Notes under the pieces: generated by a model | Seen by the model: only the letters and a program-made list of their open reading frames with translations | What the model was told of the DNA's origin: nothing | The model's database searches: none | In this document: one piece after another, positions 1 through 64,000 of the stretch | How the letters are laid out: each line of letters begins with the position of its first letter | How positions within the stretch are numbered: position 1 is the stretch's first letter | Made by a program: the position numbers and the translations under genes | DNA from: Eledone cirrhosa | Taxonomy: Eukaryota | Assembly: GCA_964016885.1 (NCBI GenBank) | Contig: OZ024741.1 | Location: 291,834,001-291,898,000 of the forward strand | Direction of reading: 5' to 3' | DNA: 64,000 nucleotides

Positions 1-1307
1 GAACAAACTGGAGACGTTGAGGGTGGTCCCACGCGAACTAGGATGCGGAAGATCCGTGTCAGCATATGCGGACGGTGTCACCGTAGTAGTGTCGTATGCC
101 AAACACATTGAGGCGATCGGCACTACACTAAGAGAATACGAAGCGGTGACAGGAGAAATGATCAACCAGGAAAAGTCAGTGGGCCTGCAGCTCGGCACCT
201 GGAGAGGCAGGTCCATGCCGTCAAAACAGCGTCGTCGGGTGCTGGACGGACGGATCGGTTAAATTGTTGGGGGTCTGGTTCGGTCCGGACCTCCAGACGG
301 ACAAAAACTGGGACGAGGTGACGAGCAGAGTGGCTTTATTCACCCAGAAATAGGCGGAGAGGAAGCTATCCCTGAAAGGTCGAGCGGAGGTGGCTAACGC
401 GTACATCGCGTCCGTCATCTACTACCGCCTGGCCGTCGTACCTTGTCCTAAGCCCGGCCTGACTGCGCTGGAGCGTTTGCTCTTTCGCTTTTTGTGGAAG
501 GGACCCGTTCCGATGGTCAGGCGGTCAATCTGCTGTCAACACCCGCTACGTGGAGGGCTGAGCATGCCGTGGATGATGATGCACAGACACGCGCTCAGGC
601 TACGACATCTCCACCTCTTCCTCGACGGTGATTAGGTGTGGTCGCCGTTTGTTAGACGCGTCTTTCCCCAGCTCGTCTCCTTGACGGAGCTACAGTCCTG
701 GGTCAAGCGAAGACCGAGAGGGAGCGCTTGGAGAATGGAATGTCTTCAGCCGCTCACAGCCCTCGACCAATCAGGCAATGTGATCGGTGGAAACTCCACC
801 TCGGCGTTCTATAGAGGATTAGTGGGGCGGAAGAGCGACGACGTACTTGGGGAAACTCTAGGCGTCGACGAAAATCAACTAGCCAATCTCTTCGGAAGTA
901 CTTTCGAGCCGGGGCCTATGGACAACTTCCAGAAATCCCTGCCCTGGCAGTGCTACCGAGGAGCTTTGCCAATTCGGGATAAACTCTACAGGCATGGAGG
1001 TGCCGTCAGCTGCGCATGTCCGAGATGCGCGCAGGGCGACGAAACCGTCCTGCACGCACTCGTCCAATGTCCGAGCATTGCTGACTTGTGGGTTTATGTC
1101 GAACACCTGCTGTCGCGTGTAGGACGGATCCGGCTATCAGCTGAGTCCATCGGGAAGGGCAGGCAGTTTTTATCTGTCTGGTGGCCTCTGTTTTTGTTTT
1201 TTACACGCAGAAATGCCCATTTGTACCGTCCTGTATTGTCCTGTACTGTCCTTAATGTCTACTTTATGTAAAACCTACATGTCGACCCTTGTGGCTAATA
1301 AATGAAA

Positions 1308-1345
<38 letters not shown>
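1..1345 (+). mobile_element. Tx1/L1-clade LINE, decayed ORF2 3' part (RT C-terminus + zf-RVT) with 3' tail
   Basis: Broken frames give SAYADG (YADD-like), RKLSLKGRAEVANAYIAS, FLWKG, RGGLSMP and CPRC...ETVLHALVQC. In-frame stops and frameshifts; AATAAA near 1297, then (ATT)n. Confidence 0.85.
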
Positions 1346-1384
1346 GTTCTTGTTGTTGTTGCTGTTATTATGGCAATATCGTTA

Positions 1385-1545
1385 GAGGGACATACAACAG
1401 TCTTTGTGGCATAGAGTTACGGGCCTTTACTTTCTTATTTCAAATCCCGCAGAGGTTAGCTTTGTCTTTCGTCCTTATGTGGTCGATAAAATAAAGTACC
1501 AGTCACGCACTGCGGTCGATTTAATCGACTTTCCCCTTCCGTCTT
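1385..1545 (+). mobile_element. tRNA-derived SINE family A (Meta/MESC-like core), degenerate
   Basis: Core CTTTGTCTTTCGTCCTTATGTGGTCGATAAAATAAAGTACCAG shared with many copies in the window. Confidence 0.7.
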
Positions 1546-1699
1546 TCATTAAAAAGCTTGGAGTCCTCGACTTCATAGGCAGTGGTCAAATTTCTACCAT
1601 TACCAGCACTGCCAGAAACCTACACGATATATTGAGCCTCTCAGGTCAGGGACTGATCTGGGGCCAATTAACAGGTTTCATCTAGCAACTGATTTCAAA

Positions 1700-1890
1700 A
1701 AGTATCGGTACAGCGTCGGATACCATGCTGCGCAGCATCGAGGTACGGCCCTTTATATTCTGAGTTTGAATCCCGCCGAAGTTGACTTTACATTCATCCT
1801 TTCGTGGCCGATAAAATAAATCACTAGAAACGCATAGGGGTTATGTAATCGACTTACTCCGCCCCAAATGTTTGTCCTTGTGCCTAAATC
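1700..1890 (+). mobile_element. SINE family A
   Basis: B-box-like GAGTTTGAATCCC followed by the CATCCTTTCGTGGCCGATAAAATAAA core. Confidence 0.7.
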
Positions 1891-2714
1891 AGAAGGGTGA
1901 ATTTGTATCACAATATCACTCACAATAAAATACGCACAAATACGCAAACAAACTCCAAGTAAAGTACAGAAAAATACACGTAAATATACATACACAAACA
2001 TACACAGGTATAACCAAACACACAATCAATCGTACCTACAAACCGAACACATACAACCAAACATACTCAGACGCTCTCTCTCACACAAACACACACACAC
2101 ACACTCACACACATATATACACATAAACAAACAAACGCACATACACTCACACCTATAAAGAAATGTCAGGAAGAAAAAAGATCCCCAAAAAATCTTATAT
2201 TTATTTTACACAAAAGGTTACAGCGACATACGCTGGTTTCACAAGAAACCAGACAAGTATTTCAACAACATCGCTTAGAAGTTGTCGGAAGTTGCCGGAA
2301 GTTGTGAATGTCATATGACGTCACACTTTATTGTTAAAGCTTTCATTAAAAACATCTAAATATAACAAAAGTAAACAACATAATATTCTCAGGTTTTAAA
2401 TATGTGATATGAAAGGAGCGATCATTAAATTTGCTTCGCCTCTGCGTTTCTCACCATGTTTCTATTTTCTATCTTGTATCGACATACATGTACTTCTTTC
2501 TTTCTTTCTTTCTTCATCGTCTGTTTCTGTCATTTTTATTCTTTAATTTAAAAAAAAAACTCACTTTTTAATTTATCATTTATTTTCAGTTAAATTATCG
2601 TCTGCACTTTCTCGGGTTTCATTTCGTCTCGTCTAAGTTTCATTTCATGTTTTATTTCGTTTTTCTTTTTCATCTTGACTTCTATATCAATTTCTTCCTT
2701 CTATTTCTGCGCGC

Positions 2715-2765
2715 GCCACAAACACACACCCACCCACCCACACCCACACACCCACACACACGCAC

Positions 2766-2840
<75 letters not shown>

Positions 2841-2949
2841 AACACATACACACAAACACACACATACACACGAACACACACACAGATACAGACACACAGA
2901 TACAGACACACACACAGGCACACACACACACACACAGACACACAGACAC

Positions 2950-2980
<31 letters not shown>

Positions 2981-3010
2981 TACATACATACACATACACA
3001 CACATACATC
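2715..3010. repeat. (CA)n-type microsatellite
   Basis: Directly visible. Confidence 0.95.
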
Positions 3011-3429
3011 CTTTCTTTTCCTTAGTTTTTATGCCTACTAACCTTTCCATTTTCCTCCCATCTTGATGCGCCATTCTCTTTCCTATGTTTTTGTCCTTCG
3101 TTTGTTGTTCTTTATCTTTTTGTCTACTCTTTATTTTATTAAGTTACTGTCGTCTTTGTTTTCGTTTAATGTTGTTTTAGATTTCATAATTCTTATATCA
3201 TGTATCTTATTTCGTATTTTATTTCTATACTCCTGTTGTTCACCTCTTCTTTCTTACAGCATTTTTATTTCCTTCCTTCCTTCTGGTTATACATTCCTTT
3301 ACTCGTTTACGCTAAATACAAAAGTAAAAGAATGTTCTCGTTTTCTGCAATGATGTGTTCAAATGTTTCCTGTCATTTCTTGATAGGCGTTTATAACCTA
3401 AAAGTCTAAAGTTTGTATCGAGCAAGGAG

Positions 3430-3682
3430 GGTCATCAGGCTTATCCTGGTTTCCGTGGGGTGAGTGACTGAGAGTACAAGACTTCCACCTGGACATGGCG
3501 CCAGTCCTTCACAGGATTAAATCATCAGCCATTTCTGGTACTTATTTAAAGCTGAGTATACCGGAGCAACATGAAATGAAGTGATATACACAAGAACGCA
3601 ACACGCAACCCAGTCAAGGAATCGAACTCATTACATTCTGATCGTAATTCCAACACCCTTACCACTAGGCCAAAAGCCTCCT
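3430..3682 (-). mobile_element. tRNA-derived SINE family B
   Basis: Reverse complement has A box (TGGCCTAGTGGTAAGG) and B box (GTTCGATTCC); similar to 63893-64000, 33160-33280 and 36520-36722. Confidence 0.75.
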
Positions 3683-3894
3683 CGTAAACCATTTTAACTC
3701 CGATCCTTTAAGCAATTTTGAAACAAAGAAGGGTTGAATATTATATGGTGCTAGGTCAGGGTTTTACAGCCGGTTGTAGAAGAATTATGAAGTGATTTTC
3801 ATAGATTGTCTTTGTCATTATTTGTTTGATGGTAGCTGGAGATTATTTATCCCACCCTTAGATTTAGTGTTGTTGAGCTCGATGCACGCTAAAC

Positions 3895-4330
3895 AGGGTA
3901 CAGGTAAATGTAATACGATAAAAATGAAACCGGTAAAAATATACAGGTAAATATGGTATAGGTAAATAGGAGGCAGGTAAATATCAGCCTAGGTAAATAT
4001 TACAAGGTAAAAAAAGATTATACGTTTAAATATTGGACAAGTAAAATTAGTACAGGTAAATATGGGACAGATAACATCAGTACAGGCAAATGCGTAACAG
4101 GTAAAAATGGTACAGATAAAATTAGTCCAGGTAAAAACGGTACAGCTAAATATGGGAGAGGTAAATATAGGACAGATAAAATTAGTAGTTAAATATGGTA
4201 TAGGTAAAATTAGTAGTTAAATATGGTATAAGTAAAGATGACACAGGTAAAAATTACACATGTATATATGGTATAGATAAAATTAGTACAGGTAAATATG
4301 GGACAGGTAAATATCGTACATGTGAAAAAA
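3895..4330. repeat. ~15-bp minisatellite (ACAGGTAAA(A/T)ATGGT)
   Basis: About 28 degenerate units visible. Confidence 0.85.
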
Positions 4331-4543
4331 TAAAATGACATAGGTCACATCTGTAGGTTATTAAAAATCAATAGCAACTGATAATCATATAATAACAATG
4401 CTCGGATAATATTTAATCAAATGTAATGTTTCCAGTTGTATTAGATATGCTTGTAGTAGGTCTTTCATCAACTTCGTATTGTCATCGATTTCGAAGTTGA
4501 ACGACTCCCATTAATGTAAAAAGTGTGGTGGATTGGAAAGGTC

Positions 4544-4730
4544 GGTGAATTGGCAGTATCGGTAGAGGGTCGGACGCCATGCTTTGATGCATAGAGTTAC
4601 GGCCCTTGCTATTCTGAGTTCAAATTCCGCCGAAGTTAACTTTGCCTTTCATCATTACGGGGTAGATAAAATGAAGTGCCAGTAATGCACTGGGTAATTG
4701 CTGCCCTTGTGCCAAATGTAGAAACAATTA
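4544..4730 (+). mobile_element. SINE family A, near full length
   Basis: TGGCAGTATCGGTAG A box, GAGTTCAAATTCC B box, core, and GTAGAAACAATTA 3' end. Confidence 0.85.
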
Positions 4731-4831
4731 ATGTAATATTTGCAGTTGTATTTATATATATATGAAATAAACCGTTCACCAACTCAGTATTGTTATCGGT
4801 TTCGAAGCTAAACGACTCCAACAAAAATATC

Positions 4832-5260
4832 CAGCCCAGGATTAACCATTAGAGAAATTAAGCAAGCAATCAGGACCCCAAAAATATCAAAAGGTTTATA
4901 TATATATTTATTTCGTGGGACGTTCTGGTGTTATTTTTTTTTTTAATTTCTACAATGTAGGACGTCAACAATCTTTAATACAGCACTTGTGATATCTTTA
5001 TCACAATATGATTTCTGACATTCACTAAAGAGATACTTCTATAGTTTAATACAATTAGTGTAGCCATCGTTCTTCACTGCTATAAACTTTCGGGAACACA
5101 TAAAATGTTTGCAGTGTTGACATATTCAGCACATCATAACATTTCACAGAATCTCTTTGTTCTCGAATATATATTGTGACAATAATTATTGTGCTATCAG
5201 TAGAAAATATATAAACTTTTAGTAATAAATATTTTATCTCTATACATTGATACATTGTAC
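4832..5260 (-). mobile_element. possible decayed hAT end/transposase C-terminus
   Basis: CAGCCCAGGATTAACCATTAG resembles hAT termini; minus-strand FPKVYSSEER resembles the hAT dimerisation motif. Weak. Confidence 0.35.
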
Positions 5261-5378
5261 TGAAATTCAGTGTTTGTTTTGTTTTGTTATGGTTGTTTTT
5301 TGTTCATGACACGGAATTTATGACGTATAGATTTTACGACAAAAACTTTTTATCATACGAACTTTTCTGGGGCTACCG

Positions 5379-5418
<40 letters not shown>

Positions 5419-5685
5419 CTTTTTTCCTTTTACTTTATTATTATATATTTTAACTATTGTTTATATTTTTTGCTTTTGTGTGTGCCCTCACGTGCTTCTG
5501 CATCTTGTGAAAAAATCTGCCTGTACCATTGCATTTAGCTGTAGTGCTGAATAACAACCCCACTATACACTCTCTCAATACTCGCCATTTCCGATCTCCC
5601 TCTTGTTGCCCTCTATTGTATTTCTAATGTTCACGTGACGAAACTTGGTAGAGCCTATACTCAGCATTGTAATTTGATTTGTAAA

Positions 5686-5730
5686 GCTCTGATGATCCCT
5701 GCCCAATAGTATGGATGAAACATTGTTAGC
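5686..5730 (+). ncRNA. minimal hammerhead ribozyme motif in a pLTR-like segment (~5420-5880)
   Basis: GCT-CTGATGA-TCC..GGA-T-GAAAC-ATT-GTT-AGC; AATAAA follows; segment bounded by (TA)n. Confidence 0.7.
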
Positions 5731-5985
5731 AAATAAAAATTGTATGAGTATGTAGGCGTTCTTTGATTTCTTTTACATATAACGGCTCTGTTCTCGTACA
5801 TTGAGCTTATACAATACTGTCACAAATACGACACGGTGCAGGTGCGTTTATGCGCACACGCTCAGTGGTCTACGTTTTTAAAAAAATATATATATAGTAA
5901 TAATAATAAATTTGAAAACTAAAATCCAAAGAAGATCCCGTTAAGGCTCAAAGCAGCGATTCTTTGCTTAAACTTTAATCTGTTA

Positions 5986-6330
<345 letters not shown>

Positions 6331-6420
6331 CACTCATGTATACATATCACACACGCCATATTATACACCCGCATATGTAAAAAACCAATAAAAGCATCAC
6401 AGACACGTATTCAATACACA

Positions 6421-6806
6421 TGATAATGATTTCTTTATTAACCACAAGGGTTTACATAAAGTAGACATTAAGGACAGTGCTGGACAATGCAGGACGGTAC
6501 AAATGGGCATTTCTGCGTGTAAAAAACAAAAACAGAGGATGTAACAAAAATAACAATGAAAATAACAATGAAAAATTCCCCAATAGGGGGGAGACTTCGG
6601 AGGGACATTTGTGGAGAAAGCCCAGTAAAAAGCCACAATGACCCTGACCACCAAGGCAAGAGCCCTCTCCCAGTTTTCCACCTTTAATTTACAGATATAT
6701 ACTCAGAGTAGGCCCATTCACTCGGGCCATTCTTGCTTCTTTCACCCATCTTTCAACAAAATGCTGGGAAGAGAGCACTTCCCTCTCTACTCTGATTTTC
6801 CTTTTT
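6421..6806 (-). mobile_element. 5'-truncated copy of the same Tx1-like LINE (ORF2 C-terminus + full 3' UTR)
   Basis: 6424-6538 is the reverse complement of ~1186-1310; minus strand reads KRKIRVEREVLSSQHFVERWVKEARMARVNGPTLSIYL* (stop 6689-6691). Confidence 0.85.
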
Positions 6807-6972
6807 GATAATACACACACACACACGCACAAGCAAATGGGCACACTCACTTACATAGGAGTTACAGAAAAAGCCCAACAAAGACAGACTAACACACACA
6901 TACACAACCACACCCATGTCACCCCCCCCCCCCACAAAAAGGCCACAACTTTCACTCACCTCCGCCTATCAC

Positions 6973-7445
<473 letters not shown>

Positions 7446-7559
7446 CGTTAGAATATGTGTAATAAGGCCAAGACAATGCAGATATGGACATAGAAAAAGA
7501 ATGCAATAGTGAGAGATATTGATGAGAATTCGTCTTTCACCTTGAATTTATTTAAATGT

Positions 7560-7594
7560 CCTTAATTTTCGAGATAATATCTCTTCTTCGGAGG
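7560..7594 (-). ncRNA. minimal HHR (CCGAAGA core variant) in Penelope pLTR
   Basis: Reverse complement of 9438-9472. Confidence 0.6.
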
Positions 7595-7969
7595 GAAGTA
7601 AAAGTCTCAGACCAGCGTCTAAATTTCCAATGAAGCCATGCTGACCGGAAATAGTATAGAGTTCTAACTTTAATATCAAAGAATTAAAATTAGGTGGGTA
7701 AAGAGTAGTCTCCCTTTAAGAGGGGTTTGTTTATGTTTTTGTTGTGTTTTTTAAATTTTATATGCGTGCCTGTATATGTGTGTGGGAGAAAGCATGAAGG
7801 TGTAGGTATGTGTGTGTGTGAGTGTGGGAAGATAGGTCTAATCGTAAAAGTGGGGGGTAGGTGTTATCTGGTGTTAGAACTGGTTTTGTGTGTGTATGTG
7901 TGAGAGAGAATAAGTGGAGGTGTGTGCGTGCGTGTGTGTGGGGTGTGTAAAGTGGGGCTAGAGGCCCTA

Positions 7970-8735
7970 TCAGGTTATAAATTGGGTGTTGAGCTCTAGT
8001 CTATTATTGATTGGTGGATGTGTTCTATCTATAATGAGTGCTTCCTTGATTCTAAGATTACCGAGGTTTCTTTCTTTAGTTTCTATCCTAACTGTTATGT
8101 TTTTATCAGTGTTTTTGCATTTAACTAGGTGTTTCTTAAATGAGGAAGCGTTAGTATTGAGGTGTTCTTTTATTCTTATGTGGAGTGGTCTGGTGGTGCT
8201 ACCTACGTAGAAGTTGTTGCATTTGTCACACTCTAGTCTGTAAACTACGTAAGCCTGGTGGCATAGGTCTGTGTCGTTGATGGGGCAGTTGGCTAGTCTG
8301 CAGCAGTTGTCATGTCTGGTGGAGTGTCTCTTAGCTAGCCGTCCACGCAAAGAAGGACCCGAATGGGCCAGTTGAATATCCAGACCTTCTCGTCTGATGG
8401 CTCTGCGGATGGCTGTTGTTGTTTCTTCACTGATGTGTGGGTGCTTCAGGAAGCAAGTGTTAGTGCCTCGGGTGTGGTGTCCTCTGTTCTTTCTGGCACG
8501 GTTTGTGGTGGATGTCGTGTATCCGTTCAGTTTGAGTACTTCCAGGAAATGTGTGGTGTGTGTGTCTCGGTCTCTGGCGTCGGTGCATTTGTTCTTGATA
8601 CGTGCCAGTTCGTTCTTTATGTATCCGAACTTGGCACCGAGTGGGAGGGCCGATCTGAAATGTACGAACAGGTCCCTGCTGGCGGATTTTTTATAGAAGC
8701 AGGTGTGGATGTTGCCTTCCTCTGTTACCCTGAGG
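7970..8735 (-). pseudogene. Penelope-like RT C-terminus + Cys linker + GIY-YIG endonuclease (truncated, frame intact)
   Basis: FYKKSASRDLFVHFRSALP (thumb), LKLNGY, CRLANCP...C, VVYRLECDKCNNFYVGSTTRPLHIRIKEH, EALII...PPIN. The ATG at 8761 comes from the inversion junction. Confidence 0.9.
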
Positions 8736-9062
8736 CTAGCCAACTGCTCCATCAACGACACAGACCTATGCCACCAGGCTTACGTAGTTTACAGACTAGA
8801 GTGTGACAAATGCAACAACTTCTACGTAGGTAGCACCACCAGACCACTCCACATAAGAATAAAAGAACACCTCAATACTAACGCTTCCTCATTTAAGAAA
8901 CACCTAGTTAAATGCAAAAACACTGATAAAAACATAACAGTTAGGATAGAAACTAAAGAAAGAAACCTCGGTAATCTTAGAATCAAGGAAGCACTCATTA
9001 TAGATAGAACACATCCACCAATCAATAATAGACTAGAGCTCAACACCCAATTTATAACCTGA
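8736..9062 (+). pseudogene. second, inverted copy of the GIY-YIG domain
   Basis: Same peptide as the C-terminus of the minus-strand ORF. Confidence 0.9.
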
Positions 9063-9437
9063 TAGGGCCTCTAGCCCCACTTTACACACCCCACACACAC
9101 GCACGCACACACCTCCACTTATTCTCTCTCACACATACACACACAAAACCAGTTCTAACACCAGATAACACCTACCCCCCACTTTTACGATTAGACCTAT
9201 CTTCCCACACTCACACACACACATACCTACACCTTCATGCTTTCTCCCACACACATATACAGGCACGCATATAAAATTTAAAAAACACAACAAAAACATA
9301 AACAAACCCCTCTTAAAGGGAGACTAATCTTTACCCACCTAATTTTAATTCTTTGATATTAAAGTTAGAACTCTATACTATTTCCGGTCAGCATGGCTTC
9401 ATTGGAAATTTAGACGCTGGTCTGAGACTTTTACTTC

Positions 9438-9472
9438 CCTCCGAAGAAGAGATATTATCTCGAAAATTAAGG
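9438..9472 (+). ncRNA. minimal HHR (CCGAAGA core variant) in Penelope pLTR
   Basis: CCT-CCGAAGA-A-GAGATATTATCTC-GAA-AATT-A-AGG; palindromic stem III (AATT); downstream of the GIY-YIG stop. Confidence 0.6.
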
Positions 9473-9638
9473 ACATTTAAATAAATTCAAGGTGAAAGAC
9501 GAATTCTCATCAATATCTCTCACTATTGCATTCTTTTTCTATGTCCATATCTGCATTGTCTTGGCCTTATTACACATATTCTAACGTTTATACCTCATTA
9601 CACAATGCTTCAAGTGAACTATAACCTCCTCCTTATAT

Positions 9639-9735
<97 letters not shown>

Positions 9736-9760
9736 TATGTATATATATATATAAATATAT

Positions 9761-9793
<33 letters not shown>

Positions 9794-9795
9794 TA

Positions 9796-9827
<32 letters not shown>

Positions 9828-9828
9828 A

Positions 9829-9876
<48 letters not shown>

Positions 9877-9887
9877 TATATATATAT

Positions 9888-10087
9888 NNNNNNNNNNNNN
9901 NNNNNNNNNNNNNNNNNNNNNNNNNNNNNNNNNNNNNNNNNNNNNNNNNNNNNNNNNNNNNNNNNNNNNNNNNNNNNNNNNNNNNNNNNNNNNNNNNNNN
10001 NNNNNNNNNNNNNNNNNNNNNNNNNNNNNNNNNNNNNNNNNNNNNNNNNNNNNNNNNNNNNNNNNNNNNNNNNNNNNNNNNNNNNNN
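9888..10087. other. assembly gap (200 N)
   Basis: Run of n. Confidence 1.
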
Positions 10088-10223
10088 ACGAATTCTCATC
10101 AATATCTCTCACTATTGCATTCTTTTTCTATGTCCATATCTGCATTGTCTTGGCCTTATTACACATATTCTAACGTTTATACCTCATTACACAATGCTTC
10201 AAGTGAACTATAACCTCCTCCTT

Positions 10224-11565
<1,342 letters not shown>

Positions 11566-11665
11566 TTCATATAATTTTATATTATAAGGCTCGGAATTTT
11601 TTTTTCCTTCAACTATTTCAATTAAAAGGGACTATTGAGAGTTTCTAACTCAATATATACTTTTG

Positions 11666-11705
<40 letters not shown>

Positions 11706-11760
11706 TTAACTTCCTTCCTTAACCTTCTCACACTACTCTTACGTGTATCCTTATCCGAAC

Positions 11761-11796
11761 TTTCCCGAAGAAGGACTTCTGTCTAAAACGTTGAAA
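11761..11796 (+). ncRNA. degenerate HHR motif (related to 47638/56392 family)
   Basis: TTTC-CCGAAGA-AGGAC-TTCT-GTCT-AAAAC-GTT-GAAA; G12 is mutated to A. Confidence 0.5.
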
Positions 11797-12017
11797 CCTC
11801 CCCCACTTTCACCAAGCGTGAACCTAATATTACTGTAAAATTGTCTCCTGTGTTTTGTTTATTTCATTTTTAACTATATTCCACGTATCACAGTTACAGG
11901 TTCACATAGAAACACATTACAGTCTGATAAAACACTAAGACATGTATGTGCGTATGTATGTATGTGTGTGTGTGTATGCATGTATGCATTTATCTGTCTC
12001 CCGCTCTATATATATAT

Positions 12018-12398
12018 CAGGGGCGAAGGGTGCGTGCGTGCAACGAATGCAGTGCATGCGTTATAGAATCTTGAGTTGATCAATTGCGTCGGTTGAAGCA
12101 AGCAGAATGTTGGCTGCTTGTTAAATCGTATACACATAAAAAGATAACACACACACACACACACATACACACAAACACACGACAGCGTTGCTTGGAGCAA
12201 GCAGAATTTTGGCTGCTTGCTAAATTGTAGACACATAAAAAGATAACACACACACACACACTAGATAACACTACATGCGGCTTTGACCGGAAGGGTCATT
12301 TAGAGGGAATTGGGGGGGGGGGGGGTACAGCTGCACAGCCACACTTTCCGCCAATGCGATTGGACTGCATGCCCTGCTTTCCAGGTTACCCTTCGCCA

Positions 12399-12401
<3 letters not shown>
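12018..12401. mobile_element. MITE with 14-bp TIRs (hAT-like)
   Basis: CAGGGGCGAAGGGT ... ACCCTTCGCCACTG, one mismatch; inserted in (TA)n; internal ~75-bp direct repeat. Confidence 0.75.
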
Positions 12402-12436
<35 letters not shown>

Positions 12437-13070
12437 TTAGAAACACACAGATACATGCGGACGCACACATATATACATGATCGCATCCGCACCCAACTGT
12501 GAGTTAAGGGTGCCAACTTCACCGATGTTGCTCAATGTTTATGCCACGAAACTACGTAGTCGAGGAATTTAGGAACAGTTTAGGTATGATACATTTTATT
12601 ACTAATTATATCTAAATGTTTCTTCTCTCTTCATAATGTATTTTTAACTCTGATACTGGTTCAGTCTGGTTCAAACTGAATTGGTCTGTCCCAGTCATTC
12701 ATTGAGCAACATCGGTGAAGTTGGCACCCTTAACTCACAGTTGGGTGCGGATGCGATCATGTATATATGTGTGCGTCCGCATGTATCTGTGTGTTTCTAA
12801 ATATATTAATAACTCCCTCTGGTCGAGCAATCTTTGAGGTGTGGGGACAACTGGAAAGCTTCCATTACTCATACTTCTCGCCTTCTTCACTACCTCTTCT
12901 ACGGCCTCGATATGAATACCCCCTCCGCCTCCGTGGTATTTTCTTCGTGGTTATAAGAGGCTTAGCTCTGTTTCTCGACCGTTATATCGCGTGACTATCT
13001 CCCCCTCCGCCTTTTGGGATTTTTTCTCACGTCGTATAGACGCGTTCTTGAGACTAGTAAAATGAGGTAT

Positions 13071-13156
13071 CCTCTTGATAAGTCGGCAGACCTCGCAAGG
13101 ACTCTATATCTTTGATATATTGTTTTTGTTTATGCCACGAAACTACGTAGTCGAGG
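13071..13156 (+). ncRNA. HHR, U3-A8 core, long stem-II loop
   Basis: CCTC-TTGATAA-GTCGGCA...TGCCAC-GAAAC-TACGTA-GTC-GAGG. Confidence 0.75.
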
Positions 13157-13661
13157 AATTTAGGAACAGTTTAGGTATGATACATTTTATTACTAATTAT
13201 ATCTAAATGTTTCTTCTCTCTTCATAATGTATTTTTAACTCTGATACTGGTTCAGTCTGGTTCAAACTGAATTGGTCTGTCCCAGTCATTCATTGAGCAA
13301 CATCGGTGAAGTTGGCACCCTTAACTCACAGTTGGGTGCGGATGCGATCATGTATATATGTGTGCGTCCGCATGTATCTGTGTGTTTCTAAATATATTAA
13401 TAACTCCCTCTGGTCGAGCAATCTTTGAGGTGTGGGGACAACTGGAAAGCTTCCATTACTCATACTTCTCGCCTTCTTCACTACCTCTTCTACGGCCTCG
13501 ATATGAATACCCCCTCCGCCTCCGTGGTATTTTCTTCGTGGTTATAAGAGGCTTAGCTCTGTTTCTCGACCGTTATATCGCGTGACTATCTCCCCCTCCG
13601 CCTTTTGGGATTTTTTCTCACGTCGTATAGACGCGTTCTTGAGACTAGTAAAATGAGGTAT

Positions 13662-13747
13662 CCTCTTGATAAGTCGGCAGACCTCGCAAGGACTCTATAT
13701 CTTTGATATATTGTTTTTGTTTATGCCACGAAACTACGTAGTCGAGG
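13662..13747 (+). ncRNA. HHR, second tandem copy
   Basis: Same as 13071-13156. Confidence 0.75.
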
Positions 13748-13820
13748 AATTTAGGAACAGTTTAGGTATGATACATTTTATTACTAATTATATCTAAATG
13801 TTTCTTCTCTCTTCATAATG

Positions 13821-13853
<33 letters not shown>

Positions 13854-13899
13854 GGTCGCTACAGACTCTGCTAAGAGTATTGCAATCGCTTGTAACATA

Positions 13900-14275
13900 T
13901 CCTGAACAAGCATTGCCTGTGCTTTGAAGGTTTTTTTAAGTGGGGAAAGGCTTTGCACTCGACCAATCCCACTCTCTGAGCATCGAAAACACTACCCGAA
14001 ATGGAGAAAGGAGAACTTGTCAACATCATCGGATGCTTCCGAAGCCGCAGGTTTTTTGGGGTTTTTTTCAGATTTTCCCTCTCCTAGAAAGGTGTCGTGA
14101 AAACAATTGGGGGCTTTTCACTTCCAGGTGAAAACAAAAATAGTGCTATTTGGACGGCCGTTGACTCTGTTGTGTTCCCCCGCCCTTTGCCGGGTCTTGT
14201 ATTTCTTCCCGCAGGGTGTCCAAATATCACCCTCCTCACCAAGCAAGCTTGGTGAGGTTGCCTGCTTAGTCGCCG
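13900..14275 (-). mobile_element. diverged relative of the RTE-like 5' region at 29101-29400
   Basis: Reverse complement shares CACCAAG..CTTGGTGAGGAGGGTGA..TGGACA and CTAGGAGAGGGAAAA blocks. Confidence 0.55.
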
Positions 14276-14519
14276 ACGACCCGATAATGAGACAGGTTAT
14301 ACTGGGTTACATGTTACCAGTAACACTCTAGAGCGACCTGACATATATTTTGTATATGTATCTATATATACATACAAATATATATCCGTTTTGTATTGAC
14401 GAAATTGAAACTGAATACTCAATATTAAAGAAAGATTACTAGTTTAGGTAGATCGAGACAGTGACATGTGTGTTAGAGTAAGAGTAAGAGAAAGAGAGAG
14501 AGAGAGAGAGGTGTGTGTA

Positions 14520-14583
<64 letters not shown>

Positions 14584-15084
14584 GGGGGAGTGTGTGTGTG
14601 TGTGTTTGAGAGAGAGAGAGGTGTGTGATAGATAATTCATAAGTAAAGGCCTAGTAATGTTGCAACAGTTGATGTTTTATAGCAACAGATCAGACATAAT
14701 CGACCAGAACTACCATCAAATTCAGTTCAGCCATGAACAGTTTGTCTGTTCCCAAACTGTATACCACATTATACAACACGTTTTTTTCTGAATGAATTGG
14801 GGTATGGTTTGAGAGAAATTTGGCTGCTATTTCTTGAATGTCGAGTAAACAGGTTGAGGCTCCACCGTTGGCTCAGATGGTTTCTAATTGTTTCTTTGTG
14901 TAACAATATCCTCGATGAAAATGATGATTATGATGAAGTTGAGGGAAATGATTTCAACGGGGATAATGATGATAATTTATCGGCCAAGAAACACTTGATC
15001 AGGAAGACAAAACGATAAGGTGGGCATAAAATGTAGTAACGGATATCCGCATATATACATACATATACATGCACGCAGCCACAT

Positions 15085-15325
<241 letters not shown>

Positions 15326-15679
15326 TATTTGCACATAATGCATATAATGGAACGTACTCTCCCAGTTGCATTAACTCTCCCTCTCCTCCACTGGCAACAT
15401 CTTTATGGTTGTTCGCCATCAATTCACCAAAATCTCAGTGGATTTCTAAAAATCAATCTTTATGTCCGTATTATAAAAGGGTGTATTCGTGGTATATCAA
15501 TAATGATATGAAGGTTTTGATTTTCATATTCTCCTAAGAGTTCGTTGCAATTTATTTGGAACAGTAAAGTTCTCAAATCTATTAGATAAATTTCTAGACT
15601 TATACGCCCTGATCAGGGTGAGGAGATGTTGAAGCGTATTGCTGTCTTTTTAGAGTAAGCAAAGTTAAGTTAATTGTAG

Positions 15680-15805
15680 TCGACGGTCTGAGTTCAAATC
15701 CCGTCCAGGTTAACTTTTCCTTTCATCATTACGGGGCCGATAAAATAAAGTACCACTAATGTACTGGGCAATTGCTTGCTTTGTGCCAAAAGTAGAAACT
15801 ATTAT
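15680..15805 (+). mobile_element. SINE family A, 5'-truncated
   Basis: B box, core and 3' end. Confidence 0.75.
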
Positions 15806-16839
15806 TTATATCTGGGCAGTGATGCTACTTCCTTACTAATAGCACAATTTCATAACTTGATAACATTTGTGGCTACCTTCTATTTGTCAATAAAAATATC
15901 ACACACCTCAGAACTAGCATATCCTGTCTTTGGAAAACCTCCGATAGATGTTGTTAAATGATCCCAACAGACAGAATTGCGGATGTGTTACTCCAGGGAA
16001 TAGAGAAGATGAGCTGAAAAGGCCAGTCCAAATCGTACAGATGGCCATCTCCATCCCGATCGCAGTAAGTAGAAATGAAGTTCGAGGATCCAGAAATTGA
16101 AATTGAATTTTTGACCGTTAGGTTTCTACGTCATCACCCAGTTGTTTATTTTTGTAAGTGATTGGTGTATGTATTTATTTCAACATTGTGCTTGTCTAAT
16201 CGTATTTCTTTCATCATCAGGACAAGAAATATGTTGGTGCATTAGGCATTTTTGCCCATCGCTGCCTTAGACAGCATTTAGCTGCTTTAACGACTCTTCT
16301 AGCGATGAGTTTTCTCATTTTTATATGCATTCAAATACACTCTCGCTTCGTCTTAAAAAGCTATGATTAGCTTTCTATTTAGGACAGACACCACAGATCG
16401 AAGTCCACTATCCAATTATTTTCTTTTCTTTCGTCCTATCTGTGTTGTTTGTTTTATCACACCCACATATTACCAACAGAAAGATTTATTTTTCTGATGC
16501 ACGATCCAGCATTTTAGAATGTTACTCTCAATTAAATAGTGCGAAACCATTTTGCTGGTTTGAGAGGTGACGAGGGTGATGATGTGTGTGTAAACTTGCC
16601 TAGTACATCACCTTTATTTCCTTCTTCCAGTCACTTTTATGGGCAAACACACTTCTACTTGTCCTTCCCTTCTTTCAATAATTTTTGTATTTTATCTGCC
16701 TGTCACCCACCCTGTGGATTGTCTCTCTTTTGACCATTGGTCACTGATCTCTGTTCTCTAAGGCATTTCTGCTTATCGCTGTCTTTGACAGCATCTAACT
16801 GTTTTAACGGGTGGTCTAGCGATGTTTTTCATATATATA

Positions 16840-17191
16840 TATGGTCTTCTAAATGTTTTTAATATATATATGGTCTTCTAAAAGATTTTAATTAAACATA
16901 CGGTATACGGTATATTGCCAACTATACTATACATACATTCATGTATACATCGCTATTTCAGAGCAGCAATACTAATACCTAATTTTTGCTGGACCGGCAA
17001 TCGCTCTGTATAATCAGCTCCTGATTATTACTGGAATTCTATAAGAATCCAGCTTCTATAATTTTCGGCGTGGCTCTGATGAACGCCAACCAGCGTGAAA
17101 CAGACTGTCAGCTTCCCTCCCTTCTTTCGCCGAAAAGAAATAAGTGACATAGTCACTACTTTAAAACTGATAGTGTATGGTCTTCTAAATA
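16840..17191 (+). mobile_element. ~307-bp HHR-bearing monomer with terminal redundancy
   Basis: TGGTCTTCTAAA at 16871 and 17178; a junction-spanning copy lies at ~23877-24025. Confidence 0.75.
17072..17113 (+). ncRNA. canonical minimal HHR
   Basis: GGCT-CTGATGA-ACGC-caacca-GCGT-GAAAC-AGACT-GTC-AGCT; predicted cleavage after C17109. Confidence 0.88.
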
Positions 17192-17276
<85 letters not shown>

Positions 17277-17299
17277 GTAGTATATATATATATATATAT

Positions 17300-18742
17300 A
17301 TATATAAAACGGAAGATGTCTGTCTGTGTGTGTGTATGATTTTTATGGATTTCCACATTTCTCTACCGATTTTGATGATTTTTTTCCAATGTCCTACAAA
17401 TTTACCAACAATGGTCAACGCGTAATAAAGTTTGCCAAATATGTCCTGCTTCTATGAAAAAAATCGATAAAACTAAATACATGCTGTAACCCACTCTCTT
17501 ACACGCCTATTCACTCTCTCTCTACTACACAACAACGACAAAATTTCGTTCAGGAACGCAATATAAACTTTGAAAACTAAGCAACACATCATTTTATACA
17601 ACAAACATAGTCATAACGCTCTCTCCGTCGCTCTTCCCTCTCTCTATAATAGATCATTTCCCCCTCTCTATAATTTAACTGCTATACTCTCTTCATGCTC
17701 TGAGGTTTAACACACCTCCCTATAGTTTCTTAGCTTTACTCACTCCGTCGCTCTTCCCTCTCTCTATAATAATTTATTCCCCCTCTCTATAATTTAACTG
17801 CTTTACTCTCTCTCTCTGTCGCTCTTCACTATCTATATGACAACACTATTTACACACCTCCCTATAGTTTCTTAGCTTTACTGTCTCCATCGCTCTTCCC
17901 TCTCTTTATAATATATTATTCCCATCTCTATAATTTAACTGCTGGGGAGTCATTGGAGTTCCGTATTGACACACGGCTTTTCTGGGGTATTTTACATCGG
18001 CTTATTGCAAATAACAACCCGCCAAATAACACTTCATATAACAGATTAATGCTATAGACATATGAATCGGAATGTTTAAATTATTTATTTTTTACGACTT
18101 CCATTGGATAAATTTTAATATGACAACACCCATAGTGTTGTACTTCTGGCAATTCTGCCGAATACACTGCCAAGGAGGAACCTTTTCCCCTCGGCGTCAG
18201 ATATCCCGTTCGATTTCCGGCGATCCCAATTCCCGGTGAGACCATGTTTTGCCATGTCCTTTAACAAGTCACAAGGGCAAACATTGTCGGTGGCGGGTAT
18301 CCATTTGGGGGAGCTATGCTACTCCCATGGCCAACTTTATGTTGCCTGTTCCCACGTAGGGAGCAGGAATGGACTTTTTGCTTACACTCCTCAAGGGATG
18401 ACACGCGATATCGTCTACAAAGAGGTGCTATAGATGTTGGTGCAGGTGTTGGAGGTGTTGGAGCTATGCCGTCTCGAAAACTATTTCCTGGTTGGGTCAG
18501 ATCTGACACCCAGCGGCATCAGGGCCACTATCTTGCAACTGTGGTCTACTAAATTCGCTATTGGAAGATTATTAACCCATCATTGATTTTCCAAAATGCT
18601 AATTGGTTCGTAACTTTTAATAATCAGTTCAACTGCTCTATGCACTTAATTGATAAGCTTATTCGCTTTCAAGCCACGTTTACCTGTATGTAACTTTTCA
18701 TAGCAAATGAACAAACCCGAGCAACGCCGGGCTAAACTGGTA

Positions 18743-18743
<1 letters not shown>
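17300..18743 (+). mobile_element. non-autonomous Helitron with helicase remnant
   Basis: 3' hairpin CCCG-AGCAACGC-CGGG then CTGGTAG; internal ~120-bp subrepeats 17610-17945; helicase fragment. Confidence 0.75.
18196..18433 (+). pseudogene. Helitron RepHel PIF1-like helicase C-terminus
   Basis: SDIPFDFRRSQFPVRPCFAMSFNKSQGQTL...SHGQLYVACSHV...TRDIVYKEVL*. Confidence 0.92.
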
Positions 18744-18806
<63 letters not shown>

Positions 18807-18991
18807 CTATATACATGTGTTTATATATAGATAGATATAGTGTAGGTGATTCATTAAACTACAGGACGTCATACCAAAACAAGCACTCTATGCTCAGACA
18901 GAGTGTATATAATAGAAAAAATGAGGAAGTTTTGTTTACATGTATTACGTTTTTATTGTGTATCGACACTATATTCTTTTGTCACATCGTC

Positions 18992-19076
18992 AGTCTGAAG
19001 AGCAGATCGATAATGGAGTCGGATCTCTAAATCTTATGGGTCACCTTGAACCGATCCTCTGCGAAACACGATTAAC
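18992..19076 (+). ncRNA. degenerate HHR-like motif
   Basis: CTGAAGA-GCAGA...TCTGC-GAAAC; stem III/I imperfect. Confidence 0.45.
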
Positions 19077-19279
19077 AGCTCGATACACAATACAAATCTA
19101 ATACTTTTAAAGGAAACTTACTCTTTTTTCTAATATATATATATATATACACACACACATGCATAGGTACACACAACCATATATGTATGTATGTGGTGCG
19201 TACGTATGTATATATGTATGTATATATGTGTATGCACATGCATACATATATAGTAGTGATGACAGTCACATACAATTTT

Positions 19280-19800
19280 CTTTGTACCAAGTCTCATCCA
19301 CCTGCCACCACAGCTGCTCTATTGTACAATTGGCTAACAAATTCAGTTTGAGCATCACTAAAGACGTTTAAGACATTTTCTATCGCATCATCCAATGCCG
19401 ATGCAATTTTATTATTGCTTATAATATAAAATCCTAAAACGTCTTTTATCTATTTTACATTCAGTTACATACCAGACAATAATAGAAACTTGGGTATGCA
19501 TTGCGCATTTAGTAGTGTCGTCGGCTTGCATTAATATAAACAGTACACTTCCTTCTTCAGTTCGAATTACACTAGTTATTGCTTTATCAATTGTAGATAT
19601 AATGTCATTTTGTGTTGCACTTGAAACTCCTGCAAAATCTTTTGATCCTTCTTTAGTTGAATGTCCTGAAACAATGATGCTATCTATTTTAGCAAAGCAA
19701 TGCAATAATTCACAATAATTACTTTTGTTGGGCCTATCTTTTCCTTCATCATGTCAATGTAACGGCAACTCTTGTTTGTAAAGATATAAGATACAGCGTT
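19280..19800 (-). pseudogene. hAT transposase remnant (ZMYM1/DUF4371-like)
   Basis: SSATQNDIISTI...ILMQADDTTKCAMHTQVSIIVWYV...KRRF matches the QNELI/ADETTD/QLS..RYV/ERF pattern. Confidence 0.8.
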
Positions 19801-20519
19801 TACCGTTTCAAATATTGTCTATTTTCTTCACCTAATTTGTTCTGCAGTTCTATTTCAAGCTTTGCAGATTCATTAATAGTCATTTATATGTCCCATATTA
19901 GCTATATGTAAATGACTCTTCTATTTAGAATAATGTTTGCAGCCACTCAGTTGTTAGTGTAGCATATATTTGGATGTGGACCGGCTGCTTTAAAAAGATC
20001 ACTTAATCTTGGAGGGGGGGGGGGGTATGAAGAGTCAAGTGTTTTTTCTCAATCGCATGGCTATGATGATATGGTTGTATGTTGGACGCATTTGATAGAG
20101 CAGAGGTCAGCACTCTACCTCTTCGATCAAACACTCATCAATTGATAGAGTAGACAACAACACGCTATCTTTTCGATCAAAAGCTCACCATTTGATCGAC
20201 CAGACGACAGGACTCTACCTCTCTCATCAAACATCACATTTCTCCTCAAGTAACAATTGAAGCAAAGACTGTTGCTGGAGGCAGATGCAGGAGGAGATGA
20301 TTGAAGCAACTTTAGTGCATGTGGTGTCATTTGCTACACATAACGTGGTTAGTGTTCGAATTCTATCTGGAAGTAATAATCAGTATATTACATACAAAGG
20401 ACAACAGTAAAATGTAAACTAAAGTTCTTTGATTTCTACCTATAGCTGTTCCAACCATTTTATAGCTGCCCTTTTGCTTTTACTTTTATGTGTTCATTTT
20501 TCATCTTATACCATATATA

Positions 20520-20812
20520 TTCCAACATGTATAACTCAAAAATATACCTAAACATGTATACCTCCAAAATGTTTAATCATACATGTGTGCCTCCAACATG
20601 TATAATCCCACATCTATATCCCAAGATGTATACCCTAACATGTATATCTCAACATGTATAACCCTAACATGTATATCCCAAGATGTATACCCTAATATGC
20701 ATATCTCAAGATGTATACCCTAACATGCATATCCCAACATGTATAAGTCTAACATGTGTACATCAAACATGTATACGCCCAACATGTATAACCCAACATG
20801 TATACGCCCAAT
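20520..20812. repeat. ~14-bp minisatellite (AACATGTATACCCC)
   Basis: About 20 units visible. Confidence 0.85.
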
Positions 20813-20939
20813 GTATTTTAAAATCGTTTTCGTATAAAATGTTCTGACCTCCCTACTGTGACTTACAAAGACCCCGTACTACTACCTCTTCTTCTTCTTC
20901 TTCTTCTTCTTCTTCTTCTTCTTCTTCTTCTTCTTCTTC

Positions 20940-22420
20940 GCAAGCATGCCTTTTGAAGTGTTCCCCCCCCCCCCAAAAAAAAGGGGACTGGACTAATGTT
21001 CTTTAACAATCATTGAACATTCTTCGAGATAGTACCTAGTGCTCCTATGACAATCGGGACGACCTTGATCTCATGATATTCCCAACTCCTTTTTAATTCA
21101 CACTTTGAGTCCTGGTATCGGTTAATTTTTTCCTTTTCCTTTTCTTGCACTCTTGTTTCAAAGGGGCTGGCTACATCTACAATCAGGCACGGTTTTATTC
21201 CTTGTCAAAAACCACCAGGTCAGGCCTATTGTGTTCTAATTTCTTGTCTGTCTGTATCTTGAAGTCCCGTAGCACCTTCACTTGATCTTTTTCTATCACC
21301 GACTCTGGTTTATGCTCATACCACTTCCCAGAATGTGGTAAATCATTGTTTGCATAAATGCCAGTGAATCATCTTTCATATTATATCATGCATTCAGCCT
21401 TTATAGGGAGTCTGGTCTAGGTGTATACGTTCGGATACGATGTGAGCCACAGTTTACTCTCTCTCTCCACAGATCCTACAGAGTGAGCTAGCTTCCTCCT
21501 TGTCAATATAGTGTTTTACCCAATTCGTTCTGAGGGCTTGCTCTTGTGCAGCCATTAGCATTCCTTCTGTAACTTTTTAAAGGTTACCTCTTTTTAACCA
21601 GCTTCATGTCTGTGGATCTCTAAATTCCATTTTCTTATAAAAAGGTGTTATGAAGGGATTTTTCATGAAGGTTGCTCTTCTTCCTTGTTATTATTTCCTC
21701 TTTGGACATCCCCTGGTCTATTGTATTCTCCTTCAGTACAATTGTGTGCATTGGCTCCCTACTGTCAGCCAGATATTTGTGCAGGCTGTTTTTCTCCATC
21801 CTCTATGCTGGTAAGACCTCTTCCACTTTCAGATCTCTTTAAGTAGAGTCTATCAACATCAATTCTTTTGTGGAACATGCTGTAGGTAGTCATTAGTTCC
21901 TAGTCTTTCTATCCGTTTCTTTTTGTTCAGTAACATTCCATTTCAGAATTCCAGCACTGTACCTAATAATGGACACAGCTTGGGAATTTACAGCACTTAT
22001 GACATTCCTACTATTTGGGTGTGCTTTTAGTATGTTTCTTACTCTCCTTATGTATTCAGATCTTAACAATTCCTTCAATTTATTGTTCTTGGTGTCATCT
22101 TCCTCCAGAGCACCCAAATATATGTATCTCTCTTCAATGTCGATTTCCTTTATCATCTCACATGTTAGTACCTGGATCCCGTTGCTTCTGTTCCATTTAC
22201 CCTTCTTCATCACTAGGACTCCACACATATTAGCACCAAATTTCACACATATATCATTGCTGAAAATATGGACAGTGTCAACAAGTAGATCCAACTCCTC
22301 ACTTTTCCCAAAGAGTTTTAGATCGTCCATGAAGAGGGGGTGGTTGATGGTAAACTCTCCTCTTCACAGCTTGTATCCTGCTTTCACTTTTCGCAATATG
22401 AGGGACAAGAATATGAGGGA
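20940..22420 (-). mobile_element. R4/Dong-clade non-LTR retrotransposon remnant (RT + Zn knuckle + restriction-like endonuclease)
   Basis: MDDLKLF, YLG, DRKTR, AAQEQALRTN, CRICGE, DFKIQTDKKLEHNRPDLVV, IVDVA, LQKACL; many disablements. Confidence 0.88.
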
Positions 22421-22450
22421 AAGGATAAACAATAATAATTATTATTATTA

Positions 22451-22650
22451 TGGATTGGCAGTATCGGTAGGGAGTCGGATGCCATGCTTTGCAGCACAGA
22501 GTTACATCCCTTTACGGTCTGAGTTCAAATCTCGCCAAGGTTAACTTAGCCTTTCATCCTTACGGGGTCGATAAAATAAAGTACCAGTAACGTACTGGGA
22601 TCGATTTAATCAAATTCCCCCTCCCCCCCCCCCAAATTACTGGCCTTATG
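22451..22650 (+). mobile_element. SINE family A
   Basis: A box, B box and core. Confidence 0.85.
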
Positions 22651-22715
22651 TTTACTTATGTTACTATAATTGTTGTTATCGCTATTGTAAGTGTTATTTT
22701 TGCTGTTGTTCTTGT

Positions 22716-22757
<42 letters not shown>

Positions 22758-23334
22758 ACTTTAAATTTCCAGTTTAGAAATTATTGTATAACCTAAAAAG
22801 AGGGAGGCTTTATTGTTTCTAAATTTATCATATTTAGTACCCATAATTTTCTTTTCTTTTCATTCTTTCGTCAAAGCACAATGTGATCAGAAATGTGAAA
22901 TCGATATTACGTCATCACAAGTATTTTTATAATTACATCTCACGTGAGAAGGCGGAGAAATAAATTGAAAACAATAAAAAAATGTTATTGTTACCTGGTT
23001 ATCGATTTGTATTATATAACTATTTGTATGATAAAACGGTGATGGCGGTGTGTGGATGTCAGAATCGGTGACGCACCAAAGGAAAATACTACCTGCTATC
23101 TTGATTATGTAACTTTAAGGTTTGAATTCAAATTTCACCTAGATTCACTTTCCATTTCCTCTTTACGAGATCAATAAAATAATTTGTATGCTTATTCCGT
23201 CGCTAGGTTTAACCCCAGCACTTGATCCTTGGGTGCCTTTAGTCCTCACCCTTACAAGAATTCAGACAGGCCTCCAGGCACACTGCTCACATCTTTAATT
23301 GAATCTAGTGCTAACAGTTCCAGCAGGGACATGT

Positions 23335-23455
23335 GAGGGCACGTGAGTTAGTAGTTAGAGAGTTGGATTCACAATCGTTAAGTTGTCATTTCGATTCGTG
23401 AGTCGGGGGATGGGTTATATCATTGAGCAAGACACTTTACTTCACGTTGCTACAA
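23335..23455 (+). mobile_element. SINE family B 5' part
   Basis: tRNA-like head + TTGAGCAAGACACTTTACTTCACGTTGCT. Confidence 0.7.
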
Positions 23456-23876
23456 TTACCTGGAATTGCGACGCGTAGATAGTAACAGTAATAGAAAAGA
23501 CAAATGAAAATATTGTTTCTTTGGTCCGATCTGACGAGTTCCACCTCGTTCGGTAAGTGAATGAGGTCTGGAATCTTTTCAAGTCGTTGAAAAAAAAAGG
23601 ACGAGAGTCGGTGATATAAAACGATCGAGTGAAGGTTTTGTGGAATTTCAGGATACAAGCTGTTAAAGAATTAGCACACAGTTAGGTGGGTTTTGACAAG
23701 GAAAACAGATCTTAATTGATTATAGAATTAGCTTGCCCCTTTCACACAAGAGTGCAAGAAAAGGAAAAGGAGAAGAACACAACACGCAACCCAGAAATCG
23801 AACACGCGATATTAGGATCGTAAGTCCAACACCCATAGCATTAGGATACGTGCCTCCACCTAGATAGAGTATATAT

Positions 23877-24025
23877 CTCCCTTCTTTTTGCCGAAAAGAA
23901 ATGACATAGTCACTACTTTAAAAGCGATGGAGTATGGTCTTCTAAATGTTTTTAATTAAACATACGGTATATTGTCAAATATACTATACATACATTCATG
24001 CATACATCGCTATTTCAGAGCACCA
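23877..24025 (+). mobile_element. circularly permuted fragment of the 307-bp HHR element
   Basis: Matches 17117-17191 joined directly to 16871-16968. Confidence 0.8.
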
Positions 24026-24107
24026 ATCGTAATTACATATATATATATATATATATATAAGTGTATATATATATATATATACACACACAGACACACACAT
24101 ATATCTA

Positions 24108-24260
<153 letters not shown>

Positions 24261-24668
24261 TCATTACATTGATAATATGAATAATATAATATATAATATA
24301 TAATAAACATAGTAACAACAATAACAATAATCATGGCAATATTCTAAAATACCAATTAACTAAATTGGAAAACAGAATTATTTCACTAAATAAATTAATA
24401 CGTAATTAAACGCTAATTAATTTATAATTAATAATTTCATTGCAAATAAATTATTATTACTATTATTGGGGTCGTTAAAATAAAGCTCCAGCCTTGCACT
24501 GGGGCAATTGCTGGCCTGGTGCCCAAAGTAGAAACAATTATTATTATCATTGCTAGCGTAGTGGAGTGGCAGTATCGGTAGAGCGTCAGACACCATACTT
24601 TGCGACATAGAGTTGTGGCCCTTTATGTTCTGAATTCAAATCCTGCCGGAGTTAGCTTTGCTTTAAAG

Positions 24669-25636
<968 letters not shown>

Positions 25637-25864
25637 GCAGAACAACCCTAATGAAATTATTCAGTTCCAGTAGCAACAGCACATGAGCAACAATGAGGAG
25701 AAATTCAAGCAAATCTCTCAATATATCAAGCACAAACTTCTCGATAAATTTATATATCGCGGTTTCGTTTGACAACTTAATTAATTAAATAATAAACATT
25801 TATGAAAAACACAGCGAATATTAGAAGATCTAAGATAGATATAATTACGTTGCTGACCTAGAGC

Positions 25865-26410
25865 TAAACAACAACAACAACGAAAGCAACAACAACGACA
25901 CGATTAACGTCAACAGTAGTAACATCATGACCACCACCACCACCACCACCACCACAAGCACTACAAGCACCAATAGTAGCAACAACAAAAACACCACCAC
26001 TACCATTACTACCACCATCACTAACTACAGCAATAACAGCAACAATAATTGTAACAACAAAAGAAATGTTACCATTAACCACACCACTACCACCACCATT
26101 CACAACAAAGATTGCGACGACGACGGCGACAACAACAACAACAACACTTTCAATAACACCACCGCCAACAATCACGACAACGGCAACAACAGCAAGCATA
26201 TTAACAAAAGCAATGCCAATACAAGCATCGTCACCTCAATCACCACCATCATCATTAACAACAACAACGCTACCTTTATCACTATCACACCCACCATCGG
26301 CAGCAACAGCAGCACCATCATCATCACCACTACTAGCACCGCCAGTACCAGCACCAGCACCAGCGCCACTACCACTACTACCACCACCACCAACAACAAG
26401 AACAGCAACA
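25865..26410. repeat. (ACC/AAC)n low-complexity trinucleotide tract
   Basis: Directly visible. Confidence 0.9.
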
Positions 26411-26582
26411 ATAATTGTTTCTACTTTAGGCACAAGGCCAGCAATTACCCAGTGCATTACTGGTACTTTATTTTATCGACCCCGTAAGGATGAAAGGCAA
26501 AGTCAACCTCGGCGGGATTTGAACTCAGATCGTAAAGGGACGTAACTATGCCGGAAAGCATGGTGTCTGACTCTCTACCGAT
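26411..26582 (-). mobile_element. SINE family A
   Basis: Reverse complement of core and B box. Confidence 0.85.
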
Positions 26583-27434
26583 AATAACTACCACGCTGAC
26601 GACAGCAACAGAACAAGCACGTCTAAAATGATAGCTGTAGATTTGACTCCTCATCCCTACACACACATTGAAGACCATAGCAGAAACTAACTAAAACAAA
26701 TAAATTGTATGGTCCCGTAATTCCTGATGGAGTCGTAAGGCACCATATAGACATACGCCGTTTCTAGAGCATTTTTTAAACCTGGCGAAGCGCATCCCTT
26801 CTCCAGGTCTGAATGCAGCAATTTTCGTCCAGAGAAAGATATAGAGTGAGAGAATGGGAGTGAGAAAGATACATAGAAGAAGAAACGACCACATTACTCG
26901 ACCTCGAAAGGATGAAAGGCAAAGTTGACCTCGGCGGGATTTGTACTGAGAGTACAGAGAGCTGAATGAATATCACAAAGCACTCTATCGGATGTTATAA
27001 CGACTCAGCGAATAAAACATGAAATATTTCTATCTAAAACCTATCTAGTGAATCAGATCTCGCACTCTTTTGCCAACCCAACGAGATCTATCGAAGTAAT
27101 TTGTTAACGAAAACACACAAATTTAATATGACATAATTGGGAAGTAAAACATAACGTTGATAGATTTTAGTCAATGGGCTTGTTTGATATTTATCGCAAA
27201 TTTATGTCTGGATAGATATCATATTTACTATAGTTAATGTTTGGTAAAGTTAATATTTGCTATGGGAAATGCTTGATATATTTAATGTTCGGTATAGTTA
27301 ATGTTTGATATAGTTAAAGTTAGCTAAAGTTAAAGTTTGATACAGTTAATGTTTAGTCTATTCAATGTATGGTATTATTAGTGTCAATCATAGCTGCAGA
27401 TCTAAACATAATGTATGTATGTATGCGTCTGTAT

Positions 27435-27478
<44 letters not shown>

Positions 27479-28207
27479 TCATATGTATATATATCCGGTT
27501 GACTTAAATTTTGGACAGTTTTGAAATTTGAAATGTCGACCGCTATAAAAAATAATTGAGAAAATCTGGAAAAATAGCCCTGGACAGAGGCTCCATCAAA
27601 GAATCGAAACCGGTATTTCTCTGATGCTCAGAGAAATGCGATAAGCGTACCCGGTCTACCGACATCCACGCTTGAAAGATTTAAAAACCTGTAAGTAGAA
27701 CTGAAAACATTCGGTTGGCTTAAGAAACATTTGGAAAATTTCAACCTTGAAATACAGTCGTTCCAATGCAAATGGCTAAAATCTTCTAAAAGGCGGCAAT
27801 TGATTGCTAGGAAATCTTTAGCACAGCCGCCTGGCTTCAAAAGATCCTGCGTTTGATTCCACGGTGACGCCTCATTCCAACTTTTTCCGTATCAGAGGTT
27901 CTTTGCCCTATTTTCTCAACTATTATTTAGCATGGTCGACTATTATAGCCCGGACGATTTGCATTCGAGCGATAGGATTTCAATTATATGTATGCTTATT
28001 ATATATATACGGTTTGCTAATTTGTGGAGGAACCCTCTCTCTCTCTCCCCCTTCTCTCTCTCTCTCCCACTTCTCTCTCTCTCTCTTTCATACATGCATA
28101 CACATACACCTACACATACGCTCACGCGCACCTATACATATTTATACATATATGTATATTATATAAATATATGTACATATGTATATTTCCGTTTCATAAA
28201 CTTCTTC

Positions 28208-28244
<37 letters not shown>

Positions 28245-29100
28245 ACATATATTTATATAATATACATATATGTATACATATATGTACATATACGTGTGTG
28301 GGCGTGTGTGTGTTTGTACTTATATATTCGTCTGTATGTATATACAAAAATACACACATATAAATATATATATCTAATCAGTCATATATATATATAGATA
28401 GATAGATGTGCTTAAGCACGGCAGCTAGTAAGCAATTATGTGAATCTAATTAGTTTATATTACGTTATACAATCTACACTATATGCTACAATGTTTTATG
28501 TTCACATAAATTACTCCTAGTCAGAAAACATTAATCTTTGTCATATGTATTACTGCATTCACCACTATACACACTTTTACACACATACTTGCATTCACAC
28601 CCGTGTGTGTGTATATATGTATGTGTATATATATATATATATATATATTGGAGGTCTGGAATAGAGGTGATGGAGTGGGTTGAGGTGGTGTGGGTGAACT
28701 GGAATTTAAACAGTTTGCACCTTTTTGTCTGTGTATGTATGTATGTGTGTAGGTAGGTATGTATATATGTAGGTGTGTATGTAGGTATGTATGTATATAT
28801 GTAGTTATGTGTATGTATGTATGTAGGTATGTATGTATATATGTAGGTAGGTATGTGTGTATATATGTAGGTATGTGTGAATGTATGTATATATGTAGGT
28901 ATGTATGTGTGTAGGTATGTATGTATGTATGTATGTATGTGTATGTAGATATGTATGTGTGTATGTATGTATATATGTAGGTATGTATGTATATATGTAG
29001 GTATGTATGTATATATGTAGGTATGTATGTGTGTATGTAGGTATGTAGGTATATATGTATATATGTAGGTATGTATGTAAATATGTAGGTATGTATGTAT

Positions 29101-29626
29101 GTGCAACCCCACCAAGGTTTCTTGGTGAGGAGGGTGACTTTGGACATCCTGCAGGACTAAAAACAAAACCTCTCAAAGGGCAAAGGAGCTCTTAAGAGTC
29201 AATGGCCAACCAAAATCACCGGGAGAGATGACCCCTTAGCCTTTGTCAAGGCAGAATTCTAGGAGAAGGAAAACTCTGATATAACACCTGCAACCCTGAT
29301 GGTATCCAATGATGTTGACGTGTTCTTCTTTTTGGTAAATATCATCTTGGTTAAGAGAGTGGGACTGGCTTTGTGCAGTGCCTTTGCTCACTATAAAAGA
29401 TTCACGGCACAGGCATTGATTTATATCTGGAGATCTCTCTGCACTTGTCATCACAGGGTATATGGGCCCAGCACTATGTGTCCGTAATTGTCACAAGTGT
29501 AGTGTTTGTACCAGAGTTTTCAAGTCGCTGGCTGAACTAAAAAGTCACACTCGTTCAGCGCATCGGTAGGGGTTCTCCTACATGGATATAAAGTAGTGGC
29601 CGTACTCGAAAACGAGTTGGCAGCCA

Positions 29627-29630
<4 letters not shown>
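29101..29630 (+). mobile_element. bipartite non-autonomous RTE-like element (5' UTR-like + ORF 3' end)
   Basis: CTAGGAGAAGGAAAACTCTGA block, then CSVCTRVFKSLAELKSHTRSAHR* and a CTCG-AAAA-CGAG 3' stem-loop; second copy at 62280-62683. Confidence 0.6.
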
Positions 29631-29667
<37 letters not shown>

Positions 29668-29716
29668 TGTATATCTATATGTATATATATAAGAAAATTT
29701 CGCTCTACATGGCTGA

Positions 29717-30415
29717 ATACAATAAATGTAATCTGAGTTTTTCGAATATTAATAATTGTTTCTACTTTAGGCACAAGGCCAGCAATTTACCAGTATATTA
29801 CTGGTACTTTATTTTATCGACCCCGTAAGGATGAAAGGCAAAGTTAACCTCGGCGGGATTTGAACTCAGACTGTAAAGGGACGTAACTATGCTAGAAAAC
29901 ATGGAGTCCAACTCTCTACAGATACTGCCAATTCCCCTTGCTCTTGTGTTGGCATGTGAACAGAACTGCAGGCACTAATGTTTCTGGGTATCACCCTTCA
30001 TCAGTACAGCTCACCGTTCACCTGCCAAACTCTCAGAGCTAGTGAAAATAGATGCTATTTTCAAAAATACACAGTGACTGAACGGCCTGATTTGCATATT
30101 AGCAGACTGGCTGATCAGTCAGATCTGCATATTAGCAGATCCACTGATCAGCCAGATTTGCATATCAGCAGACTGACCAGTCAGTTTCCTGTATACGAGC
30201 GATAAATGGCCGGCTTTGCCAAATTCAAATAAAAAAAAAAATTTCGCTCTGACAGAAACGTTAGTGTCTGCAGTTCTGTTCGCATGCCAACACAAGAGTA
30301 AGAATGAAGTGTTCATTCTACTGACATGGCTATAAAATTGAGGCTTGTTTGCATAATTGCAAACGAATCGAATGTTATTATTAATATTCGAAAAACTCAG
30401 ATTACATTTAATGTA
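29717..30415. mobile_element. long-TIR MITE interrupted by a SINE
   Basis: TACAATAAATGTAATCTGAGTTTTTCGAATATTAATAA inverted at ~30378-30415; inner arms ~29936-29985 and ~30254-30300. Confidence 0.65.
29752..29934 (-). mobile_element. SINE family A, full length
   Basis: Reverse complement of the family consensus seen in the window. Confidence 0.85.
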
Positions 30416-30434
30416 TATATATATATATATATAT

Positions 30435-30648
30435 CTAGGGCGGGTAAAATTCCCGAGATCCATGGACGAGTTCTCTCCAGCGGTCTCTGTCCCTCATTAT
30501 CCCTGCCATATCCTGCGTCTCCAACATACCAGTGTCTGTTCTTAGGTACATGAACATATGTTAACCTTTGTCTTCTTCTTCCATTGTATCCATGCAGAGG
30601 CTCCCACAGGATCACTGAGTGCCGTGTCAATTCTGGATGTCGGTGAGT
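30435..30648 (-). mobile_element. RTE/RTEX LINE 3' fragment
   Basis: HRHPELTRHSVILWEPLHG...LTYV; same family as 60190-60380. Confidence 0.75.
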
Positions 30649-30655
30649 ACACACA

Positions 30656-30734
<79 letters not shown>

Positions 30735-31393
30735 ACACACATATATATATATATATACGTATACACACATGCACACACACACTGCCACACATACACGATT
30801 ATAATTCCCTATAAATTCATTGATATGTTTTACACAGGCAATAAATATTTCAGACAAACGTACACGTATACTACCATGCATATGCAATTCCACATTCTCC
30901 CTCTACACATACTCACGAAAACAATTACACATACAATTATGAACTTATGATTATATGCATATTACGATGCGTATCGATTTTAATATATATAAAATTCATA
31001 GCTAAAGGATTTCAAATGTTTATCGTAAACATATCGCATATTATTAGATATACAAAATATACATACTTATAACAATATAGCTATGGTTGAGCGAACACCT
31101 TAATTCTATTTCTTGTTCAGCCCGAGCCAGCCTACAGCTCCGTATTCAAGTGGGGAGAATCAGCCTATGTTTTCAACTATATTCAGTTCCAGTAGAAAGT
31201 GAGGTGAAGCGGGGCATTACCTTGATAATGACCATTTGTCAGAAACAGCCGTCGGTAATTTTCTCTTGCCTCTGCTGGATCTCCGTAGACGACGCCCCAC
31301 CATCAGCTATATTTATTCGTAAACAGAGTATATCATTAGATATACAAAATACACATACTTATATGCATATATAAATATATATATATATATATA

Positions 31394-32502
31394 CTAGCAG
31401 CAGTACCCAGCGTTGCCTGGGTAGGTAAAATAATATCTGCTTTGATGAAAAGGTGTTGATCTTAGCGACTGCTTCTCGATGACTCATCTATGGCCACACA
31501 AAGGCCATGCGGGGGAGGGTGGTGATGACCTCTATCACTGAGAAACGCGGGTGACTGACGAAGGGGCATGCTGGGGGAGGGAGGTAATGACCTCTAACAC
31601 TAAGCCAAATTTCCTCACGCTACTTGATTGGAAACCGATGAATTCTCAAATACACAACTAAAAGTTCAGACGACGTCAGTGGCCATTGTTTTGCCTTTGA
31701 CCATCTATAAGATGTGCAATGATAGGTTCTATCGTAGTATAAAAGTTGAACCAAATAAATTGATTTATGTGTGAGGTGGAGCCGAAGTTTCGAATTTGAA
31801 TGAAATCGGTTGAAAAATGTGGGAGCTAATGATAGGTCGCCGTCCCTGAACAAAAAATGCAAAGTGTAAAGCTACTATAAAATGTGCAATGATAGGTTCT
31901 ATCGTAGTATAACAGTTGAACCAAATAAATTGATTTATGTGTGGAGGTAGAGCCGAAGTTTCGTTTGAACAAAATCGGTTGAAAAATGTGGGAGCTAATG
32001 ATAGGTTCTATCGTAGTATAAAAGTTGAACCAAATAGATTGATTTATGTGTGAGGTGGAGCCGAAGTTTCGAATTTGAACGAAATCGGTTGAAAAATGTG
32101 GGAGCTAGAGCCGAAAAGGCCGAAATTTGAGCGAAAATGTGGTATTTTCGAATATTTAAGCGGCTGCCACGCCGTCCTGAACAAAAAATCCAAAATGTAA
32201 AGCCACTTTAAGACGTGAAATAATCAGATCTAGCGTAGTGTAAAATTTGAACAAAGTAGGTTGATTAATGTGGGAGCTAAAGCCAAAAATCTCTATTTTT
32301 CGATACCTAAAAAAAGATGACCCCTTATCGATTTTTATCTGCAGAATGACCCCGGAATAAAAAACGATACGCTGATATATAGAAAACACTCCTTGATGAC
32401 TAATCTATGAGCCTGTAAAGTTTCATGAAAATCGGTTATAAGATGTAGGCCCCTATAGGTAATACACAGACACACACATACTTAATTTCATATATATACA
32501 GA
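31394..32502 (-). mobile_element. non-autonomous Helitron-like element with internal tandem repeats
   Basis: CTAG end plus CCCAG-CGTTGC-CTGGG hairpin at the left, TC start at the right; ~110-170-bp repeats 31717-32107. Confidence 0.75.
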
Positions 32503-32540
32503 TATATATATACCGCACACAAACATACAAACACACGCAT

Positions 32541-32639
<99 letters not shown>

Positions 32640-32736
32640 TTTATATATGCCTGCATGTATAAAAAGGCAAACAGAAGTAATATACAATGAAGAAATATAT
32701 CATTAGTTTTACGCATGATATAGTAGAAAGAGAGTA

Positions 32737-32768
32737 TTAACGTTTCGGACGCTTCTTCCTCATCAGAA
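32737..32768 (-). ncRNA. minimal HHR motif
   Basis: Minus strand TT-CTGATGA-GGA-agaagcg-TCC-GAAAC-GTT-AA. Confidence 0.65.
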
Positions 32769-33159
32769 GATAGAATGAGGAATTAAAGAAGAAAAAAATA
32801 TATTGACGGGACTGGTTAATGGCAGAACCGAAAAATATGTTTACAAAAAAAACCCCCCAAAATAACAGGTCTATTCACGTCGCCATCTCTTGGTAGAAAA
32901 AAATATTTTCACACACACACACACACACATATATATATGTGTGTGTGTGTGTGCGTGTATGTGTGTATGCGTGTTGTGTATTTATTTATAAGGAATGTTT
33001 TTATATGCTCAAACGTAGTACATGCCTGTATACAACAGGAACATGATCTCTTTGTAGCCAAGGTGAATAATAGCTAGCCAGCTTATAATTATACACATTA
33101 AATATTAAATATAAACGATCTCCAATTAATTACACACAGACACTTACACGCGAGCGCGC

Positions 33160-33280
33160 GCGTCCGTGGTTGAGTGGTTAGGGAATTGGATTCTCAATTG
33201 ATAGGTTGTGAGTTCGATTTTTTGACCTGGTGATGCCTTATGTCCTTGAGCAAGACACTTTATTTAACGTTGCTCCTTCT
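33160..33280 (+). mobile_element. SINE family B 5' part
   Basis: A/B boxes + CTTGAGCAAGACACTTTATTT. Confidence 0.7.
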
Positions 33281-33365
33281 ACCTCTGGCTGCGATCGATA
33301 GATAATATTAGCAATTGGAAAGACCAATGGAAACATTGTTTCATCGGTCCGATTTGACGAAAGTC

Positions 33366-33414
<49 letters not shown>

Positions 33415-33486
33415 CAATGAGACAATAAACAGAGTTACAGAAAATCTTATCAGTTTCACGCTTTATATTGGAAAGAGGAACGTAAG

Positions 33487-33519
33487 TTTGACGTGTCGGG
33501 TTTAACCCCGTCTTCAGGA
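33487..33519 (-). ncRNA. degenerate HHR motif
   Basis: CTGAAGA-CGGG-gttaaa-CCC-GACAC-GTC; A13 is mutated. Confidence 0.45.
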
Positions 33520-35476
33520 GTACAAATAGAGACAAGATCACAATGGAGAAACGGAAAGAATGTGTGCCCTCTCCCCACCGTGTTGTGTCTTGGGAAAGTA
33601 TCATCTAGCATATTACTATTGACTTGAGCGTAATATCAATTGAGAGAGATCCCGATGAATGTAATCAACACCCCCATGTAACTGGACGACCGTTTCGAGC
33701 GATTCCGCCTCATAACAGGTTGAATGCTTATGCCTATATGTCCGTTCAACTAGGGCTGACCAGAATCTAAATAACAGTAACAGTAGCTAAAGATCTTCAT
33801 ACACATGTGCAGAAAACAGAAAATCTATTATAACCTAATATGTAAGACTATACACAACTGCAGAAAAAGGTTTTATTATAACACAATGCGTGAGACTACG
33901 AGCATACATACAGAAAATATTCTATTATAAGTCAATATGTGAGTCAACATTTACAATTGCAGAAAAGGTTCTGTTATAAGCCAATGCGTGTGACTACTTA
34001 CACACATGCAGAAAATAATCTATAAGCCGTTTATACAAAAACAACTCTGTTAAAGTGAACAAAATAAAAAAGAAATGAAAAGAAGAAAAAGAAAAAGAAA
34101 TTAGTAACGAAAGAAAAGGAGAGGAGGGCTGACACTACACCTCAGTCTGGGTGAAGTTTCAGCTGTGCTCCGTGTACAATATGGCAAAGGCATTACGGCA
34201 AGGAATAGGCCTAACACCCACCACACGCGACTCATTTCTAAGACGAGTTGTTCGACTTGTGAGTAAAATTGGATCGGTGAAAACTGAGTTGAAGCCCCTC
34301 CAGTGAATGGCTCGTGAAATTCAAATGTCCAACCTTTTATATATATATTAATTTTATTAAGACTAAATAGTAGATCTTGTTACTCTGAAGTTTCACCTGC
34401 TTCTCACAGAGACATCATCTTGTGTAATAACAGAGAAATAGATGAAACTCAGAGTATGTATGTATGAATGCATATAGGAGACAACTGATGTTTCAACAAA
34501 GTGTGTATCCTTTAAGATTCATCACAGAAGAAATATTTAACTCCGCGGAAGCGTCATAGCCATGCTATAAAATTAAGAGAATAAGAGACATTCTTTTTAT
34601 ACATGAGTCCCCCTCGTATTTGTAAATTGCTGTGATCACTAGATCAGCTCTCTCACCATCTCAACCTATCTACTTACCTACCTCACTGTTCCTTTATTTC
34701 TATTTACCAACCTCTCTTTCTCTCTAACCCCCCCCCCCCCACTATATATATATATATTTATATATATGACTGTATACGATTTTAATCGTTTTTATTAATA
34801 ACTTTTCATATATTTCCAGTGGTCATTCATAACCACTTTGGAACAATAATTTTCATTCGATTAACTATGGAATGATTACAAATCGCAAAGTACAAAATAC
34901 AGACCGGAAATTTACAGACAGATAAAACAGCAAGCTAGCAATAAAAACGAGGAACAGTTAGTTACTGGTCATTGATCGTAACTAGGAGCAAACAGAAAAT
35001 AAAACATGTTAAATCCGATGAAGATGATTTTATCAGTTGCAGTTATCATTTTCATAATCCTAGCAGACGAGAACAAAAACGCAGCAATAAAAACGCTTCT
35101 ATCATTCACACTTCATTCAGAAGATGAAGGAGAGAAGGTCTTAAAATATTAATGGACTTTAAATCGCTATTGTTACAAACTTATAAGGAAATATGAAAAA
35201 AATATACATTAAAAAACAAACAAACAAGAAAACAAACACGTCATGCCTTAATTTAATATGTTTGAAAGAAAAGCTGGTTCCTACACTTAGCAAATTACAT
35301 AGTTCGCACAGACGTATATGTATGTATGTGTGTAAGTGTGTAAGTATTTATGTATGTATGTATGTAAGTATTTATGTATGTATGTGTGTCTGTATATATA
35401 TGTATATATATATATATATATAAATGAGTGTGTGTGTGTATATATATATACACAGTCCCACCCACTCGCTATATAA

Positions 35477-35565
<89 letters not shown>

Positions 35566-36169
35566 TATCCATATATATATGTATATATATGTATATACAT
35601 ATATATATTTATATTAGTCTATATATGTGTGTGTGTGTGTATACATATGTGTATATATAAGTATATATATATATATATGTATGTATATCTGATCCACTGA
35701 GGATGACACGACGATCAAGAAGATAAAAAGAAAAGCATGATAACAACAACAACTACAGACAGCATGCTACGTCATGTTGACGTCATTGTTAAAAAGAAAC
35801 AATGAATGAACGTGTTGTTACAGGAACTCACAGGTGTTGTGTTGCGGGCTTTAAGTATGACTGATAATGTGTCACTCTATGTGTATGTATGTGTGCATAT
35901 GTGTGTATTTATACATATATATGTATATACATATAATGTTATATATACTTTTATAAGTACTTTTATATATGAATATATCTACGTATACACGTATATACAC
36001 AAATCTATATATGCATATATGAATATATATATATATATATATATATATCAATCCTAATATATATATTTATATAAATATATATATATAATTTTATACGTAC
36101 ATTTATACATGCTTTTATACATACACATATATATATGTACGTATACTATATATACGTATATATAGTATG

Positions 36170-36209
<40 letters not shown>

Positions 36210-36749
36210 GTATATATATAAATATACATATATATATATTTATAATTGCGCACACACACACATATATACACCTATATACACATGTATACAGATTCACATA
36301 CATATTTATGTATTCATGTTGAGCCATTAATCTTCAATGATGCTATATTTTAATGTATTAATTTGCTTCGTGACACACTAACATTAAACCTATATGTATC
36401 CATATTTTTACGGCATCAAAACTATATTGAAATATAATGTCTTTCATAACAACAACAATGTAAAGGCGGTCAATTGGAACAGTCGTTAGAGTGTAGACCA
36501 ATATTTATTCCAGTTGTGTATTGTGTTCTTGAGCAAAACACTTTATTTCACGTTGCTCCACTATATTCAGCTCATAATGAGTACCAGCAGTGGAGCTTTA
36601 ACCATGCGATGATCTGGTGACCTGCCAAGTGGGGGCGGCTAGTTTTATACTCTCAATCGTTTCACGTCACGGAAACCAGGATAAGAACCGGCCTGACGAA
36701 TGTCCGGGCTCGAGACAGACTTTAGTTTTAATCGAAGCCGATGTTTTAG

Positions 36750-37072
36750 CAAAGGGGCGTGCCACATATTCCATTGGCGGGCCACTATTGAATATTGGAA
36801 CAACTATTAGGGCCATTAATATTTATTAAGCCCTATTCCAAAGATTCATCACATCTTCTTTCCATAACATGGAACTGGGGAATTATAACACACATAACCC
36901 TATCAGGGAAGCCCTTTAGTATAGGTCAACTAACAGAAAATTGTGTTACGGTTACGAAAAAAATGCTGAATAAGCCTAGAAGGTAAAAATTAAGAACGGT
37001 CATTGTGGGCCACTCTGACCGGTCTGGTGGGACGGATTGTGGCTCGTGGGCTGCCTGTTGTACCACTCTGTT
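36750..37072. mobile_element. old hAT/Charlie-like MITE
   Basis: Degenerate termini with GCGGGCCA/GTGGGCCA subterminal motifs. Confidence 0.45.
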
Positions 37073-37454
37073 TTAGCAGAACTCTTGGAACATCGTAGGA
37101 GATGGCTTGCGATATTTATGTTCTAGTGTGATATACTTCATATATCATCCGGTCTAATATCATCACCAGGTCTTAGCATGGTTTTAGTGGAGGTTATACA
37201 TATTTCCCAAGTATTCCGCTCTCCCTAGTCTGTGTAATCGTAGCTGACTTGGGGCTGAACCACAATCACAGCAACAACAGCAACAACAATAAAATGCAGC
37301 TGTTACACGACTATAACTGCTAAAACAAAGTTGTTTTTTTTCGAAGATTCTATAAACGATCAAACCATTTTCTGCACTCTAAAACACACATACGTCACGT
37401 GCACCCCACCCCCAACCCCCCTCCGCCACACGCACATATGTTTATACATATATA

Positions 37455-37546
37455 CAGGGTGTCCTCCAAAAATGTATAGACATTTGTACAGACAATATTT
37501 ATTAGAATGCTGTTGAAGTGTGTATATATTTTTGGGGGACACCCTG
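37455..37546. mobile_element. 92-bp Tc1/mariner MITE
   Basis: CAGGGTGTCCTCCAAAAATGTATA ... TATATATTTTTGGGGGACACCCTG. Confidence 0.75.
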
Positions 37547-37550
37547 TGTT

Positions 37551-37659
<109 letters not shown>

Positions 37660-38078
37660 GTATGTATATATATATTATTTGCCAATATTTGTTAATTATA
37701 GTAGGTGTCACAAATACAAGCACTCAAGACTACCACCAAGACAGAACGATCCAATAGAAAATGTCTTCTTGGCACGATATCAGTGTATTATAAGTTTGTA
37801 GTCAGCAGACTTTATATTATGCACGAGAAAACGAAGTTTCACTTTAAATTATCTTTTATTCCTTATCGAAGTTAATACGTGTTTCTAGGCTGATCAGCTC
37901 GAGAGGTGGAATTATTTGGATTAATATCGACCAATCCGCTGAACAGAATAACACTGGAGTAAGGGATATTATTGCGAATAAGATCTAGAGCCGATTATTT
38001 ATGAAACACGTGTTACGTTTGATAATGAATAAAAAACATTGTAAAGCGATCTTGGTCCTCTCATGCATAATTTATATG

Positions 38079-38121
<43 letters not shown>

Positions 38122-38259
38122 GGTGCGGACGGTATTTGAGGACATATTTAAGGTTTTAAAAAACCGCTTATATAATAACAGAAAAAACTATATTGTTATA
38201 AAAATAACATAAACATAAAGCTCAATTATCAATTTAAACAATTTCATTCAATAAAACCA

Positions 38260-39290
38260 CCATCAATAACTGCCTCTACACGTGGTCGAAAACGTTTGGA
38301 TTAAGTGGTTCTTGTTCATATCGGACATGACTCGAATTATGGCGGCTTTCAAAGAATCTTAGGTGCTATGGGGGTGTTCATTGACATTTTTCTCAACGAT
38401 GCTCCATACATAGTAGTCCAGTGGATTGAGACCTGGAGAATTAGGAGACCAAATGTTGGGTGAGATGTGATCATGCAAATTGTCAGCCATCCATTCTTGT
38501 GTCATTTGAGCCTTGTGTGATGGTGCAGAATCTTGTTGAAAGACATAAAGCCTTCCATTGCATACACTGTTGATCCAAGGCTTAACAACTTTATCCATAA
38601 CCTCAGTATATGCAACAGCATTCACCCTAAGACCTTGTGGAAAAATGTGAGGAGGCATCACATGTCCTTCATTGCTAACAACACCCAAAACCATGACACT
38701 TGCAGGAAATGTTGTGTGCATTACTCTTGGAGCCTCAGAAGGGTCTGCACATAGCCACCTGTCATTTCTTCTGTTAGTTTTGTGGTCCTGGTCAAAGTTT
38801 TTCTCATCTGAGAAAAACAAAATCACACCATCTTCTGATGGATTTTTAAGTTTGTTTAAAAGTCTTTTGGATCTGATTAAACGCTTTTCTTTTCTTTTTC
38901 CTTACATGAATTGACCTCTTCTCATCACGTAAGATTTGTATCTGATGTCTTCATGCACAACATTTCTGATTGTTTTTTTCTGACACGCTAAAATTATTTG
39001 CAATTGACCTCATTGATTTTCCTGGATTGTTATCAATGTTTTGCGTAACTTTCTGAATAAATTCAGGTGTCCTGATAGAATCAGAGCATTTGGAATGTTT
39101 TTTACGTTTTGATACAGTTAATACGCTTCCATCTTCTTTCTCTAACTCACAACGACTCTTGTGGACAAAAGAGCTTGCAACTTTCAGAAAACGAGAAATT
39201 TCTAAATCCCCATGCTTAGCCTTCAAAGCCACAATCACAGCATCCCTTTTCATTTCATTAGTAAGCATAGGTATTTTCATTGTTATTTTC
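38260..39290 (-). pseudogene. DD37D transposase
   Basis: FSDEK; QQD followed by 37 counted residues to the D of LNPLDY; N-terminal HTH in 38951-39316; frameshifts and stops. Confidence 0.9.
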
Positions 39291-39325
39291 TGAAATGGAA
39301 GTTCAATAAAAATCATTCAAATAAA

Positions 39326-39511
39326 ATAATAGTTTCTACTTTTGGTACAAGGCCAGCAATTATCCCAGTGTTTTACTTGTGCTTTATGTTATCGACCCTG
39401 TAAGGATGAAAGGCAAAGTTAACCTGTGCGGGATTTGAACTTACATCATAAAGGGCCGTAACTCTTTGCTGCAAAGCATGGCATCAGACCCTCTACTGAT
39501 ACTGCCAATCC
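39326..39511 (-). mobile_element. SINE family A nested in mariner
   Basis: Reverse-complement core. Confidence 0.85.
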
Positions 39512-39546
39512 AAAAAATACATGTGTCCTCATATACCGTCCGCACC

Positions 39547-39617
<71 letters not shown>

Positions 39618-39841
39618 ACACATATATATATATTTATATATATATGTTAATATATATATATATGTGTGTGTGTTTGTGTTAAGAAAAGGTAACGAAAAAA
39701 AGAGTGCTCTATACATTATACAGAGTTATTTAATTACATAGTAAACAACTCAATATAATTGTTTCTTAACCGAAAGTTTAAAAAAACTAGATGATTCTTG
39801 CAAGGAATACCCAGTTCGTCCTCTAGACAAAATTACTATGA

Positions 39842-39906
39842 TGTCTGACGAACGAACTGGATATTCCTTGCAAGAATCATCCAGTCTCTTGAAACCTTTG
39901 ATAATG
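39842..39906 (+). ncRNA. HHR-like motif (copies at 42782-42847 + and 43899-43964 -)
   Basis: CTGACGA...ACTGGAT/ATCCAGT...GAAAC-CTTTG-(G/A)TA; weak stem I. Confidence 0.55.
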
Positions 39907-39935
39907 AAATAATTATATTGTGTTGTTTATTATGT

Positions 39936-40002
<67 letters not shown>

Positions 40003-40125
40003 GGATGTGAGTTTTATTGTAGTACAATAAAGCAATGCAGATATCGGATAAGAAGCACTCTACAGTTTGTAGGACTGGAGTATGCATAATATAAGATCAA
40101 AAGATGGTTAAAGGAGTTCCATGTA

Positions 40126-40192
40126 TTTTATTATGCGCATTTCAAAAACAAACATCATCATGCAATAATATTTGTGTTTTCATCAGATAAAA
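40126..40192 (-). ncRNA. HHR (left palindrome arm)
   Basis: Reverse complement of 40314-40380. Confidence 0.8.
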
Positions 40193-40313
40193 CAGGAGAA
40201 CATGATATGAAGGCTAAAAAACACTTGTGGATAGTGCAGTTTAAATCAACATATGTTGATTTAAAACTGCACTATCCACAAGTGTTTTTTAGCCTTCATA
40301 TCATGTTCTCCTG

Positions 40314-40380
40314 TTTTATCTGATGAAAACACAAATATTATTGCATGATGATGTTTGTTTTTGAAATGCGCATAATAAAA
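40314..40380 (+). ncRNA. HHR
   Basis: TTTTAT-CTGATGA-AAAC...GTTTT-T-GAA-ATGCGCAT-A-ATAAAA; 6-bp stem I, palindromic stem III, AUA site. Confidence 0.8.
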
Positions 40381-40416
40381 TACATGGAACTCCTTTAACC
40401 ATCTTTTGATCTTATA

Positions 40417-40517
<101 letters not shown>

Positions 40518-40520
40518 TAC

Positions 40521-40559
<39 letters not shown>

Positions 40560-40562
40560 TAC

Positions 40563-40647
<85 letters not shown>

Positions 40648-40657
40648 TACGTATATA

Positions 40658-40693
<36 letters not shown>

Positions 40694-40748
40694 AATATAC
40701 GTATATAAATATACGTATATATATATATATTTATATATATAAATATAC

Positions 40749-40805
<57 letters not shown>

Positions 40806-40808
40806 TAC

Positions 40809-40876
<68 letters not shown>

Positions 40877-40898
40877 GTATATATATATATATATAAAG

Positions 40899-41838
40899 GG
40901 TAAAAATGAAACGAAATTTCATTTCTCACTCTTAGTACGGCTGTTACTTAAATATAAGTATGTATACGTACATATATATATGTATACAGGACGTACAGTA
41001 GTATATATATATACATACATACAAGCACACATATATATATGTACGTATGGATTCACCGAACATTTATTATAATTTTCGGTGTGTTTGTAAACAAACATCC
41101 CGAATTAGGCCGTACAGTGTCTATCAACCATCGTTGCTCATTTGTTCAACACTGACAAAGGAACGCTGTACTAGTTTTAAGCTTATTAGCTATCGTCAGC
41201 AACGTATACCTTCCTACCAGATGGTTGAACGTCTGAAAGACTATACTTTCCTTATGCATATTAACGGCTGAGCAGCCTAATTTGCATATCGAGTGAGTTA
41301 ATCGGCCGGTATACCGAAAACGTAAAACGGTAAAGATGAAAATGTGTGCATGTATGTATATATATATACATACTACTGTACGTCTGTATACATATATGTA
41401 TGTACGTATACATACTTATATTTAAGTAACTGCCGAACTAAGAGTGAGAAATGAAATTTCGTTTCATTTTTACTGTTTATCTTTTTCGGTACCCCGGCCG
41501 ATTAACTCACTCGATATGCAAATTAGGCTACTCAGCCGTTAATATGCATAAGGAAAGTATATACTTTCAGAAGTTCAACCATCTGGAAGGAAGGTATACG
41601 TTGCTGACGATAGCTAATGAGCTTGAAACTAGTACAGCTTTCGTTTGTCAGTGTTGAACAAATGAGCAACGATGGTTGATAGACACTGTACGGCTTAATT
41701 CGGAATGTTTGTTTACAAACACACCGAGCATTATAATAAATGTTCGGTGAATCCACACGTACATATATATATGTGTGCATGTATGTTTATATATATACAT
41801 ACTACTGTACGTCTGTATACATATATGTATGTACGTAT
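40899..41838. mobile_element. ~430-bp HHR element: two inverted, differently permuted monomers
   Basis: Terminal redundancy 40899/41329 in copy 1 and 41342/41771 in copy 2. Confidence 0.8.
41600..41638 (+). ncRNA. minimal HHR (mutated antisense copy at 41164-41204)
   Basis: GTTG-CTGACGA-T-AGCT-aatg-AGCT-T-GAAAC-TA-GTA-CAGC. Confidence 0.8.
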
Positions 41839-42094
41839 ATATATATATATATATATACTTTAAGAATAAAGGAACAAGGAACAAGGATTCAGTGTTGCAT
41901 CATGACATATTTAATAACATATTACATATATTCCACTATCGATCAGTTCGTGGAACGCCCTACTATTGATCCAACCCGACTCTATAATCGAAAGATCATC
42001 AGACAGTATTACCCTCTGCTCTGTGCGAGCATCGAGTGCTCAACCGGCATGCCGCCTACGGACGCAATCTTTCTTGCAACCATACACCTATACG

Positions 42095-42218
<124 letters not shown>

Positions 42219-42553
42219 TCAAGGAACCAACAAAGCAGAGGGTACACATATGGTAAATTCTATGAGTGGATAATAAGACAGCAAGGCGTTCAGATATTTA
42301 AAGTTCAGATGTGCTTTATTCTACATCCAGATTATCGAAAGGTATTACTGGTACTTTATCATATCGACCCCGTAAGGATGAAAGGCAAAGCTAAACTCTG
42401 CGGGATTTGAACTTAGATCATAAAGGGCCGTAACTCTTTGCTGCAAAGCATGGTATCAGACCGTCTACTGATACTGCCAATCCCAAAACATGTGTCCTCA
42501 AATACCATCCGCACCCTGTATATATATATTAACACATATATATATATATGTTA

Positions 42554-42621
<68 letters not shown>

Positions 42622-42684
42622 AGAAAAGGTAACGAAAAAAAGAGTGCTCTATACATTATACAGAGTTATTTAATTACATAGTAA

Positions 42685-45302
<2,618 letters not shown>

Positions 45303-45352
45303 TATACGTATATATATATATTATATATATTGTACGTATATATATATATACG

Positions 45353-45391
<39 letters not shown>

Positions 45392-45708
45392 GTTAGAGAA
45401 GCAAGAAATTGCTTATTGTGATCCAGTTCTTGGTTAAGAAAGCCAGTTTCATGGATGGTTTCAACGTACGGTTAGGGGTAACTCCACAGGTTTGTAAGAA
45501 TTCCGCTCAATCTTGGAGTATAAAGTATAAAAGAGAAAACACAGGTAAGCATTACTCACTATTTTGAAAATTTGGACTGTGAACAACAATTATATTTGAG
45601 TGGTTGCTATTTGCAGCATAGCAATATAAGGTTGCACTTACCAATGAAACGGTCGTAAATACCTGGATAAAATCCTTCTCTTAATGCTTACCTGTGTTTT
45701 CGCTTTTA

Positions 45709-46212
<504 letters not shown>

Positions 46213-46316
46213 TTTCAAAGGTAAATCTAGTTGGTATACATCCGGTCATGTTGGATTTATAATTATTAACACAAGAAATAGATCACCAAGGTTCAACAGA
46301 TAATACAATATGTATT

Positions 46317-46384
46317 TGACCGACACGTGTTTCATTCCCGAAATATATAATTTACTATACCTTTATAGAGAGATCATCAGCATC
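46317..46384 (-). ncRNA. HHR motif with palindromic stem III
   Basis: CTGATGA-TCTC...GGGAAT-GAAAC-ACGT-GTC; stem I decayed. Confidence 0.6.
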
Positions 46385-46700
46385 GATTATATACAAGATA
46401 TTTTAAAATGTTTAATTACTGACCGATGCATGTGGGCGCCAACATGGTTGAATCGACAAAATGTAAACAAAGTTTTTTTCTAAGGTTGGAATTGTTAGAA
46501 TGATTTAATTAATTCCTTAAGAGTTATTCTGTCTGGTATTTTCGGTGTTCTTATTCTGATATTAATATATTCTACGTCGGTAGTTAGTGCAAATAAAGTA
46601 GCATTTACTGAAGTTATAATCAAATTTAACGTCAGAATACGGTATTATGTGCGTCTATGGAAGCAGGCAATGGCTAAAACTATCTAGTGCGTCCCTTATT

Positions 46701-46790
<90 letters not shown>

Positions 46791-46919
46791 GTGGAACACT
46801 GGAAGGTAATATCCGTAGTGGTAGAGCACTCAGTCCATGGGACGAGTTAGGTAGAAGTGGTTACACAAGTGTTAGTTCACCATACCGAGAACAATTGTTT
46901 CACCTTAGCGTATCTTCTG

Positions 46920-47038
<119 letters not shown>

Positions 47039-47111
47039 AAGAAAAAGAGATGAAATCGAAAATGCAACTGGAGTCTTATTTAAAAAAATATATATATATA
47101 TTTATTTGGTT

Positions 47112-47149
47112 CCTTTACCGGTTTCGCAGTTCTTCTGCTTTTCAAAAGG
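47112..47149 (-). ncRNA. HHR, U3-A8 core (inverted copy)
   Basis: Reverse complement of 47319-47356. Confidence 0.75.
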
Positions 47150-47318
47150 TGAGTTGAGATGGAGGGTCTGTGGTTTTCTGAAGTGGACATGCTAAAATTT
47201 ATATCTCTATATATACAGAGTAGGGGTAACCAAGACTACCGAAAGTGGGTATATGTATGCATGCATATAAATGTTCTCACAGATGTGAGAAAAACCACAG
47301 ACCCTCCATCTCAACTCA

Positions 47319-47356
47319 CCTTTTGAAAAGCAGAAGAACTGCGAAACCGGTAAAGG
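47319..47356 (+). ncRNA. HHR, U3-A8 core
   Basis: CCTT-TTGAAAA-GCAG-aagaa-CTGC-GAAAC-CG-GTA-AAGG; AATAAA follows. Confidence 0.75.
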
Positions 47357-47488
47357 AACCAAATAAATATATATATATTTTTAAAAAAATAACACTCCAG
47401 TTGCATTTTCGATTTTATCTCTTTTTCTTTATACTTTCACTCGTGTAGCACACCTCGGTTATTTTTCATTTTGTAAAAAAAACCTCAC

Positions 47489-47547
<59 letters not shown>

Positions 47548-47548
<1 letters not shown>

Positions 47549-47800
47549 GAAAAATTTGAACAGGGACAAAACAGAGAGGCAGTACAGTAAATGTTTATTA
47601 ATTTCACGCTCAGGAGAGTGGGGGGGGGGTAGGGGGGGGGGACGTTTCGGGCATAAGCCCTTCCCCAGGTGAGAAGTGTGTGGGAACAGAGTTCAAAAGG
47701 TGTTTGGTGTGTAGGGGAGTGGTGGAGAGACATATAGCGAAAGGAAACGGTGCAAATGAAAAAATAACAAATAAAGATAAAAAATAAAAATAAAGCATGA
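47548..47800 (-). mobile_element. solo pLTR-like element with mutated HHR (47638-47672)
   Basis: CTGGGGA-AGGGC-TTAT-GCCC-GAAACGTC; homologous to 56303-56550. Confidence 0.65.
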
Positions 47801-47801
47801 T

Positions 47802-47858
<57 letters not shown>

Positions 47859-49112
47859 ATCGTAGATCAAAGTGTATTTATATATAACGATATTTCACAT
47901 TTCTCCAATTTACAGGGAAATATGTTATATGACATGTTTATAAAAAATATAAGAACATTTATATGTATGCATACATATACCCACATTTAGGTAGTCTTGG
48001 TTACCCCTACTCTGTATATATAGAGATATAAATTTTAGCATGTCCACTTCAGAATACTACTGTAATTGAGAGACTATATAAGACACTCGGTTAGCTATTT
48101 TCTTGTAATTGTTTACGGATCACAACACTTAGTAAGCTCTCCTCTCTACTATGTCTAGGTTAAATGACTACGGATGACTGCATACAGTAAACCACACCTT
48201 TCACTGTGTCTGAGGGTTATGGACCAGAACAGCAGACATAGTTTCAAGCAAAATAATCAACAACACTCTGAATATCTGGACATATATTTATAAATTATTC
48301 AATTAATTTACTTATTTATTCTATTTAAAACAACCTGGTGGAAGTACCTAGTACTTCTTATAATTGCGAAACAAGATATATAGAGTGATGTGAATATAAA
48401 ACAAGTTAATTTAAATTTAAAATAATCTAAAATGAAATAGAATAAGAAATTTAAATAAGGAAGGGCAACCGGAAGCAAAATACGCGCAGGTCATGAATAG
48501 TCGCCCGCCGCTCTGCGTATCCATTTTTTCAGACACCCGCCTCCCGATTTTATTCTAACCCACCCGCTTATTAAATTTGCTAATCTATCTCCGGCGAAAT
48601 TTTATTGTAAGTGATGCATATTGATACATCAGCTGAGAATCTAATAATATTATTTTACATAAAAAAAAAAATTATAAATGACAGAAAAAAGAGCATTACA
48701 AGAAATCCCATATTTACGAACGTACTCTATACAAATACTGATTTCCCAAACCTCCCGTTTATCCCACCCTCCGCTTATTCCATCCCACCCTATTTTTAGG
48801 ACCCGAGAGAAACCATAAAAAAAAGATAAAGATGAAATGGGAAGCAAAGGAGGCTGTGTAGTTTTCAAGAGATTGACGATTTGGCAATATAAGTTCCTCT
48901 AAGCACTGTACACAAGGGGAAGGGTGGTGGCACTCTGACTTATTATGTACAAAGATACCGGATTCTATAGCTGTAGATGTGGCAGCTTTGCTTGAAGAAA
49001 CGGACTCTAGACAAATATTAGATATTTACTACACTTTCATCTGATTGAGCCCTTTTCTATGTATACAAAATTGTTTATGCATTCACACATATATGCACTC
49101 ATATATATATAC

Positions 49113-49158
<46 letters not shown>

Positions 49159-49161
49159 GTG

Positions 49162-49203
<42 letters not shown>

Positions 49204-49312
49204 TGTATATATATATATATGTATATATATATAAATATATATATATATATACACACACACACATATACATACATATATATGTGTGTGTGTGTGTGTGTGT
49301 ATCTATATATAC

Positions 49313-49418
<106 letters not shown>

Positions 49419-49582
49419 ATGTATGTATAAATATATATATATGTATAAATATATATACATATATGTATAGGAAAATGTATGACCCCGGCGGCAGAGCTCA
49501 AGCCGTTTCGACGGCTATTTCTGGACTATTGAGTACTCTGGTGCGTTATGGTCCATCTGGTTCCTTACCACACCTCCTTCGT

Positions 49583-49661
<79 letters not shown>

Positions 49662-49789
49662 ATCAATATATATATAGATGCTATAATTGTGTATTGATGT
49701 ACATTTACTTATTCGCAACACCATTCTAAGGTTCTGTGAGATTTTACTTCTGCGCCGCCACTACAACCACAACAATCACCTTAACCTAA

Positions 49790-51300
49790 ACTTCCACCAC
49801 CACCACCACCACCACCACCACCACCACCACCACCACCACTACCAACAACAACAACAACAACAACAGCACCACTACCGCCACCACCAACAACAACACCACC
49901 ACCACCAACACCACCACCACCACCATCAACACCACCACCACCACCACCACCACTACTACAATAACAACAACAATCATCACGTCAAAGCAAGACCCCTACA
50001 ACCGCCCAACCATCACCATCAGCAGTAGCAACATCAAAAGAAATATTGATTCATCATCGATCTGCCGATACACACAGACACACACACACACACAAATATC
50101 CATACACACGTGCAAATACATATATATGTATATATATATCCACACACATACACATATACACACACGCACATACATGCACCGTCATATTCAGACATCTACA
50201 CATCCATACAGAAGCCCAAATACACAGACACCCTCACGTATCCACACATTCACAGACAGATGCATACATATGTACACATACATACATCCATAAACACACA
50301 CCTATTTACATAGCCACAGACACACACACACATTTACAGACACACACACACACACATATACACAGCCATACACACGCACACATACATATGTACACATCCA
50401 TACATCCATTAACACATACGTATTTACTTAGCCACAGACACATACACACATTTACAGACACACACACACACATATACACAGCCATACACATGCACACATA
50501 CATACATCCATAAACACACATATTTACATAACCACATACACACACACACATTTGCAGACACATACACACATATACACAGCCATACACACGCACACATACA
50601 TATGTACACATCCATACATCCATAAACACATACATATTTACATAGCCACATACACATACACACATTTACAGACACACACACATATATATGCACAGCCATA
50701 CACCCGCACACATGCATATGTTTACTTCCATACACACGCACACATACATATGTACACTTCCATACATCCATAAACACACACATATTTACATAGCCACAGA
50801 CACACACACACATTTACAGACACACACACACACATATATACACAGGCATACACCCGCACACATACTTATGTACACATCCATACATCCCTAACCACACATA
50901 TTTATATAGCCACAGACACACACACATTTACAGACACACACACACACATATATATATATACACAGCCATACACCCGCACACATGCATATGTTTACTTCCA
51001 TACACACGCACACATACACATGTAAACTTCCATTCACACACACACATACACATGTATGCAGCTATAAAGATACGCACATATACATACATACACATACATA
51101 TATAAACATGGAACTCATAAAACACACACAAACACATCTACACATCCACAGATACACTCACGCATGTGCGTTACACATAGACATGTACATAACCACAGCC
51201 ACAGACACACATAGATGCACATGTGTATATTCACAGATACACACACACACACACACATATATCCATATAAAAACACACCATACACATATATACACACATA
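49790..51300. repeat. (CAC)n then CA-rich higher-order repeats
   Basis: Directly visible. Confidence 0.9.
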
Positions 51301-51351
51301 GATCCACCAGTGATATCTAAATTAATCTCATCCTTTTAAAACTGGAAACTC

Positions 51352-52820
<1,469 letters not shown>

Positions 52821-52948
52821 CTTCACTGATGCATTCACTTGCATTGTTGCAGCTAGTGACTTGCATCTATGCAGCTTGAGTGCACACACTCCCCTCCATC
52901 CCCTACAACTTCCCACCTCTCACCTCTTTCAGTCTGTCTGTATATGCA

Positions 52949-53015
<67 letters not shown>

Positions 53016-53034
53016 CTGTGTGTGTGTGTACGTG

Positions 53035-53645
53035 TGTCTGTGTATCAGTGTGTATGTGTGTGTGTGTATGTGTGCATGTATCTCAACGTGCGTATGCCGT
53101 CATGTGTGTGCTTATATGTCTGTACATATGTGCAAGTGTGTGTACATGTCTGTGTATCAGTGTGTCTGTGTATCAGTGTGTGTGTGTCTGTGCATTAGTG
53201 TGTATATATGTGCGTGTGCATGTATCTCAACGTGCGTATGCGGTCATGTGTGTGCTTATATGTCTGTACATATGTGCAAGTATGTGTATATGTCTGTGTA
53301 TCAGTGTGTCTGTGTATCAGTGTGTGTGTGTCTGTGCATTAGTGTGTATATGTGTGTGTGTGCATGTATCTCAACGTGCGTATGCCGTCATGTGTGTGCT
53401 TATATGTCTGTACATATGTGCAAGTATGTGTATATGTCTGTGTATCAGTGTGTCTGTGTATCAGTGTGTGTGTGTCTGTGCATTAGTGTGTATATGTGTG
53501 TGTGTGCATGTATCTCAACGTGCGTATGCGGTCATGTGTGTGCTTATATGTCTGTACATATGTGCAAGTATGTGTATATGTCTGTGTATCAGTGTGTCTG
53601 TGTATCAGTGTGTGTGTGTCTGTGCATTAGTGTGTATATGTGTGT
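53035..53645. repeat. 144-bp TG-derived tandem repeat, ~4 units
   Basis: TCTCAACG at 53081, 53225, 53369 and 53513. Confidence 0.9.
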
Positions 53646-53689
53646 GTGGTGTCTATGTGAGGATATGCACTCTTTTATTGGTGGTATGT

Positions 53690-54750
53690 GATGTAATGGT
53701 GTTTGTGGCGGTGGTGGTGATAGTGGTGGTTGTTGTAGTAGTGGTTGTAGTACTGGTTGTAGTAGTAGTGGGGGTTGTTGTAGTGGTGATAGTGGTGGTG
53801 ATAGTGGTTATAGTTGTGGTTGTAGTAGTAGTGGTGGTGATAGTGGTGATAGTGATGGTTGTTATAGTTGTTGTTGTAGTGGTTGTAGTAGTAGTGGTGG
53901 TGATAGTGGTGATAGTGATGGTTGTTATAGTTGTTGTTGTAGTGGTTGTAGTAGTAGTGGTGGTGATAGTGGTGATAGTGATGGTTGTTATAGTTGTTGT
54001 TGTAGTGGTTGTAGAAGTAGTGGTGGTGATAGGGGCGGCTGTTGTAGTTGTTGTTCTGGGGGTTGTAGTAGTAGTGGTAGTGATAGTGGTGGTGCTTGTA
54101 GTAGAAGTTGTAGTAGTGGTGGTAATAGTGGTGATAGTGGTTGTTGTTGTAGTTGTTATAGTAGTGGTTGTGATAGTGGTGATAGTGATGGTTGTTGTAG
54201 TTGTTGTAGTAGTGGTGGTGATAGTGGTGATAGTGATGGTTGTTGTAGTTGTTGTAGTAGTGGTGGTGATAGTGGTTGTTGTTGTAGTTGATGTTGTAGT
54301 AGTGGTTGTAGTAGTAGGGGTGGTGATAGTGGTGCTAGTGATGGTTGTTGTAGTTGTTGTTGTAGTGGCTGTAGTAGTAGTGGTGGTGGTGATAGTGGTG
54401 ATAGTGTTGGTTGTTGTAGTAGTGGTGGTGATAGTGGTGATAGTGGTGATAGTGGTGGTTGTTGTAGTTGTTGTAGTACTGGTTGTAATAGTAGTGGTGG
54501 TGGTGATAGTGGTGATAGTGATGATTGTTGTAGTTGTTGTTGTAGTAGTGGTGATGATGGTGGTTGTTGTTGTAGTTGATGTTGTAGTAGTGGTTGTAAT
54601 AGTAGTGGTGGCGATAGTGGTGATAGTGGTGGCTGCTGTAGTAGAAATTGTAGTAGTGGTGATGGTTGTGATAGTGGTAGTTGTTGTTGATGGTGGTACT
54701 TGTAGTAGTAGAAGAGTGGTGATGTTGGTGCTAGAGTGGGGGTAGTATTG
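53690..54750. repeat. (GTA/GTG/GTT)n low-complexity tract
   Basis: Directly visible. Confidence 0.95.
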
Positions 54751-55708
54751 GAGGTGGTAGTATTACTGGTGATGTAATTATGTCGGTCATAGTATCGGTT
54801 GTAGTAGTGTTGGTGGTGCTGATGTTACTATATCTAGCAATGCAAATGGCCGTATGAAGCATTTGATATTGACTTGAGGTGTTAGGTACAGTTGGGAGGT
54901 AGTGGTGTATTGGCAGTGGTGGGGACATTTGCACATTTGTGCATGTGTGTGCATGTGTGTGTTGGAGGAAATTGCTGCTGCTGTGGCTAGAGATGCACAT
55001 TTGTCGGAGGAGGGGTGGGTGGGGGTGGATTCGCACGTGCATATCCATATTTGTATTTTTATGTATTATGTGCATGCCTGGAGTTGTACATATGTATGTG
55101 TGCACATGTAACATGTATGCATGTGTGTGTGTAAAGGAAGATGTAATTATGAGTTGTGTACTCGTACGTATGTTTGTGTGTGAGAGTCCAATATTATTCA
55201 TTGATGTGTGTATGTGTGTATGTGTGTGTGAGGGAGAGTGTGTGTGTGTGTATATGTGTGAGTGTGTGTGTATGTGCGAGTGTGTGTGTGTGTGCGTATG
55301 TGTGAGTGTGTGTGTGTGGGGGTGTGAGTGGGTGTGTGTGTATGTGTGTATGTGTGTGTGTGTATGTGTGTATATGTGTGTGGGTGTGGGTGTGTGGGTG
55401 AGTGTGTGTGTGTATGTGTGAGTTCGGTGTGTGTGTGTGTGTGTGTGACTGGGTGTGTGTGTGTGCGCGTGTGAGCATGTGCAACAGTGTATGCACATGT
55501 ATGTGTTTGCGTATATATGCATATTTGAGTAGATGTTTTCCATGGTGTATATATATATATATATTGATTGGTGTATACACATATTGACACATGCACATGT
55601 GCAAATACACATAGTACAGTACATATACTCATTGGTGTATATGTACGCACCAAAACTGCACATGTGTATATGTATATGTGCTTGGATCTGTATATATACA
55701 CGTATATA

Positions 55709-55770
<62 letters not shown>

Positions 55771-55771
55771 C

Positions 55772-55904
<133 letters not shown>

Positions 55905-55924
55905 CATATACGTATATATATATC

Positions 55925-55992
<68 letters not shown>

Positions 55993-56024
55993 AGATCAAA
56001 AGATGGTTAAAGGAGTTCCATATA

Positions 56025-56091
56025 TTTTATTATGCGCATTTCAAAAACAAACATCATCATGCAATAATATTTGTGTTTTCATCAGATAAAA
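56025..56091 (-). ncRNA. HHR, third copy of the 40314 family (element ~55986-56119)
   Basis: Near-identical to 40086-40220; embedded in (TA)n. Confidence 0.8.
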
Positions 56092-56128
56092 CAGGAGAAC
56101 ATGATATGAAGGCTAAAAATATATATAC

Positions 56129-56191
<63 letters not shown>

Positions 56192-56198
56192 CATATAC

Positions 56199-56307
<109 letters not shown>

Positions 56308-56391
56308 AAAATTGAACGGGAACAAAACAGAGAGGCAGTACGAACAAAGGTTTATTAGTTTCACGCTCTTCAGAGTGTGGTGGTGGTGGGG

Positions 56392-56425
56392 AACAACGTT
56401 TCGGGCATAAGCCCTTCTTCAGGCG
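56392..56425 (-). ncRNA. minimal HHR in solo pLTR-like element 56303-56550
   Basis: CTGAAGA-AGGGC-TTAT-GCCC-GAAAC-GTT. Confidence 0.75.
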
Positions 56426-56560
56426 AAAAGTGTATGGGAAGAGAGTTCCAAGGGTGGTTAGAGGAGTGGGGAAGAGACATTTAGAAAAAAGGGGTGAGAG
56501 GAAACCGTACAAATGAAATTAAATATAAAAACATAATAAAAATAAAAATAATGTATGTAT

Positions 56561-56598
<38 letters not shown>

Positions 56599-56758
56599 GT
56601 ATATATGTATATACAAAAATATACGTAGATAGACATATATTTGAACATACATATATACGTACATACATACATATATATGGGTGTGTGTGTGAGTGTATAT
56701 GTATAACCCATGCTAACGTGGAAGATGGACGTTAAACGATGATGATACATACACACAC

Positions 56759-56789
<31 letters not shown>

Positions 56790-57236
56790 CGTGTGTTTGT
56801 GTGCGTATGTATGTTGTGTTGTGTGTGTGTACATCAAATCAAGTGTACATGCACCCTTATATGCACATTTGTGCATCGCTATAACTGGAGCAGCAGAACC
56901 TCGGGGCAAGTAGCAGCAGCTAGTGATGGTGGCGACGGCGGCGGTGGTGGCGGTGGCGATGGTGGTTGTGGTGGTGTTGGTGGGATTGTGATATTGGCAA
57001 TAACATTACTCATGATAGCAAAGATGAGAATGGTGAAGATAACAGTGATAACAACAATGATGATGATGATGATGATGATGATGGTGTAAATAACAATGGT
57101 TTGTGATTTGGGCACAAGGCCAGCAATTTGAAGGGGAAGTCGATTAAATCTACCGCCATACGTTACTGGTGCTTTAGTTTATCAACCCGGTAAGGTTGAA
57201 AGGCAAAGTTAACCTTGGTGGGTTTGGACTAATAAC

Positions 57237-58272
57237 CCAGCACCACCAGCACCACCAGCACCACCAGCACCACCAGCACCAACGCCACCACGAGTACCAC
57301 CAGCACCTACACCACCACCTACACCACCAGCACCAACATCAGCAGCACCACCACCCCCTACACCAGCACCAGCATCAACACCAGGCACTAGCACCAACAC
57401 CAGGCACTAGCACCAACATCAGAACCACCACCAACACCACCACCAGCACCACCGCCACCACCACCAGCGTCAACACCAGCACCACCAACACCAGCACCAG
57501 TACCAACACTACCACCACCACCACCAACACCACCACCAGCACCACCGCCAGCACCACCAACACCAGCATCAACACCAGCACCACCAACACCAGCACCAGT
57601 ACCAACACTACCACCACCACCAACACCACCACCAGCACCACCGCCAGCACCACCAACACCAGCATCAACACCAGCACCACCAACACCAGCACCAGTACCA
57701 ACACTACCACCAGCATCAACACCAGCACCACCAACACCAACACCAGTACCAACACTACCACCACCACCACCAACACCACCACCAGCACCACCGCCAGCAC
57801 CACCAACACCAGCATCAACACCAGCACCACCAACACCAGCACCAGTACCAACACTACCACCACCACCACCAACACCACCAGCACCACCGCCAGCACCACC
57901 AACACCAGCATCAACACCAGCACCACCAACACCAGCACCAGTACCAACACTACCACCAGCATCAACACCAGCACCACCAACACCAGCACCAACACCAACA
58001 CCACCACCACCACCACCAACAGACCACCACCATCATCACCGCTGCCGCCATCATTATCATCACTAGCACCACACACCAGCACCTGCATCACCATAACTAC
58101 GGCCATCGTCATTTTCATTACGCCCATCATCCCCATTACCATCATCATCACCACCAACACCACCACTACAACCATCGCCATCATCACCATCATCAGCGTC
58201 ACCACCACCATCACATTCACTACCACCATCACAAGCACCACCATGACCATCATCATCAACCCGACCTCCAAC

Positions 58273-58306
<34 letters not shown>

Positions 58307-59145
58307 TCACTAGCCAGACAACCACCATCACCATCACCATCACATCCAGCACATTACTATCACCGCCATCACCATCATCATCAGCCCGACCATTACCACC
58401 ACCGCCATTACCATCATCACCACCATAACCACCATCACCACCATAACCACCATCACCACCACCACCATCACCACCATCACCATCATTATCACCGGCACCA
58501 TCACCACCACCGTCATTACCACCATCACCATCACCGCCGCCGTCATCATCATCATCATCAACACCACCAGCACCGCCGCCATTACCACCATCACCATCAC
58601 CGCCGCCGTCACCACCATCCCCACCACCACCACCATGACCACCATCACCGGCATCATCAGGCCGACCACCACCTTCATCATCCCCACCACCACCACCACC
58701 ATGACTACACCACCATTACCACCATCATCATCATAACCATCACCATCACCATGACTACCACCACCATTACCACCATCATCATCATAACCATCACCACCAT
58801 CATTACCACCATCATCATCATAACCATCACCATGACTACCACCACCATTACCACCATCATCATCATAACCATCACCATCACCATGACTACCACCACCATT
58901 ACCACCATCATCATCATAACCATCACCACCACCATGACTACCACCACCATTACCACCATCATCATCATAACCATCACCACCACCATTACCACCATCATCA
59001 TCATAACCATCACCACCACCATTACCACCATCATCATCATAACCATCACCACCACAATTACCACCACCATCATCATAACCATCACCATCACCATGACTAC
59101 CACCACCATTACCACCATCATCATCATAACCATCACCATCACAAC
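57237..59145. repeat. (ACC/AAC/AGC/ATC)n arrays with higher-order units
   Basis: Directly visible. Confidence 0.95.
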
Positions 59146-59576
59146 GTACTTATCTAACCGTGAAAATACAAGTGCTAAAAGTCCCAGTCAACACAGAGCT
59201 ACGAGTATCTTGTCAGAACAAGTATAAGTTACTACGTTACTTCTCTGTTTCTAGTCAGTTCGGCTTGATGGGTGTGTGTGTATGTGCATGTGTGTATGTG
59301 CATTTGTGTGTGCGTGTGTGAGTGTGCGGATGTGTGAGTGTGTGTGCACGTGTGCATGTGTGTGTGTGGGTGGGTGTGTGAGTGTAAGCAAGTGTGTCTA
59401 CATAATAGATGATTCTCTTTGTTAGTCTCAATCTTTGACTAAAATCTGTAAAATGATATAACAATAAAATGTGTGTATAAATCCGCATACACCCACAAAC
59501 ACACTCAAAAACATATACACACACACACACACACACATATATATGTATGTATATATATATATATATATAATATTAT

Positions 59577-59640
<64 letters not shown>

Positions 59641-59644
<4 letters not shown>

Positions 59645-59848
59645 CGAAGGAAATATGGTAAGGAACCAGATGGACCATAACGCACCAAAGTACTCAATAC
59701 TTAGGGTAGTAGAGTGGGTAATAGGAACGAGTAGTATCGTAACGGCTGAGCTCAAGCCGTTTCGACGGCTAATTCTGGACTAAATCAGAATTAGTTCAGA
59801 ATTAGCCGTCGAAACGGCTTGAGCTCAGCCGTCGGGGTCCTACTCGTT

Positions 59849-59904
<56 letters not shown>

Positions 59905-59977
59905 TATATAGGAACGAGTAGGACCCCGACGGCTGAGCTCAAGCCGTTTCGACGGCTAATTCTGGACTAATTCTGAT
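59641..59977. repeat. short hairpin-rich repeat in alternating orientations (also 49470-49585)
   Basis: CGGCTGAGCTCAAGCCGTTTCGACGGCT units in +,-,+ order. Confidence 0.8.
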
Positions 59978-60005
59978 ATATATATATATATAATATTATT
60001 GATAT

Positions 60006-60168
60006 GGTGGATTGGCAGTATCAGTAGAGGGTCGGACATGCTTTACAGCAAAGAGTTACGGCCCTTTATGGTTAACTTTGCCTTTCATCCTTACGGGGTC
60101 GATAAAATAAAGTACCAGTAATGCACTGGGTAATTGCTGGCCTTGTGCCAAAAGTAGAAACAATTATT
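60006..60168 (+). mobile_element. SINE family A (B-box region deleted)
   Basis: A box, core and 3' end. Confidence 0.8.
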
Positions 60169-60189
60169 GATATATATGTATATATAATA

Positions 60190-60382
60190 TTGATTATTTG
60201 GGAGCCCCTACATGGACACACGAGAAGAGGAAGACCAAGGTTAACGTATGTTGATGCCCTAAGGACAGACACTGGTCTATTGGAGACGCAGGACATGGCA
60301 GCGATAATGAGGTACAGAGACCGCTGGAGAGAACTCGTCCATGGATCTCGGGAATTTTACCCGCCTTAGAATAGAATAGAAT
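60190..60382 (+). mobile_element. RTE/RTEX LINE 3' end with (TAGAA)n tail
   Basis: IIWEPLHGHTRRGRPRLTYVDALRTDTG...MRYRDRWRELV. Confidence 0.8.
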
Positions 60383-60488
60383 ATATATAATATATATAAT
60401 ATATATATTTATATATAATATATATATATATATTTATATATATTTATATATATATATTTATATATATATAATATATATACTATATATT

Positions 60489-60523
<35 letters not shown>

Positions 60524-61170
60524 CTTATGAATATATATATATATAATGCATATGTGCGAACGTATGTATCTAAGTGTACGGTGCATGTGATCTGTTCACG
60601 TTGTATAGCTAGACTGACTTTGTCTTACAACATAATCAATACAACTTTATAACGTGACTTCACATATATTCACGATATTCAGTGCAGTCTATATATCGTA
60701 TCTCTCACACTTCTATATCACACATTTTTCCGCCTATCACATTCCAACATTTCACGTTACGCATTGACTGCACAAGACAAAGCAAAAATTGCAAAAAATT
60801 GTTTTATTTCGAGGTAGTGTATAATCTATATTATAATAAGATATGTCTGTCTGTCAATCCAACCATCACGGTCTCTCTCTATATATATAGAAGGAAATAC
60901 TACCCCGCCTCTCACTCACTCCACCTCCCTCTCTAACTAACTAACTAAAACGTAACGTGCGAACGGATGAAAAGAACACGGAGTTTATCTTTTGGTTTGT
61001 ATATGTGTATGTTTCTGTGTGTGAGTGTGTGTGTGTGTGTGTGTTTTGAGACATGATCAGAACCAAACAGAAAGCAGTGGAGGTCAATCAGGGAGAGCTT
61101 CTCCTAATACGACTGACTTGGTTTGGATTGGATTGGGTATATACACACAGACACATACATAACACTCCCC

Positions 61171-61254
<84 letters not shown>

Positions 61255-61807
61255 GCGTGTGCGTGTGTGTGTGTGTCTATGTTATATATGTATCACATAA
61301 CGGTGTCATTTCAGGGACGTGAATAGGCCCGCGAATCTACTCTCAACTTAGAATTGACAATGAAATGGAGAAAAGGCGAGTTACTGACACCCTAAAACCT
61401 GTTGCTTCAGGTAGATAGAACTTTTTCTATTCATATTTATGACAGCCCACCTATGCAGCGCTTTGACTTAGAAATTTCTTTGGTTGGTGTGTCACAACAC
61501 AAAAGAAAATACCCTAGGACTGAAGAGCCGTGGGCTGTTGTTATGACATTCTTCTAAGAGAGGGAAACTCTGAAGTGAAATCTGCCATTTACAGGATTAC
61601 TTGTCATCTTGCTGAGACCTGTCACCAAATACCAATCATTGCGACTAAGAGACTGGTACGCGTTTTGCACAAGAGTTTGTCACTATAATCTAATGATGTT
61701 CAGATATCTCCTTTACAATCTTCTCATCTGTCATTCACTCTGGTGACATACTTGTTTTTCCGTCTACAAACAAGAACTCCAAACACTTGGCATTGATGGA
61801 TTGGCAA

Positions 61808-61994
61808 GGCGGTCGATTGGCAGTATCGGTTGAGGATGGGACGCCATGCTTTACAGTATAGATTTACGTCCCTTTACGGCCTGAGTTGAAATCCCGCCGA
61901 TGTTACCTTTGCCTTTCATCCTTACGGGGTCGATAAAAGAAATTACTAGTAATGTACTGGGATAATTGCTGGCCTTGTGCCAAAAGTAGAAACA
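61808..61994 (+). mobile_element. SINE family A
   Basis: A/B boxes and core. Confidence 0.85.
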
Positions 61995-62279
61995 CTTACT
62001 TATAGACAACAGATATATCACTGTGGCTGTTGGGGTACCACACATGTCTGCAGAAATGAAATACCGCCACTTCCGCGGTGTCATCATCCCGGAAGGTGTC
62101 GTATAGGCGGGTACAGATGCGGTTCGTTAACAATTATATTGGGTGCGTTTTGTATTGACATTTTGTCGCGTGGCAGGGTATTAGTCTTACCATGCTGGTG
62201 TGTCTTTTGTAAGGACCGAGAAATACTGACGGTGATGGAGTTGAAGGATCTGTGAAGATGAAGCAATTGCTATGTATGT

Positions 62280-62683
62280 ATGACCCCTTAGCCTTTGTCA
62301 AGGCAGAATTCTAGCAGAAGGAAAACTCTGATATAACACCTGCAACCCTGATGCTATTCAATGATGTTGACTTGTTCTTCTTTTTGGTAAATATCATCTT
62401 GGTTAAGAGAGTGGGACTGGCTTTGTGCAGTGCCTTTGCTCACTATAAAAGCTTCACGGCACAGGCATTGCTTTATATCTGGAGATCTCTCTGCACTTGT
62501 CGTCACATGGTACCATGGGCCCAGCACTATGTGTCAATAATTGTCACAAGTGTAGTGTTTGTACCAGAGTTTTCAAGACTCTGGCTGGACTAAAAAGTCA
62601 CACTCGTTCAGCGCATTGGTAGGGGTTCTCCTACATGGATATAAAGTAGTGGCCGTACTCGAAAACGAGTTGGCAGCCACCAT
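62280..62683 (+). mobile_element. second, 5'-truncated copy of the bipartite RTE-like element
   Basis: Colinear with 29228-29630. Confidence 0.65.
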
Positions 62684-62774
62684 ATATATATATGTATGTA
62701 CGTATGTATATATACATGCGTATAAAAGTACCAGTCCAGTACTGCGGTCAATTTTTTCTCCATGTATCTGTCTC

Positions 62775-62852
<78 letters not shown>

Positions 62853-63180
62853 TACTCACTCACTCTCTTTCCTTCTCTGGAAGAAGTAAGTAACAGCTAA
62901 TCCAATATAACTTGATGTTATGCGACTTAGATTTCAGTCATCCAATCTCTTCGAGAATAACACACGAATTGAATTTAACTAGATTTGCGAGACACAACCC
63001 TTTCTTTCTCTCTCTCTCCAAGAAATGCACTGAACTAGAGATTGGTCCATTGTATCCAACGACGCTATTTTTCATAAATTGAGTTATTGTTTACTGTGGA
63101 ATATATGATATGCATATCTTCACAAGGACATATAATGCTTTGGATGAAAGAGAGCAAAGAAGTTCAGCCTATATATATAT

Positions 63181-63250
<70 letters not shown>

Positions 63251-63289
63251 ACACACATACATATATATATATGTATATATGTGTGTGTC

Positions 63290-63361
<72 letters not shown>

Positions 63362-63362
63362 C

Positions 63363-63397
<35 letters not shown>

Positions 63398-63892
63398 CGT
63401 GTGTGTGTGTTCAAAATAGAGGATCCACAGGACTAACTATTCACATCCTGCATTGAAATAGAAGAGCGAAATGTATAAATATTCTAGATTTACGAACAAT
63501 AAAAAATAAACCGAAAGAAAATACTCTTCTATTCTTATCAACACACTGTCTGAGAAATATTCAAATTTATAATCAGATTTATAGGAATCTACACATTTTG
63601 TATAGCGATAACAAATGTAAAAAAAAACCTTTGAGACTCAACAAACTACAAAGAGCAATCGACATCTAAAGCATTTGAAAAAAATACTCACAAGTGCCAA
63701 AATTCGCGAACGGATTTCCAATCTAAGAGTAACAAAATGTAGACGACCTAATTGCAAAATGTGTGGTTATGTATTCGATGACTCGGGATTCAAGTTTGAA
63801 GATGGACAAACATATTCATCGACGTTTTAACCTACTGCGGTTGTGGAACAAATTACATCGGAATAACTGACAATATTCTACACGCTTTAGTG

Positions 63893-64000
63893 AAGGCGCG
63901 TGGCTGAGGGGTTAAATAATTGAATTCGCAATCGTGAGGCTGTGAGCTCAATTCCCGGACTGGGCGATGCGTTATGACCTTGAGCAAGACACTTTATTTC
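63893..64000 (+). mobile_element. SINE family B, runs off window
   Basis: GGCGCGTGGCTGAGGGGTT...CAATTCCCGGACTGGGCGATGCGTT...CTTGAGCAAGACACTT. Confidence 0.8.

What the first reader, a model, noticed from the sequence alone, without database searches (positions are those of the whole stretch)
40899..41838. Two inverted monomers of a ~430-nt HHR element in different circular permutations
Seen: copy 1 starts and ends with GGTAAA(A/G)ATGAAA (period 430). Copy 2 is inverted, starts elsewhere, reads through copy 1's end-start junction at ~41470, and repeats its own first ~65 nt (period 429). The HHR is intact in copy 2 and has G12A in copy 1. The copies differ at many sites. Inference: a circular or concatemeric template and two template molecules joined at one locus.
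Basis: partly seen in the sequence, partly recalled or inferred. Interest (0 to 1): 0.76.

Follow-up and report, generated by a model that had tools for sequence, protein, structure and literature searches.

The report
Inverted Penelope-like hammerhead retroelement insertion
This is one aged copy of a very abundant ~430-nt hammerhead-motif repeat whose two head-to-head arms, two fixed outer ends and (TA)n target match the insertion scars of Penelope-like retrotransposons, which likely copied it from a multi-unit RNA; a circular template is possible but not shown.

Summary
Window 40893-41853 holds two inverted, more-than-unit-length copies of a ~430-nt repeat. Each carries a type-I hammerhead motif, with G12A in copy 1.

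The locus is not special. The genome holds 24,750 exact copies of the 31-nt ribozyme core and 0 of the reversed control.

- Every inverted neighbour pair sampled is head-to-head (24 of 24).
- 54 of 61 arm ends fall at two fixed sites 56-61 nt apart.
- A two-armed locus carries one end of each kind (15 of 15 scored automatically).
- Flanks are mostly (TA)n.

These are the published hallmarks of Penelope-like element (PLE) insertions: partial tandems, an inverted 5'-truncated copy, a "tail" at one end and an AT-rich target. The genome is rich in RT plus GIY-YIG elements.

So the "different circular permutations" are two alternative reverse-transcription start sites plus variable 5' truncation on a tandem template. 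A multi-unit template is supported, and a circle is neither needed nor excluded. The 6% difference between the arms equals that between units within one arm, so it reflects age, not two templates.

Not done or not found: the autonomous partner, any RNA evidence, an Rfam hammerhead match.

Verdict: a new member of a known kind (animal non-LTR retrozyme, a non-autonomous PLE).

The parts
40417..40892 (.). (TA)n-rich microsatellite flanking the A end. It is the likely insertion target. It is interspersed with AAATATACG.
   Evidence: Of 54 classified family ends, 44 have at least 50% TA/AT steps in the next 30 nt.
40893..41341 (-). The hammerhead-sense strand is the minus strand. It covers about 1.04 units, with its 3' end pointing outward at family end site A (...CCCTTTAT|(AT)n in hammerhead sense).
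   Evidence: L001 minus strand, class A, offset 0.
40893..40951 (-). The "tail": the 59 nt between end sites A and B. It is present at this end only and contains an AU-rich hairpin at 40904-40924.
   Evidence: A minus B is 59 nt in this subfamily, 61 nt in another. Fold of the copy-2 tail: -9.8 kcal/mol, z -1.68.
41163..41205 (-). Hammerhead motif of arm 1, with core position G12 changed to A (41178). It is predicted to be inactive.
41341..41342 (.). Head-to-head (5'-5') junction of the two arms. It joins unit position 13 to unit position ~133 of the other strand. I see no clear microhomology.
   Evidence: Inner junctions differ from locus to locus.
41342..41853 (+). The hammerhead-sense strand is the plus strand. 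It covers about 1.2 units, with its 3' end pointing outward at family end site B, where it merges into a short (TA)n.
   Evidence: (L001 plus strand, class B).
41422..41480 (+). Internal passage of the tail inside arm 2. Site B (41421|41422) and site A (41480|41481) are both read through here into the next unit.
41598..41640 (+). Hammerhead motif of arm 2. Helix I 5' strand is 41598-41603, the core is 41604-41634, and the predicted cut is at 41634|41635. Helix I 3' strand is 41635-41640 and carries one mismatch at 41639.
41771..41839 (+). Second copy of 41342-41410 (offset 429). It is the overlap that makes arm 2 longer than one unit.

Best explanation
Window 40893-41853 is a single old insertion of a non-coding ~430-nt hammerhead-motif repeat into a (TA)n microsatellite, likely made by the reverse transcriptase/endonuclease of a Penelope-like element (PLE), which would prime cDNA on both cut DNA strands from a multi-unit RNA.

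Shown directly:
- The two arms lie head-to-head, with their hammerhead-sense 3' ends pointing outward.
- One arm ends at family site A (after ...UUAU) and the other at site B, 59 nt upstream (after ...ACUUAUAU). Only one end therefore carries the "tail".
- Each arm runs back over more than one unit and stops at a locus-specific point.
- The same design recurs across a family with 24,750 exact ribozyme cores.

Inferred:
- A and B are two internal start sites of reverse transcription on the RNA, as measured for the Anolis PLE called PAc.
- The two arms come from the two DNA strands of one cleaved target.
- The arms are joined by the host after 5' truncation.
- The template is a tandem (multi-unit) transcript.
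- The hammerhead is a PLE-type dimer-dependent ribozyme. It is not required for insertion itself.

The differences between the arms are post-insertion decay.
For: 1. Abundance. The patterns CTGATGA... and CTGACGA...GAAACTAGTA give 11,786 and 12,964 exact hits, with 0 for the reversed controls.

2. Orientation rule. Among the first 100 hits of each pattern, inverted neighbours within 1.2 kb are minus-then-plus in 14 of 14 and 10 of 10 cases. None is plus-then-minus. Spacings range from 42 to 713 nt.

3. Fixed ends. Of 61 arm 3' ends in 41 regions, 25 are at A, 29 at B and 7 elsewhere. B ends also occur against non-TA flanks (L014, L025), so B is a true terminus.

4. One end of each kind.
- 15 of 15 head-to-head loci with both ends auto-classified are A plus B. 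I dropped C1_11816481, whose arms are tail-to-tail 1.8 kb apart.
- Reading the maps by eye adds 6 more A plus B loci and 2 B/B loci (L007, L029).

5. Target. 44 of 54 classified ends abut sequence with at least 50% TA/AT steps.

6. Literature match.
- PLE insertions show 5' truncation, partial tandems, an adjacent inverted 5'-truncated copy, a 30-40-bp tail often at one end only, and (TA)n targets for Naiads (PMC8557442, passages read).
- The PAc protein cleaves and extends both strands. It starts reverse transcription at two internal RNA sites whose interval is the tail, uses multi-copy RNA, and does not need hammerhead cleavage in vitro (PMC11167929, main text read).

7. The genome is PLE-rich.
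- GIY-YIG (PF01541) gives 10,597 candidates; 150 of 150 scored pass the cut-off.

8. Hammerhead motif.
- Helix I has 6 bp, helix II has 4 bp, and helix III is 2 bp inside the palindrome ACUAGU. This is the canonical metazoan type-I design described in PMC4209133.
- Helix I pair 2.3-1.3 is a standard pair in 81 of 82 copies, with 5 pair types (U-G 43, G-U 32, A-U 3, C-G 2, U-A 1).
- The free position N7 varies (C 48, U 34).

9. Arm divergence equals within-arm divergence. In young locus C1:5539642 the plus arm's only unit is identical (0 of 330) to two units of the opposite arm.
Against: - No autonomous PLE sharing this family's hammerhead or tail sequence was found. 17 PLE-bearing loci showed no nucleotide similarity, and two further GIY-YIG/hammerhead neighbourhoods were coincidental.
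- No Rfam hammerhead model matches the motif at E<=10, even in a 75-nt search. Another hammerhead-like motif in the window does get a weak HH9 match at 18.1 bits.
- The motif has a U-U opposition at the base of helix II in 82 of 82 copies. The only precedent I read is axolotl HHR_Amex2, which has a U-U mismatch there (PMC7229834, passage).
- The tail is 56-61 nt, longer than the published 30-40 bp.
- PAc in vitro showed no strand preference between the two start sites. The strict one-of-each rule seen here is therefore not predicted by the published data.
- Self-cleavage, transcription and mobilisation are all untested.
Confidence: 0.75

Rival explanations
1. Same retroelement, but the template is a hammerhead-processed circular RNA (a retrozyme circle) copied by rolling-circle reverse transcription. 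Priming on the circle at sites A and B would give arms longer than one unit in two permutations.
For: - Arms exceed one unit.
- Some arrays have units with 0 differences (3 x 466 nt). Others alternate ABAB, with 0-4 differences between alternate units against 16-19 between neighbours. That is what repeated passes round a monomeric or dimeric circle would give.
- Animal tandem repeats with type-I hammerheads are expressed as circRNAs (PMC7229834, passages read).
- The 430-nt unit is strongly self-paired: -127.3 kcal/mol, z -5.96, 0 of 100 shuffles as stable.
Against: - Nothing here requires a circle. Tandem genomic arrays can supply multi-unit transcripts.
- Identical or ABAB units can also arise by in-situ duplication, by template jumps, or by insertion into an existing copy (compound arm at C1:14395179).
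- By eye in the maps, inner junctions do not cluster at the predicted cleavage site (unit position ~270).
- No RNA data could be obtained.
- For PAc the unprocessed multi-copy RNA is the dominant substrate (PMC11167929).
Confidence: 0.15
2. A SINE-like repeat mobilised by an APE-type LINE, with the inverted arms produced by L1-style twin priming.
For: 3' ends of a LINE with (GAT)n tails lie directly beside the (TA)n flanks of family copies in L006, L029 and twice in L078. One such copy (L078) has an open frame with Exo_endo_phos, RVT_1 and PHD domains. Twin priming (recalled, not looked up) gives head-to-head inversions.
Against: - The family's 3' ends (...CCGTTTAT and ...ACTTATAT) share nothing with the LINE's ...GGACGTAAAATGATGATGA end.
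- Two alternative termini a fixed 56-61 nt apart, one of each per locus, are a PLE signature and not a LINE one.
- Inverted arms here cover overlapping parts of the unit and more than one unit.
Confidence: 0.04
3. A DNA-level origin: a 430-bp satellite array that suffered an inversion or formed a palindrome, or a foldback or rolling-circle DNA transposon.
For: The locus is a long imperfect inverted repeat next to microsatellites. One locus (L018) is symmetric about its centre.
Against: - Orientation is head-to-head in 24 of 24 pairs.
- Outer ends are fixed while inner junctions differ at every locus.
- Most loci have arms of unequal length, which argues against snap-back or simple palindromes.
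- There is no constant 5' terminus and no Helitron-like CTRR end.
Confidence: 0.04

Closest known systems
Animal non-LTR retrozymes (Cervera & de la Pena 2020, PMC7229834; Li, Clavereau & Pollet 2026 preprint, 10.64898/2026.07.22.740005)
   Same: - Short non-coding repeat in tandem, with units of 420-500 nt here against 150-450 bp published.
- Low GC (35.6%).
- One type-I hammerhead per unit with a weak, palindromic helix III.
- Thousands of copies.
- Co-occurrence with PLEs.
   Different: - Expression and circularity are untested here.
- The copies here are mostly short arrays in head-to-head pairs with two fixed 3' termini in (TA)n. In the passages I read of those two papers I saw no description of inverted arms or of a tail. 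A term search found 'inverted' 0 times in PMC7229834. In the preprint it found 'tail' 0 times and 'inverted' only in a reference title.
Insertion architecture of Penelope-like elements (Craig et al. 2021, PMC8557442; Frangieh et al. 2024, PMC11167929)
   Same: 5' truncation, partial tandems, an adjacent inverted 5'-truncated copy, a tail at one end, an AT-rich or (TA)n target, and a hammerhead upstream of the reverse-transcription start region.
   Different: - No ORF, so the element is non-autonomous.
- The tail is 56-61 nt rather than 30-40 bp.
- The (TA)n preference was described for Naiads, which lack canonical hammerheads. This family has one.
- The partner element was not identified.
L1 twin priming
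   Same: The second DNA strand primes on the RNA as well, giving an inverted 5' part joined head-to-head.
   Different: Here both arms carry a 3' terminus of the element and overlap in content. The two priming sites are fixed internal sites a set distance apart.
Plant LTR retrozymes and viroid-like circular RNAs
   Same: Hammerhead-bearing non-autonomous retroelements with a proposed circular RNA stage.
   Different: Those carry type-III hammerheads in LTRs, have PBS/PPT signals and depend on Ty3-type elements (from abstracts). None of that is present here.

Membership tests
Hammerhead ribozyme, type I (metazoan canonical form) | Core C3 U4 G5 A6 N7 G8 A9 ... G12 A13 A14, the A15.1-U16.1 pair, and H17 before the cut | tested here: met
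   Arm 2: CUGACGA ... GAAA C UA G U A|. These positions are intact in 69 of 82 sampled copies. Arm 1 fails the test (G12A).
Hammerhead ribozyme, type I (metazoan canonical form) | Helix I of about 6 bp, supported by covariation | tested here: met
   The family majority has 6 bp. Pair 2.3-1.3 is U-G 43, G-U 32, A-U 3, C-G 2, U-A 1 and U-U 1 of 82. Copies are not independent events: there are two large lineages plus singletons.
Hammerhead ribozyme, type I (metazoan canonical form) | Helix II of about 4 bp closing on the core (usually G10.1-C11.1) | tested here: inconclusive
   AGCU/AGCU forms 4 bp, but U faces U at 10.1/11.1 in 82 of 82 copies. There is no covariation because the helix is invariant. 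A U-U mismatch at the base of helix II is reported for axolotl HHR_Amex2 (PMC7229834, passage).
Hammerhead ribozyme, type I (metazoan canonical form) | Short helix III (1-2 bp) with a small palindromic loop, allowing dimers | tested here: met
   A-C-UA-G-U forms the palindrome ACUAGU. The feature is described in PMC4209133 (first part read).
Hammerhead ribozyme, type I (metazoan canonical form) | Match to a curated covariance model (Rfam clan CL00010) | tested here: not met
   No hammerhead hit at the gathering score. None at E<=10 on 981 nt or on 75 nt. A control motif at 17076-17109 gets HH9 at 18.1 bits, E 0.015.
Hammerhead ribozyme, type I (metazoan canonical form) | Self-cleavage at the predicted site | not testable with these tools
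   Needs in vitro transcription of monomer and dimer constructs.
Penelope-like element insertion (non-autonomous derivative) | Partial tandem (pseudo-LTR) organisation with variable 5' truncation | tested here: met
   Arms of 0.1 to about 2 units, and up to 6, with a different inner end at every locus.
Penelope-like element insertion (non-autonomous derivative) | Inverted 5'-truncated copy adjoining the 5' end | tested here: met
   24 of 24 inverted neighbour pairs are head-to-head. The window locus is one of them.
Penelope-like element insertion (non-autonomous derivative) | Optional short "tail" extension, often at one end only, bounded by two reverse-transcription start sites | tested here: met
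   54 of 61 ends fall at sites A or B, 56-61 nt apart. 15 of 15 auto-classified two-armed loci are A plus B. The length exceeds the published 30-40 bp. That A and B are reverse-transcription start sites is inferred.
Penelope-like element insertion (non-autonomous derivative) | AT-rich or microsatellite target | tested here: met
   44 of 54 ends abut TA-rich sequence. The window's left flank is a (TA)n-rich tract of about 480 bp.
Penelope-like element insertion (non-autonomous derivative) | Sequence shared with an autonomous RT plus GIY-YIG element of the same genome | tested here: inconclusive
   PLE ORFs are abundant. None of the 17 sampled PLE loci is similar to the unit, but that is 17 of more than 10,000 candidates.
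Animal non-LTR retrozyme | Transcribed and processed into monomeric linear and circular RNA | not testable with these tools
   No RNA holder was listed.

The most novel reading that the evidence does not exclude
The strict one-tail-per-insertion rule means that one dimeric PLE particle grips a single RNA at the tail hairpin. It primes the two cut DNA strands at the two sides of that hairpin (sites A and B). The RNA it grips is a hammerhead-processed circle, monomeric or dimeric, copied round and round. That would explain arms longer than one unit, arrays of identical units and ABAB arrays, and would make this family a natural readout of how retrozyme circles are written back into DNA.
Probability: 0.15. 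Interest if true: 0.7.

Novelty: new member of a known kind. Interest (0 to 1): 0.4.

Why it matters
Animal hammerhead repeats ("non-LTR retrozymes") are proposed to spread through circular RNAs. A newer proposal is that they are non-autonomous passengers of Penelope-like elements, and in what I read that case rests on co-occurrence and sequence relatedness.

This family adds structural evidence at large copy number. Its insertions carry the PLE-specific scars: head-to-head arms, two start sites, a tail at one end and a (TA)n target.

The near-absolute pairing of one tailed end with one tail-less end is a quantitative clue to how the two DNA strands are used during PLE integration. That step is still undefined in the literature I read.

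For this locus itself the message is sobering. It is an ordinary, decayed copy, and its "permutations" do not demonstrate a circle.

Tried and rejected
- **Rfam.** Nothing at the gathering score on the whole window. Only TA-rich microRNA-like noise at E<=10 on the locus. No hammerhead hit on 75 nt.
- **Thermodynamic folds.** The two hammerhead stretches and the tail are not better than shuffles (z +0.64, -1.00, -1.68). This says nothing either way for a hammerhead.
- **RNA evidence.** No RNA holder was listed. I then laid a stretch beside them, as the tool's message allows, on contigs only. The one run guessed to be RNA laid nothing, so this gives no information on expression, RNA ends or circles.
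- **Autonomous partner.**
  - 17 PLE-bearing loci have no similarity to the unit.
  - Hammerhead pairs 4.6-5 kb apart turned out to flank an APE-type LINE or nothing relevant.
  - Two places where GIY-YIG and hammerhead hits lie 3-5 kb apart were coincidental.
- **A failed search.** A DNA search of the genome with the diverged subfamily (L020:830-1130) returned nothing, not even itself. This is unexplained. I used exact patterns instead.
- **G12A as a lineage marker.** Seven loci share it, but on different marker backgrounds, and the sample was picked by similarity to copy 1. Ascertainment explains it.
- **Do the arms of a locus share sublineage markers?** Discordance is 26% between opposite arms, 28% within an arm and 37% between loci. 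Fisher p is 0.04 on non-independent pairs, so this is only a weak hint of a common source.
- **Snap-back hairpin model.** Rejected as the general mechanism because most loci have unequal arms.
- **Helitron or foldback models.** Rejected: there is no fixed 5' end and no CTRR end.
- **Earlier findings of the scan.** None exist for this genome.

Full report
**1. What is in the sequence.**

- GGTAAAAATGAAA at 40899 recurs as GGTAAAGATGAAA at 41329, period 430.
- The right half is the reverse complement of the left. The arms are 40990-41341 and 41462-41813, 352 nt, 93% complementary.
- A 12-mer dot plot gives two antidiagonals, sums 82803 and 82373. Read on the minus strand, copy 2 therefore runs from unit position ~66 through 430 and 1 to 133.
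- Copy 2 crosses copy 1's end/start point at 41480|41481. It repeats its own first 69 nt: 41342-41410 equals 41771-41839, offset 429, 1 mismatch.
- A hammerhead-like motif lies on the plus strand of copy 2. The core is 41604-41634 and the predicted cut is 41634|41635. The motif also lies on the minus strand of copy 1, where GAAA reads AAAA (G12A at 41178).

**2. It is one member of a huge family.**

The window lies in a ~3.0-Gb eukaryotic assembly.
- A 281-nt piece of the unit has at least 1,553 candidate matches.
- The 31-nt ribozyme core occurs exactly 12,964 times with C at the free position N7. It occurs 11,786 times with U there. The reversed control patterns occur 0 times.
- Unit periods range from about 420 to 540 nt between subfamilies.
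- Inside the window this locus is the only copy.

**3. Anatomy across loci.**

I used two samples.
- Sample 1: 27 independent loci of the window's subfamily. These are 30 fetched loci minus L005, L009 and L010, which repeat L004. They were chosen by similarity to copy 1.
- Sample 2: 14 regions holding the first 30 U-variant hits along contig C1.

Four regularities emerge.

(a) Where two arms are inverted they are always head-to-head in hammerhead sense. In the position-ordered lists of the first 100 hits of each pattern, inverted neighbours within 1.2 kb are minus-then-plus 14 and 10 times, and plus-then-minus 0 times. Spacings are 42-713 nt.

(b) The outward-pointing 3' ends are not arbitrary. 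Of 61 arm ends, 25 stop at site A...CCGUUUAU in this subfamily and ...CAACUUAU in another, at the point where an internal unit would continue with CGUUUUCGG. Another 29 stop at site B, after ...ACUUA(C/U)AU, where an internal unit would continue with UUAAGUAA. Seven stop elsewhere. A and B are 59-61 nt apart by my site definitions, and observed ends are 56-61 nt apart. B ends also abut non-repetitive flanks (L014, L025), so B is a real terminus and not microsatellite blur.

(c) A two-armed locus has one end of each kind. This holds in 15 of 15 loci when both ends are classified automatically. I dropped C1_11816481, whose arms are tail-to-tail and 1.8 kb apart. Reading the maps by eye for short arms that lack a hammerhead adds 6 more A plus B loci and 2 B/B loci (L007, L029).

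(d) Inner junctions differ at every locus. Arms span 0.1 to about 2 units, and up to 6. Flanks are TA-rich at 44 of 54 classified ends.

The window locus fits exactly. Its left arm ends at A against ~480 bp of (TA)n-rich sequence. Its right arm ends at B in a short (TA)n.

**4. What this matches.**

Published descriptions of Penelope-like elements list the following features (PMC8557442, passages read).
- Strong 5' truncation and partial tandems.
- An inverted 5'-truncated copy adjoining the 5' end.
- A 30-40-bp "tail" often present at only one end.
- A (TA)n preference for the Naiad clade.

Biochemistry of the Anolis element PAc adds more (PMC11167929, main text read).
- The protein cleaves and extends both DNA strands.
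- It starts reverse transcription at two internal RNA sites whose interval is the tail.
- It is thought to use multi-copy RNA.
- It does not need hammerhead cleavage in vitro.

The genome at hand is full of such elements.
- PF01541 (GIY-YIG) has 10,597 candidates, and 150 of 150 scored pass the cut-off.
- I scanned five sampled open frames of 515-1096 aa against Pfam. Three carry RVT_1 followed by a C-terminal GIY-YIG domain and two show RVT_1 only.

The family itself has no ORF. It is therefore best read as a non-autonomous PLE derivative, which is what the literature calls an animal non-LTR retrozyme (PMC7229834; preprint 10.64898/2026.07.22.740005). In the parts of those two papers that I read or term-searched I saw no mention of inverted arms or a tail.

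**5. The ribozyme.**

The family majority reads: 6-bp helix I; CUGA(C/U)GA; U; AGCU-loop-AGCU; U; GAAA; C-UA-G-U-A|. This gives a 4-bp helix II and a 2-bp helix III inside the palindrome ACUAGU. It is the "canonical metazoan type I" layout that is thought to act as a dimer (PMC4209133, first part read).

Evidence across 82 sampled copies:
- The defining core positions are intact in 69.
- N7 varies (C 48, U 34).
- Helix I pair 2.3-1.3 is a standard pair in 81, with five pair types.
- In a subfamily about 75% identical overall, the change is U-G to G-U, a change on both sides.

Evidence against:
- Rfam finds no hammerhead here at any threshold tried. It gives a weak HH9 hit to another motif in the window.
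- U faces U at the base of helix II in all 82 copies. An axolotl retrozyme hammerhead is described with the same weakness (PMC7229834, passage).

I call it a probable type-I hammerhead. Activity is untested.

**6. Circle, concatemer, one template or two.**

Arms longer than one unit show that the template carried more than one unit. That can be a transcript of a tandem array or repeated passes round a circle. Several observations bear on this.
- Some arrays have identical units (3 x 466 nt, 0 differences). Others have an ABAB pattern, with alternate units differing by 0-4 and neighbours by 16-19. So some unit-multiplying process exists. Rolling-circle copying, end-to-end template jumps, insertion into an existing copy and in-situ duplication all fit.
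- The "many differences" between the window's arms are 20 of 315 outside the TA-rich part. They do not indicate two templates.
  - Between-arm divergence is 6.0% and within-arm divergence is 6.2% in loci that have both.
  - Each arm has its own 12-14 private changes against the family majority, and only 2 are shared.
- In young locus C1:5539642 the plus arm's only unit is identical over 330 nt to two units of the opposite arm. At C1:14395179 the 0-difference comparison uses windows that largely overlap, because the two cores lie 117 nt apart.
- One locus (C1:14395179) has an arm whose inner unit shows 0 differences from the opposite arm in that overlapping comparison, while its outer unit differs by 12%. 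Template switching or insertion next to an older copy therefore does occur.
- No RNA data were available.

**7. Mechanism proposed.**

Shown: the architecture, the two fixed ends, the orientation rule, the target, and the ribozyme motif with covariation.

Inferred:
- A PLE protein cuts a (TA)n tract.
- The two 3'-OH ends prime on multi-unit family RNA at sites A and B.
- Both cDNAs run 5'-ward for variable distances and are joined head-to-head.
- Both sites end in UAU or AU, so a few bases of pairing with a (TA)n primer are possible.

The one-of-each rule suggests that the two primings are coupled, for example by a dimeric particle holding one tail hairpin. PAc in vitro showed no strand bias between the sites, so this coupling is my inference. 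It is also the most interesting open point.

**8. Verdict.**

The locus is an ordinary, decayed member of a known kind. The family as a whole gives good material for testing how PLE-type integration uses the two DNA strands, and whether retrozyme circles are ever templates.

Noticed in passing
window 5689(+), 17076(+), 29981(-), 32743(-), 56399(-): Five further CUGANGA...GAAA motifs with a plausible helix II; a sixth regex hit at 35697(+) was not examined. Two end in GAAACGUU (the minimal PLE-type form). The one at 17076-17109 gets a weak Rfam Hammerhead_HH9 match (18.1 bits, E 0.015). About 3 such regex hits would be expected by chance in 128 kb, by my rough estimate.
   Followed up: partly
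L078:1990-5165(-) and 7600-9000(-); L006 and L029 left flanks: 3' ends of a LINE, reading ...GGACGTAAAA(C/T)GATGATGATGA, lie directly beside the (TA)n tracts that flank family copies. This happens in three sampled loci, twice in L078. In L078 the LINE has an open frame with APE endonuclease, RT and PHD domains. In L006 two such ends face inward on both sides. (TA)n tracts may be shared landing sites, or may be seeded at LINE tails.
   Followed up: partly
L083 (C1:19314300-19317799), L082, C1:5539642-5545203, C1:11816481-11822749: Arrays with dimeric higher-order structure. Unit lengths alternate 420/422/420/422. Alternate units differ by 0-4 and neighbours by 16-18. There is also one array of three identical 466-nt units.
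   Followed up: partly
C1:14395179-14398842: A compound locus. The two hammerhead cores are 117 nt apart. The inner unit of the plus arm shows 0 differences of 330 from the minus-arm unit, though the compared windows largely overlap. The outer unit of the same arm differs by 41-43 of 330, although the join through the tail is seamless.
   Followed up: no
27 loci (unit positions 194-217): By eye, about 7 of 32 inner arm ends fall at unit positions 194-217, beside the small palindrome GTTTGTAAACAAAC. This could be a reverse-transcription stop or an RNA 5' end. It was not tested statistically.
   Followed up: no
window 40417-40896 and 42095-42216: The left-flank (TA)n carries a recurring AAATATACG insert. 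A (TA)n-(TG)n compound microsatellite lies about 250 bp to the right of the element. Runs of (TA) of at least 6 repeats make up 8.9% of the window, and the window holds 200 N.
   Followed up: no
coded runs X6 and X7 (organisms C and D), laid on window 41425-41750: Contigs from two other coded organisms match parts of the unit, most at 85-95% likeness and two of the X6 contigs at 95-99% (7 contigs and 1 contig). Relatives of the family therefore seem to exist outside the source genome.
   Followed up: no
The genome search: A 301-nt query taken from a locus of the same genome found nothing, not even itself. I take this as a tool filter effect and not as biology.
   Followed up: no
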